Shown: positions 1-48,861, counted from the stretch's first letter. The stretch is DNA of 48,861 nucleotides from Betaproteobacteria bacterium (GCA_043779845.1 JAYWDK010000454.1:1-48861); one strand, 5' to 3'. The notes: generated by a model not told the origin, from the sequence alone. Numbers and translations: made by a program.

Positions 1-1298
1 GGCGCGCTGATGTACAGCAGCGAGATGAACAACAAGGACCAACCCACCGAGAGGCGCGCCTCGGCCACCGAGGGCGTGGTGTAGTAACGCGTCAAGACAT
101 GCGGCATGGCGGCCGTGCCCAGCATCAGACAGAACACCAGCGCCAAGAAGTTGGCCCGCGCGGTGCCCGCTGCGGCACTGCCATCCGCGCCCGCCAGCCC
201 GGCTTGAGGCGCGAGCCCCGCCAAGGGTCGCGCTTGATCACGCGCCAGATCCTGCTCGCGCTGGTAAGCGGCGCGGGCATCGGCCTCGACGCGGGGCAAG
301 CGCTCCAGCCTGCGCTCGGCCTGCTGAATGCGTGCCAGCGGTGCGTTTTCAGCCCGCATGCGTTCAATTTCTCGGGCCAACAACTCGCCGTCGCTGGCCA
401 TCGCTGCGGGCACGTCGCGCAGCTTGCGTTGGGCGTCATCGGCACGTTCGGTGAGCAGACGACGCACTTCCAATTCAGCCGGATCCACCAGCAAATGCGC
501 CTCGCGCTGGCTGACTACCGCCAGTTGCTCGTTGTAGGTGAACACCGGCAACCAAGACCCGGTTTGATGCAGGCTGAGCCACATCACCGGCACGGTGTAG
601 GCAATGATCAGCACGATGTACTGCGCCACCTGGGTCCAGGTGACGGCGCGCATGCCGCCCAAAAACGAGCACACCAGCACGCCACCCAGGCCAACAAAGA
701 TGCCAATCTCGAAGCTGAATCCAGTGAGGTGCGAGGTAACCAGGCCCACGCCATAAACCTGCACCACCACGTAGACAAACGACACCAGCAAGGTGGCCGC
801 CACGCCAATCAGCCTGGGCGCGTTGCCGCCGTAACGGGCACCGAGAAAATCGGGGATGGTGTACTTGCCGAAGCGTCGCAAATAAGGCGCCAGCAACACC
901 GCCACCAGGCAGTAGCCGCCCGTCCAGCCCAGCACGTAGGCCAGGCCGTCAAAACCCTCAAGATACAGCACGCCAGCCGTGCCAATGAACGAGGCGGCCG
1001 ACATCCAGTCAGCCGCCGTGGCCATGCCGTTGTAGATGGCCGGCACCCGGCGCCCGGCCACGTAGTACTCGGCCTCGTCGGTGGTGCGGCTCATCAGGCC
1101 AATGCCGGCATACACCAGCACCGTGGCGATCAAAAAGCTGGCGCCGATCCAGCTGCGCGGCCAGCCGTTTCGTTCTAGCACGGCCAAGGCGCCGATGAAC
1201 AGCACCACGCCCAGCGTGAACAAGGCGTAGCGCCGATGCAGGCGGCGCGCAAACCGCTGCGTGGTCTCTTGGCTGCTACCCGGAAACAGGCTGGACAT
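1..1298 (-). CDS. Sodium:solute symporter, VC_2705/ActP-like subfamily (runs off the left edge; 3' end missing)
   Basis: Absent from the ORF track because it is open at the edge. Translated by hand from ATG 1298: MSSLFPG...EYYVAGRRVPAIYNGMATAADWMSAASFIG...GWTGGY...LAPYLRRFGKYTIPDFLGARYG...GGMRAVTWTQVAQY...LMLGTAAMPHVLTRYYTTPSVAEAR, which are SSS/ActP-family motifs. Confidence 0.9.
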   Translation of the reverse strand, partial: MSSLFPGSSQETTQRFARRLHRRYALFTLGVVLFIGALAVLERNGWPRSWIGASFLIATVLVYAGIGLMSRTTDEAEYYVAGRRVPAIYNGMATAADWMSAASFIGTAGVLYLEGFDGLAYVLGWTGGYCLVAVLLAPYLRRFGKYTIPDFLGARYGGNAPRLIGVAATLLVSFVYVVVQVYGVGLVTSHLTGFSFEIGIFVGLGGVLVCSFLGGMRAVTWTQVAQYIVLIIAYTVPVMWLSLHQTGSWLPVFTYNEQLAVVSQREAHLLVDPAELEVRRLLTERADDAQRKLRDVPAAMASDGELLAREIERMRAENAPLARIQQAERRLERLPRVEADARAAYQREQDLARDQARPLAGLAPQAGLAGADGSAAAGTARANFLALVFCLMLGTAAMPHVLTRYYTTPSVAEARLSVGWSLLFISLLYISA

Positions 1299-1331
1299 GG
1301 GCTGGTCAGCCTGGCGCCGCTCTGGTAGCGC

Positions 1332-3740
1332 TTAGCGGGCCGCCAAGCGGGTCCAGGTCTCGACCACGGAGTCGGGGTTCAGCGAGATCGAGACAATGCC
1401 TTCGTCGGCCAGCCAGTCGGCAAAGTCGGGGTGATCGCTGGGGCCCTGGCCGCAAATGCCGATGTACTTGCCGGTGGCGCGGCAAGCGGCAATGGCGCGG
1501 CTGATCAGTGCCTTGACGGCGGGGTCACGCTCGTCGAAGTCTTGCGCCAGTTGCGCCAGGCCCGAATCACGGTCCAGCCCCAGCGTAAGCTGGGTCAGAT
1601 CATTCGAGCCAATCGACATGCCGTCAAAGTGCTCCAGAAACTGCTCGGCCAGGATGGCGTTGCTGGGCACCTCGCACATCATGATCAGGCGCAAGCCATT
1701 TTGGCCACGCGCCAGGCCACGATCGGCCAGCAACTTGCCCACTTGCTCGGCTTGGCGCACGGTGCGCACAAACGGCACCATGATTTCAACGTTGTTCAGC
1801 CCCATGTCGTTGCGCACGCGCTTGAGCGCCTCGCATTCCATGCCAAACGCATCGGCAAAATCACCGCTGATATAGCGCGACGCGCCGCGAAAACCCAGCA
1901 TCGGGTTTTCTTCATCGGGCTCATAACGTGAGCCACCGATGAGCTTTTTGTACTCGTTCGACTTGAAGTCGGACAAGCGCACGATCACCGGTTTGGGCCA
2001 GAACGCGGCCGCGATGGTGGCAATGCCTTCCACCAGCTTGTCGACATAAAACGCGCGTGGCGACGCATGGCCACGGGCCACCGACTCCACCGCTTTTTTC
2101 AGGTCGGGCGCGATGTTGGGGTAGTCAAGAATCGCCTTCGGGTGCACGCCGATGTTGGTGTTGATGATGAATTCCAGCCGAGCCAAGCCCACGCCTGAAT
2201 TGGGGATCTGGGCAAAGTCAAAAGCCAGCGTGGGGTTGCCCACGTTCATCATGATCTTGACTGGGCAGTACGGCAGTTCACCGCGCTGCACTTCGGTCAC
2301 TTCGGTCTCCAACAGGCCGTCGTAAATGACGCCGGTATCCCCCTCGCTGCACACCACTGTCACCAGCGCACCGTCCACCAGCGTGTCGGTCGCGTCACCA
2401 CAGCCCACCACCGCCGGAATGCCCAACTCGCGAGCAATGATGGCGGCGTGGCAAGTGCGCCCGCCCCGGTTGGTGACGATGGCCGAGGCGCGTTTCATCA
2501 CCGGCTCCCAGTTGGGGTCGGTCATGTCGGTGACCAGTACATCACCGGGCTGCACGCGGGCCATCTCGGAGACATTGGTGACCAGGCGCACGGGGCCGGT
2601 GCCGATCTTCTGGCCAATGGCGCGGCCTTCGGCCAGGATCGCGCTGCGCTGGGCGGCGCTGCCCTTGAGCTTGTAGCGGTGCTCCACCTGGCCGGCGGAT
2701 AGGCTTTTAACTGTCTCGGGGCGGGCCTGCAGGATGTAGAGCTTGCCGTCTTCGCCGTCTTTGCCCCACTCGATATCCATCGGCCGGCCATAGTGCTTCT
2801 CAATGATCAACGCGTACTGGGCCAGCTCGATCACGTCGGCATCATTGAGCGCATAACGATTACGCTGCTCGGGCGGGGTGTCCACCGTGCGCACCAAACG
2901 CCCCGTTGCTTGCCGCTCTTCGGTGGACGTGAACTCCATGCGGATCAGCTTGGAGCCCAAGTTGCGCCGGATGATGGGCAGCTTGCCGGCGCGCAGCGCG
3001 GGCTTGTGCACATAAAACTCATCGGGATTGACGGCGCCCTGCACCACGGTTTCACCCAGGCCATAACTGGCGGTGATGAACACCACGTCAGCAAAACCCG
3101 ATTCGGTGTCGATGGTGAACAATACGCCGGCCGCGCCCAGGTCCGAACGCACCATGCGCTGCACGCCTGCCGACAAGGCCACGTCGCCATGGGCAAAGCC
3201 CTGGTGCACGCGGTAGCTGATGGCGCGGTCGTTGTAGAGCGACGCAAACACCTCTTTCATCTTGTGCAGCACGTCGTCGATGCCGTGCACGTTCAGATAG
3301 GTTTCTTGCTGGCCGGCGAAGGACGCATCGGGCAAGTCTTCGGCCGTGGCCGACGAGCGCACCGCAAAACTGACCCCCGGGCTGGTGGCCGTGAGTTCAG
3401 CGAAAGAGGCGCGCACCGCCGCCTCAAAATCGGGCGGAAACGGCGCGTTGATCATCCAGCCGCGGATCTCGGCGCCGGCAACAGCCAGCGCGTTGACGTC
3501 GTCGGTGTCCAGGCGCGCCAGGCGCTCGCTGATCTTGTCGGTTAGGCCGCCATACGCCAGAAACTCGCGGAACGCATGCGCCGTGGTGGCAAAACCACCG
3601 GGCACACGCACGCCGGAGGCGGCGAGTTGGCTGATCATTTCGCCGAGACTGGCGTTTTTGCCGCCAACGACCTCGACGTCGGTCATTCTCAGGTGTTCAA
3701 ACGGGATGACCAGGGCGGTCGCCAAATGGGTTGATGACAT
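1332..3740 (-). CDS. ppsA: Phosphoenolpyruvate synthase (pyruvate, water dikinase)
   Basis: [33 protein letters not shown], phospho-His motif [38 protein letters not shown]. Start moved to ATG 3740 (GGAG RBS upstream); the 96 upstream codons in the ORF track are low-complexity leader. Confidence 0.97.
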
Positions 3741-3915
3741 GGAAAAACTCCAGGAGGGTGAGAAATCTTTGCGGCCCGCCAAAACCCATGCACGCGGGCC
3801 TGCACGCCCGGCCCGGCACCCCGTCTTGCGCTTCTTGATTCGAATTTTTGGCAAGACGGTTTCATCGGGCGGGGCGGCGGCAGCGTGGTGCTGATGACAG
3901 GGCGGCTGGGCGGAC

Positions 3916-3951
3916 GATTTGGCGGGTGATTTGGCGGGTGATTTGGCGGAT
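3916..3951. repeat. 12-bp tandem repeat (GATTTGGCGGGT x3, last copy imperfect) in the ppsA-ppsR intergenic region
   Basis: Read directly: gatttggcgggt gatttggcgggt gatttggcggat. Confidence 0.9.
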
Positions 3952-4008
3952 GACCGGGCGCCTGTCGGGGGGCAAACACCGCGCGTTGTGCCAGCGACAT
4001 ACAGCGGG

Positions 4009-4014
4009 ATTCTA
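4009..4014 (-). promoter_or_regulatory. Candidate sigma70 -10 element (TAGAAT) for ppsA
   Basis: attcta on + reads TAGAAT on -, in the divergent intergenic region. No clear -35 identified. Confidence 0.35.
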
Positions 4015-4083
4015 AGGACGCCCGCCAATCATCCCTATCATCCCCTGAACATCGCCTGACCTCACAGCCTGAACCGGATCCCC

Positions 4084-4908
4084 ATGCCCAATCGCAGCGT
4101 GTTTTTTGTCTCGGACGGTACCGGCATCACAGCCGAGACCTTTGGCAACTCGATCCTGGCGCAGTTTTCGGCCAAGCCGCGCCACGTGCGCCGGCCCTTC
4201 ATCGACACGGTGGACAAGGCCATCACCGTGCGCGGCGAAATCAACCAGGTGGCCGATGCCGAGGCCCGCCGGCCCATTGTCTTCATCACCTTGGTCAATG
4301 ACGCGGTGCGCCAAATCCTGACCAGCGACGATTGCCGCGGCCTGGTGCTCGACATGTTCAAGGCTTTTGTCGAGCCACTTGAAGTGGAATTTGCCGTCAA
4401 GAGCAACCACCGCGTGGGGCGGTTTTCAGACGCGGCCAAGAGCAGCGAATACCACGAGCGCATCGAGGCCATCAACTTCTCGCTGGCCCATGACGACGGG
4501 CAGTCCGCGCGCAATCTGGCCAGCGCCGACGTGATCTTGCTGGGCGTCAGCCGCTGCGGCAAAACGCCCACCTCGCTGTATTTGGCCATGCAGCACGGCA
4601 TCAAGGCCGCCAACTACCCGCTGATCCCCGAAGACTTTGAACGCCACCAGCTGCCCCCGGCGCTGGCGCCGCATCTGGGCAAATGTTTTGGGCTGACGAT
4701 TGATCCTGAGCGCTTGTCGCAGATCCGCAATGAGCGGCGGCCCAACAGCAAGTACGCGGCACTCGACAACTGCCGCTACGAGGTGCGCGAGGCTGAGACC
4801 ATGATGCGGCGCAACAGCGTGGCCTGGCTCAGCTCCACGCACAAGTCGATTGAAGAGATCGCCACCACCATCTTGCGCGACATCCGGCCGGATCGGCTGA
4901 TCTACTGA
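4084..4908 (+). CDS. ppsR: PEP synthase regulatory protein (kinase/pyrophosphorylase, DUF299)
   Basis: FFVSDGTGITAET, RIEAINFSLAHDDG, GVSRCGKTPTSLYLA, SIEEIAT. Divergent from ppsA, the usual arrangement. Confidence 0.95.
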   Translation: MPNRSVFFVSDGTGITAETFGNSILAQFSAKPRHVRRPFIDTVDKAITVRGEINQVADAEARRPIVFITLVNDAVRQILTSDDCRGLVLDMFKAFVEPLEVEFAVKSNHRVGRFSDAAKSSEYHERIEAINFSLAHDDGQSARNLASADVILLGVSRCGKTPTSLYLAMQHGIKAANYPLIPEDFERHQLPPALAPHLGKCFGLTIDPERLSQIRNERRPNSKYAALDNCRYEVREAETMMRRNSVAWLSSTHKSIEEIATTILRDIRPDRLIY

Positions 4909-4911
4909 TTG

Positions 4912-5793
4912 ATGCAAAACGAGGCCCGCACTATTCGCCACATTCAGCATCCCGGGCCGGCGGCGGCGCAGCGTTTAACCGTCGTGCCAGCCCAGGTCAG
5001 CCATCGGGTTTTGCAGTTGCAGGCCGGCCGGTCGCTATTGGCCGCGCTGAGCGAGGCCATCGCGCCCAGCGGCGCCACCAGCGCCGTGCTGACGCTGCAA
5101 AGCGGCAGCTTGTTGCCGTTTGCCCACGTGATGCCGGCGCTAAGCAAAACGTCCGAGCACGCGGTGTATTTCAGTGACCGTTTTGACGCCACCGCGCCCG
5201 TACATTTGGACTTTGCCACCGTCACGTTCGGTCACCGTGATGGCCAGCCCACGCTGCATTGCCACGGTGTCTGGACCGACGCCCGCGGCGCACAACATTG
5301 CGGCCATGTGCTGCCGCATGAATCCGTGCTGGCGAGCCCGATTTCGGCCTCGGCCTGGCTGCTGCACGGTGCGGCGTTTCAGGTGGGTGCCGACGACGAA
5401 ACCCGGTTTTCGCTGCTCAAACCGGTGGCTGTGGCGGGTGCGGCCATGAGCCCAGTCGCCCGGCCCGCGCTGGCCATCCGCCTCAGCCCGAACGAGGATG
5501 TCTGCACCGCGCTCGAAACCATCTGCCGCGAGCATGGATTCAGCCATGCCACGGTGCACGGCGGCGTGGGCAGCACGGTGGGCGTGGTGTTTGACGACGG
5601 CCGCATCATTGAGCCATTTGTGACCGAAACCCTGATCCGCCACGGCCGCGTGAGCCCCGGCCCCGACGGCACGCCACGGGCACAGCTCGATATCAGCATG
5701 ATCGACCACACCGGCGGCCAGGCCAGTGGCCGGCTGGCGCGCGGCGCCAACCCGGTGCTGGTCACGTTTGAGCTGGTGCTCGAACCCGACTGA
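4912..5793 (+). CDS. Tandem PPC/DUF296 (AF0104/ALDC/Ptd012-like fold) domain protein
   Basis: Domain 1 has LHCHG...CGHVL and the DDETRFSLL tail. Domain 2 has IRLSPNEDVCTALE...GGVGS...TFEL. ATG at 4912 (in-frame TTG at 4909). Confidence 0.75.
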   Translation: MQNEARTIRHIQHPGPAAAQRLTVVPAQVSHRVLQLQAGRSLLAALSEAIAPSGATSAVLTLQSGSLLPFAHVMPALSKTSEHAVYFSDRFDATAPVHLDFATVTFGHRDGQPTLHCHGVWTDARGAQHCGHVLPHESVLASPISASAWLLHGAAFQVGADDETRFSLLKPVAVAGAAMSPVARPALAIRLSPNEDVCTALETICREHGFSHATVHGGVGSTVGVVFDDGRIIEPFVTETLIRHGRVSPGPDGTPRAQLDISMIDHTGGQASGRLARGANPVLVTFELVLEPD

Positions 5794-5821
5794 ACCTTGG
5801 CCGATCACTCGGCCCGTGATG

Positions 5822-5853
5822 GCAAGAAAGGGCCGCGAGCAGCCCTTTCTTGC
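5822..5853. terminator. Probable bidirectional intrinsic terminator between convergent genes
   Basis: Perfect 12-bp inverted repeat GCAAGAAAGGGC-N8-GCCCTTTCTTGC between the stops at 5793 and 5857. Confidence 0.75.
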
Positions 5854-5856
5854 AGG

Positions 5857-7725
5857 TCACAAAAAGCCGATCGAGATCCAGGGCACAAAGGCCACGATCA
5901 CCGTGCCGATCAGCAGCGCCACCATGTAGCCCACGATGGGGCCGATGCCCTCGTCGGGGTTGACGCGGCCGATGGCGCAGGCGGCGTAATAACCCACACC
6001 GAGAGGTGGCGAAAACAAGCCCAGGCCCATGGACAAAATCACCACCATCGCGTAGTGCACGTCATGCACGCCCAACTGGCGCGCGATGGGGAACAGCAGC
6101 GGGCCAAACAGCACGATGGCGGGGATGCCTTCGAGCACCGAGCCCAGCACGGTGAAGGCCAGGATCGACACCGCCAAAAACATGGGCGCGCCGCCCGGCA
6201 AGCCGGCCATGGTTTGGGCCAGCAACCGTGAAAAGCCCGACTGCGTCAAACCCCAAGCCATCGCCGTGGCGGTACCGATGATCAGCAGAATGGCGCCCGA
6301 CAGCGAGGCGGTTTCCACCAGCATCGGCCCGATGCGTTGCCACGGAAATTGCCGGTACACCAGCAGCCCCGCCAGCACTGAATACCCGATGCCCAGCGTG
6401 GACACCTCGGTGGCGGTGGCCACACCTTGCACCACCGCCGCGCGGATGACAAACGGCAGCGCCAGCGCCGGCAAGGCGATGACAAACAGCTTGGCCACTT
6501 GCGCCTTGGGCGTGCGCAGCACGTGGCTCAAATCCTCGTGCCGATAGCGGTGGCGCACCACCAGGCACAGCATGGCGCCCAGCACCACGGCCGGCAGCAA
6601 GCCGCCGGTGAACAGCGCCGCAATCGAGATGCCCGTGACCGACCCAATCGTGATCAGCACCAGGCTGGGCGGCACGGTTTCGGTCTGCGCGCCGGTGGCC
6701 GCCAGCAGCGCCACCAAGTCACCCGGCTTGGCGCCACGCGCCTTCATCTCGGGGAACAGCGCGGGCGCGATGGCCGCCATGTCAGCGGCCTTGGAGCCCG
6801 AGATGCCCGACACCAGGTACATGGCGCCCACCAGCACGTAAGACAGCCCGCCCTTGACGTGGCCCAGCAGCGCCGCCAAAAACGCGATCATCGCGCGCGC
6901 CATGCCGGTCATCTCGATCAGCAAGCCCAGGAATACGAACAGCGGCACCGCCAGCAAGATCAGGTGCGACATGCCCTCGTCCATGCGGCCCACGATCACC
7001 GGCAGCGGCGTGGTGGTGGTCAGCGCCAGGTAGCCAAAAGTGGCCAGGCCAAATCCAAAACCAATCGGGATGCCCGCAAAGACGCAGCCGCCGGCCACGC
7101 CTACAAAAAAGATCAGCAGGTTCAACCGGCCCAGGCCGGCGAACAAAGGCGACGCTACCCAGAACACGGCCACGATGGCCGCGATGATGGCCAGCGCCTG
7201 CAGCACCGGCTTCAAGGCCACACCCGACTGCCGCAACAAGCGCAGCAGCGTGAACAAACCCATCAACCCCAGGCCCACCGGCAAAGCCGCGGCGCGCCAC
7301 AGGTTGGACAGCTCCAGCGCCGGCGTGGTGATGGCGCGCTCGTCGGCCGCGTACTCCCAGGCCGGCCAGGCCACCATCGCCAAAAAGGCGCCGCAGGCCA
7401 CTGTGGCCACGGCCTCCAGCAAGGCACGCCGCTCGGGCCCCGCCTTGCTGACCAGCGCGGTCATGCGCATGTGCTCACCACGCCGCAAGGCCACCACCGC
7501 GCCCAGCATCGCCAGCCACAAAAACAGGATCGACGCCAACTCATCCGACCACAACAGCGGGCTGTGCAGCACGTAGCGCGACACCACGCCCGCAAACAGC
7601 ACCACGATGTCGGCCAGCACCAGCAGCGCGGCCGGCACTTCAACGGCCCAGCCCAGCCACCGGTCGAGCCGGGCTGGCCAGCTGGCGTCTGATGGGTCGG
7701 CCATCAACAGATGGCCGCCACTCAT
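5857..7725 (-). CDS. TRAP transporter fused small+large permease (DctQM)
   Basis: N-terminal DctQ part (VVSRYVLHSPLLWSDELA...EHMRMT) fused to DctM part (LLAVPLFVFLG, SGISGSKAAD, PPS, GLFSPPLG). Highly hydrophobic. ATGA overlap with dctP. Confidence 0.92.
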   Translation of the reverse strand: MSGGHLLMADPSDASWPARLDRWLGWAVEVPAALLVLADIVVLFAGVVSRYVLHSPLLWSDELASILFLWLAMLGAVVALRRGEHMRMTALVSKAGPERRALLEAVATVACGAFLAMVAWPAWEYAADERAITTPALELSNLWRAAALPVGLGLMGLFTLLRLLRQSGVALKPVLQALAIIAAIVAVFWVASPLFAGLGRLNLLIFFVGVAGGCVFAGIPIGFGFGLATFGYLALTTTTPLPVIVGRMDEGMSHLILLAVPLFVFLGLLIEMTGMARAMIAFLAALLGHVKGGLSYVLVGAMYLVSGISGSKAADMAAIAPALFPEMKARGAKPGDLVALLAATGAQTETVPPSLVLITIGSVTGISIAALFTGGLLPAVVLGAMLCLVVRHRYRHEDLSHVLRTPKAQVAKLFVIALPALALPFVIRAAVVQGVATATEVSTLGIGYSVLAGLLVYRQFPWQRIGPMLVETASLSGAILLIIGTATAMAWGLTQSGFSRLLAQTMAGLPGGAPMFLAVSILAFTVLGSVLEGIPAIVLFGPLLFPIARQLGVHDVHYAMVVILSMGLGLFSPPLGVGYYAACAIGRVNPDEGIGPIVGYMVALLIGTVIVAFVPWISIGFL

Positions 7726-8735
7726 ACCAACTTGCCCGTGTACTTCTCAAGCACGCCCCACGCCTCGTCACCAAACTTCTTGTGCCATTCGGCGTAGAAG
7801 CCGGCGGCGCGCAGCTTGTTGCGGAACAAGTCGGCGTCGGTGTTGTTGAACGCCAGTCCCTTGGCTTTCAGGTCAGCGACCAAGCCGTCGTTCAACTTCT
7901 TGACGTCGTCGCGCTCTTTCAGGCCGGCGGCGTTGATGTTGCGAGTGACGATGTCTTTCAGGTCTTGCGGCAGCCGGTCAAACGACTTTTTGTTGCCCAG
8001 GAACCAGAAACCATCCCACATGTGGTTGGTGACCGAACAGAACTTCTGCACCTCGTTCAGCTTGGCCGTGGCGATGATGGCCAGCGGGTTTTCTTGTGCG
8101 TCAACCACCTTGGTTTGCAGGGCTGAGTACACCTCGGCAAAGTTGATGGTGGCGGGCGACGACTCAAAAGCCTTGAACATGGACACCCAGAACGGGCTGG
8201 GCGGGATGCGGATCTTCAGGCCCTTCAAATCTTCGGGCTTGCTGACGGGTGCGGTGCTGGTGGTGATCTGGCGGTAGCCGTTGTCCCAGATTTTTTCGAA
8301 CGCAAACAGGCTGCTGCTGGCCGCAATTTGCTTGCGCACGTGGGCGCCCAAATCACCGTCCATCGCAGCCCACACCTGGCTGTAATCCTTGAATGCAAAG
8401 CCCACGCCGCTGATTTGCGCAGCCGGCACCAGCGTGCCCAGAATCAGCGGCGACAGCGTGAAAAAGTCGAGTGCGCCCGAGCGCACCTGCGACAGCATGT
8501 CGGTGTCGTTGCCCAGCTGGTTGTTGGGGAACACCTGGAAATCAATGCGGCCCTTGGACTCGGCGTTGATCGCGGCGGCCATCTCGGCGGCGCGGGCATT
8601 CATCGGGTGCGAAATCGGCAGGTTGTTGCCGTATTTGAAGCTGAACTCTGCGGCGGCTTGGGCCGTGCCAATGGTGATGGTGGGCAGGGCAAGCGCGCTG
8701 GCGCTGGTGATGAGTTGGCGGCGGGTGATGGTCAT
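7722..8735 (-). CDS. dctP: TRAP substrate-binding protein, DctP family, with twin-arginine-like signal peptide
   Basis: VFPNNQLG, ENG-like DNGYRQIT, DLKGLKIR (carboxylate-binding Arg), EVYSALQTKVVDAQENP. N-terminus TITRRQL...AQA. Confidence 0.92.
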   Translation of the reverse strand: MTITRRQLITSASALALPTITIGTAQAAAEFSFKYGNNLPISHPMNARAAEMAAAINAESKGRIDFQVFPNNQLGNDTDMLSQVRSGALDFFTLSPLILGTLVPAAQISGVGFAFKDYSQVWAAMDGDLGAHVRKQIAASSSLFAFEKIWDNGYRQITTSTAPVSKPEDLKGLKIRIPPSPFWVSMFKAFESSPATINFAEVYSALQTKVVDAQENPLAIIATAKLNEVQKFCSVTNHMWDGFWFLGNKKSFDRLPQDLKDIVTRNINAAGLKERDDVKKLNDGLVADLKAKGLAFNNTDADLFRNKLRAAGFYAEWHKKFGDEAWGVLEKYTGKLV

Positions 8736-8821
8736 GGTTTGTCTCCAGGTGGAGTTGTTGGTGTGAGAAAAATAGTGCTCTAAACAAGTCAGTCAATACT
8801 CGGTCGGCACGCCGACGGTGG

Positions 8822-10450
8822 TCAATCCGCCACCACGCGTTGCACGTCGCCGCGCTCAAACAACTGGGCGCGCACGTCGTTTTTGGTGATCTTGCCGTAG
8901 CCCGATTTTGGCAAAACCTGCCAGAAGAATATCTGGCGCGGCCAGCGGTAGCGGGCCAGTCGGCCGTCCACAAAAGCCAGCAGCGCCTCGACTGTTACCG
9001 GCTCGGTGCCCGGGCGGCGCACCACCACGGCCACGCCCACCTCGCCCCAGCTGCGGTCGGGCACGCCCAGCACCGCCACCTCGGCCACGCCGGGGTGCGT
9101 GAGCAGCACTTCTTCGGCCTCGCGCGGGTGCACGTTGGACCCGCCCGAGATGTACATGTCCGACTCGCGGCCGGTGATAAAAAGCAGGCCACGCGCGTCC
9201 AGCACGCCCAGGTCACCGGTGTGAAACCAGCCGCCACGCAGCGCCTCGGCGGTGGCGTCGGGGTTGTCGTGATAACCCGCAAACACCGCTGGCCCGCGGC
9301 AGCAGATTTCACCCACCTCGCCGGTGGCTACGGGCCGCATTTGGGCATCGAGCACCGCCACCTCCATGCCGGTGCGTGGCTTGCCGCAGGCGCCGATGTG
9401 GGCGTTGGGGTCAGCGTCGTCGGCCGAGTGCATGTGCGCGGGCAGCACGGTGATGCAGCCCGTCACCTCGCCCAGGCCAAAGTACTGCACCAACACTTTG
9501 CCCAGCTTTTGCAGCGCCAGGCGCTGGTCGGCGCGGTACATCGGCGCGCCGGCGTAAATCATGAAGCGCAGGGACGAGTGGTCGTACTGGTCCACCGCCG
9601 GGTGCTCCACCAGCATCTTGACGATGGTGGGCACGGTGAACAGGTTGCTGACGCGGTGGCGTGCTATGAGTTGCCACACCAGCTCGGGGTCCATCTTTTC
9701 GGACGGCAGCAGCACGGTGGCCGCACCGCGCGCCACGTTGAGCAGAGCGTGGATGCCCGCGCCGTGCGACAGCGGCGCCACGGCGATCGACACGTCTTGC
9801 TCGGTGGTGCCGGGGATCAGATCGGCCAGGTGGTTGGTCACCACAAAGCTCATCTGGCCATGCGTCAGGATGCCGGCCTTGGGCTTGCCGGTGGTGCCCG
9901 AGGTGTAGAAGAACCACAGCGGGTCGTCTTGCGTGACGGTGGCCTCGAACCGGGCATCCATAACGACCGCGCCGAGGTGCTGCGCCACCAGCGCTTCATA
10001 CGACAACTCGCCCGCTGGCGCCTCGCCGATCCACAGCACCTGCCTGAGCACTGGCGACGCCGCGCGCGCAGCCATGGCATGGGCGGCAAACATCGGCTCG
10101 GCCAGCATCACCACGGCGCCACTGGACGCGCCCAGGTACGCCACCTCGTCGGGGATCAGCCTGAAGTTGATGGGCACCCAGACACAGCCCATGCGGAACG
10201 CGGCCCAGCCGCTCTCGAACAGCGCCAGGTTGTTGCGCGACTGCATCAGGATGCGGTCGCCTTTTTGCAGCCCCAGCCCACGCAGCGCGGCCACCAGCGC
10301 GTCCACACGGGCGTCGATCTGGGCCCAGGTCCATTGCTGCTCGCCCTGGATCAGGCCGACCTTGTCGGGCCACAGCCGCGCCGTGTGGCTGAGCAGCCGC
10401 GCCAGGTTGCAGGCTTGTGCGGCATGTTGTGCGGGGTGTTGGGCGCTCAC
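8822..10450 (-). CDS. Acyl-CoA synthetase / AMP-dependent CoA ligase
   Basis: YTSGTTGKPK P-loop, YFGLGE, GEICCRGP, GWFHTGDLG, ITGRESDMYISGG, LPKSGYGKI. GTGA overlap with the thiolase stop. Confidence 0.93.
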   Translation of the reverse strand: MSAQHPAQHAAQACNLARLLSHTARLWPDKVGLIQGEQQWTWAQIDARVDALVAALRGLGLQKGDRILMQSRNNLALFESGWAAFRMGCVWVPINFRLIPDEVAYLGASSGAVVMLAEPMFAAHAMAARAASPVLRQVLWIGEAPAGELSYEALVAQHLGAVVMDARFEATVTQDDPLWFFYTSGTTGKPKAGILTHGQMSFVVTNHLADLIPGTTEQDVSIAVAPLSHGAGIHALLNVARGAATVLLPSEKMDPELVWQLIARHRVSNLFTVPTIVKMLVEHPAVDQYDHSSLRFMIYAGAPMYRADQRLALQKLGKVLVQYFGLGEVTGCITVLPAHMHSADDADPNAHIGACGKPRTGMEVAVLDAQMRPVATGEVGEICCRGPAVFAGYHDNPDATAEALRGGWFHTGDLGVLDARGLLFITGRESDMYISGGSNVHPREAEEVLLTHPGVAEVAVLGVPDRSWGEVGVAVVVRRPGTEPVTVEALLAFVDGRLARYRWPRQIFFWQVLPKSGYGKITKNDVRAQLFERGDVQRVVAD

Positions 10451-11628
10451 TCGGCCGCTTCCAGCACGCTCAGGTAGTTGGCCACCGCCGCGCCGCCCAT
10501 GTTGAACACGGCGCCCAGCCGCTTGCCGGCCAGTACCTGAGGCACTTGCATGTCGCCCGCCAAACCTGTTAGCTGCATGGCCGCCATCACGTGCTGCGAC
10601 ACGCCGGTGGCGCCAATCGGGTGGCCCCGTGATTTGAGCCCGCCCGAGGGGTTGACCGGCAGCCGGCCGTCCCGGCGGGTGACGCCGTCCAGGATCACCC
10701 GGGCGCCCTGGCCGTGCGGCGCCAGGCCCATGGCCTCGTACTCGAGCAGCTCGGCGATGGTGAAGCAGTCATGCGTCTCGACAAAGCCCAGCTCGTCCAG
10801 CGTGGCGCCGGCCGCCGCCAGGCCCCGCTGCCAGGCCAGCGCCGCGCCTTCAAAACGCGTGGGGTCGCGGCGCGACAGTGGCAAAAACTCATTGACCTGG
10901 GTGTGAGAGCGCCAGCGCACCGCCGGCACCTGGGCACCGGACACCGGCGCCATGGCCAGCACCAGCGCGGCCGCGCCGTCGGACACCAGCGAGCAATCCG
11001 AGCGCTTCAACGGCCCGGCCACGAAGGGGTTTTTGTCGGACGGCGTGCGGCAGAAATCAAAGCCCAGATCCCGCCGCATGTGGGCAGAGGGGTTGTGCAC
11101 GCCGTTGGCGTGGTTCTTGGCGGCAATGGCGGCCAGCGCGTCGCTCTGGTCACCAAAACGCTCAAAGTAGCCAGCGGCGATCTTGCCAAACACGCCCGCA
11201 AAACCGCCCGGCGTGTCGCCCTCTTCCTTGACGTACGAGCAGCGCAGCAGCACCTCGCCGATCTGCGCGTTGGGCAGCGTATTCATCTTCTCGAGGCCCA
11301 CCACCAGCACACGTTTCAGGCGGCCGCTGCCCAGTGCGTCCAGCGCGCCCCAGATCGCGGCCGAGCCGGTGGCGCAAGCGTTTTCAAGCCGAACCGACGG
11401 CACGTGGCGCAGCTCCGGGATGGCCAGCGCGGCCAGCGAACCGCTGAAATCCTGGCGCACGAAGCCGCCGTTGAAGTGGCCCACAAACACGCCGTCGATG
11501 TCGGTCGGCGTCAAGCCCGCGTTGTTGATCGCCTGCATCGCGGCGTCACGGAACAGCTGCTCGGCATCCAGCGCGTCAAGTTTGCCAAACGGGGTGTGGC
11601 CCCAGCCGATGATGTGGGGAGTGGGCAT
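10447..11628 (-). CDS. Thiolase (acetyl-CoA acetyltransferase), SCP2-type
   Basis: ENACATGS (nucleophile Cys), ETHDCFTIAE (HDCF), VNPSGGLKSRGHPIGATG, C-terminal FNMGG in place of the classical CxG. Confidence 0.9.
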   Translation of the reverse strand: MPTPHIIGWGHTPFGKLDALDAEQLFRDAAMQAINNAGLTPTDIDGVFVGHFNGGFVRQDFSGSLAALAIPELRHVPSVRLENACATGSAAIWGALDALGSGRLKRVLVVGLEKMNTLPNAQIGEVLLRCSYVKEEGDTPGGFAGVFGKIAAGYFERFGDQSDALAAIAAKNHANGVHNPSAHMRRDLGFDFCRTPSDKNPFVAGPLKRSDCSLVSDGAAALVLAMAPVSGAQVPAVRWRSHTQVNEFLPLSRRDPTRFEGAALAWQRGLAAAGATLDELGFVETHDCFTIAELLEYEAMGLAPHGQGARVILDGVTRRDGRLPVNPSGGLKSRGHPIGATGVSQHVMAAMQLTGLAGDMQVPQVLAGKRLGAVFNMGGAAVANYLSVLEAAE

Positions 11629-11795
11629 GAGGGTGGGTCTCCGGGTGGGGCTGGAATGTTGGGGCGGTCGGGGCGTTGGGGTGATCCGGGCGGCTGTGCA
11701 GCGGCAGCACGGCCAATTGCCTCTGCCAGGCCCAGCATGCTAAGGGCCGCACCGGGCAAGCCTCACGCGCCAATCAGCGAGCACCGCAAAAACAG

Positions 11796-11810
11796 GTTCA
11801 CGATGTGGAC
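11796..11810. promoter_or_regulatory. Candidate IclR operator GTTCAC-N3-GTGGAC
   Basis: Near-perfect 15-bp palindrome between the divergent thiolase operon and iclR. Confidence 0.5.
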
Positions 11811-11826
11811 ACACCAATCAGGGTTT

Positions 11827-12687
11827 ATGCCTAAATCCGTTTCACTCGACAGCACCGACAAGCCCACCGATGTTGATGCGGCGACAAGCCCCGCGCCATC
11901 ACCCGAAACCGCCGGCGCGCAAACCCTGCGCCGCGGCTTGGCCGTGCTGCGCCTGCTCACGCGGGTGGGCCCGGGCGGCCAACGCATGGGCGAGATCGGC
12001 CGCCGCCTGGCGCTGAACAAATCCACCGCCCTCCGCCTGACGCGCACGCTGGTGGACGAAGGTTTTGTGATGCACGACCAGGCCACCGGCGCCTACCGGC
12101 TGGGGCCCGAGGCTTTTGCCGTGGGCCTGGCGGCCGAGCCCAGCTACGCGCTGCAGCGCCTGGCCGCACCGGCGCTGCGCGCGCTGGCGCTGGAGTCGGG
12201 CGACACGGTGTTTTTCACGGTGCTGCACGGCGTGGAGAGCATCTGCCTATCACGCAGCGAGGGCGACTTTCCGATCCGCAACCAGTTGGTCAAACCGGGC
12301 GACCGATGGCCGCTGGGCGTGGGCGCCGGCAGTTGCGCGATGCTGGCGGTGCTGAGCGACGACGACATCAGCCACATCCTGGCCAGCAACGCCATGATGC
12401 GTGCCGAGCGCTACCCCGGTTGCACCGATGTAGCCATCCGCCGCCTGATCCAGGAAACCCGCGAGCTGGGTTATTGCCTGAACCCCGGCCTGGTGCTGGA
12501 AAACAGCTGGGCCATCGGCGTGCCGGTGTACGACATCTTTGGCCGGCCGGTGGCGTCACTCAGCCTGGCTGCCATCGAGCCCCGCTTGGGCCCGGCGCGG
12601 CGGGCGGCGCTGGGCAATCGATTGATGCAGGCGAGCCGCGAGCTGGCGGGCTTGCAGGGCACCGTGGCGTCTACAGGCGACCTTTGA
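11827..12687 (+). CDS. IclR-family transcriptional regulator
   Basis: GAQTLRRGLAVL...LNKSTALRLTRTLVDEGFV...YRLGP HTH plus effector domain (PLGVGAGS, SLSLA). This is the real 3' part of the 657-aa ORF 10714..12687; start 11827 or 11803. Confidence 0.92.
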   Translation: MPKSVSLDSTDKPTDVDAATSPAPSPETAGAQTLRRGLAVLRLLTRVGPGGQRMGEIGRRLALNKSTALRLTRTLVDEGFVMHDQATGAYRLGPEAFAVGLAAEPSYALQRLAAPALRALALESGDTVFFTVLHGVESICLSRSEGDFPIRNQLVKPGDRWPLGVGAGSCAMLAVLSDDDISHILASNAMMRAERYPGCTDVAIRRLIQETRELGYCLNPGLVLENSWAIGVPVYDIFGRPVASLSLAAIEPRLGPARRAALGNRLMQASRELAGLQGTVASTGDL

Positions 12688-12784
12688 TCGCCGGTGTGCC
12701 CGACGGCCGAACAAACCGCCAGATTGGGCAAACCATTGCGGATCCGCCCCCGGACGTGGCGAAAATCCAATGGCAGCAAAAACC

Positions 12785-15214
12785 TCAGCGTGGCTTGCGG
12801 CTGCCGACCGGGCGGGCGCCAACCGGTTTGCGCGGCTTGGCACCCGTGTCGCGCGGCGGCAGACCGGTGTGCTGGGTGAGCAGCGTGCCGCGGCGCGGCA
12901 CAACGGCGCGTTGAGGCGCCGAGGCGGTGCTTGACGCCACAGGCTTGGCCGCCGAGTAGGCGTTGCCACTGCGCTTTGCCTGCTCCGCCGGCACCGTGCC
13001 CTCGGGCTGGTAGCTGGGGATCAGGTGCCGCTTGCCATTGCCAATCAGATCGGCATGGCCCATGGTGGCCAGGGCCTCGCGCAGCAGCGGCCAGTTGGCC
13101 GCGTCGTGGTAGCGCAAAAAGGCTTTGTGCAGCTTGCGCCGGCGCTCGCCGCGCACGATGTCCACCGTCTCGACCTTGGCCGGGTCACGGCTCAGGCCCT
13201 TCAGCGGGTTGCGGCCACTGTGGTACATGGCCGTGGCGGTGGCCATGGGGCTGGGGTAAAAGGTTTGCACCTGGTCGGCCCTGAAGCCGTTGCGCTTGAG
13301 CCAAAGCGCCAGGTTGAGCATGTCTTCGTCGCTGGTGCCGGGGTGGGCGGCGATGAAGTACGGCACCAAAAACTGCTGCTTGCCGGCCTCGGCGCTGAAC
13401 TTGTCAAACAGCGCCTTGAAGCGGTCGTAGCTGCCGATGCCGGGCTTCATCATCATCGACAAGGGCCCACCCTCGGTGTGCTCGGGCGCGATCTTGAGAT
13501 AACCACCAACGTGATGGGTCACCAGCTCACGGATGTACTCGGGCGACTTCAGCGCCAGGTCGTAGCGCAGCCCTGAGCTGATCAGGATCTTTTTGACGCC
13601 CTTGAGCGCGCGCGCCCGGCGGTACATCTTGATCAGCGGGTTGTGGTCGGTGTGCAGGTTGGGACAAATGCCCGGGAAAACGCAGCTGGGCTTGCGGCAC
13701 GCGGCCTCAATCGCCGGGCTCTTGCAACCCAGGCGGTACATATTGGCGGTGGGGCCGCCCAGATCGGACACCACGCCGGTGAAGCCCGTGACCTGGTCTC
13801 GCATGGCCTCGATTTCGCGGATCACCGAGTCTTCACTGCGGCTCTGGATGATGCGGCCCTCGTGCTCGGTGATCGAGCAAAAGCTGCAGCCGCCAAAGCA
13901 GCCGCGCATGATGTTGACCGAGAAGCGGATCATTTCCCAGGCGGGGATCTTGGTGCTGGCATCAAACCCGCCTGACGCGTCGGCGTGGCGTGGGTGCGGG
14001 CTACGGGCGTAGGGCAGGTCAAACACAAAGTCCATCTCGGCGGTGGACAAGGGGATCGGTGGTGGGTTGATCCACACGTCGCGCCCGCCGTGGCGCTGCA
14101 CCAGCGCGCGCGCATTGCCGGGGTTGGTTTCCAGGTGCAGCACGCGGTTGGCGTGGGCGTACAGCACGGCGTCACGCTTGACTTGCTCGTAGCTGGGCAG
14201 GCGGATCACGCAACGCTCACGCGGGGGCATCTTGATGCGGCCAGTGGCCGGGGCGAGCCGGGCGCCCGCGCTGCGCACAAAGACGATGGGCTGGGCTGCA
14301 CCCGACAGCGTGGGGGAGCCCATGGCGCCGCCATCGGCACGGTCTTTGACACCGTCCTTCGCACCGTCTTTCACACCGTCTTTGGCACATTCAACCCCCT
14401 GCCCCGCCGCCTGTTCGGCCGTGGTTTGGTAGGGGTTGATGTGCTCGTCGATGCGGCCCGGCAAGTCCACTTCGCTGGCGTCGATCTCGAACCAGCCTGC
14501 GGCTGACTCGTCGTCATCGCGGCGCAGGAACGAGGTGCCGCGCACGTCGGTGATCTGCTGCACAGTCTCGCGCGCGGCCAACCGGTGGGCGATCTCGACG
14601 ATGGCGCGCTCGGCGTTGCCGTACAGCAGCAAATCCGCCTGGGCGTCCACCAAAATCGAGCGCCGCACCTTGTCTTGCCAGTAGTCGTAATGGGCGATGC
14701 GCCGCAAGCTGCCCTCGATGCCGCCCAGCACGATGGGCACATCAGCAAAGGCCTCGCGGCAGCGCTGGGTGTAGACCAGCGAGCAGCGGTCCGGCCGCGC
14801 GCCGGCCACGCCGCCGGGCGTGTAAGCATCGTCGCTGCGCGCGCGGCGGTCGGCGGTGTAGCGGTTGATCATCGAATCCATGTTGCCGGCGGTGACGCCA
14901 AAAAACAGGTTCGGCGCGCCGAGCGCCTTGAAGGCCTCCACGCTTTGCCAGTCAGGCTGGTCGATGATGCCAACGCGAAACCCTTGCGCTTCAAGCATGC
15001 GGCCAATCACCGCCATGCCGAAGCTGGGGTGGTCCACATACGCGTCGCCGGTGACGATGATGACGTCGCAACTGTCCCAACCCAGCAGGTCCATCTCGGC
15101 GCGCGAGGTGGGCAAAAACGGGGCCGTGCCAAAACGCTTGGCCCAGTACGGCCGGTAGCTCGTCAGCGGCTTGGCGGCTTGGCCGGCGGTGGGGGAAACA
15201 GAGACAACGGACAC
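12785..15214 (-). CDS. ygiQ: YgiQ-family (UPF0313) radical SAM protein
   Basis: [52 protein letters not shown] (CxxxCxxC), [37 protein letters not shown]. Confidence 0.92.
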
Positions 15215-15308
15215 GGTGGCGGGCTTAGGCTAAAACGCTTGATTTTCGCCTGGATTTGCGTCTTGGCGTGGCTTGGGGCCATCGGGCATCGAAGTGGCCG
15301 AGGCCATG

Positions 15309-15345
15309 TTCCATTTAATTGGAAAAATATCCACTAAACTGGATA
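15309..15345. promoter_or_regulatory. Twin palindromic operators TCCA-N6-TGGA upstream of the XRE regulator
   Basis: TTCCA-tttaat-TGGAA (15309-15324) and TATCCA-ctaaac-TGGATA (15328-15345), 20 bp apart, in an AT-rich patch next to the ATG. Confidence 0.65.
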
Positions 15346-15346
15346 A

Positions 15347-15967
15347 ATGAATCCAGCCGGCACCGACATCAATGCACGCATCGCCCGCCGCGTGCATGAG
15401 CTGCGTTATGCCCAGGGCTTGTCGCTTGATGCGCTGGCCCAGCGCAGCGGGGTCAGCCGGTCCAACATCTCGCTGATCGAGCGTGGCCAAAGCAGCCCCA
15501 CCGCCACGGTGCTCGACAAATTGGCCACCGGCCTGGGCGTCAGCGTGGCCTCGTTGTTTGAGCCTGATACGGCCGCGAGCATGGCGCCGTCGCCGCTGGC
15601 CCGGGTGGCCGATCAGCCGCTCTGGACCGACCCCGGCTCGGGCTACCTGCGCCGCAATGTGTCGCCGCCTGGCGCGCAGTCGCCCATCCAGCTGGTGGAC
15701 GTTGTGTTTTCGCCGGGCCAGCGCGTGGCGTTTGACACCGCTGCGCGCACGCCTGAGATCCACCAGCAAGTCTGGATGATCGACGGCACGATGGACGTGA
15801 CCGTGGGCGGCACGCCCTGGCGCTTGCAGGCCGGTGATTGCCTGGCCATGCGCCTGGATCAGCCCATCGTCTACCAAAACCCCAGCCGCCAACCCGCGCG
15901 CTACCTGGTGGCGCTGGTGAGCCTGCCCTTTTCATCCCCACTCACACCACAACGCAACAGCCCATGA
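15347..15967 (+). CDS. XRE-family HTH regulator with C-terminal cupin domain
   Basis: LSLDALAQRSGVSRSNISLIERGQSSPTATVLDKLATGLGV HTH_3, then a cupin region (QQVWMIDG...LQAGDCL). Confidence 0.92.
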   Translation: MNPAGTDINARIARRVHELRYAQGLSLDALAQRSGVSRSNISLIERGQSSPTATVLDKLATGLGVSVASLFEPDTAASMAPSPLARVADQPLWTDPGSGYLRRNVSPPGAQSPIQLVDVVFSPGQRVAFDTAARTPEIHQQVWMIDGTMDVTVGGTPWRLQAGDCLAMRLDQPIVYQNPSRQPARYLVALVSLPFSSPLTPQRNSP

Positions 15968-16503
15968 CTGACAACATCACCCTGCGCCGCGTTGGCGCTG
16001 CCGAAGCCACTGACCACGCCGAGCCGCTGGCCCAGCACTTGGCCAACGTGCTGCTGGACTGCGTTGAAGGCGGTGCGTCGGTAGGCTTCATGGAGCCGCT
16101 GCCACGCGACAAGGCGCTGGCATTTTGGCGCGGCGTGATCAGCGGCGTGGCGCGTGGTGAGCGGGTATTGCTGGTGGCGCAAACCAGCGCCGGGCAAGTG
16201 GTGGGCACGGTGCAGGTGGTCCTGAGCCAGCCCGACAACCAGCCCCACCGCGCCGACATCGCCAAGATGCTGGTGCACCGCAGCGCCCGCCGGCAAGGCC
16301 TGGCGCAGCGGCTGATGGCCGCCGCCGACAGCGCGGCGCGCATTGAGGGCAAAACCGTGCTGGTGCTGGACACGGTGACCGGCGGTGATGCCGAGCGGCT
16401 GTACCAGCGCGCCGGATGGCAGCGGGTGGGCGAGGTGCCGATGTATGCGCTGATGCCCAATGGCGATGTTTGCGGCACGACGTTTTTTTACAAACACCTC
16501 TGA
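15964..16503 (+). CDS. GNAT acetyltransferase resembling the tabtoxin-resistance protein Ttr family
   Basis: CVEGGASVGFM, RADIAKMLVHRSARRQGLA (motif A), LVLDTVTG..AERLY, VG..P.YAL.P.G. ATGA overlap with the XRE stop places the start at 15964. Confidence 0.88.
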   Translation: MTDNITLRRVGAAEATDHAEPLAQHLANVLLDCVEGGASVGFMEPLPRDKALAFWRGVISGVARGERVLLVAQTSAGQVVGTVQVVLSQPDNQPHRADIAKMLVHRSARRQGLAQRLMAAADSAARIEGKTVLVLDTVTGGDAERLYQRAGWQRVGEVPMYALMPNGDVCGTTFFYKHL

Positions 16504-16668
16504 CCGTGGGCCACAACCGGCTCAAGCACGCCAGCACCGATCCTGGCCAGGGTCGGGCGGGCCAAGGGTTTCGGCATGACGAATCGACCGCTCCAAAATG
16601 ACGACTTCCACCCACGTGGCAATCTGTCTAGACTGCCCGCCCCAGCTGAAACAACCCCTGAAGACAAC

Positions 16669-17466
16669 ATGACATCCAAACTTTCAAGCGCCCCTGTGGC
16701 CGTGATCACCGGCGGCGCGCGGGGCATCGGCCTGGCCGTGGCGCAGTGGTTTTTGAACCAGGGCCACCGCGTGGCGCTGTGGGACATTGACGCCGTCACG
16801 CTGTTGGCCACCGACAAAACGCTGAACGACCCCAACCGCGTGCTGGTTGTGCATTGCGACGTATCGCGCCCCGAGCAAGTGGCTGCCGCCACCGAGCAAA
16901 CCGCCGCCCACTTTGGCCGCATCGACGCGCTGGTCAACAACGCCGGCGTGGCCGTGTTCAAGCCGATTGGTCAGACTACTTTTGAGGACTGGCAAACCGT
17001 GCTGGCCACCAACCTGAACGGGCCGTTTTTGTGCACCCAGGCTATCGCGCCGGTGATGCTCAAAACCGGCGGCGGCGCGGTGGTCAACATCGCCTCCATC
17101 TCGGGCCTGCGCGCCAGCACGCTGCGCGTGGCTTACGGCACCAGCAAGGCCGCGCTGATCCACCTGACCAAGCAGCAGGCCACCGAGCTGGGAACGGTGG
17201 GCATCCGCGTCAACGCCATCGCCCCCGGGCCGGTGGAAACCGAGATGGCCAAGCTGGTGCACAGCGTGGCGATCCGCTCGGACTACCACGACGTGATCCC
17301 GCTGGAGCGCTACGGCAGCACCGAAGAGATCGCCAACGCGGTGGGCTTTTTGTGCAGCTCGGCCGCCAGCTACATCAACGGCCAGGTGCTGGCGGTGGAC
17401 GGTGGTTTTGACGCGGCGGGCGTGGGCTTGCCCACCTTGCGCAAGACGGCGACCGCGGGCGGCTGA
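16669..17466 (+). CDS. Classical short-chain dehydrogenase/reductase (probably NAD-preferring)
   Basis: TGGARGIG, acidic residue after beta2 (WDID), NNAG, YGTSK, VNAIAPG, VDGG. Start at ATG 16669 chosen over 16576. Confidence 0.92.
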   Translation: MTSKLSSAPVAVITGGARGIGLAVAQWFLNQGHRVALWDIDAVTLLATDKTLNDPNRVLVVHCDVSRPEQVAAATEQTAAHFGRIDALVNNAGVAVFKPIGQTTFEDWQTVLATNLNGPFLCTQAIAPVMLKTGGGAVVNIASISGLRASTLRVAYGTSKAALIHLTKQQATELGTVGIRVNAIAPGPVETEMAKLVHSVAIRSDYHDVIPLERYGSTEEIANAVGFLCSSAASYINGQVLAVDGGFDAAGVGLPTLRKTATAGG

Positions 17467-17484
17467 AAGGCGCGGTGGCGCAGA

Positions 17485-18258
17485 TCAGCTGCGCCGCCGC
17501 ATCGATTCATACAAGCACACCGCCGCCGCCGCCGCCACGTTGAGCGACTCCTCGCCGCCCGGCTGGGGGATGCGCAGCACCAAGGCGCAGCGCGCCAGCA
17601 GCGCTGGCGCCACGCCCTGCCCTTCATGGCCCAGCACCCAGGCGCAGGGCTGGGGCAGCGGCGCGTTGGGCAGCAGCACATCGGTCTCAAGCGAGGTGCC
17701 CACCAGCGGCACCGTCAGCGCGGCCAGATCATCCAGCGACAAACCTTCGACCAGACGCAGGCCAAAATGCGCGCCCATGCCGGCGCGCAAGACCTTGGGC
17801 GACCACAGCGCCGCCGTGCCTTGCAGCGCCAGCACCTGGCCCACGCCAAAAGCTGTGGCCGTGCGCAAGATGCTGCCCACGTTGCCGGCGTCTTGAACGC
17901 GGTCCAGCACCACGCTGGCAACACCCGGGTCAAGTCGGCCGGAGGCCGGCAAGGGCAGCACAAAACCCAGGCGCGCGGGCGACTCCAGCGCGCTGAGTCC
18001 GTCAAACAGCGTATCGGGCACCAGCACCACCCGGGTGGCCCATTGGGCCAACGCACGCAAGCCGGGCTGGGCCCAGGCGCTTTGTGCCACAACGGCCTGG
18101 GCAGGCCGCTGGCCGCGCGCTTGCAGGGCCGCGCACAGGTGCTCGCCTTCCAGCCACACCGAGCCCAGCTTGCGGTAGGCGCCCGGGTCGCGGGCCAGCT
18201 TGCGCAGCGTCACGAGCAAGGGGTTGTCGCGTGAACTCACCAGCACCGGCTCAGCCAT
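17485..18258 (-). CDS. TrmH/SpoU-family RNA methyltransferase
   Basis: [52 protein letters not shown]. Confidence 0.92.
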
Positions 18259-18907
18259 TGCGCGCTCCGGCCGTCAAACCTGTGGCGCTGGCCAATACCA
18301 AGCGCACCGGCGCATAGCTGCGGCGGTGCGCGGCACAAGCCCCATGCGCCTTGAGCGCCGCCAGGTGCGCCGCCGTGGGGTAGCCCTTGTGGGTGGCAAA
18401 GCCGTAGGCCGGGTAGGCCTGGTGCAGGCTCAGGCACAGCCGGTCCCGGTACACCTTGGCCAGGATCGACGCGGCCGAGATGGCTGGCACCAGCGCATCA
18501 CCCTTGACGATGGCGTGCGCCGGCATCTTCAGGCGCGGCAACTGGTTGCCGTCCACCAGCACGTGCTGCGGCACCAGGCGCAAGCCGTCCACCGCGCGGC
18601 GCATGGCCAGCAAGGTGGCCTGCAAGATGTTCAGGCTGTCGATCTCTTCAACGCTGGCCTCGGCAATGCAACAAGCCAGCGCTTTGGCGCGGATCTCGTC
18701 GAACAACAGCTCGCGCCGTCGCTCGCTGATCACCTTGCTGTCGGCCAGGCCGATGATCGGGTTCAGATCGTCCAGGATCACGGCGGCGGCCACCACTGGG
18801 CCGGCCAGCGGGCCTCGGCCGGCTTCGTCCACGCCGGCCATCAAGCGGGGCAGCGCCCAGTGCAGGCCCAGCTGCTCAGGCAATTTGGAGGACTTGCGCG
18901 ATGGCAT
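18251..18907 (-). CDS. rnhB: Ribonuclease HII
   Basis: [49 protein letters not shown]. Confidence 0.96.
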
Positions 18908-20024
18908 CGGTGGCTTTCAGGGCAGTGTTTTGGCGCAACACGTGGTGCAGGTCGGTGAAGCAGCGCTCCAGCGCGGCCACCCGGGGCGCGTCGGCGAGCC
19001 AGGCCAGGCCCTCGCGCGCCAGCGCCTCGGGGGTGGCTGCGTCCTGGATCAACTCGGGCACCACAAATTCACCCCTCAGGATGTTGGGCAGGCCAAACCA
19101 GGGCTGGTAGCTCATGCGTTTCATGCGCTGCCAGTTGAGCCAGGCCAGGTGGTAGGTGATGACCATCGGCCGCTTGAACAAAGCGGCCTCCAGCGCCGCC
19201 GTGCCACTGGCCACCAGGGTGACGTCACAAGCTGCTAGCGCCTCATGTGAGCGGCCGTCCAGCAGCTCGATGGTCGCGTCACCTGCGTGTTGGGTGATGA
19301 AGGGCTCAACCAAGCCACGCAGGCCCGGCACCACCGGCATGATGAAGCGCAAGCCCGGCCGCAGGCGCTGCATCAAGGCGGCGGCGGCCACCAGGCGCGG
19401 CGCGATGTGGCTGATCTCGCTGCGCCGGCTGCCGGGCAGCAGCGCCACCACGGTGTCGCCCCCGCCCAAACCCAGCGCGGCGCGGGCCGCAGCCCGGGGC
19501 GGCACCAGTGGGATCACATCGGCCAGCGGATGGCCCACAAACGTGGCCGCTATGCCGTGTTTTTGCAGCAAGGCCGGCTCAAACGGAAACAGGCACAGCA
19601 CGTGGTCGGCGGCGCGTTTGAGTTTGGCCACACGCTCGCCGCGCCAGGCCCAGATCGACGGGCACACGAAGTGGATGGTTTTGAGGCCGCCCTCGCGCAG
19701 CCGGGTTTCAAGCCCAAAGTTGAAATCGGGCGCGTCGATGCCAATAAAAGCGGCGGGCCGCTCTTGCAGCAAACGATCACCCAATTGACGGCGGATGCGC
19801 AGCAACTCGGGCAAGCGCGCCAACGCGTCGACATAACCAAACACCGACAAGCGCTCGTGCGGCCACCAGGCCTCGAAGCCCTGTGCGGCCAGCTTGGGGC
19901 CGCCGATGCCGGCCGCATGCAGCGTGGGCCAGCGGGCCTTCAAGCCTTGCAGCAGCAACCCGCCCAGCAGATCGCCAGAGGCCTCGCCGGCCACCATCGC
20001 CAGCCGCAGCGCGTCAGCAGCCAC
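18876..20024 (-). CDS. lpxB: Lipid-A-disaccharide synthase
   Basis: [51 protein letters not shown]. Confidence 0.96.
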
Positions 20025-20030
20025 GCTGAA

Positions 20031-20819
20031 CTACCGAACGATGCCGCGTTCGGCGCCGGCCAAAAAGTTGAGCATCAGGCTGATGTCGTCGTCGCTGTCC
20101 GCAAGCTGGCCACGCAAGGCCTCGATTTCGGCGAGGCTGGCCGCCAGCGTCAGGCCCTTGCGGTACAGCAAGCGGTGCATCTGCTTGACCTGCGCGATGC
20201 GCTCGTCCGAGAAACCCCGGCGCCGCAGCCCTTCGGCGTTGATGCCGGTGGCCGCAGCCGGATTGCCGGCCGCCGTGACGTAAGGCGGCAAATCTTGCGA
20301 CAAGCGGGTTTGAAAGCCCGTCATGGCGTGCGCGCCCACCCGCACAAACTGGTGCACGCCCGACAAACCGCCCAAAATCGCCCAGTCGCCCAGGTGCACG
20401 TGGCCGCCCAGTTGCGTGGCGTTGGCGATGATGATGTGGCTGCCCAGCTTGCAATCGTGCGCGATATGCACGTAGGCCATGATCCAGTTGTCGTCGCCCA
20501 GCGCCGTGAGGCCACCGTCTTGCACCGTGCCGGTGTTGATGGTGACAAACTCGCGGATCGTATTGCCACAGCCGATCACCAGGCGCGTAGGCTCGCCGGC
20601 GTATTTTTTGTCTTGCGGCGCGGCGCCGATGGATGCGAACTGAAAGATGCGGTTGTCGCGCCCGAGCGTGGTGTGGCCGTCCAGCACACAGTGCGCGCCG
20701 ATGCTGCTGCCAGCGCCAATTTGCACGTGCGCGCCAATCACCGCATAAGGGCCAACCGTCACGTCCTCGGCCAGCTCGGCGCGGGCATCAACCAGCGCAG
20801 TGGCGTGAATCTGGGTCAT
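20031..20819 (-). CDS. lpxA: UDP-N-acetylglucosamine O-acyltransferase
   Basis: Hexapeptide repeats, PQDKKY, IREFVTI, HIAHDC, VHQF, C-terminal RGIVR. Confidence 0.96.
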
Positions 20820-20833
20820 GCGCTACTCCGCCT

Positions 20834-21286
20834 TCAAGCCACTTTGCGCATGGTGCACATGAGCTCGGCCTCGACGGCCACGTCGCCATCCACCGTGCCG
20901 CGGGTTTTGTACTTGAAGATGCCCGACTTGACGCGCAGGATGCTGGCTTCCAGGATCAGCTGATCACCGGGCACAACCACGCGCTTGAAGCGCGCGCCGT
21001 CGATGCCCAAAAAGTACACCACAGTGTTTTCGTCGGGCTCCTGGCCCATCGATTCAAACGACAGCAAGGCCGCCGTCTGCGCCAGCGCCTCCAGCATCAA
21101 AACACCCGGCATCACCGGCCGATTGGGGAAATGGCCCACAAAAAACGGCTCGTTGATGGTGACGTTTTTCAGCGCTTTGATGCGCACGTCTTTCTCGAAC
21201 TCGATCACCCGATCTACCAGCAAAAACGGGTAGCGATGCGGCAGCTTTTTGAGGATGCGGTGGATGTCAAAAACGGGAACGGTCAT
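20834..21286 (-). CDS. fabZ: 3-hydroxyacyl-ACP dehydratase
   Basis: [40 protein letters not shown]. Confidence 0.97.
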
Positions 21287-21288
21287 GG

Positions 21289-22359
21289 TTATTTTTTCTC
21301 TAGCGCGCGAATGCGGTCACGCAAGCTGTGCAATTGGCGCAAGGTGGCGGCGTTTTTTTCCCAGGACGCATTGTCATCGAAGGGAAACAAGCCGCTGTAC
21401 TGGCCGGGCTTGAGGATGGACCGGGTGATCACCGTGGCCGCGGTGACATGCACGTGGTCCACCAGCACCAGATGGCCCAGGATGATGGCACCGCCACCCG
21501 CCGTGCAATGCCGGCCGATCTTGGCGCTGCCCGCGATGCCTACGCAACCGGCCATGGCGCTGTGCGCGCCAATGTGCACGTTGTGGCCGACCTGGATCAG
21601 GTTGTCGAGCTTGACGCCTTCGTCGATCACGGTGTCGGCTAGCGCGCCCCGGTCGATGCAGGTGTTGGCGCCAATTTCCACGTCATGGGCTATGCGCACT
21701 GCGCCAAGTTGCTCGATTTTTTCCCAACAGGCCTCGTCGCCACGGCCGCTGGGTGCAAAGCCAAAACCGTCGGCGCCAATCACCACGCCAGCGTGCAAGA
21801 TGCCGCGCGCGCCGATCACGCAAGCCTCGCCAAAGGTCACCCGGGCGGCCAGGCGTGTGCCCTCGCCGATCACCGCGCCCGCGCCAATGTGCGTGTGCGT
21901 GCCGATCACCACGTCGGGGCCGATGTCGGCACCCGCGCCCACGTAAACCAACGCGCCCACAGATGCCGATGCGTGGATACGCGCCCCGGGTTCCACCACG
22001 GCACTGGGGTGAACGCCCACCACGGGCGCTTTGCGCTTGCGCGCCGCCCACCACTGGGTGAGCCTGGCAAAGTAAAGGTAGGGATCCGGGGTAACGATGG
22101 CCGCGCCGCGTGCCAGCGCGGCCTCACGCTGAGCCGGCGCCACGATCACGCAAGCCGCGTTTGAGGCCAACATCTGCGCCGCGTAGCGCGGGTTGGCCAA
22201 AAAGCTCAGGCTGCCGGCGTCGGCCGATTCCAGCGGCGCCAGGCGGTGGATGATCGTGGCTGCAAGGTCGCGTGGCGCCGCGCGGGCCCCATCACACAGT
22301 TCCCCCCCAAGCGCGGCCACTACATCGGCCAACCGCACCGGCTGCGGCACGGCGCTCAA
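21289..22359 (-). CDS. lpxD: UDP-3-O-acylglucosamine N-acyltransferase
   Basis: [47 protein letters not shown]. Confidence 0.95.
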
Positions 22360-22363
22360 AGCC

Positions 22364-22891
22364 TTACTTGCCTGCAGCGGCGCTGTTGAGCGCCTTGATC
22401 ACTTTTTCAGTGATGTCCACACGCGGGCTGGCGTTGACCACGTCTTGCAGGATCAGGTCGTATTTTTCGCTGTCAAAGATCTGCTTGATGACCTTGTTGG
22501 CGCGCTCGACCAAACCAGCGGTTTCTTCGTTGCGGCGCTGGTTCAGGTCTTCTTGAAACTCGCGGCGCTTGCGTTGCAGGTCGCGGTCTTGCTCAACCAG
22601 GTCACGTTGACGGCGGCCGCGCTCGCTTTCGGGCAGCGTGGGCGCGTCTTTTTCAAGCTTGTCGGCGGCCGCCTTGAGCTTGCCTGCCTGGTCGTTCAGG
22701 TCTTTGTCGCGCTTGCTGAAATCGGCTTCCATGCGGGCCAGCGCGGCCTTGGCCGGCACCGCCTCGCGCAGCACCCGCTCACTGTTGACATAGCCAATCT
22801 TCAACTCTTGCGCCTGGGCGGCGCCGGTGGCCAACATTGCCGCACACACGGTGCTGAGCAAGGCCAATGACTTCAATGTCTTCGTGATCAT
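22364..22891 (-). CDS. skp: OmpH/Skp periplasmic chaperone
   Basis: Signal peptide, KIGYVN, long coiled-coil, YDLIL, DIT..VIK.L. Lies between bamA and lpxD. Confidence 0.93.
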
Positions 22892-25206
22892 CAGAACGCG
22901 GTCCCGATCTGGAATTGGAAACGTTGGATTCTATCCGTGGGTTTCTTGTTGATGGGTGCGCCCCAGCTCAGCTTGAGCGGGCCCACCGGTGAAATCCAGG
23001 ACAGCCCGATGCCCACCGATGAGCGCAAGCTGGACGCCGTGATGGGCTCGCCATCACGCCACACATTGCCCGCGTCGGCAAAGCCAAAAATGCGCAGTGA
23101 TTTGTCGTTGCCTGTGCCCGGCACGGGCAGGTACAGCTCGGCGTTGAGGTTGATTTTTTTGGCGCCGCCCACGTAGGCGCCGGTGGGGTCGATCACACCG
23201 AGGGAGTTTTGTTCAAACACCCGCACAGAGCCCAAACCACCACCATAAAAGTTCTTGAACACCGGGTACGGCCGGCCGCCTTGGCCCTGGCCCCAGCCCA
23301 GCTCACCGTTTAGCCCCAAGGTGATGCGCTGCCAGATCGGGAAGAACTGCTGGTACTGCAAGTTGGTGCGTATGTAGCGCACGTCGCCGGCCACGCTCCA
23401 CTCGACGTTGGCGCGCTGGTAGCGGCCCGCCGTGGGGGTGAGCGCGCTGTCGCGCTGGTCACGCGCCCAACCCAGCGTCAAGGGCACCGACGTGGACGTG
23501 GGCCCGTAGTTGAAGCGGTAATCAAAGTACTGGTTCGGGATGCCGCTGGACGCGCCGATGTTGGTTTGCTCAACGCCTCCCCCGAAAAATACGGTGTCGT
23601 GCTCAGAGAAGGGTACGCCAAACCGCACTGCTGCACCTGGATTCGAAATCTGGTACTGGGTGCCCAAGCTGTTGTAGGGCCGTGTGGTGCGGTAGAACAA
23701 ATCCAACGCGCGCGAGATGCCATCGACCGTGAAATACGGGTCCACGGTGCTAAATACCAAGCTGCGCGCGGTGCGGCTGGTATTGACCTCGAAGCCCAGG
23801 TAATTGCCCGAACCGAAGACGTTGTCTTGTTTGATGGACGCCGTCAGCGCCAGGCGATCCGCGCTGGAGAAACTCAAGCCCAGCATCAGATTGCCTGTGG
23901 GTTTTTCAGTCACGGCCACGGCCAGGTCAACCTGGTCGGCGGTGCCCGCCACCTCGTTGGTGTCGACGTTGACATCCTTGAAATAACCCAGGCGATCAAC
24001 CCGCTCGCGTGAGAGCTTGATGCGCTCGCCGTCATACCAACCCGATTCGAGCTGCCGGAACTCACGGCGCACCACTTCATCACGGGTGCGCGTATTGCCC
24101 GCGATGTCAATGCGCCGCACGTACACGCGGCGCTGCGGTTCGGCGGCCAGCACCACCGCCACTTGGCCGTTGGCACGGTCGATTTCAGTACGCGCATCAA
24201 CCCGGGCAAACGCATAACCGTAGCTGCCAAACCGATCGGTGAAGGCCTTGGTGGTGCCGGTGACGGCGGCGGCGCGATAGGGCTCACCGGCCTTGATGCC
24301 AATGAGTTGTTTGAACTCGTCTTCTTTGCCCAGGTAGTCACCGGCCAGGCGCACTGCCGTCACGGTGTAGGGCTGGCCCTCTTTGACCGTGATGGTCAAC
24401 GAGATGTCTTGTTTGTCCGGCGAGATCGTGACTTGCGCGGACTCGATGTTGAACTCAAGGTAGCCGCGGTTCAGGTAATAGGCGCGGATGGTGTCGAGGT
24501 CAGCGTTGAGCTTGGCGCGTGAGTAGCGATCATTCTTGGTGTACCAGGTCAACCAGCCGCTGGTGGTGAGATCCATCAGGGCACCGAGCGTGCTTTCGTC
24601 AAACACTTTGGCGCCCACGATGCGGATCTCGCGGATGCGCGCCGCATCGCCCTCGGTCATGGCAAAGCTGACGTTGACCCGGTTGCGATCCGTTGGGGTG
24701 ATGGTGGTCACCACCTCGGCACCGTAGAGGCTGCGCGACAGGTACTGGCGCTTGACCTCTTGCTCGGCGCGATCAACCAGCGCGCGGTCAAAGGGCAGGC
24801 CTTCACCAATGCCGGCATCCTTGAGCGACTTGAGCAGCGTGTCCTTGTCGAACTCTTTCAGGCCCACGAAGGTGACGGTTTCGATCACCGGCCGTTCTTC
24901 AACCACGACCACCGCCACGCGGGCGTCGATCTCGATGCGCACGTCCTTGAACAAGCCGGTGGCGAACAAGGCGCGCAAGGCAGCGGCGGCTTTTTCGTCG
25001 GTGTAGGTATCGCCCACCCGAAACGGCAGCGCCGCAAACACGGTGCCTGGATCGGTGCGTTGCAGGCCTTCAACACGTATGTCTTGCAGCACAAACGGCT
25101 CGACGGCCAGGGCCATCGGGCTGGCCAGCGCGGCCACCAGCGCAACGGCTGACGCGACGGCCACCGCACTCGGGCGGAACAAATGATCTGGGGAAGAAAA
25201 AGGCAT
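22891..25206 (-). CDS. bamA: Outer membrane protein assembly factor
   Basis: POTRA repeats (DIRVEGLQR, LFATGLF, GN.RTRDEV.RRE), GGLGSVRVF loop, SPVGPL, terminal FQFQIGTAF. Start set at ATG 25206, downstream of the rseP stop. Confidence 0.95.
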   Translation of the reverse strand: MPFSSPDHLFRPSAVAVASAVALVAALASPMALAVEPFVLQDIRVEGLQRTDPGTVFAALPFRVGDTYTDEKAAAALRALFATGLFKDVRIEIDARVAVVVVEERPVIETVTFVGLKEFDKDTLLKSLKDAGIGEGLPFDRALVDRAEQEVKRQYLSRSLYGAEVVTTITPTDRNRVNVSFAMTEGDAARIREIRIVGAKVFDESTLGALMDLTTSGWLTWYTKNDRYSRAKLNADLDTIRAYYLNRGYLEFNIESAQVTISPDKQDISLTITVKEGQPYTVTAVRLAGDYLGKEDEFKQLIGIKAGEPYRAAAVTGTTKAFTDRFGSYGYAFARVDARTEIDRANGQVAVVLAAEPQRRVYVRRIDIAGNTRTRDEVVRREFRQLESGWYDGERIKLSRERVDRLGYFKDVNVDTNEVAGTADQVDLAVAVTEKPTGNLMLGLSFSSADRLALTASIKQDNVFGSGNYLGFEVNTSRTARSLVFSTVDPYFTVDGISRALDLFYRTTRPYNSLGTQYQISNPGAAVRFGVPFSEHDTVFFGGGVEQTNIGASSGIPNQYFDYRFNYGPTSTSVPLTLGWARDQRDSALTPTAGRYQRANVEWSVAGDVRYIRTNLQYQQFFPIWQRITLGLNGELGWGQGQGGRPYPVFKNFYGGGLGSVRVFEQNSLGVIDPTGAYVGGAKKINLNAELYLPVPGTGNDKSLRIFGFADAGNVWRDGEPITASSLRSSVGIGLSWISPVGPLKLSWGAPINKKPTDRIQRFQFQIGTAF

Positions 25207-25214
25207 CGGGAGAT

Positions 25215-26594
25215 TCACTGCAGGCCCAGCAAACGGGCAACATCGTTGAAAAGGGCCACCGACATCATCAGCAGCAAGACGGCGACGCCACCGCGTTGCA
25301 GGCGTGCGAGCCAAAGATCGGAGACCGGACGGCCGGTCAGGCCCTCGAAAATGTAATACATCAGGTGCCCACCATCGAGCATGGGCAGCGGCAGCAGGTT
25401 CAGCACGCCCAGACTCACGCTGACCAGCGCCAGGAACCCCAGGTAGTACGCCAAGCCCTGCTGCGCCGACTGGCCGGCCACGTCCGCAATGGTGAGCGGC
25501 CCGCTCAGGTTGCGCAGCGATGCTTGGCCGATCAACATGCGGCCCATCATTTTGACAGTGAGCGCCGACACCTCCCAGGTGTGCACCGCGCCACGTTGCA
25601 AGCCCTCAAGCGGGCCAAGCTGTACCTTGACCAGCACAGGCGGCGCACCCACAAAAGCGTCAACGCGGCCGATGCTGCGCTCGGTGCCCCGATCACCCTC
25701 CTTGGCCACGCGCGGCGTGATGGTGACCTCGATGCCCTGGCTGCCACGCTGCACGGCCCAGACCATGGGTAGGGCAGCGCCGTCGCGCAGCGAGGTGCGG
25801 ATGCGCTCTCGAAGACTCTGGGCATCGCTGATGGCCTGGCCGTCCACCCGCAATACCCGGTCACCAGCACGCAAGCCCGCCGCTGCGGCAGGGCCGCCGG
25901 CCTTGACCTCGCCCAGCACCGGCTCACTGAACGCCGTGCCCAAGCCAATGCGCTTCATGAGCGCGGCGTCCATCTCCTGGGCGCCCAATTCATCAAGGCC
26001 CAAGCGCAGCTGGTGGCTATTGCGGCCAGCGCTGTCACTGACCCGCAGCTGCAAGGGCTCACCGGCCAACATGTGCTGGGTGAGCTGCCAGCGCAGGTCA
26101 TTGATGGACAGCACCTCGACCCACTGGCCGTCGCTGCCTTGCCAGGCCTGCACCCAGTCACCTGTGCGCATGCCGGCGCGCTCGGCCAGGCTGCCCATGG
26201 CAGGCGAGCCCAACACGGCCTTGGGCTCTTCAAGGCCGATCCAGTGGGACACCGCGTACAGCAACACGGCCAGCAGCAAATTGGCCACGGGCCCGGCCAC
26301 CACGATGGCCGCGCGTTGGCGCAACGATTTGCGGTTGAAGGCCTGGTCAAGCTCTTGCGGCGCCACCGGGCCTTCGCGCTCGTCGAGCATGCGCACATAG
26401 CCGCCCAACGGCAGCACCGACAGCACAAACTCGGTGTGATCGGGTGAGCGCTGGTGGCGCCAGACGACCCGCCCAAAACCGATTGAAAACCGCAGCACCT
26501 TGACGCCACAAGCCACCGCCACGCGGTAGTGCCCGTACTCATGCACGACGATCAGCACGGCCAGGGTCAACAAAAAGGCCAACACGGTGATCAT
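25215..26594 (-). CDS. rseP: RIP metalloprotease with PDZ domains
   Basis: HEYGH zinc motif, [38 protein letters not shown]. Confidence 0.95.
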
Positions 26595-27841
26595 GGCGTG
26601 AGCTCCTGGGTGGGGGCCCGCGTGCCCTTGCGGGCGAGCTGGCGGGTGAGTTCGGGGATGAGGGCCAACGCACTGGCGCGGGCCCGCTCGTCCAGCGCCA
26701 GCAAGTCGCCAATGGAGACGGCATCGGCCGGCCCCGGCAGCACTGCGGCCACGGTGTCGGCATTGATGCGGTGGATGTCGGTGAAGCGCACCTGGCCAGC
26801 CAGGAAGGCAGCCACCGCCACCTCGTTGGCCGCATTGAGCACAGTGGTGCTGCCCTCGGCGCCACCCAGCGCGTCATAGGCCAGCCCCAGCCCCGGGAAA
26901 CGCTGCGGATCGGCCAGCTCGAAGGTGAGTGCCTTGAGCGCCAGAAAATCCAGCGCGTCGGCGCCCGAGGCATGACGGTGCGGCCACGCCAGGCCCACGC
27001 CGATGGGTACTTTCATGTCGGGTGTGCCGAGCTGCGCCAGCACGGAGTTGTCCCGGCATACCACCATCGAGTGGATGATGCTTTGCGGGTGCAGCACCAC
27101 GCGGATCTGCTCGGGCTCCAGATCGAACAACCAGCGCGCCTCGATCACCTCCAGCGCCTTGTTCATCATGGTGGCTGAATCGACCGAGATCTTGCGGCCC
27201 ATCACCCAGTTGGGATGGGCGCAGGCCTGCTCGGGGGTGACCTCATGCAGGCTGGCGAGCTCACGGGTTCTGAAGGGGCCCCCAGAGGCGGTGAGCACGA
27301 TGTGGTCAATGCGCTGGGCCCAGGCCGAGCGGTCTTCGGGCAGGCACTGAAAAATGGCCGAGTGCTCGCTGTCAATCGGCAGCAGCAGCGCGCCGCCTTG
27401 CTTGACTGCGTCCATGAACAAACGCCCGCCCACCACCAATGCCTCTTTGTTGGCCAGCATCAAGCGCTTGCCCGCACGCGCCGCAGCCATGCACGACGGC
27501 AGGCCGGCGGCGCCCACGATGGCCGCCATCACGCTGTGCACGTCCGGATGGGCGGCCATGTCGCACAGCGCCTGCGGGCCGTGCAGCACCTCAACATGCA
27601 AGCCGGCGTCAGCCAGTTCGATTTGCAAAGCCTTGGCTTGTTTTGCCGTGCCGACCACCGCAAAACGCGGGCGCCAGCGGCGGCACAGCGCGGCCAATTC
27701 AGCCATGCGGTTCAAGGCGGTGAGCGCAAAAACCTCGTAGCGCTCGGGATGCAAGGCGATCACATCCAGCGTGCTGCCGCCCACCGACCCGGTGGCCCCG
27801 AGGATGCACACGCGTTGAACGATGTCAGATGTTGTCGGCAA
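26591..27841 (-). CDS. dxr: 1-deoxy-D-xylulose 5-phosphate reductoisomerase
   Basis: [59 protein letters not shown]. Confidence 0.96.
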
Positions 27842-27860
27842 GATGATTAGGCGAAGCTAG

Positions 27861-28700
27861 TTACAGACTGATCAAAGCCAGGGCGGCAGGCAACACCGGC
27901 AGCAAGGCATCGATGCGATCCAGCACGCCGCCATGGCCGGGCAATAGCGCGCTGGAATCCTTGGCGCCTGCAGCGCGCTTGACCAGCGATTCAAACAGAT
28001 CACCGACCACGCTGAGCGCGGCCAGCAGTAAAGATGCCAGCAACATGCCCACCCAACCCCAACGCTGCTGCAGCAACAGGAACAGGCTAGGTGAATCAAA
28101 ACTGGCGCGCGACTCCACCCACAGCCAAGCCAGGCCCAGCACCAGCACGCCGGCCACGCCGCCGTACACGCCTTCCCAGCTCTTGCCGGGGCTGATGCTG
28201 GGCGCCAGCTTGTTGCGGCCAAACGCCCGGCCACAAAAATAGGCGCTGATGTCGGCGGCCCACACCACGCACATCACCGACAGCAAAAAGTTGATGCCGA
28301 TCGTGCGCGCTTGCGCCAGCGCCAGCCAGGCCAGCCACAGCAGCGCCAGCCCCAGGGCCCAACGCAGCATGGCGGGCACTTGCGGCCAACCCGCAGGGCC
28401 CCGCCGCAGCGCCAGCGCCCCGCCCACGATCCAGACCACGAGGCCCAGCAGCCACAGGCCGCTAACTTGACCAATGTGCGGCATTTTCATCAAACTCAAT
28501 CCACACAACAGCGCCAACAACCCACCCGTTGCCAGCGCGGGCGCGCCGGCGGACAAACCATTCAATCGCGCCCATTCCCAGCCGGCGGCGCTGATCAACA
28601 CCAGTGACAGCAACCCAAACGGCAAAGGGCTTGCGGCGAACAAGGCTGGCAGCAAAAACGCCATCAGCACCAAGGCAGTGATCACACGCTGGCGCAGCAT
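27861..28700 (-). CDS. cdsA: Phosphatidate cytidylyltransferase
   Basis: MLRQRVITA, SPGKSWEG, GDLFESLVKR..G.KDS..LPGHGGVLDRID. Confidence 0.94.
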   Translation of the reverse strand: MLRQRVITALVLMAFLLPALFAASPLPFGLLSLVLISAAGWEWARLNGLSAGAPALATGGLLALLCGLSLMKMPHIGQVSGLWLLGLVVWIVGGALALRRGPAGWPQVPAMLRWALGLALLWLAWLALAQARTIGINFLLSVMCVVWAADISAYFCGRAFGRNKLAPSISPGKSWEGVYGGVAGVLVLGLAWLWVESRASFDSPSLFLLLQQRWGWVGMLLASLLLAALSVVGDLFESLVKRAAGAKDSSALLPGHGGVLDRIDALLPVLPAALALISL

Positions 28701-28706
28701 GGCGGC

Positions 28707-29435
28707 CTAGCTGCCGGACGACTCAAGCGCCGCCGAGTTCACCGCGCCAAAGCGGCGGTCGCGGCTGGCGTAAGTGGTCAGCGCCGCATCGAGCGCGGCC
28801 ACGTCGAAATCTGGCCACAGGCAATCGGTGAACACCAGTTCGGAGTAGGCCACCTGCCACAGCAAGAAGTTGCTGATGCGCACCTCACCGCCGGTGCGGA
28901 TGAACAGATCCGGGTCGGGCGCGTGGCGCATGGCCATGTAGCCCGACAGGGCTTCTTCGGTGATTTGCTCGGGTTGCAAACCGGCGGCCATCGCTTGGCG
29001 GCAGGCCTGCACCACGTCCCAGCGGCCACCGTAGTTGAAGGCTACAGACAAGGTGATACGGGTGTTGTGCTGCGTGGCCAACTCGGCCTCCAACCAGGCG
29101 GCGCGCAGGCGATCAGACACTGCGCTGCGGTCGCCCACGATGACGATGCGCACGCCATCCTTGGCCAGCTTGCCCAGGTACTTGGCCACCGCCACCAGCA
29201 CCAAGCCCATCAGGCCGGAGACCTCGTCCTCGGGGCGCTTCCAGTTTTCGGATGAAAACGCGAACACGGTGAGGTACTCGACCCCGCGGTCGGCGCACGC
29301 ATTGATCACCTTGATCAGCGTATCGACGCCGGCCTTGTGCCCAAAAAAGCGCGGCAGATAGCGCTTCTTGGCCCAACGGCCATTGCCATCCATGACCACG
29401 GCCACATGGCGTGGCACAGCAGCGTTTCGAGTCAT
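28707..29435 (-). CDS. uppS: Undecaprenyl diphosphate synthase
   Basis: HVAVVMDGNGRWA, FAFSSENWKRP..EV, NYGGR, DLFIRTGGE.RISNFLLWQ.AYSEL. Confidence 0.96.
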   Translation of the reverse strand: MTRNAAVPRHVAVVMDGNGRWAKKRYLPRFFGHKAGVDTLIKVINACADRGVEYLTVFAFSSENWKRPEDEVSGLMGLVLVAVAKYLGKLAKDGVRIVIVGDRSAVSDRLRAAWLEAELATQHNTRITLSVAFNYGGRWDVVQACRQAMAAGLQPEQITEEALSGYMAMRHAPDPDLFIRTGGEVRISNFLLWQVAYSELVFTDCLWPDFDVAALDAALTTYASRDRRFGAVNSAALESSGS

Positions 29436-29489
29436 CGGCTTGGGGTTTGCGGACAGATGAGCATCAATTTGAACGGCGGGAGCAAGCGC

Positions 29490-30050
29490 TCAAACCGCCA
29501 TGATTTCGGCTTCTTTGCCCTGCACCAAGCGGTCGATTTCAATCACGACGCGGTCGGTCAGCTTTTGCACGTCTTCTTGGGCGCGGCGCTCGTCGTCTTC
29601 GGTCACGGCCTTGTCTTTGAGCAGCTTCTTGAGGGCCTCGTTGGCCTCGCGGCGCAGGTTGCGCACCGCCACCTTGCTCTCTTCGCCGTTGTGCTTGGCG
29701 ATCTTGCTCATCTCGCGACGGCGCTCTTCGGTGAGCGCGGGCATGGGCACGCGGATCAGGTCACCCTGAGAAGCAGGATTGAGGCCCAGGTCGCTGTCAC
29801 GAATGGCGCGCTCGATCTTTGCGGCCATGCTCTTTTCCCAGGGCTGCACGCTGATCGTGCGCGCGTCCATCAGGGACACGTTGGCCACCTGGGTGATCGG
29901 CACCTGGGAGCCGTAATAGTCAACCTGCACGTGGTCCAGGATGCCCGGATGGGCGCGGCCCGTGCGGATTTTTTGCAGGTCGCCCTTGAAGGCCTCGATG
30001 GACTTGACCATCTTGGCTTCGGTGGATTTTTTGATGTCGGCAATGGTCAT
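29490..30050 (-). CDS. frr: Ribosome recycling factor
   Basis: [40 protein letters not shown]. Confidence 0.97.
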
Positions 30051-30077
30051 GGTGCTTGCTCGCTTGCGGGATCGTCT

Positions 30078-30788
30078 TCAGACGTGAACCAGGGTGCCTT
30101 CGTCCTCGCCCATCACCACGCGCTTGAGCGCGCCGGGCTTGAAGATCGAAAACACCTTGATTGGCAGTTTCTGGTCGCGGCACAGCGCAAAAGCGGTGGC
30201 GTCCAGAACCTGCAGGTTTTTGGAGATAGCCTCGTCAAAAGTCAGGCTGTTGTAGCGCGTGGCTGAGGGGTCTTTTTTGGGGTCGGCGGTGTACACGCCG
30301 TCCACCTTGGTGGCCTTGAGCACCACCTCGGCGCCGATCTCGGCGCCACGCAAGGCGGCGGCGGTGTCCGTGGTGAAAAACGGGTTGCCGGTGCCGGCGG
30401 CAAAGATCACGATCTTGCCCTCTTCGAGGTATTGCAAGGCCTTGGGACGCACGTAGGGCTCGACCACCTGCTCGATGCTGATGGCCGACATGACGCGGGC
30501 CACCATGCCTTCGAGCCGCATGGTGTCCGCCAGCGCCAGCGCGTTCATCACGGTGGCCAGCATGCCCATGTAATCGGCCGTGGCGCGGTCCATGCCCACC
30601 GACCCGCCCACCACGCCGCGAAAGATATTGCCCCCGCCAATCACCACCGCAACCTCAACCCCCAAGGTGGTGACCTCACGCACCTCGCGCACCATGCGCA
30701 CGATGGTGGCGCGGTTGATGCCGTAGGCGTCGTCGCCCATCAAAGCTTCGCCCGAGAGCTTGAGAAGAATGCGCTTGTAAGCGGGCAT
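30078..30788 (-). CDS. pyrH: UMP kinase
   Basis: [47 protein letters not shown]. Confidence 0.97.
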
Positions 30789-30930
30789 GTGCGGGGCTCC
30801 TGGATGGCGGGGGATCAGTTTAGTCGGCGCTCAGCGGGGTGGCCGCTGGGCGCCTGTCATTCAATGAGCCAAACCCGGGCGATCGGCCCGGTCTGGCTCA
30901 ATCGGCCGCCATGAAGGCGGCCGAAGGGGC

Positions 30931-31863
30931 TCAAGCGCCCTTGGCGGCGGCCACTTGCGCAGCCACTTCGGCAGCGAAATCGTCAACCTTCTTCTCGATG
31001 CCCTCGCCCACCACGTACATGGTGAATGCCGACACTTCGGTGTTGGCGGCCTTGAGCATTTGCTCGACGGTTTGCTTGTCGTTCTTGACAAAGGTCTGGT
31101 TGAACAACGAGACCTCTTTCAAGTACTTCTGCACCGAACCTTCAATGCGTTTTGCAACGATCTCGGGCGACTGCGCCGTCTTGCCCGCGGCGATCGAGGC
31201 GGCTGAATCTTCAGCTGCCTTTTCAGCGGCGATGCGACGCTCTTTTTCAACCAGCTCGGCGGGCACCTGCGCCGACGACAGCGACACCGGCTTCATGGCG
31301 GCCACGTGCATGGCCACGTCCTTGGCGGCCACGTCGTCACCCACATACTCCACCACCACGCCAATGCGCACGCCGTGCAGGTAGGTGGCCAGCTTGCCTT
31401 CGCCAGCAAAGCGCTTGAAGCGGCGGATCGCGACGTTCTCGCCGATCTTGCCGATCAAGCCCGTGCGCACATCTTCAACCGTCGGGCCAAAGCTTTCCAG
31501 CGCCAAGGGCAGGGCCGACAACGCGGCCAGATCGGCCGGATTGTGTTGGGCCACCAGCTCGGCACAAGCTTTGGTGAAGGCCAGGAACGAGTCGTTCTTC
31601 GAGACAAAGTCAGTCTCGCAATTGACTTCAATCATTGCGCCGGCGTTGCCGTCGGTGGCAGACGTGGACGCAATCGCGATCACGCCCTCGGCGGTGATGC
31701 GCGACGCGGCCTTGCCGGCCTTGCTGCCCAGCTTGACGCGCAAAATTTCTTCAGCCCGGCCCATGTCGCCTTCGGCTTCAGTCAGCGCCTTTTTGCATTC
31801 CATCATCGGCGCATCGGTCTTGGCGCGCAGTTCGCCCACCATGCTTGCAGTGATAACTGCCAT
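30931..31863 (-). CDS. tsf: Translation elongation factor Ts
   Basis: [43 protein letters not shown]. Start at ATG 31863 with AGGAG RBS. Confidence 0.97.
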
Positions 31864-31925
31864 CTTGAATCTCCTGTTGCTGGCGTGCGCTGCCAGAGCG
31901 CACGCAGTTGATTGGTGAACCTCGT

Positions 31926-31949
31926 AAAAAAGGGGCATCAAAGCCCCCT
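31926..31949 (-). terminator. Intrinsic terminator/attenuator between rpsB and tsf
   Basis: Minus strand GGGGC-TTTGAT-GCCCC followed by TTTTTT. Confidence 0.65.
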
Positions 31950-31973
31950 CCTTCAAGGCCATGAGGCGACTAT

Positions 31974-32723
31974 TTACGCGTCGGCGCTCACTTCAACAAA
32001 TTCGTCGGTGCCGGCAGCCACTGCGGTCACGACTTCGTTCAAGGCGTTGGCGCGGCCTTGCAGCACGGCGTCGGCCACGGCCTTGGCGTACAGCGCCACG
32101 GCCTTGGCCGAGTCGTCGTTGCCAGGAATGACGTAGTCAATGCCGATGGGCGAGTGGTTGGTGTCCACCACGCCAATCACCGGAATGCCAAGCTTGATGG
32201 CTTCGGCCACGGCGATCTTGTGATAGCCCACGTCGATCACGAACAGCGCGTCGGGCAGGGCGGCCATGTCCTGAATGCCGCCGATGTCTTTTTCGAGCTT
32301 GGCGAGTTCGCGCTCAAACATCAGGCCTTCTTTTTTGGACAAGGTCTCCAAGCCGCCGGCCTTTTTCGTGACCTGCATTTCCTTGAGCTTCTTCAGCGAA
32401 CCCTTCACCGTCTTGAAGTTGGTGAGCATGCCGCCGAGCCAGCGCTGGTCAACAAAAGGCATGCCCGAACGATGCGCTTCGAGGTTGATCACGTCACGCG
32501 CCTGGCGCTTGGTGCCGACCATCAAAATGGTGCCGCGCTTGCCGCTGAGTTGGCGCACGAACTTCATCGCCTCCTCGAACTTGGGCAGCGTTTTTTCCAG
32601 GTTGATGATGTGAATCTTGTTGCGATGGCCGAAGATGTACGGGGCCATTTTGGGGTTCCAGAAGCGGGTTTGGTGTCCAAAATGGACGCCGGCTTCCAGC
32701 ATTTCACGCATGGTGACTGACAT
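31974..32723 (-). CDS. rpsB: 30S ribosomal protein S2
   Basis: [35 protein letters not shown]. Start at ATG 32723 with GGAG RBS. Confidence 0.98.
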
Positions 32724-32895
32724 GGATTTTCTCCGAAGGTTGGGTCTAGAATCCGGCGCGAATCGCTGGTGGCTTAACGCGGCAAGTGAGGGGGCTTGGA
32801 AAGCCTGAGCGGGCATTTTCAAGCCCATTCAAACAACCCTTCCCGCCCAACTTGCCTAGCCAGTCAGCGACACCTTTTGACAGCCGGTTCGCGAT
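32724..32895 (-). ncRNA. Probable rpsB 5' leader (t44 / S2 autoregulatory element)
   Basis: Directly upstream of rpsB; AAAGGTG near the 5' end and AGACCCAACC just before the RBS recall the conserved rpsB leader motifs. Boundaries approximate; no covariance search was run. Confidence 0.45.
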
Positions 32896-32902
32896 TGACG
32901 TA

Positions 32903-32955
32903 CTGCTTGATTTCCTGCTTGATTTCCTGCTTGAATTACCTGCTTGAATTACCTG
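32903..32955. repeat. Tandem repeat CTGCTTGATTTC x2 + CTGCTTGAATTAC x2
   Basis: Read directly in the rpsB-amidase intergenic region. Confidence 0.9.
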
Positions 32956-33056
32956 TTCTCCCGTGACCAAAATCGGTGCGAACCCTGAAAATAGCGCTCC
33001 CCCCAACCCTGGCCCGCATGGACTCCCAGATAAACCTAAAGAGTATAACCGCTGAC

Positions 33057-34433
33057 ATGGCGCGCGACCTCAGCGCAGCCGCAGCTGCGGTCAAGGCGGG
33101 CCGGATCAGCGCCAGTGAGTTGTTAGCCAACGCACTGATCGCCGCGCAAGGCCCCGACTGCGCGCATGTTTTTGTCCGGCGCTTTGACCATCAAGCCCAA
33201 GCCACTGCGGCCGCCGTTGACCAGGCGCGCTCGGTTGGCGCGCCCTTGCCGCCTTTGGCCGGCTTGGCGGTATCGATCAAAGACTTGTTTGACGTGGCCG
33301 GCCAGCCCACAACGGCGGGCTCGCGGTCCTTGGCCGACGCGGCGCCCGCAGCATTGGATTGCCCTGCCGTGGCGCGTTTGCGGGCCGCCGGGGCGGCTTT
33401 GGTCGGCCACACCAACATGAGCGAATTTGCGTACTCGGGCGTGGGCATCAACCCGCACTTCGGCACGCCGGTCAATACGGTCACCTTGGCGCTCAATGCC
33501 ACGCCGCGCATCCCCGGTGGCAGCACCTCGGGCGGCGCGGTGTCGGTGGCCACGGGCGCCGCCTGGGCCGCGTTGGGCTCGGACACCGGTGGCTCCATCC
33601 GCATCCCGGCCGCGCTGCAAGGCCTGGTGGGCTTCAAGAGCACCCAACGACTCACCCCGCTGGATGGCAGCGTGCCCTTGTCCAGCACACTGGACACGGT
33701 TTGCGCCGTCACCCGCAGCGTTCGTGACGCCGTGCTGGTGCATGGTTTGCTGGCGGCCGTCACGCCGCGCCCGTCGCTGCGGCCCCTGCACGCGCTGCGC
33801 CTGGGCGTGCCCCAAACCGTCATGCTGGATGGCCTGGACGCCGACGTGCAGCGGGCCTTCGAGCACGCGCTGTCGGTGCTGCGCGCTGCGGGGGCACAGA
33901 TCGAAGAGATTGCCCTGTCGCCGCTCAACGAGTTGGCCGACCTGCAATCCCAGGGTGGCTTTGCCGCCGCCGAGAGCTGGGCCTGGCACCGCGACCGGCT
34001 GGCGACGCGGGCAAGCGACTACGACCCGCGCGTGGTTCAGCGCATTCGCCGTGGCGAGGCCATCGGCGCCGCCGACTACATCGACCTGCTGCACCACCGC
34101 CGCCGTTGGATAGTCCAGGTTGAAACCGCCGTGCAAGGTTTTGACGCCCTGCTTTCGCCCACCGTGCCCATGGTGGCGCCCGCCATCGCGCCCCTGCTGG
34201 GCAGCGACAGCCGATTCTTCGCCATCAACGCGCTGCTGCTGCGCAACCCGTCGGCCGTGAACATGCTAGACGGCTGCGCGCTGTCGCTGCCTTGCCAGGC
34301 GTCCGAGCAAATGCCGGTGGGCCTGATGGTGTGGGGGCCGGCCCTGGCTGACGACGTGGTGCTGGGTGCCGCGCTGGCCATTGAAGCCGCCTTGGCTGCG
34401 TCACCGCACGCCAAACCCACCCGAGGTCACTGA
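33057..34433 (+). CDS. Amidase-signature (AS) family amidase
   Basis: PLAGLAVSIKDLFDV (catalytic Lys), GHTNMSEFA, PGGSTSG, GSDTGGSIRIPAA (Ser-cisSer-Lys). Start uncertain (33018 or 33057). Confidence 0.9.
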   Translation: MARDLSAAAAAVKAGRISASELLANALIAAQGPDCAHVFVRRFDHQAQATAAAVDQARSVGAPLPPLAGLAVSIKDLFDVAGQPTTAGSRSLADAAPAALDCPAVARLRAAGAALVGHTNMSEFAYSGVGINPHFGTPVNTVTLALNATPRIPGGSTSGGAVSVATGAAWAALGSDTGGSIRIPAALQGLVGFKSTQRLTPLDGSVPLSSTLDTVCAVTRSVRDAVLVHGLLAAVTPRPSLRPLHALRLGVPQTVMLDGLDADVQRAFEHALSVLRAAGAQIEEIALSPLNELADLQSQGGFAAAESWAWHRDRLATRASDYDPRVVQRIRRGEAIGAADYIDLLHHRRRWIVQVETAVQGFDALLSPTVPMVAPAIAPLLGSDSRFFAINALLLRNPSAVNMLDGCALSLPCQASEQMPVGLMVWGPALADDVVLGAALAIEAALAASPHAKPTRGH

Positions 34434-34435
34434 AG

Positions 34436-35731
34436 ATGCGCATTGCAGTGATAGGCGCCGGCATCGTCGGCGTCACGACAGCGTTTGAGCTGGCGTGTGA
34501 TGGCCACGAGGTCAGCGTTTTTGAGCGCCGCGCCAGCGTGGCCGAAGAAACCAGCTTTGCCAATGCCGGCGTGGTGGCGCCGGGTTATGTCGCGCCCTGG
34601 GCGGCACCGGGCATGCCGGCCAAGGTGATGCGCAACCTCTTCAGCCGCCACGCCGCAATTAGCCTCGCGCGGCCCTCGTCGCCCGGCCAGCGGGCGTGGA
34701 TGTGGCGTTGGTGGCGCGCCTGCAGCGCGCCCACCTACGCGGCCAACCGCGAACGCTTGCACCGCTTGGCCCTGTACAGCCAGCAGCGGCTGCGCGCGCT
34801 GAACCACGCGCTGAAACTGGACCATGAGCAGTCTCAAGGCTATATGGTGTTGCTGCGCACGCCGCAAGACCTGGCGCTGGCCCACGGCGGCCTGAAGCTG
34901 CTGACTGAACTGGGCGTGAAGCACAACTTGCTTGACGCCGCCCAGGCGCGTGGCGTCGAGCCGGGCTTGAACGCTGAAACCGCCCTGCACGCTGCCGTGC
35001 ACCTGCCCAACGAGGACATCGGCAATTGCCGCGAGTTCGCCCATTTGCTGCGTTTTGAGGCCCAGCGGCAAGGCGCGGTTTTTTGCTTTCAGCGCACGGT
35101 CTTGTCGATCACCGCGGGCATGCGGCCCATGGTCGCCCATCACGCCACCGACAGCCCGGCCTCCCCCCGCGAGGAGTATTTTGACGCCGTGGTGGTGTGC
35201 GCCGCGCTGGGCTCGGCGGAGCTGCTGAAGCCATTGGGCCTGCGCCTGCCCATGGCCGCCGTGCACGGCTACTCCATCACCGCGCCCCTGCGCCAGGTTG
35301 AGGCCTATCCGCACCTGGGCCCGGCCTCGGCCGTGATGGACGAAAAATACAAGGTGGCCATCAGCCGCATGGGCCAGCGCGTGCGCGTGGCGGGCGGCGC
35401 CGAGTTGGGCGGGCGGCTTGAGCGCTTTGACGAAGCCGCGATCCAGACCTTGTACAAAGTGCTCGACGACTGGTACCCCGGCTGCGCGCAGCTGGCCCAG
35501 GTGCAGCGCTGGAAAGGTGCGCGGCCGATGCTGCCCGACGGCCCGCCCGTGCTGGGCGCCAGCGGCGCGCCGGGCGTGTGGCTCAACCTGGGCCACGGCT
35601 CCAGCGGCTGGGCGCTGGCCTGCGGCTCGGCCCGCGTGCTGGCCGATCAGGTGGCGGGGCGCACGCCGTCGATCAACACCGAAGGCCTGGACATCGGCCG
35701 ATTGAAGCTCAGCCGCTTGGCTGCGCCATAA
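34436..35731 (+). CDS. D-amino acid dehydrogenase-like FAD oxidoreductase (DadA family)
   Basis: IAVIGAGIVG, ETSFANAG, PWAAPG, GYSIT, RVAG.AE, RPMLPDGPP, NLGHGSSGW..ACGS. Confidence 0.88.
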   Translation: MRIAVIGAGIVGVTTAFELACDGHEVSVFERRASVAEETSFANAGVVAPGYVAPWAAPGMPAKVMRNLFSRHAAISLARPSSPGQRAWMWRWWRACSAPTYAANRERLHRLALYSQQRLRALNHALKLDHEQSQGYMVLLRTPQDLALAHGGLKLLTELGVKHNLLDAAQARGVEPGLNAETALHAAVHLPNEDIGNCREFAHLLRFEAQRQGAVFCFQRTVLSITAGMRPMVAHHATDSPASPREEYFDAVVVCAALGSAELLKPLGLRLPMAAVHGYSITAPLRQVEAYPHLGPASAVMDEKYKVAISRMGQRVRVAGGAELGGRLERFDEAAIQTLYKVLDDWYPGCAQLAQVQRWKGARPMLPDGPPVLGASGAPGVWLNLGHGSSGWALACGSARVLADQVAGRTPSINTEGLDIGRLKLSRLAAP

Positions 35732-35985
35732 CCGCAGGCCGAAGCCGGCGCCAGCTCGCCCACTGGTGCATCAACATGGGCGCGGCCACCGCCGCGCCCA
35801 GCAAGGTGCTGATCAAGCCCGGCGCCACCATCAGCACAGCGCCCAAGCTGCCCAGCGCCTGCTCCCAGCGCTTCATCTCGACCAGCAAGTAACGCGACAG
35901 CGCAGCGGCCAGCAGCGTGATGCCCGGGATGCAGCCGACGAAGGTGCCGTTGAAGTCGTGGCTGATCTCCAGCAAAAAGGCGGGC
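35709..35985 (-). pseudogene. Probable C-terminal remnant of a fused (4TM/12TM, TAXI-type) TRAP permease
   Basis: Frame encodes three hydrophobic segments, DF..TFVGCIPGITLLAAALSRYLLVEMKRWEQAL..LGAVLMVAPG..STLLGAAVAAP.L..QW, matching from memory the tail of such permeases. No credible start or upstream gene body. Confidence 0.55.
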
Positions 35986-36066
35986 CCCGCACTGGGGCCT
36001 TGAAGGGCGCAGTAACGCACAATGAATCAGCCGCTCCAAGGCGGTGAACCCTGGATAGCCAAGCCC

Positions 36067-37620
36067 ATGAACAAGCCTGCGCAGCACCTCGAAACCTTGG
36101 GCGGGCCGCTGCCTGTGCTGCCATCGCGCCGGGCGTGGCCCTTGTTTGATGCGGTGGCCAGCCGGCGCATCGAACGCGCCGCGCTGGCCTGCGCAGAGCC
36201 CCACGCCTTGATGGCCAGTGCCGGCCTCGGCGTGGCCCGATTGGCGCTGGCCATGGCACCGCATGCGCGGCGCATTTGGGTGGCGGCAGGCCCGGGCAAC
36301 AACGGTGGCGATGGCGTGGTGGCCGGCCGTTTTTTGCACCAGCGCGGCCTGGCCGTGCGCATCAGCCTGCTGGGCGATGCGCAGCGTTTGCCGGCCGACG
36401 CGATGCACGCATTGGCACAGGCGCAACAAGCCGGCGTGCCCATCGACCACCAGGCCACAAGCCACTGGGCCGATGGCACTGACGCCGACCTGGCCATCGA
36501 CGCCCTGCTGGGCCTGGGCGCCAGCAGGCCGCCCGAAGGCGCACTGCTGCAAGCCGTGCAACAGATCAATGCCTGTGCGGCCCAGGTGCTGGCCGTGGAC
36601 TTGCCGACCGGCCTGTGCGGTGACACCGGCCGGCGCCTGGGCGACATCGCCGTGCGGGCCCATCACACCCTGGCACTGCTCACGCTCAAGCCGGGCTTGT
36701 TCACCGCAGAGGGCCGTGACCATGCCGGCCGCGTCTGGCTTGATCCATTGGGCGTCGACACCTCGCCGGGCCCCAGCAGCGCCTTGCTGATCGGCCCCGA
36801 GTTTTTGCGCGCCGCGCTCCCTGGGCGCACCCACGCCCAACACAAAGGCAGCTTTGGTGATGTGCTGGTCATTGGAGGCGCGCCAGGCATGGGTGGCGCG
36901 GCCTTGTTGGCGTCGCGTGCGGCCTTGACGGCAGGCGCCGGCCGTGTTTATCTGACGCGGCTGGACGACAATCTCGCGCCTGACGCCCTGCGGCCTGAGT
37001 TGATGCCACGCAGCGTGCAAGCAGCGCTGCGGCCAGCCATGCTGGCGCACACCACCGTGGTGTGCGGCTGCGGCGGCGGTGACATGGTGAGCGACGTGCT
37101 GCCGCAAGTGCTGCAACACGCGGCCCGTCTGGTGCTGGATGCCGACGCGCTGAACGCCGTGGCCAGCGATGCCGCGCTGCGAGCCGCGTTGACCGATCGG
37201 CAATCCCGGGGCCAAGCCACCGTGTTGACGCCGCATCCGCTAGAGGCCGCGCGCCTGCTGGGTGCCAACACCGCTGCGGTGCAGGCAGACCGGCTACACC
37301 AGGCGTCAACCCTGGCCGATCAATTTGGGTGCGTGGTGGTTCTGAAAGGCTCGGGCACAGTGATTGCCGGCCCCGGCCACACGCCCATGATCAACCCCAC
37401 AGGCAATGCCCGGCTGGGCACGGCAGGCACCGGTGACGTGCTGGCCGGTTGGCTGGGCGGGCTGTGGTCACAGATGGCCAACACAAGTGCCTGGGAGGCC
37501 GCAGCGGCCAGTGTTTGGCACCACGGCTGGGCCGCCGAACAGGCCGGTGCAGGTGACCCTCGCCTGCCCCTGCGCGCCAACGACCTGATTGAGGCCATGG
37601 CACAAGGCCGGCTAGCCTGA
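36067..37620 (+). CDS. nnr: Bifunctional NAD(P)H-hydrate epimerase/dehydratase (YjeF)
   Basis: GPGNNGGDG, DALLGLG, DLPTG, HKGSFG, DADAL, TPHPLEA, LKG, GTGDVLAG. Start uncertain (36022 or 36067). Confidence 0.93.
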   Translation: MNKPAQHLETLGGPLPVLPSRRAWPLFDAVASRRIERAALACAEPHALMASAGLGVARLALAMAPHARRIWVAAGPGNNGGDGVVAGRFLHQRGLAVRISLLGDAQRLPADAMHALAQAQQAGVPIDHQATSHWADGTDADLAIDALLGLGASRPPEGALLQAVQQINACAAQVLAVDLPTGLCGDTGRRLGDIAVRAHHTLALLTLKPGLFTAEGRDHAGRVWLDPLGVDTSPGPSSALLIGPEFLRAALPGRTHAQHKGSFGDVLVIGGAPGMGGAALLASRAALTAGAGRVYLTRLDDNLAPDALRPELMPRSVQAALRPAMLAHTTVVCGCGGGDMVSDVLPQVLQHAARLVLDADALNAVASDAALRAALTDRQSRGQATVLTPHPLEAARLLGANTAAVQADRLHQASTLADQFGCVVVLKGSGTVIAGPGHTPMINPTGNARLGTAGTGDVLAGWLGGLWSQMANTSAWEAAAASVWHHGWAAEQAGAGDPRLPLRANDLIEAMAQGRLA

Positions 37621-37687
37621 TGGCCACTCAAACGTTGGCCTCGATCTTGGCCGTGCCGGCTTGAGCGCGTTGCGCGGCCTGGTGGCC

Positions 37688-39946
37688 CTATCGCCGCACG
37701 CGGGTTTTGGCCTGCGTGGCCACACGCGTTTTTTTGCCGGCGGGTGAACCGCGCGAGGCCACCGCCTTGCCACGTGCGGCCTTGCTGGCACGGTCACGCA
37801 CCTGCAGGGCCTTGAGCTCATCGCTGGCCGAAGCACTACCGGCGCCGGCCTTGCGTGGGCGCGCTGCGGGCACCTCGGCCTCGCCTTCGCGCACCAGCCT
37901 GAAATCGATCTTGCGGCTGTCCAGGTCCACCCGGCTGACCTGGATGCGCACGCGTGAGCCCACCGTGTAGCGCACGCCGCTGCGCTCGCCCCGCAACTCT
38001 TGCCGCGCCTCGTCAAACCGAAAGTACTCACCACCCAACTCGGTGATGTGCACCAGGCCTTCAACGTACAACTCGTCAAGCGTGATGAACAGGCCAAAGC
38101 TGGTGACTGCGGTGACCGTGCCCGAATACTCCTCGCCCAAATGATCCCGCATGAAACGGCACTTGAGCCAGGCCTCCACATCACGCGATGCCTCGTCGGC
38201 GCGGCGCTCGTTGGCGCTGCAATGGGCGCCCGCGGCCAACCACAACGCCATGTGCTGCGCGCTGGCCACGGGCTTGGGCAGCGGTTTGCCCGTCTTGCGC
38301 AGAGTCTTGGCGGCGGGCGCTGACGCGGCCGTCTGTTCAACCGCGCCGCCGGCAATCGAATAGCGCTTGCCCAGCAGCAAGGCCTTGATGACGCGGTGCA
38401 CCAGCAAATCAGGGTAGCGCCGAATCGGGCTGGTGAAGTGCGCGTAGGCCTCATACGCCAAACCAAAGTGGCCCGCGTTGCTGGCCGTGTAGACCGCCTG
38501 CTGCATCGAGCGAAGCAGCATGTTGTGGATCTGCGCGGCGTCCACGCGATCTTTGGTGGCCAGCGAGATCGATTGCAACTCCGCCGGCTTGGGATCGTCA
38601 CTCAAGCTAAAGCCCAAGCCGAGCGTGCGCAGGTAGTTTTGCAGCGTCAGACGTTTCTCGGGCGTCGGGCCTTCGTGCACACGGTAGAGCGCGGGGTGTT
38701 TGTGGCTTTCGATGAACTCGGCCGCGCAAACATTGGCCGCCAACATGGCCTCTTCAATCAGCCGGTGCGCCTCGGTGCGGGTGCGCGGCACGATCTTTTC
38801 GATACGGCCGTTGTCGTCGCACACGATCTGCGTCTCGGTGGTTTCGAAGTCGATCGCACCGCGTTGGCCGCGGTGCTTGAGCAAGGCCCGATACACCTCG
38901 TGCAAATGCACCAAATGCGGCACCAAATCCGCGCGGCGCTGCGCCTCGGCACCCCGGGTATTGGCCAAGATGATGGCGACTTCGTTGTAGGTGAGCCGCG
39001 CATGCGAGCGGATCACCGCCGGGTAAAACTGATAAGCGCTGATCTCGCCCGCGCTGCTGACCAGCATGTCGCAGACCATGCTCAAGCGTTCTTCGTCGGG
39101 GTTCAGCGAGCACAAACCATTGCTGATCTTCTCGGGCAGCATGGGGATCACACGGCGCGGAAAGTACACCGACGTGGCACGCTCGTAGGCGTCATCGTCC
39201 AGCGGTTCACCCGGCTTCACGTAGTGGCTCACGTCAGCAATGGCCACGATCAGGCGCCAGCCTTCAAAAGCCGTTTTGCCACGTCCTTGCTTGAGCGGCT
39301 CGCAATACACGGCGTCATCAAAATCGCGCGCGTCTTCGCCGTCAATCGTGACCAGCGGCACATCGGTCAGGTCGATGCGGTTGCGCTTGTCGGCCGGGCG
39401 CACATGGTCAGGCAACGCCGCCGCCTGGGCCAGTGATTCGGCTGAAAACTGATGCGGCACCTCATACTTGCGCACCGCGATCTCAATCTCCATGCCCGGG
39501 TCATCGATCTCGCCCAACACTTCGGTGATGCGCCCGACGGGCTGTGAATACATCGACGGCGGCTCGGTCAACTCGATGGCCACCACTTGCCCCACCGCAG
39601 CGTTGGCCGTGGCGTTTTTCGGGATCAGGATGTCTTGCCCAAAACGCCGATCTTCAGGCGCCACCAACCAGACCCCGTTTTCATGCAGCAAGCGGCCAAT
39701 GATGGGAGATTTGCGCCGCTCGACGATGTCAATCACCCGACCCTCGGGCCGACCTTTGCGGTCAGAGCGCACGACACGAACGCGGATGCGGTCGCGGTGC
39801 ATGACCGAGCGCATTTCTTGCGGCGACAAATAGATGTCGGGCTCGTTGTCGTCACGGCGTACAAAGCCGTGCCCGTCGCGGTGGCCGAGTACCGTGCCCT
39901 CAATTTCGTCCGACTGCGCGTTGGTGGTTTCGGTCGGGTTTGCCAA
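37688..39946 (-). CDS. rnr: Ribonuclease R
   Basis: GHRDGHGF cold-shock domain, TIDGEDARDFDDA, AIADVSHYV, SVYFP..VIPMLPE, HFTSPIRRYPDL..HR, S1 domain, basic tail. The ORF-track start (40009) lies inside the tRNA; in-frame TTG at 39946 used, start uncertain. Confidence 0.93.
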   Translation of the reverse strand: MANPTETTNAQSDEIEGTVLGHRDGHGFVRRDDNEPDIYLSPQEMRSVMHRDRIRVRVVRSDRKGRPEGRVIDIVERRKSPIIGRLLHENGVWLVAPEDRRFGQDILIPKNATANAAVGQVVAIELTEPPSMYSQPVGRITEVLGEIDDPGMEIEIAVRKYEVPHQFSAESLAQAAALPDHVRPADKRNRIDLTDVPLVTIDGEDARDFDDAVYCEPLKQGRGKTAFEGWRLIVAIADVSHYVKPGEPLDDDAYERATSVYFPRRVIPMLPEKISNGLCSLNPDEERLSMVCDMLVSSAGEISAYQFYPAVIRSHARLTYNEVAIILANTRGAEAQRRADLVPHLVHLHEVYRALLKHRGQRGAIDFETTETQIVCDDNGRIEKIVPRTRTEAHRLIEEAMLAANVCAAEFIESHKHPALYRVHEGPTPEKRLTLQNYLRTLGLGFSLSDDPKPAELQSISLATKDRVDAAQIHNMLLRSMQQAVYTASNAGHFGLAYEAYAHFTSPIRRYPDLLVHRVIKALLLGKRYSIAGGAVEQTAASAPAAKTLRKTGKPLPKPVASAQHMALWLAAGAHCSANERRADEASRDVEAWLKCRFMRDHLGEEYSGTVTAVTSFGLFITLDELYVEGLVHITELGGEYFRFDEARQELRGERSGVRYTVGSRVRIQVSRVDLDSRKIDFRLVREGEAEVPAARPRKAGAGSASASDELKALQVRDRASKAARGKAVASRGSPAGKKTRVATQAKTRVRR

Positions 39947-39969
39947 TTGGTTTTGTTTGATGCTATACT
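39940..39969 (+). promoter_or_regulatory. Sigma70-type promoter of tRNA-Leu (TTGCCA-N18-TATACT, extended TG)
   Basis: TTGCCA at 39940-39945 and TGcTATACT at 39961-39969, 12 bp before the tRNA. Confidence 0.65.
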
Positions 39970-39981
39970 CCTGCTTTCGCT

Positions 39982-40066
<85 letters not shown>

Positions 40067-40073
40067 AAATGAT

Positions 40074-40107
40074 AAAGGCCAGCACATTCGTGCTGGCCTT
40101 TTGTTTT
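40074..40107 (+). terminator. Intrinsic terminator after tRNA-Leu (possibly bidirectional)
   Basis: AAAGGCCAGCAC-ATTC-GTGCTGGCCTTT followed by TGTTTT. Confidence 0.85.
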
Positions 40108-40302
40108 GGTCGATCGCTTGTCTTGTGGGTTAACTTGTGGATTGACTTGTGATGCGGCAATGAAGCCAGCAACGGGGTTGGTAGCCAGCAAGTTGTGACG
40201 GCCCGCTTGGCCAAACACGTCATCAGACCCGGAGGTCTTGACGCATTGCCGGGTAGGCCGCTCGCCACTCAAATGAGGCACTCGCTCAATGCGCCGGCCC
40301 GC

Positions 40303-40824
40303 TCAAACTGAAAACTTTTTGGCCAATCCGTCTGGCCGCAAGTTGTCATATTCTTCAAACGGCTGATGAATCCATGGGCTTGTGGCCAGCGGCTCAACAA
40401 AGTAGTCAGGCGTATAGCTGGACACACCCTTCACCCAGATCACCGCGCTGCGCAAATCACGGATAGCTGGCACGCCACGCAGACGCTCAACCACGGCCTT
40501 GAGCGTGACGCCGGAGTCGGACAAGTCGTCAACCAGCAAAACGCGCCCGGCGAGTTCGCCCTTGGGCATGGTGATGTACTTGGCCATGTCAAGCCGGCCC
40601 TGGATGGTGCCAGCGTCAGCCCGGTAGGAGCTGGTCGACATGATCGCCAGGGGCTTGTCAAACACCCTGGACAACACATCACCCGGCCGCATGCCACCAC
40701 GGGCCAGACACAAGATCTGGTCAAACTCCCAACCCGAATTCGCCACCTTGAGCGCCAGGCGCTCGATCAGCATGTGGTACTCGTCCCAGCTCACGTACAG
40801 GTGTTTGCCGTCGTCAGTCAGCAT
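40303..40824 (-). CDS. Type I phosphoribosyltransferase (purine salvage, Gpt/Hpt-like)
   Basis: YVSWDEY, CLARGG, PRPP-binding loop LLVDDLSDSGVT, WIHQPFE. Confidence 0.88.
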   Translation of the reverse strand: MLTDDGKHLYVSWDEYHMLIERLALKVANSGWEFDQILCLARGGMRPGDVLSRVFDKPLAIMSTSSYRADAGTIQGRLDMAKYITMPKGELAGRVLLVDDLSDSGVTLKAVVERLRGVPAIRDLRSAVIWVKGVSSYTPDYFVEPLATSPWIHQPFEEYDNLRPDGLAKKFSV

Positions 40825-40875
40825 GAGATTTCTCCTTGGGATGCAGGTGTTTGGCCGAGCACAGCACGGCCAGGC

Positions 40876-42243
<1,368 letters not shown>

Positions 42244-42269
42244 TCAGCGCACCGGCGCCATTTGCAAGT

Positions 42270-43433
42270 TCAGATCGCACGCACAACCCAATGACCGCCT
42301 GCGGCCACCAGTTCCCGGTCGCAATCAAACTCTTCGCCCTCATGCTCATGGCCCGGCAGGATGCATACCACGGTGTCGCCCTGCTGTCGCAAGCGACGAA
42401 CCGCGTCGCGCAACGAGGCATCCTCGCGCCAAGGCGCCCGCACGGCGGTGCGCCGCGACGGCGACTCGGCGCTTTGGGCCAGCATCTTCAGGTCAGTTGA
42501 AAACCCCACCGCCGGGCGGTTGCGACCAAACACCGCGCCAACCTGGTCATAGCGTCCACCGCGCAACAAGGGCTCACCTGCGCCCGGTGCATAAACCGCA
42601 AAGCGCGCGCCCGAGTAATACGCATAGCCGCCCATGTCGGCCAAATCAAAGCTAACGCGCACGTCGGGATGAGCCTGGCTGATGTGTTGGGCCAACCACG
42701 CCAAATCCGCCAACGCGGCGTTGATCAGTGGCAACGCGGGCAGACATAGGCGCGCTTGTTCGAGCACCGAAACATCACCATACAAAGTGGGCAGCACCAG
42801 CAAACTGGCGCGAACGTCAGCAGGGAAGTCAGCCGTCAAGTCGCGCAGCGCCGCTGCATCCTTGGTGGCCAAAGCGGCCACCAGTTCATTGAGCGCTGAC
42901 GCCTCAAGCGGGACGCCTGACAGCACGGCCCGCACGACGCGTGCGTCGGCGAGATCAAGCACCAGATCTTTGACGCCGGCCGCACGCAGGCAGTCCAGCG
43001 CAAGATCCATCACTTCCAGGTCAGCCTCCAAGCCGGCATGGCCATAAATTTCAGACCCAAGCTGCAGCGGTTCGCGGCTGGCGTGCGGTGATTGGGGTCG
43101 GGTGTGCAGCACGGGTCCGCAATAACAAAGCCGAGTCACACCTTGACGATTAAGCAAGTGGGCATCAATGCGCGCCACCTGGGGCGTGGAATCAGCCCGG
43201 ATGCCCAAAGACCGCCCACTCAGCTGATCAACCAGCTTGAAAGTGCGCAAATCAAGGGCTCGGCCCGTGCCGCTGAGCAGCGACTCCAGATGCTCCATCA
43301 ACGGCGGCATCACCATTTCGAAACCGTAACCACGCGCTATTTCAAGCAAACAGCGACGCAGATCTTCGATACGCCGCGCTTCAGCCGGCAGAACGTCGGC
43401 AATGTGCTCGGGCAGCAGCCAAGCAGAGGACAT
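42270..43433 (-). CDS. hisZ: ATP phosphoribosyltransferase regulatory subunit
   Basis: [44 protein letters not shown]. HisRS-like protein directly upstream of purA. Confidence 0.93.
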
Positions 43434-43461
43434 TGAAAAATCCGAAGGGATTAAAAAAACG

Positions 43462-43467
43462 ATTGTA
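43462..43467 (-). promoter_or_regulatory. Candidate -10 (TACAAT) for hisZ-purA
   Basis: attgta on + reads TACAAT on -, about 30 bp upstream of the hisZ ATG. Confidence 0.4.
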
Positions 43468-43580
43468 CGGGCGACCCATGACCACGAAGTGCCCGCCAGT
43501 GACCTGGGTGCTCGCGCGTGTCTCGCGTGTCATCTACTCGCCACACCCACTCGCCACACCCGCGAGGGCGGGAGATAGTG

Positions 43581-43766
43581 TCAGTGCCAGGCGGCAAGCA
43601 ACAGCAAACCCAGCACCATGATCGACAAACCGATGAATCGGATTTGCCCGTCTGACAAACGAATGGCGGCCTCAAACACCCGGCGCCACAGGGTTGGGCT
43701 CAAAAACGGCAGCAAGCCTTCAAACACCAACATCAGCGCCAGCGCGCCCAACACCCAGTCCAGCAT
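43581..43766 (-). CDS. DUF2065 (YjeT-like) small membrane protein
   Basis: ALALMLVFEGLLPFLSP..WR......LSDGQIRFIGL; follows hflC as usual. Confidence 0.9.
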   Translation of the reverse strand: MLDWVLGALALMLVFEGLLPFLSPTLWRRVFEAAIRLSDGQIRFIGLSIMVLGLLLLAAWH

Positions 43767-43780
43767 GGCTTGTTGTGGCG

Positions 43781-44698
43781 TCAGCGCTTACGCGCCGGGG
43801 CTGCGGTGGGCGCCGCCACTGCGGCACCAGCTGAGCTGCCGCCACGCATGGCCTTGAAGAAGTCGCTTGAGGGATCCACCACCATCACGTCAGTCTTGCT
43901 TCGGAAGCTCGCGCGGTAAGCCTCCAGGCTGCGGTAGAACTGCGCAAACTGCGGGTCACGGCCAAAGGCGTCGGCGTACAGAGCCGATGCCTTGGCGTCC
44001 CCTTCACCCTTGAGCTTTTGCGCATCCCGGTAAGCCTCGGCAATGATCACCTCGCGCTGCTTGTCAGCGTCCGCGCGGATCTTTTCGCCTTCAGCCGCCC
44101 CCTGCGACCGCAACTCATTGGCCACTTGCTTGCGCTCGGATTCCATGCGTCGGTAGACTGAATCGGTGATGTCGGCGACAAAGTCAACACGCTTGATACG
44201 CACGTCCACGATTTCAATGCCGAAGGCCTTTGCATCATCCTTGAGCCGATTCAACACGTCTTGCATGACCTTGTCACGCTCGGCGGCCAACACGCCACGC
44301 ACGGTGCGGCGGGTGATCTCTTCATTGAATGCGGCCTGCACGACCGGGCCGAGCCGGCTCTCGACGTTGCGGATGTCAGTGCCGTTGTTGCGGATGAATT
44401 GCCGCGGTTCTGAGATGCGCCATTTGACCAACCAGTCGATCACCAGACTCTTCTTCTCGGCCGTGAAAATGGGCCGCGTCTCAGGGCTGTCGAGCGTCTG
44501 GACGCGCTTGTCAAGAAACACCACGTTTTGAAATGGCGGCGGCAGCTTGAACTTGAGTCCAGGCTCTGTCATCACCTCTTTGATTTCACCAAGTGAATAC
44601 ACCACGGCAAGTTGGCGCTGATCCACCACAAAAAGTGTGGAGGCCAGCAGCATCAGCGCCAGCAGCACGCCACCCACGATGAGTCCGATACGGTTCAT
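43781..44698 (-). CDS. hflC: FtsH protease modulator HflC
   Basis: N-terminal TM, SPFH domain (T.EKK.L.ID, DVRIKRV), RMESER, GEGDA, FYRSLEAY. Confidence 0.95.
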   Translation of the reverse strand: MNRIGLIVGGVLLALMLLASTLFVVDQRQLAVVYSLGEIKEVMTEPGLKFKLPPPFQNVVFLDKRVQTLDSPETRPIFTAEKKSLVIDWLVKWRISEPRQFIRNNGTDIRNVESRLGPVVQAAFNEEITRRTVRGVLAAERDKVMQDVLNRLKDDAKAFGIEIVDVRIKRVDFVADITDSVYRRMESERKQVANELRSQGAAEGEKIRADADKQREVIIAEAYRDAQKLKGEGDAKASALYADAFGRDPQFAQFYRSLEAYRASFRSKTDVMVVDPSSDFFKAMRGGSSAGAAVAAPTAAPARKR

Positions 44699-44728
44699 GT
44701 TGTTATGACTCTGTTTTTGGGGTCAGGA

Positions 44729-46063
44729 TCAACGGCCATCGCGGTCGCGACTGCGGCCACCATCGCGTGATCGGGCATCAGCGCCCGCCGCGCCAGCTGC
44801 ACCGGCATCGGTGGGCAGCGCGGCGGCGGGAGGCGCTTGCGGCACCACTTGCACCGTGCCAGTGGCGGCACCCTGTTGCATCAGTTTGTCGAGCGGCAAA
44901 TACAACAAGTTGCTGCCGCTACGGCTGTCAACCATCACCTTGCTGACGCTCGAATAGACCTGTTGCATCGTGTCGATGTACATGCGGTCACGGGTAACCG
45001 TGGGCGCCTTTTGGTACTCGGTCAGCACCGAGCGGAAGCGCTGGGCATCACCATCGGCTTGGGCCACCACGCGCTGGCTATAACCATCGGCCTCTTCACG
45101 CAGGCGGGCCGCCGTGCCGCGCGCCTTGGGGATCACGTCGCTGGCGTAAGCCTGGCCTTCGTTCTTGAAACGATCCCGATCAGCGCCCGCCTTGACCGCG
45201 TCATTGAAGGCGGCAGTCACCTGCTCGGGCACCTGGACGTTTTGAACGTTGACATTGACGATCAGGATACCGGCCTTCAGCCGATCAAGCTGGCCCTGGA
45301 TGGACTTGACCAAATCGGCGGCAATGGCGTCGCGTTGCTCGTAGAGCACGGAGTCAACCTTGCTTTTGCCGACGATCTCGCGCACGGCCGACTCGCTGGC
45401 TTGTTCAACCGCCTTGTCGGTGTCGCGGTTCTCGAACAAGAAGTTCTTTGCGTCCTTCAAGCGGTATTGCACGGTGAACCGGATGTCGATGATATTTTCG
45501 TCCTGCGTGAGCATGGACGAATCACGCAGGCCTGTGGTTTGCGCGACGCCGCTGCGACCAATTTCAGCAGAGCGCAACTGCGTGACGGAAACTGTCTCGT
45601 TGGCCTGGAACGGGTACGGAAACCGCCACTGGAACCCGGCATCCACCGTGGAACTGTAGCGGCCAAAGGTGGTGATGATGGACTGTTGGCCTTCTTGAAC
45701 GATGAAAAAACCGCTGCCGGCCCACACCACAAACACCACAAAAGCGATCAGGCCCACGCCAATGCCCGCACTTTTCATGTCGGGCTGAAATGACGGACCA
45801 TCGTTGCCCGGATCGCGCGGCGGTTGACCATTGCCACCGCCCTTGGCGTTGAACAGGCCGCTGAGTTTCTTGTTGAAATCGCGCCACAACTCGTCCAGAT
45901 CGGGCGGGCCGTCATTGCGCCCATTGGCCATCAGCAGAGGCTTGGCTGATCGACGGCGCAAGGCGCCCACTAGCAACTGCCGCAGGGCATCCGCCAAGGC
46001 GGCAAGGCGCAAACGCAGCGGCAACAAGGTGGTGTCGGGCGAGGATTTGGGGTACATGTTCAT
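44729..46063 (-). CDS. hflK: FtsH protease modulator HflK
   Basis: GPPDLDELWRDF, MLTQDENI, ES.VRE.VG, AFND, P.VTR.R.Y, LYLPLDKL. ATGA overlap with the hflX stop. Confidence 0.95.
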   Translation of the reverse strand: MNMYPKSSPDTTLLPLRLRLAALADALRQLLVGALRRRSAKPLLMANGRNDGPPDLDELWRDFNKKLSGLFNAKGGGNGQPPRDPGNDGPSFQPDMKSAGIGVGLIAFVVFVVWAGSGFFIVQEGQQSIITTFGRYSSTVDAGFQWRFPYPFQANETVSVTQLRSAEIGRSGVAQTTGLRDSSMLTQDENIIDIRFTVQYRLKDAKNFLFENRDTDKAVEQASESAVREIVGKSKVDSVLYEQRDAIAADLVKSIQGQLDRLKAGILIVNVNVQNVQVPEQVTAAFNDAVKAGADRDRFKNEGQAYASDVIPKARGTAARLREEADGYSQRVVAQADGDAQRFRSVLTEYQKAPTVTRDRMYIDTMQQVYSSVSKVMVDSRSGSNLLYLPLDKLMQQGAATGTVQVVPQAPPAAALPTDAGAAGAAGADARSRDGGRSRDRDGR

Positions 46064-47325
46064 GTCGTCGACGGTGTTTGCGGGTGGCCATCAAGCGCCG
46101 ACTCTTCCAGCGGCTCAATTGGGGCCTGCCCCGGTGGATTCAAGCCCTTGGCCGACGCGGCCTGGGCGATCATTTTGCGCAATAAATCAATGCCAGTGCC
46201 CTGCAAGGCGCTCACAAAGACGCGGGGAATCGCCCCGCCGCCCGTGAGCTCAATCCAGTCTTGCAGCTCACGAGGCGGCGCGTCCATCTGGTCAACTTTG
46301 TTGAACACCAGAATCTGTGGCACATCGCCCGCGCCGATGTCATGCAACACCTTTTCAACTTCATCCCGCTGGGCTTGCAGCGCGGGGCTGGACGCGTCCA
46401 CCACGTGCAACAACAGATCCGCGTCACAGGCCTCTTGCAAGGTGGCCTCAAAAGCCTCAACCAGTTTGTGCGGCAGGTCGCGGATAAAACCAACGGTGTC
46501 CGACAGCGACACGCTGCCGCCCAGATCCTCAAGGTAGAGCGAGCGGGTGGTTGTGTCGAGCGTGGCAAATAACTGATCAGCCGCGTAGGCGCGAGCCTTG
46601 ACCAAGGTGTTGAACAAAGTGGACTTGCCGGCGTTGGTGTAACCAACCAACGAGACGCGAAAACTACCACTGTTGCGCCGCTTGTCGCGCTGCGTGCCGC
46701 GCTGGCGTTTGACCTTGTCCAGCTTGGCCTTGAGCGCTTTGACGCGCTCGCCAATCATGCGTTTGTCCAACTCGATCTGGGCCTCGCCTGGGCCGCCGCG
46801 CTGGCCTGCGCCGCCGGTTTGTCGCTCCAGGTGACTCCAGCGCCGCACGAGGCGGCTAGACAGGTATTGCAGGCGAGCCAACTCGACCTGCAACTTGCCC
46901 TCGTGGCTTTGCGCGCGTTGGCCAAAAATTTCAAGAATCAGCGCGGTGCGGTCAGCCACCGACACACCCAAATGACGCTCAAGATTGCGCTGCTGGGCAG
47001 GCGACAACGCCTGATCAAAGATGACGCCTTGTGCGCCATGCATCTGCACAAGCGTCTTGATTTCATCGGCCTTGCCGCTGCCCACAAACAGCGACGGATC
47101 GGGCGCTTTGCGGCGCGCTACTACACGTGCGACGGTCAAGTCACCAGCGCTTTCGGCCAGTAGTGATAACTCGTCGAGCGTGGGGTCAAAGTACTGCTTG
47201 TTGCCAAAGTCGACGCCCACAAGCACCACGCGAGCCGGACCATCACTGGTCAGCTTCGGGTCGTCCCGTTCGTCGGGGTTCAAGATGGCGGCAGGGGGTG
47301 CAGGCTTGCCCGGCGTGCGCGTCAA
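46060..47325 (-). CDS. hflX: GTPase HflX
   Basis: [56 protein letters not shown]. Confidence 0.96.
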
Positions 47326-47564
47326 GCCGGATCGACCGGCTCAACGGCGTGGAAGTTCACCGGGCGACCGGGCACCACGGTGGAGATGGCATGCTTGTAA
47401 ACCATCTGGGTCACGGTATTGCGCAGCAACACGACATACTGGTCAAACGACTCGATGTGGCCCTGCAATTTGATGCCATTGACGAGGTAGATCGAGACCG
47501 GAACATGCTCTTTGCGCAGCAGGTTCAGGAAGGGGTCTTGAAGGAGTTGTCCTTTGTTGCTCAC
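47322..47564 (-). CDS. hfq: RNA chaperone Hfq
   Basis: [45 protein letters not shown]. Confidence 0.98.
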
Positions 47565-47668
47565 GATATGGCTCCGTGTTGAAAAGTTCTGAAGAGATCA
47601 CGTTATCACATCAGGGAAAGCGCTGATGTGGAGGAAAAAAGCCCATAAATGCGGCCAAGTCATCCGAG

Positions 47669-48861
47669 TCAAGATTGGTCGAATGGGTTCCGCGACGACT
47701 TGAATTGAATGCGCAAAGGCGTGCCCACCAGTTTGAAATGCTCGCGCACCCGGCCTTCGATGTATCGCTTGTACACCTCGGTCACGTTCTCCAGACCCGT
47801 GCCGTGAATCACCACGATGGGCGGGTTCATGCCGCCTTGGTGGGCGTAGCGCAGTTTGGGAACGAAAGCGCCATTGCGCCTGGGTGCCTGGTGTTGCACG
47901 GCCTCTTGCAGCAAGCGCGTGAGCACCGGCGTTGACATCTTGCGCGTGGCTGAGGCATGGGCGTCGGCAATGGCCTTCCAGACGGGCGCCAAGCCCTGGC
48001 GCTTGATGGCCGAGATCTTGAGCACGGACGCAAATTTCAAGAACGACAAGCGCGTCTCGATCGAGCGATCCAGCGTCTCGCGCTGGTAGGCGTCCACCGC
48101 GTCCCACTTGTTGACGGCCACCACCACGGCGCGGCCGCTTTCGAGCACATAACCCGCAATGTGGGCGTCTTGCTCGCTGACGCCTTGGGTGGCGTCGATC
48201 AACAGCAGCACCACGTTGGCGTCGGAGATCGCCTGCAGGGTTTTGACCACTGAAAACTTCTCGACGGCCTCGAAGACCTTGCCTTTGCGGCGCAGGCCCG
48301 CTGTGTCGATCAACTCGAATTTTTCACCACCACGCTCAAACGGAATGCTGATGGCGTCACGCGTGGTGCCCGGTTGGTCAAAAGCCACTAGGCGCTCTTC
48401 GCCCAACCAGGTGTTGATGAGCGTGCTCTTGCCCACGTTGGGCCGCCCGGCCACCGCCAGACGGATGGGTTTGCCTTCAAGTGAATCGGCGTCTTCGTCT
48501 TCTTCGGGCTCGGCAAAATCAGCCAGCGCGGCTTCGACCAAACTGCGAATGCCCTGGCCGTGCGAGGCTGAAATCGGATGCGGTTCACCCATGCCGAGTT
48601 CATGAAACTCAGCCAGCAGTGGCGAATCGCTCAGGCCCTCGGCCTTGTTGACGCACAGCAAGACCCGCTTGTTGGCGCCCCGCAAATAACGCGCAATGTC
48701 ATGGTCCTGGCCAGACACACCATTGCGGGCATCGACCACAAAGATCACGGCATCGGCCTCGGCCACGGCGGCCTTGGTCTGGCGCGCCATCATGGCCACC
48801 ACGCCGGTGGGTTTTTCAGGTTCAAAACCACCGGTGTCGATGACGATGAACTCATGGCCGC
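47669..48861 (-). CDS. der: Ribosome biogenesis GTPase Der (5' end beyond the window)
   Basis: Frame stays open to the right edge (VIDTGG); second G-domain [24 protein letters not shown]; C-terminal [17 protein letters not shown]. Confidence 0.96.

Follow-up and report, generated by a model that had tools for sequence, protein, structure and literature searches.

A conserved CoA-dependent catabolic module with a predicted zinc-binding tandem PPC/DUF296 protein in a betaproteobacterium

The window analysed here, a stretch of 48,861 nt from a Betaproteobacteria bacterium (GCA_043779845.1, JAYWDK010000454.1), carries at positions 4912-12687 most genes of a conserved, uncharacterised CoA-dependent catabolic module, probably for a small oxidised acid, in which a tandem PPC/DUF296 protein is likely a Zn enzyme; the original prediction is upheld in this main point by a strict pairing of PPC protein and CoA ligase. 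The gene set is common to many Proteobacteria, always together with the predicted Zn enzyme. Our best overall reading, still a tentative one, is that a C2-branched small acid is taken up and thiolysed as its CoA ester, with the PPC protein acting as an isomerase.

The minus strand carries genes for an SCP2-type thiolase of the PRK07516 family (10447-11628, 393 aa), an acyl-CoA synthetase (CoA ligase) of the PRK07470 family (8822-10450, 542 aa), the TRAP solute-binding protein DctP (7722-8735, 337 aa; PF03480, TIGR00787) and the fused TRAP permease DctQM (5857-7725, 622 aa; PF04290 and PF06808). Gene calls and sequence agree with the predicted arrangement, in which thiolase and ligase genes overlap by GTGA, dctP and dctQM overlap by ATGA, and the iclR regulator gene (11827-12687, plus strand, 286 aa; PF09339 and PF01614) diverges from the thiolase gene. 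The tandem PPC/DUF296 gene (4912-5793, plus strand, 293 aa, COG1661) converges on dctQM at a shared hairpin (5822-5853), as had also been noted. The hairpin has a perfect 12-bp stem with A-rich and U-rich arms, its z-score is -4.5 on the plus and -4.9 on the minus strand, and 0 of 200 shuffles were equally stable. It is likely a bidirectional terminator; the output of a simple terminator scan did not include it.

The PPC start codon lies 3 nt past the stop of ppsR, on the strand opposite to the catabolic operon, and no IclR operator was found upstream of the gene in this genome; therefore, it is probably read together with ppsR. In relatives the PPC gene sits within the IclR operon, and the proposed control of PPC by IclR thus holds for them and not for the present genome. 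Two sets of neighbours were rejected as module parts: ppsR, which adjoins PPC in only 13 of 80 loci, and the radical SAM, XRE and GNAT genes downstream of iclR, present in 0 of 115 loci.

After removal of five weak partial matches (E 4e-5 to 1e-3), a tandem or split PPC protein was found in 22 of 401 genomes, and these are exactly the 22 that have the PRK07470 ligase. The prediction had been staked on PPC homologues co-occurring with the ligase/thiolase pair, and it stands because PPC and ligase co-occur in 22/22. The thiolase is present in all 22 PPC genomes, in several of them far from PPC, and in all five genomes where PPC is set apart, ligase and thiolase are encoded elsewhere. It is the ligase whose distribution the PPC protein mirrors, and not the thiolase. 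A search of 7995 candidates for longer or fused PPC forms found no such form at E 1e-10, which is weak evidence. A protein atlas gave PPC clusters only, one of them mostly from Actinomycetota.

The block had been described as lacking a dehydrogenase gene. This is correct within 4912-12687, but not for the module, because a short-chain dehydrogenase gene, SDR-A (16669-17466, plus strand; PF13561), which the radical SAM, XRE and GNAT genes separate from iclR, encodes a protein 70-87% identical to the SDRs in or beside the module of betaproteobacterial relatives. In a comparison of 21 PPC-ligase genomes with 22 others, an SDR-A orthologue occurred in 16/21 of the former and 3/22 of the latter, and in L037 it holds the same place, ahead of trmH-like and rnhB-like genes. 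Judged from these sequence comparisons, the SDR belongs to the module core. Among the conserved neighbours of ligase-bearing loci there is no acyl-CoA dehydrogenase and no crotonase-type hydratase, the two genes expected in the cluster of a classical beta-oxidation operon; an acyl-CoA dehydrogenase-like gene adjoins PPC only in 23 loci with no ligase nearby. No conserved gene for lactyl-CoA removal was seen in the loci examined.

The only Pfam match of the PPC protein is to PF03479 (47.9 bits against a curated cut-off of 25), on residues 188-290. Its structure model (pLDDT 90) has the PPC fold on residues 22-200, with Foldseek E-values of 2e-7 to 1e-5 for eight chains and Z of 13.2-14.4, while a PDB sequence search with the single protein gave 0 matches. 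Two PPC domains are thus recognised, the N half by fold and the C half by Pfam, and both match the same PDB chains; a direct profile match between the halves is weak (probability 16%, E 0.0015, 32 columns). The best fold matches are single-domain prokaryotic PPC/DUF296 proteins (2HX0, 2P6Y, 2DT4, 3HTN, 3HWU and 2H6L; Z 13-14), in which the N-terminal motif corresponds to the C half of the present protein and the HxH...GGH motif to its N half. In those proteins all motifs lie in one 140-aa chain, whereas here they are divided over two domains or genes. The N half carries H116, H118, H132 and E163, and the C half, which has lost the histidines, carries G220-S221, E239, N280, T285 and E287. Among 132 representatives of 25-56% identity, H116 and H118 are invariant (132/132), and H132 (131), E163 (125), S221 (129), E239 (128) and E287 (127) nearly so; naturally split PPC gene pairs divide the conserved residues as the tandem protein does. 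The halves are predicted to share one Zn site, built from the His triad of the N half and the GxS, Glu and Thr-x-Glu elements of the C half, and we infer that the protein is, with high probability, Zn-binding and catalytic.

Besides its decarboxylation, acetolactate decarboxylase catalyses a rearrangement of the wrong substrate enantiomer. This enzyme (4BT2) and C11orf54/beta-keto-L-gulonate decarboxylase (1XCR) share with the PPC protein the His-domain fold (Z 8.9, rmsd 3.4 over 115 residues, and Z 4.1, respectively), the HxH...H triad and a two-domain build. However, identity is 8-10%, the His domain is second there and first here, and the substrates of both are free acids in pathways that use no CoA. 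The acetolactate decarboxylase family gave no Pfam or NCBIfam match to PPC at E 0.001 and no PDB sequence match with the PPC protein or profile. In each of the two enzymes a Zn held by three His residues binds a beta-keto acid; they are the two characterised members of the fold, decarboxylases and not isomerases (PMC12337341). No reaction for prokaryotic PPC/DUF296 proteins turned up in the literature searched. A complex prediction of ligase and PPC with Zn scored 0.00 in two runs and carries no weight either way.

A predicted IclR operator, GGTTCACGATGTGGACA (11795-11811, plus strand), fits the group 1 IclR consensus GKTYCRYW3-4RYGRAMC, given with orthologous sites in a published regulon study (PMC8222616). 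With a position weight matrix built from betaproteobacterial spacers, it is the best match genome-wide (23.4 bits, versus 18.4 for the next), and in L032 the same matrix recovers the site published for SMc00266, at -271. The IclR protein has 37-39% identity to the Sinorhizobium meliloti and Paracoccus denitrificans copies, and the PDB holds no close characterised relative of it, of the ligase or of the SDR. By an orthologous IclR (at this 37-39% only), a shared operator and the same regulated families, the locus falls into the 'Bpet4366' regulog, a computationally predicted regulon including Pden_4818, Atu4824, SMc00263, Xaut_2805, AZC_4534 and others and comprising TRAP, SDR, ligase and COG1661 genes, according to that study (PMC8222616). 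In addition, the S. meliloti operon SMc00266-SMc00259 is described as putative beta-oxidation (PMC3687685). The suggestion of a new system is therefore not supported: the module represents no new type of system, and its logic is that of ordinary CoA-dependent catabolism. The accessible parts of both papers give no substrate and no PPC function, and call the PPC gene 'hypothetical protein' (PMC8222616, PMC3687685). Our literature searches found nothing joining DUF296 with thiolase, ligase or TRAP and nothing on Pden_4816-4821; by title and abstract, none of the papers on DUF296, operon, CoA and dehydrogenase concerned this module.

The S. meliloti operon has the same gene set and operator, with identities to the copies here of 60% for thiolase, 58% for ligase, 56% for DctP, 38% for PPC and 37% for IclR. 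It forms one transcript with two SDRs, whereas the layout here is divergent, PPC lies behind ppsR, and the single SDR is of another subfamily (44%). Mutants of the two S. meliloti SDRs are noted as without phenotype (PMC3687685). The 2-deoxyribonate route of Klebsiella michiganensis M5al likewise combines CoA synthetase, hydroxyacyl-CoA dehydrogenase and thiolase without hydratase or acyl-CoA dehydrogenase; the likeness is one of logic, and that cluster has a CoA-transferase and a glycerate kinase, with no PPC protein named in the accessible text (PMC6365646).

As for the substrate, the transporter is of the DctP type, with DctP, DctQ, DctM and the conserved Arg all present; this Arg, which binds carboxylate, is R176 in the motif KIRIP. 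The nearest solved structure of DctP by far is 4OAN (RPB_2686 of Rhodopseudomonas palustris HaA2; E 1.6e-142, the next being 5e-39; 64-66% identity in structure alignments), the ligand of which we take to be acetolactate. Nothing tying acetolactate to RPB_2686 or 4OAN was found in the literature searched; 2-acetolactate is listed among the TRAP ligands of a structural screen (PMC5812351). Members of the DctP subfamily also work with other gene sets, with another ligase, a RuBisCO-like protein or a ThDP enzyme, and transfer of the ligand is therefore unsafe. DctPs similar to RPB_2686 adjoin a different ligase (30-33%), and their vicinity holds no PPC. For the S. meliloti copy, acetoacetate and 3-methyl-oxovalerate are reported, second-hand, as inducers (PMC3687685). 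Both are oxo acids, consistent with the predicted import of an acid already oxidised to the 3-oxo or 3-hydroxy level, and they may be mimics or precursors of the true substrate.

The ligase scores 870.7 bits against NF005676 (PRK07470; equivalog cut-off 774), a family with no named substrate, and its alignment shows invariant polar residues N206, H207, D210 and H234. The thiolase (NF005704, PRK07516; 628.9 bits, cut-off 412) has intact motifs, C85 (CATG), H286-D-C-F with C288 and G-H336-P, corresponding to the SCP2-type fingerprints CxS, HDCF and GHP; its best PDB matches are 4bi9, 7yvy and 3zbg. SCP2-type thiolases accept 2-methyl-branched 3-oxoacyl-CoAs. No DUF35/ChsH2 partner gene was found beside the thiolase among the window genes scanned; contig C420 has one PF01796 match, below the cut-off.

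We consider a C4-C6 C2-branched 3-oxo or 3-hydroxy acid of the 2-methylacetoacetate or acetolactate type to be, by a small measure, the probable substrate class. The TRAP system would import such an acid, the SDR would oxidise the 3-hydroxy to the 3-oxo form, and the PPC protein may isomerise the acid at C2-C3 into the form accepted by the ligase route. The ligase would then form the CoA ester, which the thiolase would cleave to acetyl-CoA and propionyl- or lactyl-CoA; IclR would keep the operon repressed as long as it has not bound the free acid. For the PPC reaction itself we favour, with considerable reserve, an enolate/enediolate isomerisation (epimerase or ketol rearrangement) over hydration or decarboxylation; an isomerase is the leading candidate, with hydratase and decarboxylase as close rivals. 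C2 of a 2-methyl-3-oxo thioester racemises spontaneously, and therefore only a quaternary C2, as in acetolactate, would call for an epimerase. More speculative, and improbable as it stands, is that PPC is an acetohydroxy-acid racemase or ketol mutase, a third catalytic class of the fold, and that the module is a so far undescribed pathway for recovering precursors that leak from branched-chain amino acid synthesis. It would take up acetolactate, acetohydroxybutyrate and the dihydroxy forms of both, make acetolactyl-CoA and thiolyse it to acetyl-CoA plus lactyl-CoA; the inducers reported for S. meliloti resemble both sides of that ketol rearrangement.

A Zn-dependent decarboxylase is somewhat unlikely. 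In this reading a diacid, 2,3-dihydroxy or 3-hydroxy, would be imported, oxidised by the SDR to the 3-oxo level and stripped of one carboxyl by PPC. The resulting 3-oxo monoacid, analogous to acetoacetate, would also be the IclR effector and would be ligated to CoA and thiolysed. All four enzymes are used, acetoacetate is an inducer reported for S. meliloti, PPC adjoins an SDR in many loci (in L199 it stands with SDR and IclR alone), and both characterised relatives decarboxylate beta-keto acids, C11orf54 being paired with a 3-dehydrogenase (PMC12337341). However, a diacid is required, whereas both inducers and the presumed 4OAN ligand are monoacids, and the two domains stand in the opposite order to those of acetolactate decarboxylase, with only one domain aligned. 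Decarboxylation of acetolactate itself to acetoin was rejected as a purpose, because the ligase would be left without a substrate.

Unlikely, too, is a new Zn enoyl-CoA hydratase that completes a single beta-oxidation round of ligase, PPC, SDR and thiolase. The substrate would be a 2-enoic acid, tiglate for example, and an acyl-CoA dehydrogenase therefore unnecessary. Hydration is the only step absent from ligase, SDR and thiolase, the conserved neighbours include no crotonase-like gene, and the strict ligase pairing fits an enzyme acting on the ligase product; 3-methyl-2-oxovalerate is degraded via tiglyl-CoA. Against this, the reported inducers are oxo acids, the ligase pocket has invariant polar residues, a hydratase is not known in this fold, neither of its two characterised members being one (PMC12337341), and a hydratase-free route exists for a 3-hydroxy acid (PMC6365646).

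We give little credence to a Zn thioesterase freeing CoA from a 2-hydroxyacyl-CoA left by the thiolase, such as lactyl-CoA. C11orf54 has weak esterase activity (PMC12337341), and a CoA-transferase takes this place in the Klebsiella route (PMC6365646) and the module has none, but the occurrence of PPC is tied to the ligase and not to the thiolase, and the esterase activity of C11orf54 is not its real function (PMC12337341). A non-catalytic role, as a DUF35-like thiolase partner (also part of the original prediction) or a DNA-binding regulator as the database name says, is rejected as highly improbable, since the thiolase is found on its own, with no PPC, in 22 of 43 genomes, PF03479 is the sole Pfam match, the module already has IclR, and the His, Glu and Ser residues are near-invariant like an active site.

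Prokaryotic PPC/DUF296 proteins, of which several structures have been solved, are annotated as DNA-binding, and this module makes their role testable. The handles are a strict one-to-one link to a ligase family, a set of four enzymes, an operator prediction and the inducers reported for S. meliloti 1021, a harmless and genetically tractable host, as is P. denitrificans PD1222. Knowing what PPC does would, in addition, assign a substrate to PRK07470 and PRK07516, two families that are still unnamed, in a carbon-scavenging route that spans Bradyrhizobium-sized genomes, roseobacters and freshwater Burkholderiales.

All six genes of the original prediction lie where it had placed them. The tandem PPC gene (4912-5793, forward strand), dctQM (5857-7725, reverse), dctP (7722-8735, reverse) and iclR (11827-12687, forward) were identified by family searches, and the CoA ligase (8822-10450) and thiolase (10447-11628), both on the reverse strand, score above the cut-offs of PRK07470 and PRK07516, families without a named substrate. 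The GTGA and ATGA overlaps are likewise present in the sequence, and the expected hairpin (5822-5853) is more stable than 200 of 200 shuffles on both strands; a consensus terminator scan missed it. The PPC, thiolase and iclR genes each occur once in the genome. In addition, the module includes an SDR (ORF 16576-17466, probable start 16669) with 70-87% identity to those of close relatives, and the earlier statement that the block has no dehydrogenase holds only within 4912-12687. Upstream of PPC, 1332-4908 holds a PEP synthase-like gene and ppsR (PF03618), which encodes its regulator; PPC starts 3 nt past ppsR, a join seen in 13 of 80 PPC-seeded loci. Between iclR and the SDR (12785-16503, with a module-like GC of 0.663) lie three unrelated genes, for a radical SAM protein (PF08497, DUF3362), an XRE-cupin regulator and a GNAT protein, none of which was found in 115 loci; in locus L037 the SDR instead follows iclR and a LysR gene.

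The same gene set, with one or two SDRs each, occurs in the named records Paracoccus denitrificans PD1222, Sinorhizobium meliloti Ak57, Terrarubrum and Variovorax paradoxus VAI-C, while the PPC of Skermanella stands on its own. Among 80 loci seeded with PPC, mostly from Betaproteobacteria, the ligase was found in 41, the thiolase in 40, DctP in 33, an SDR (at least 38% identity) in 31 and IclR in 24; for the 44 loci of at least 20 kb, the counts are 28, 28, 23, 22 and 19, respectively. As evidence against plain synteny, the ligase is absent nearby in 39 of the 80, 23 of which have an acyl-CoA dehydrogenase-like neighbour. All five tested genomes with a ligase-less PPC locus encode the ligase (53-73%) and thiolase (60-81%) elsewhere. 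From the co-occurrence counts and these five genomes, therefore, the core of the module is ligase, PPC, SDR and thiolase, and the transporter and regulator are optional.

In genomes of the Zwartia/Sheuella type, PPC and a trio labelled by eye as acyl-CoA dehydrogenase, SDR and phosphotransferase-like (L059, L065, L068, L069, L085, L097, L099 and L112, at about 5500-10900) are transcribed divergently; the trio resembles levulinate/4-hydroxyacid genes, and the arrangement may represent lineage synteny only. In L116, L129 and L153, the thiolase, or a ligase-PPC pair, adjoins an acryloyl-CoA reductase-like gene (AcuI/YhdH type), by which a C3 product could be removed. A 2.6-Mb genome (G076:C5:190454-192903) keeps the ligase and a split PPC, its halves on separate genes, and the large g127 genomes keep the ligase and a fused PPC, in both cases with no transporter or regulator alongside, which hints at a role in internal-metabolite repair besides scavenging.

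The original prediction had named co-occurrence of PPC with the ligase/thiolase pair as its test, and this was borne out in 401 genomes sampled evenly across the phylum (234 genera). PPC matched 27 genomes, 22 of them with a complete tandem or split copy (best E no worse than 3.5e-12); five weak, partial matches were left out of the count. PRK07470 was above its cut-off in the same 22 genomes, from 14 genera; Fisher values for this pairing overstate it because kin genomes are not independent. The thiolase matched 50 genomes, including all 22 with PPC (at least 56% in 21 of them and 51% in the other). It also occurs in 22 genomes without PPC (PPC profile 0 of 22 versus 21 of 21 PPC-ligase genomes), and 20 thiolase loci fetched from non-PPC genomes held neither PPC nor a PRK07470-type ligase. 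Of the two, it is the ligase that PPC accompanies. SDR-A, the subfamily of the window's SDR, is found in 16 of 21 PPC-ligase genomes versus 3 of the 22 thiolase-only genomes, and two of the remaining five carry an SDR of 41-43% adjoining PPC.

The PPC model (pLDDT 90) resembles single-domain PPC structures (Z 13-14), acetolactate decarboxylase (Z 8.9) and C11orf54 (Z 4.1). A profile search gave 1175 representatives at E 0.001 and 281 at 1e-30. In the 132 full-length sequences among the best 150, the N half conserves H116 (132), H118 (132), H132 (131) and E163 (125), and the C half S221 (129), E239 (128), T285 (120) and E287 (127); at the corresponding C-half positions, none of the common residues is a histidine. 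In alignments with single-domain PPCs, the C half matches the start of the chain and the N half the HxH...GGH motif, and naturally split pairs (5 N genes, 6 C genes) divide the motifs in the same way. The protein thus looks like an enzyme with one predicted composite Zn site shared between its halves. Fused and split PPCs coexist in one locus or genome (L051, L060, L114; G239, G420), and in L033 and L060 the split type comes with a LysR gene, which suggests two paralogous specificities.

In a PDB search, SCP2-type structures come closest to the thiolase, which retains C85, HDCF and GHP and is therefore probably a true thiolase rather than an aldolase. We tentatively favour a route in which a C2-branched 3-oxo or 3-hydroxy acid would be imported, oxidised by the SDR, converted to a CoA ester by the ligase and cleaved by thiolysis, and PPC would act as a Zn-dependent isomerase on C2-C3. 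A close but less probable rival makes PPC the decarboxylase of a 3-oxo diacid; PMC12337341 reports that the two members of this fold with a characterised function are both decarboxylases of beta-keto acids that use a three-His Zn. An enoyl-CoA hydratase is a close rival too, slightly less probable again. A thioesterase is unlikely, and a non-catalytic partner more so; the thiolase of the 22 genomes without PPC argues against the suggested thiolase-partner role. In its logic, the module comes nearest to the deoxyribonate route of Klebsiella (PMC6365646).

Control by IclR is predicted at the thiolase-iclR spacer. A palindrome was found in 16 such spacers, and a matrix of 33 sites, excluding the window although its seed was picked by eye with the window in view, ranks 11795-11811 as the top site of the genome (23.4 versus 18.4 for the next). 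The matrix further detects sites in alphaproteobacterial loci that had been held out, and ahead of lone PPC genes in L075 and L080. The window site agrees with the group 1 IclR consensus of PMC8222616, whose supplementary tables list this regulator group, including Pden_4818, SMc00263 and Atu4824, with COG1661 in the regulog; the SMc00266 site published there at -271 is the one the matrix located in L032. The L032 record (CP090106.1) is titled pSymB, but its size of 3.7 Mb and the SMc-type locus on it indicate that it is probably the chromosome. The scan gave 11795-11811 as the single predicted operator in the window, with none ahead of PPC or the SDR; PPC, 3 nt behind ppsR, is probably transcribed with it here. 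In most relatives, the start of the thiolase gene has a second operator nearby; 11629-11794 has none above 9 bits, and the catabolic operon may therefore be less tightly repressed here.

The closest structure to DctP is 4OAN (RPB_2686), whose ligand we take to be 2-acetolactate. The review PMC5812351 places this compound among the ligands of the TRAP structural screen. In a tree of 39 DctPs, those next to another ligase group together with support (95/95), and this group is nested with weak support (89/84) among the PPC-linked ones; other relatives adjoin a RuBisCO-like or ThDP enzyme (labels by eye from sequence). The DctP subfamily is common to several gene sets. For example, G000:C196:7040-13459 holds a second TRAP of this subfamily (52%), another CoA ligase (34%) and, by eye, a ThDP-enzyme-like gene, with an aldehyde-dehydrogenase-like gene in the vicinity, and looks like a 2-hydroxyacyl-CoA lyase route; DctP relatives (56%) in L168 and L169 adjoin a RuBisCO-like protein and a small glyoxalase-like gene (also by eye). 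Every clue points to small C4-C6 oxo or hydroxy acids, often branched, with no single compound fixed.

The operon is not the new system first proposed, since earlier publications describe it as a predicted regulon and as a putative operon for beta-oxidation; further literature, in its accessible parts, names these genes only as expression changes. In literature outside subscription journals, we found no substrate for the operon and no reaction for any bacterial DUF296 protein. New points are the exact match between the PPC and ligase profiles, the layout in Betaproteobacteria and the connection to the inducers reported for the S. meliloti copy, acetoacetate and 3-methyl-oxovalerate.
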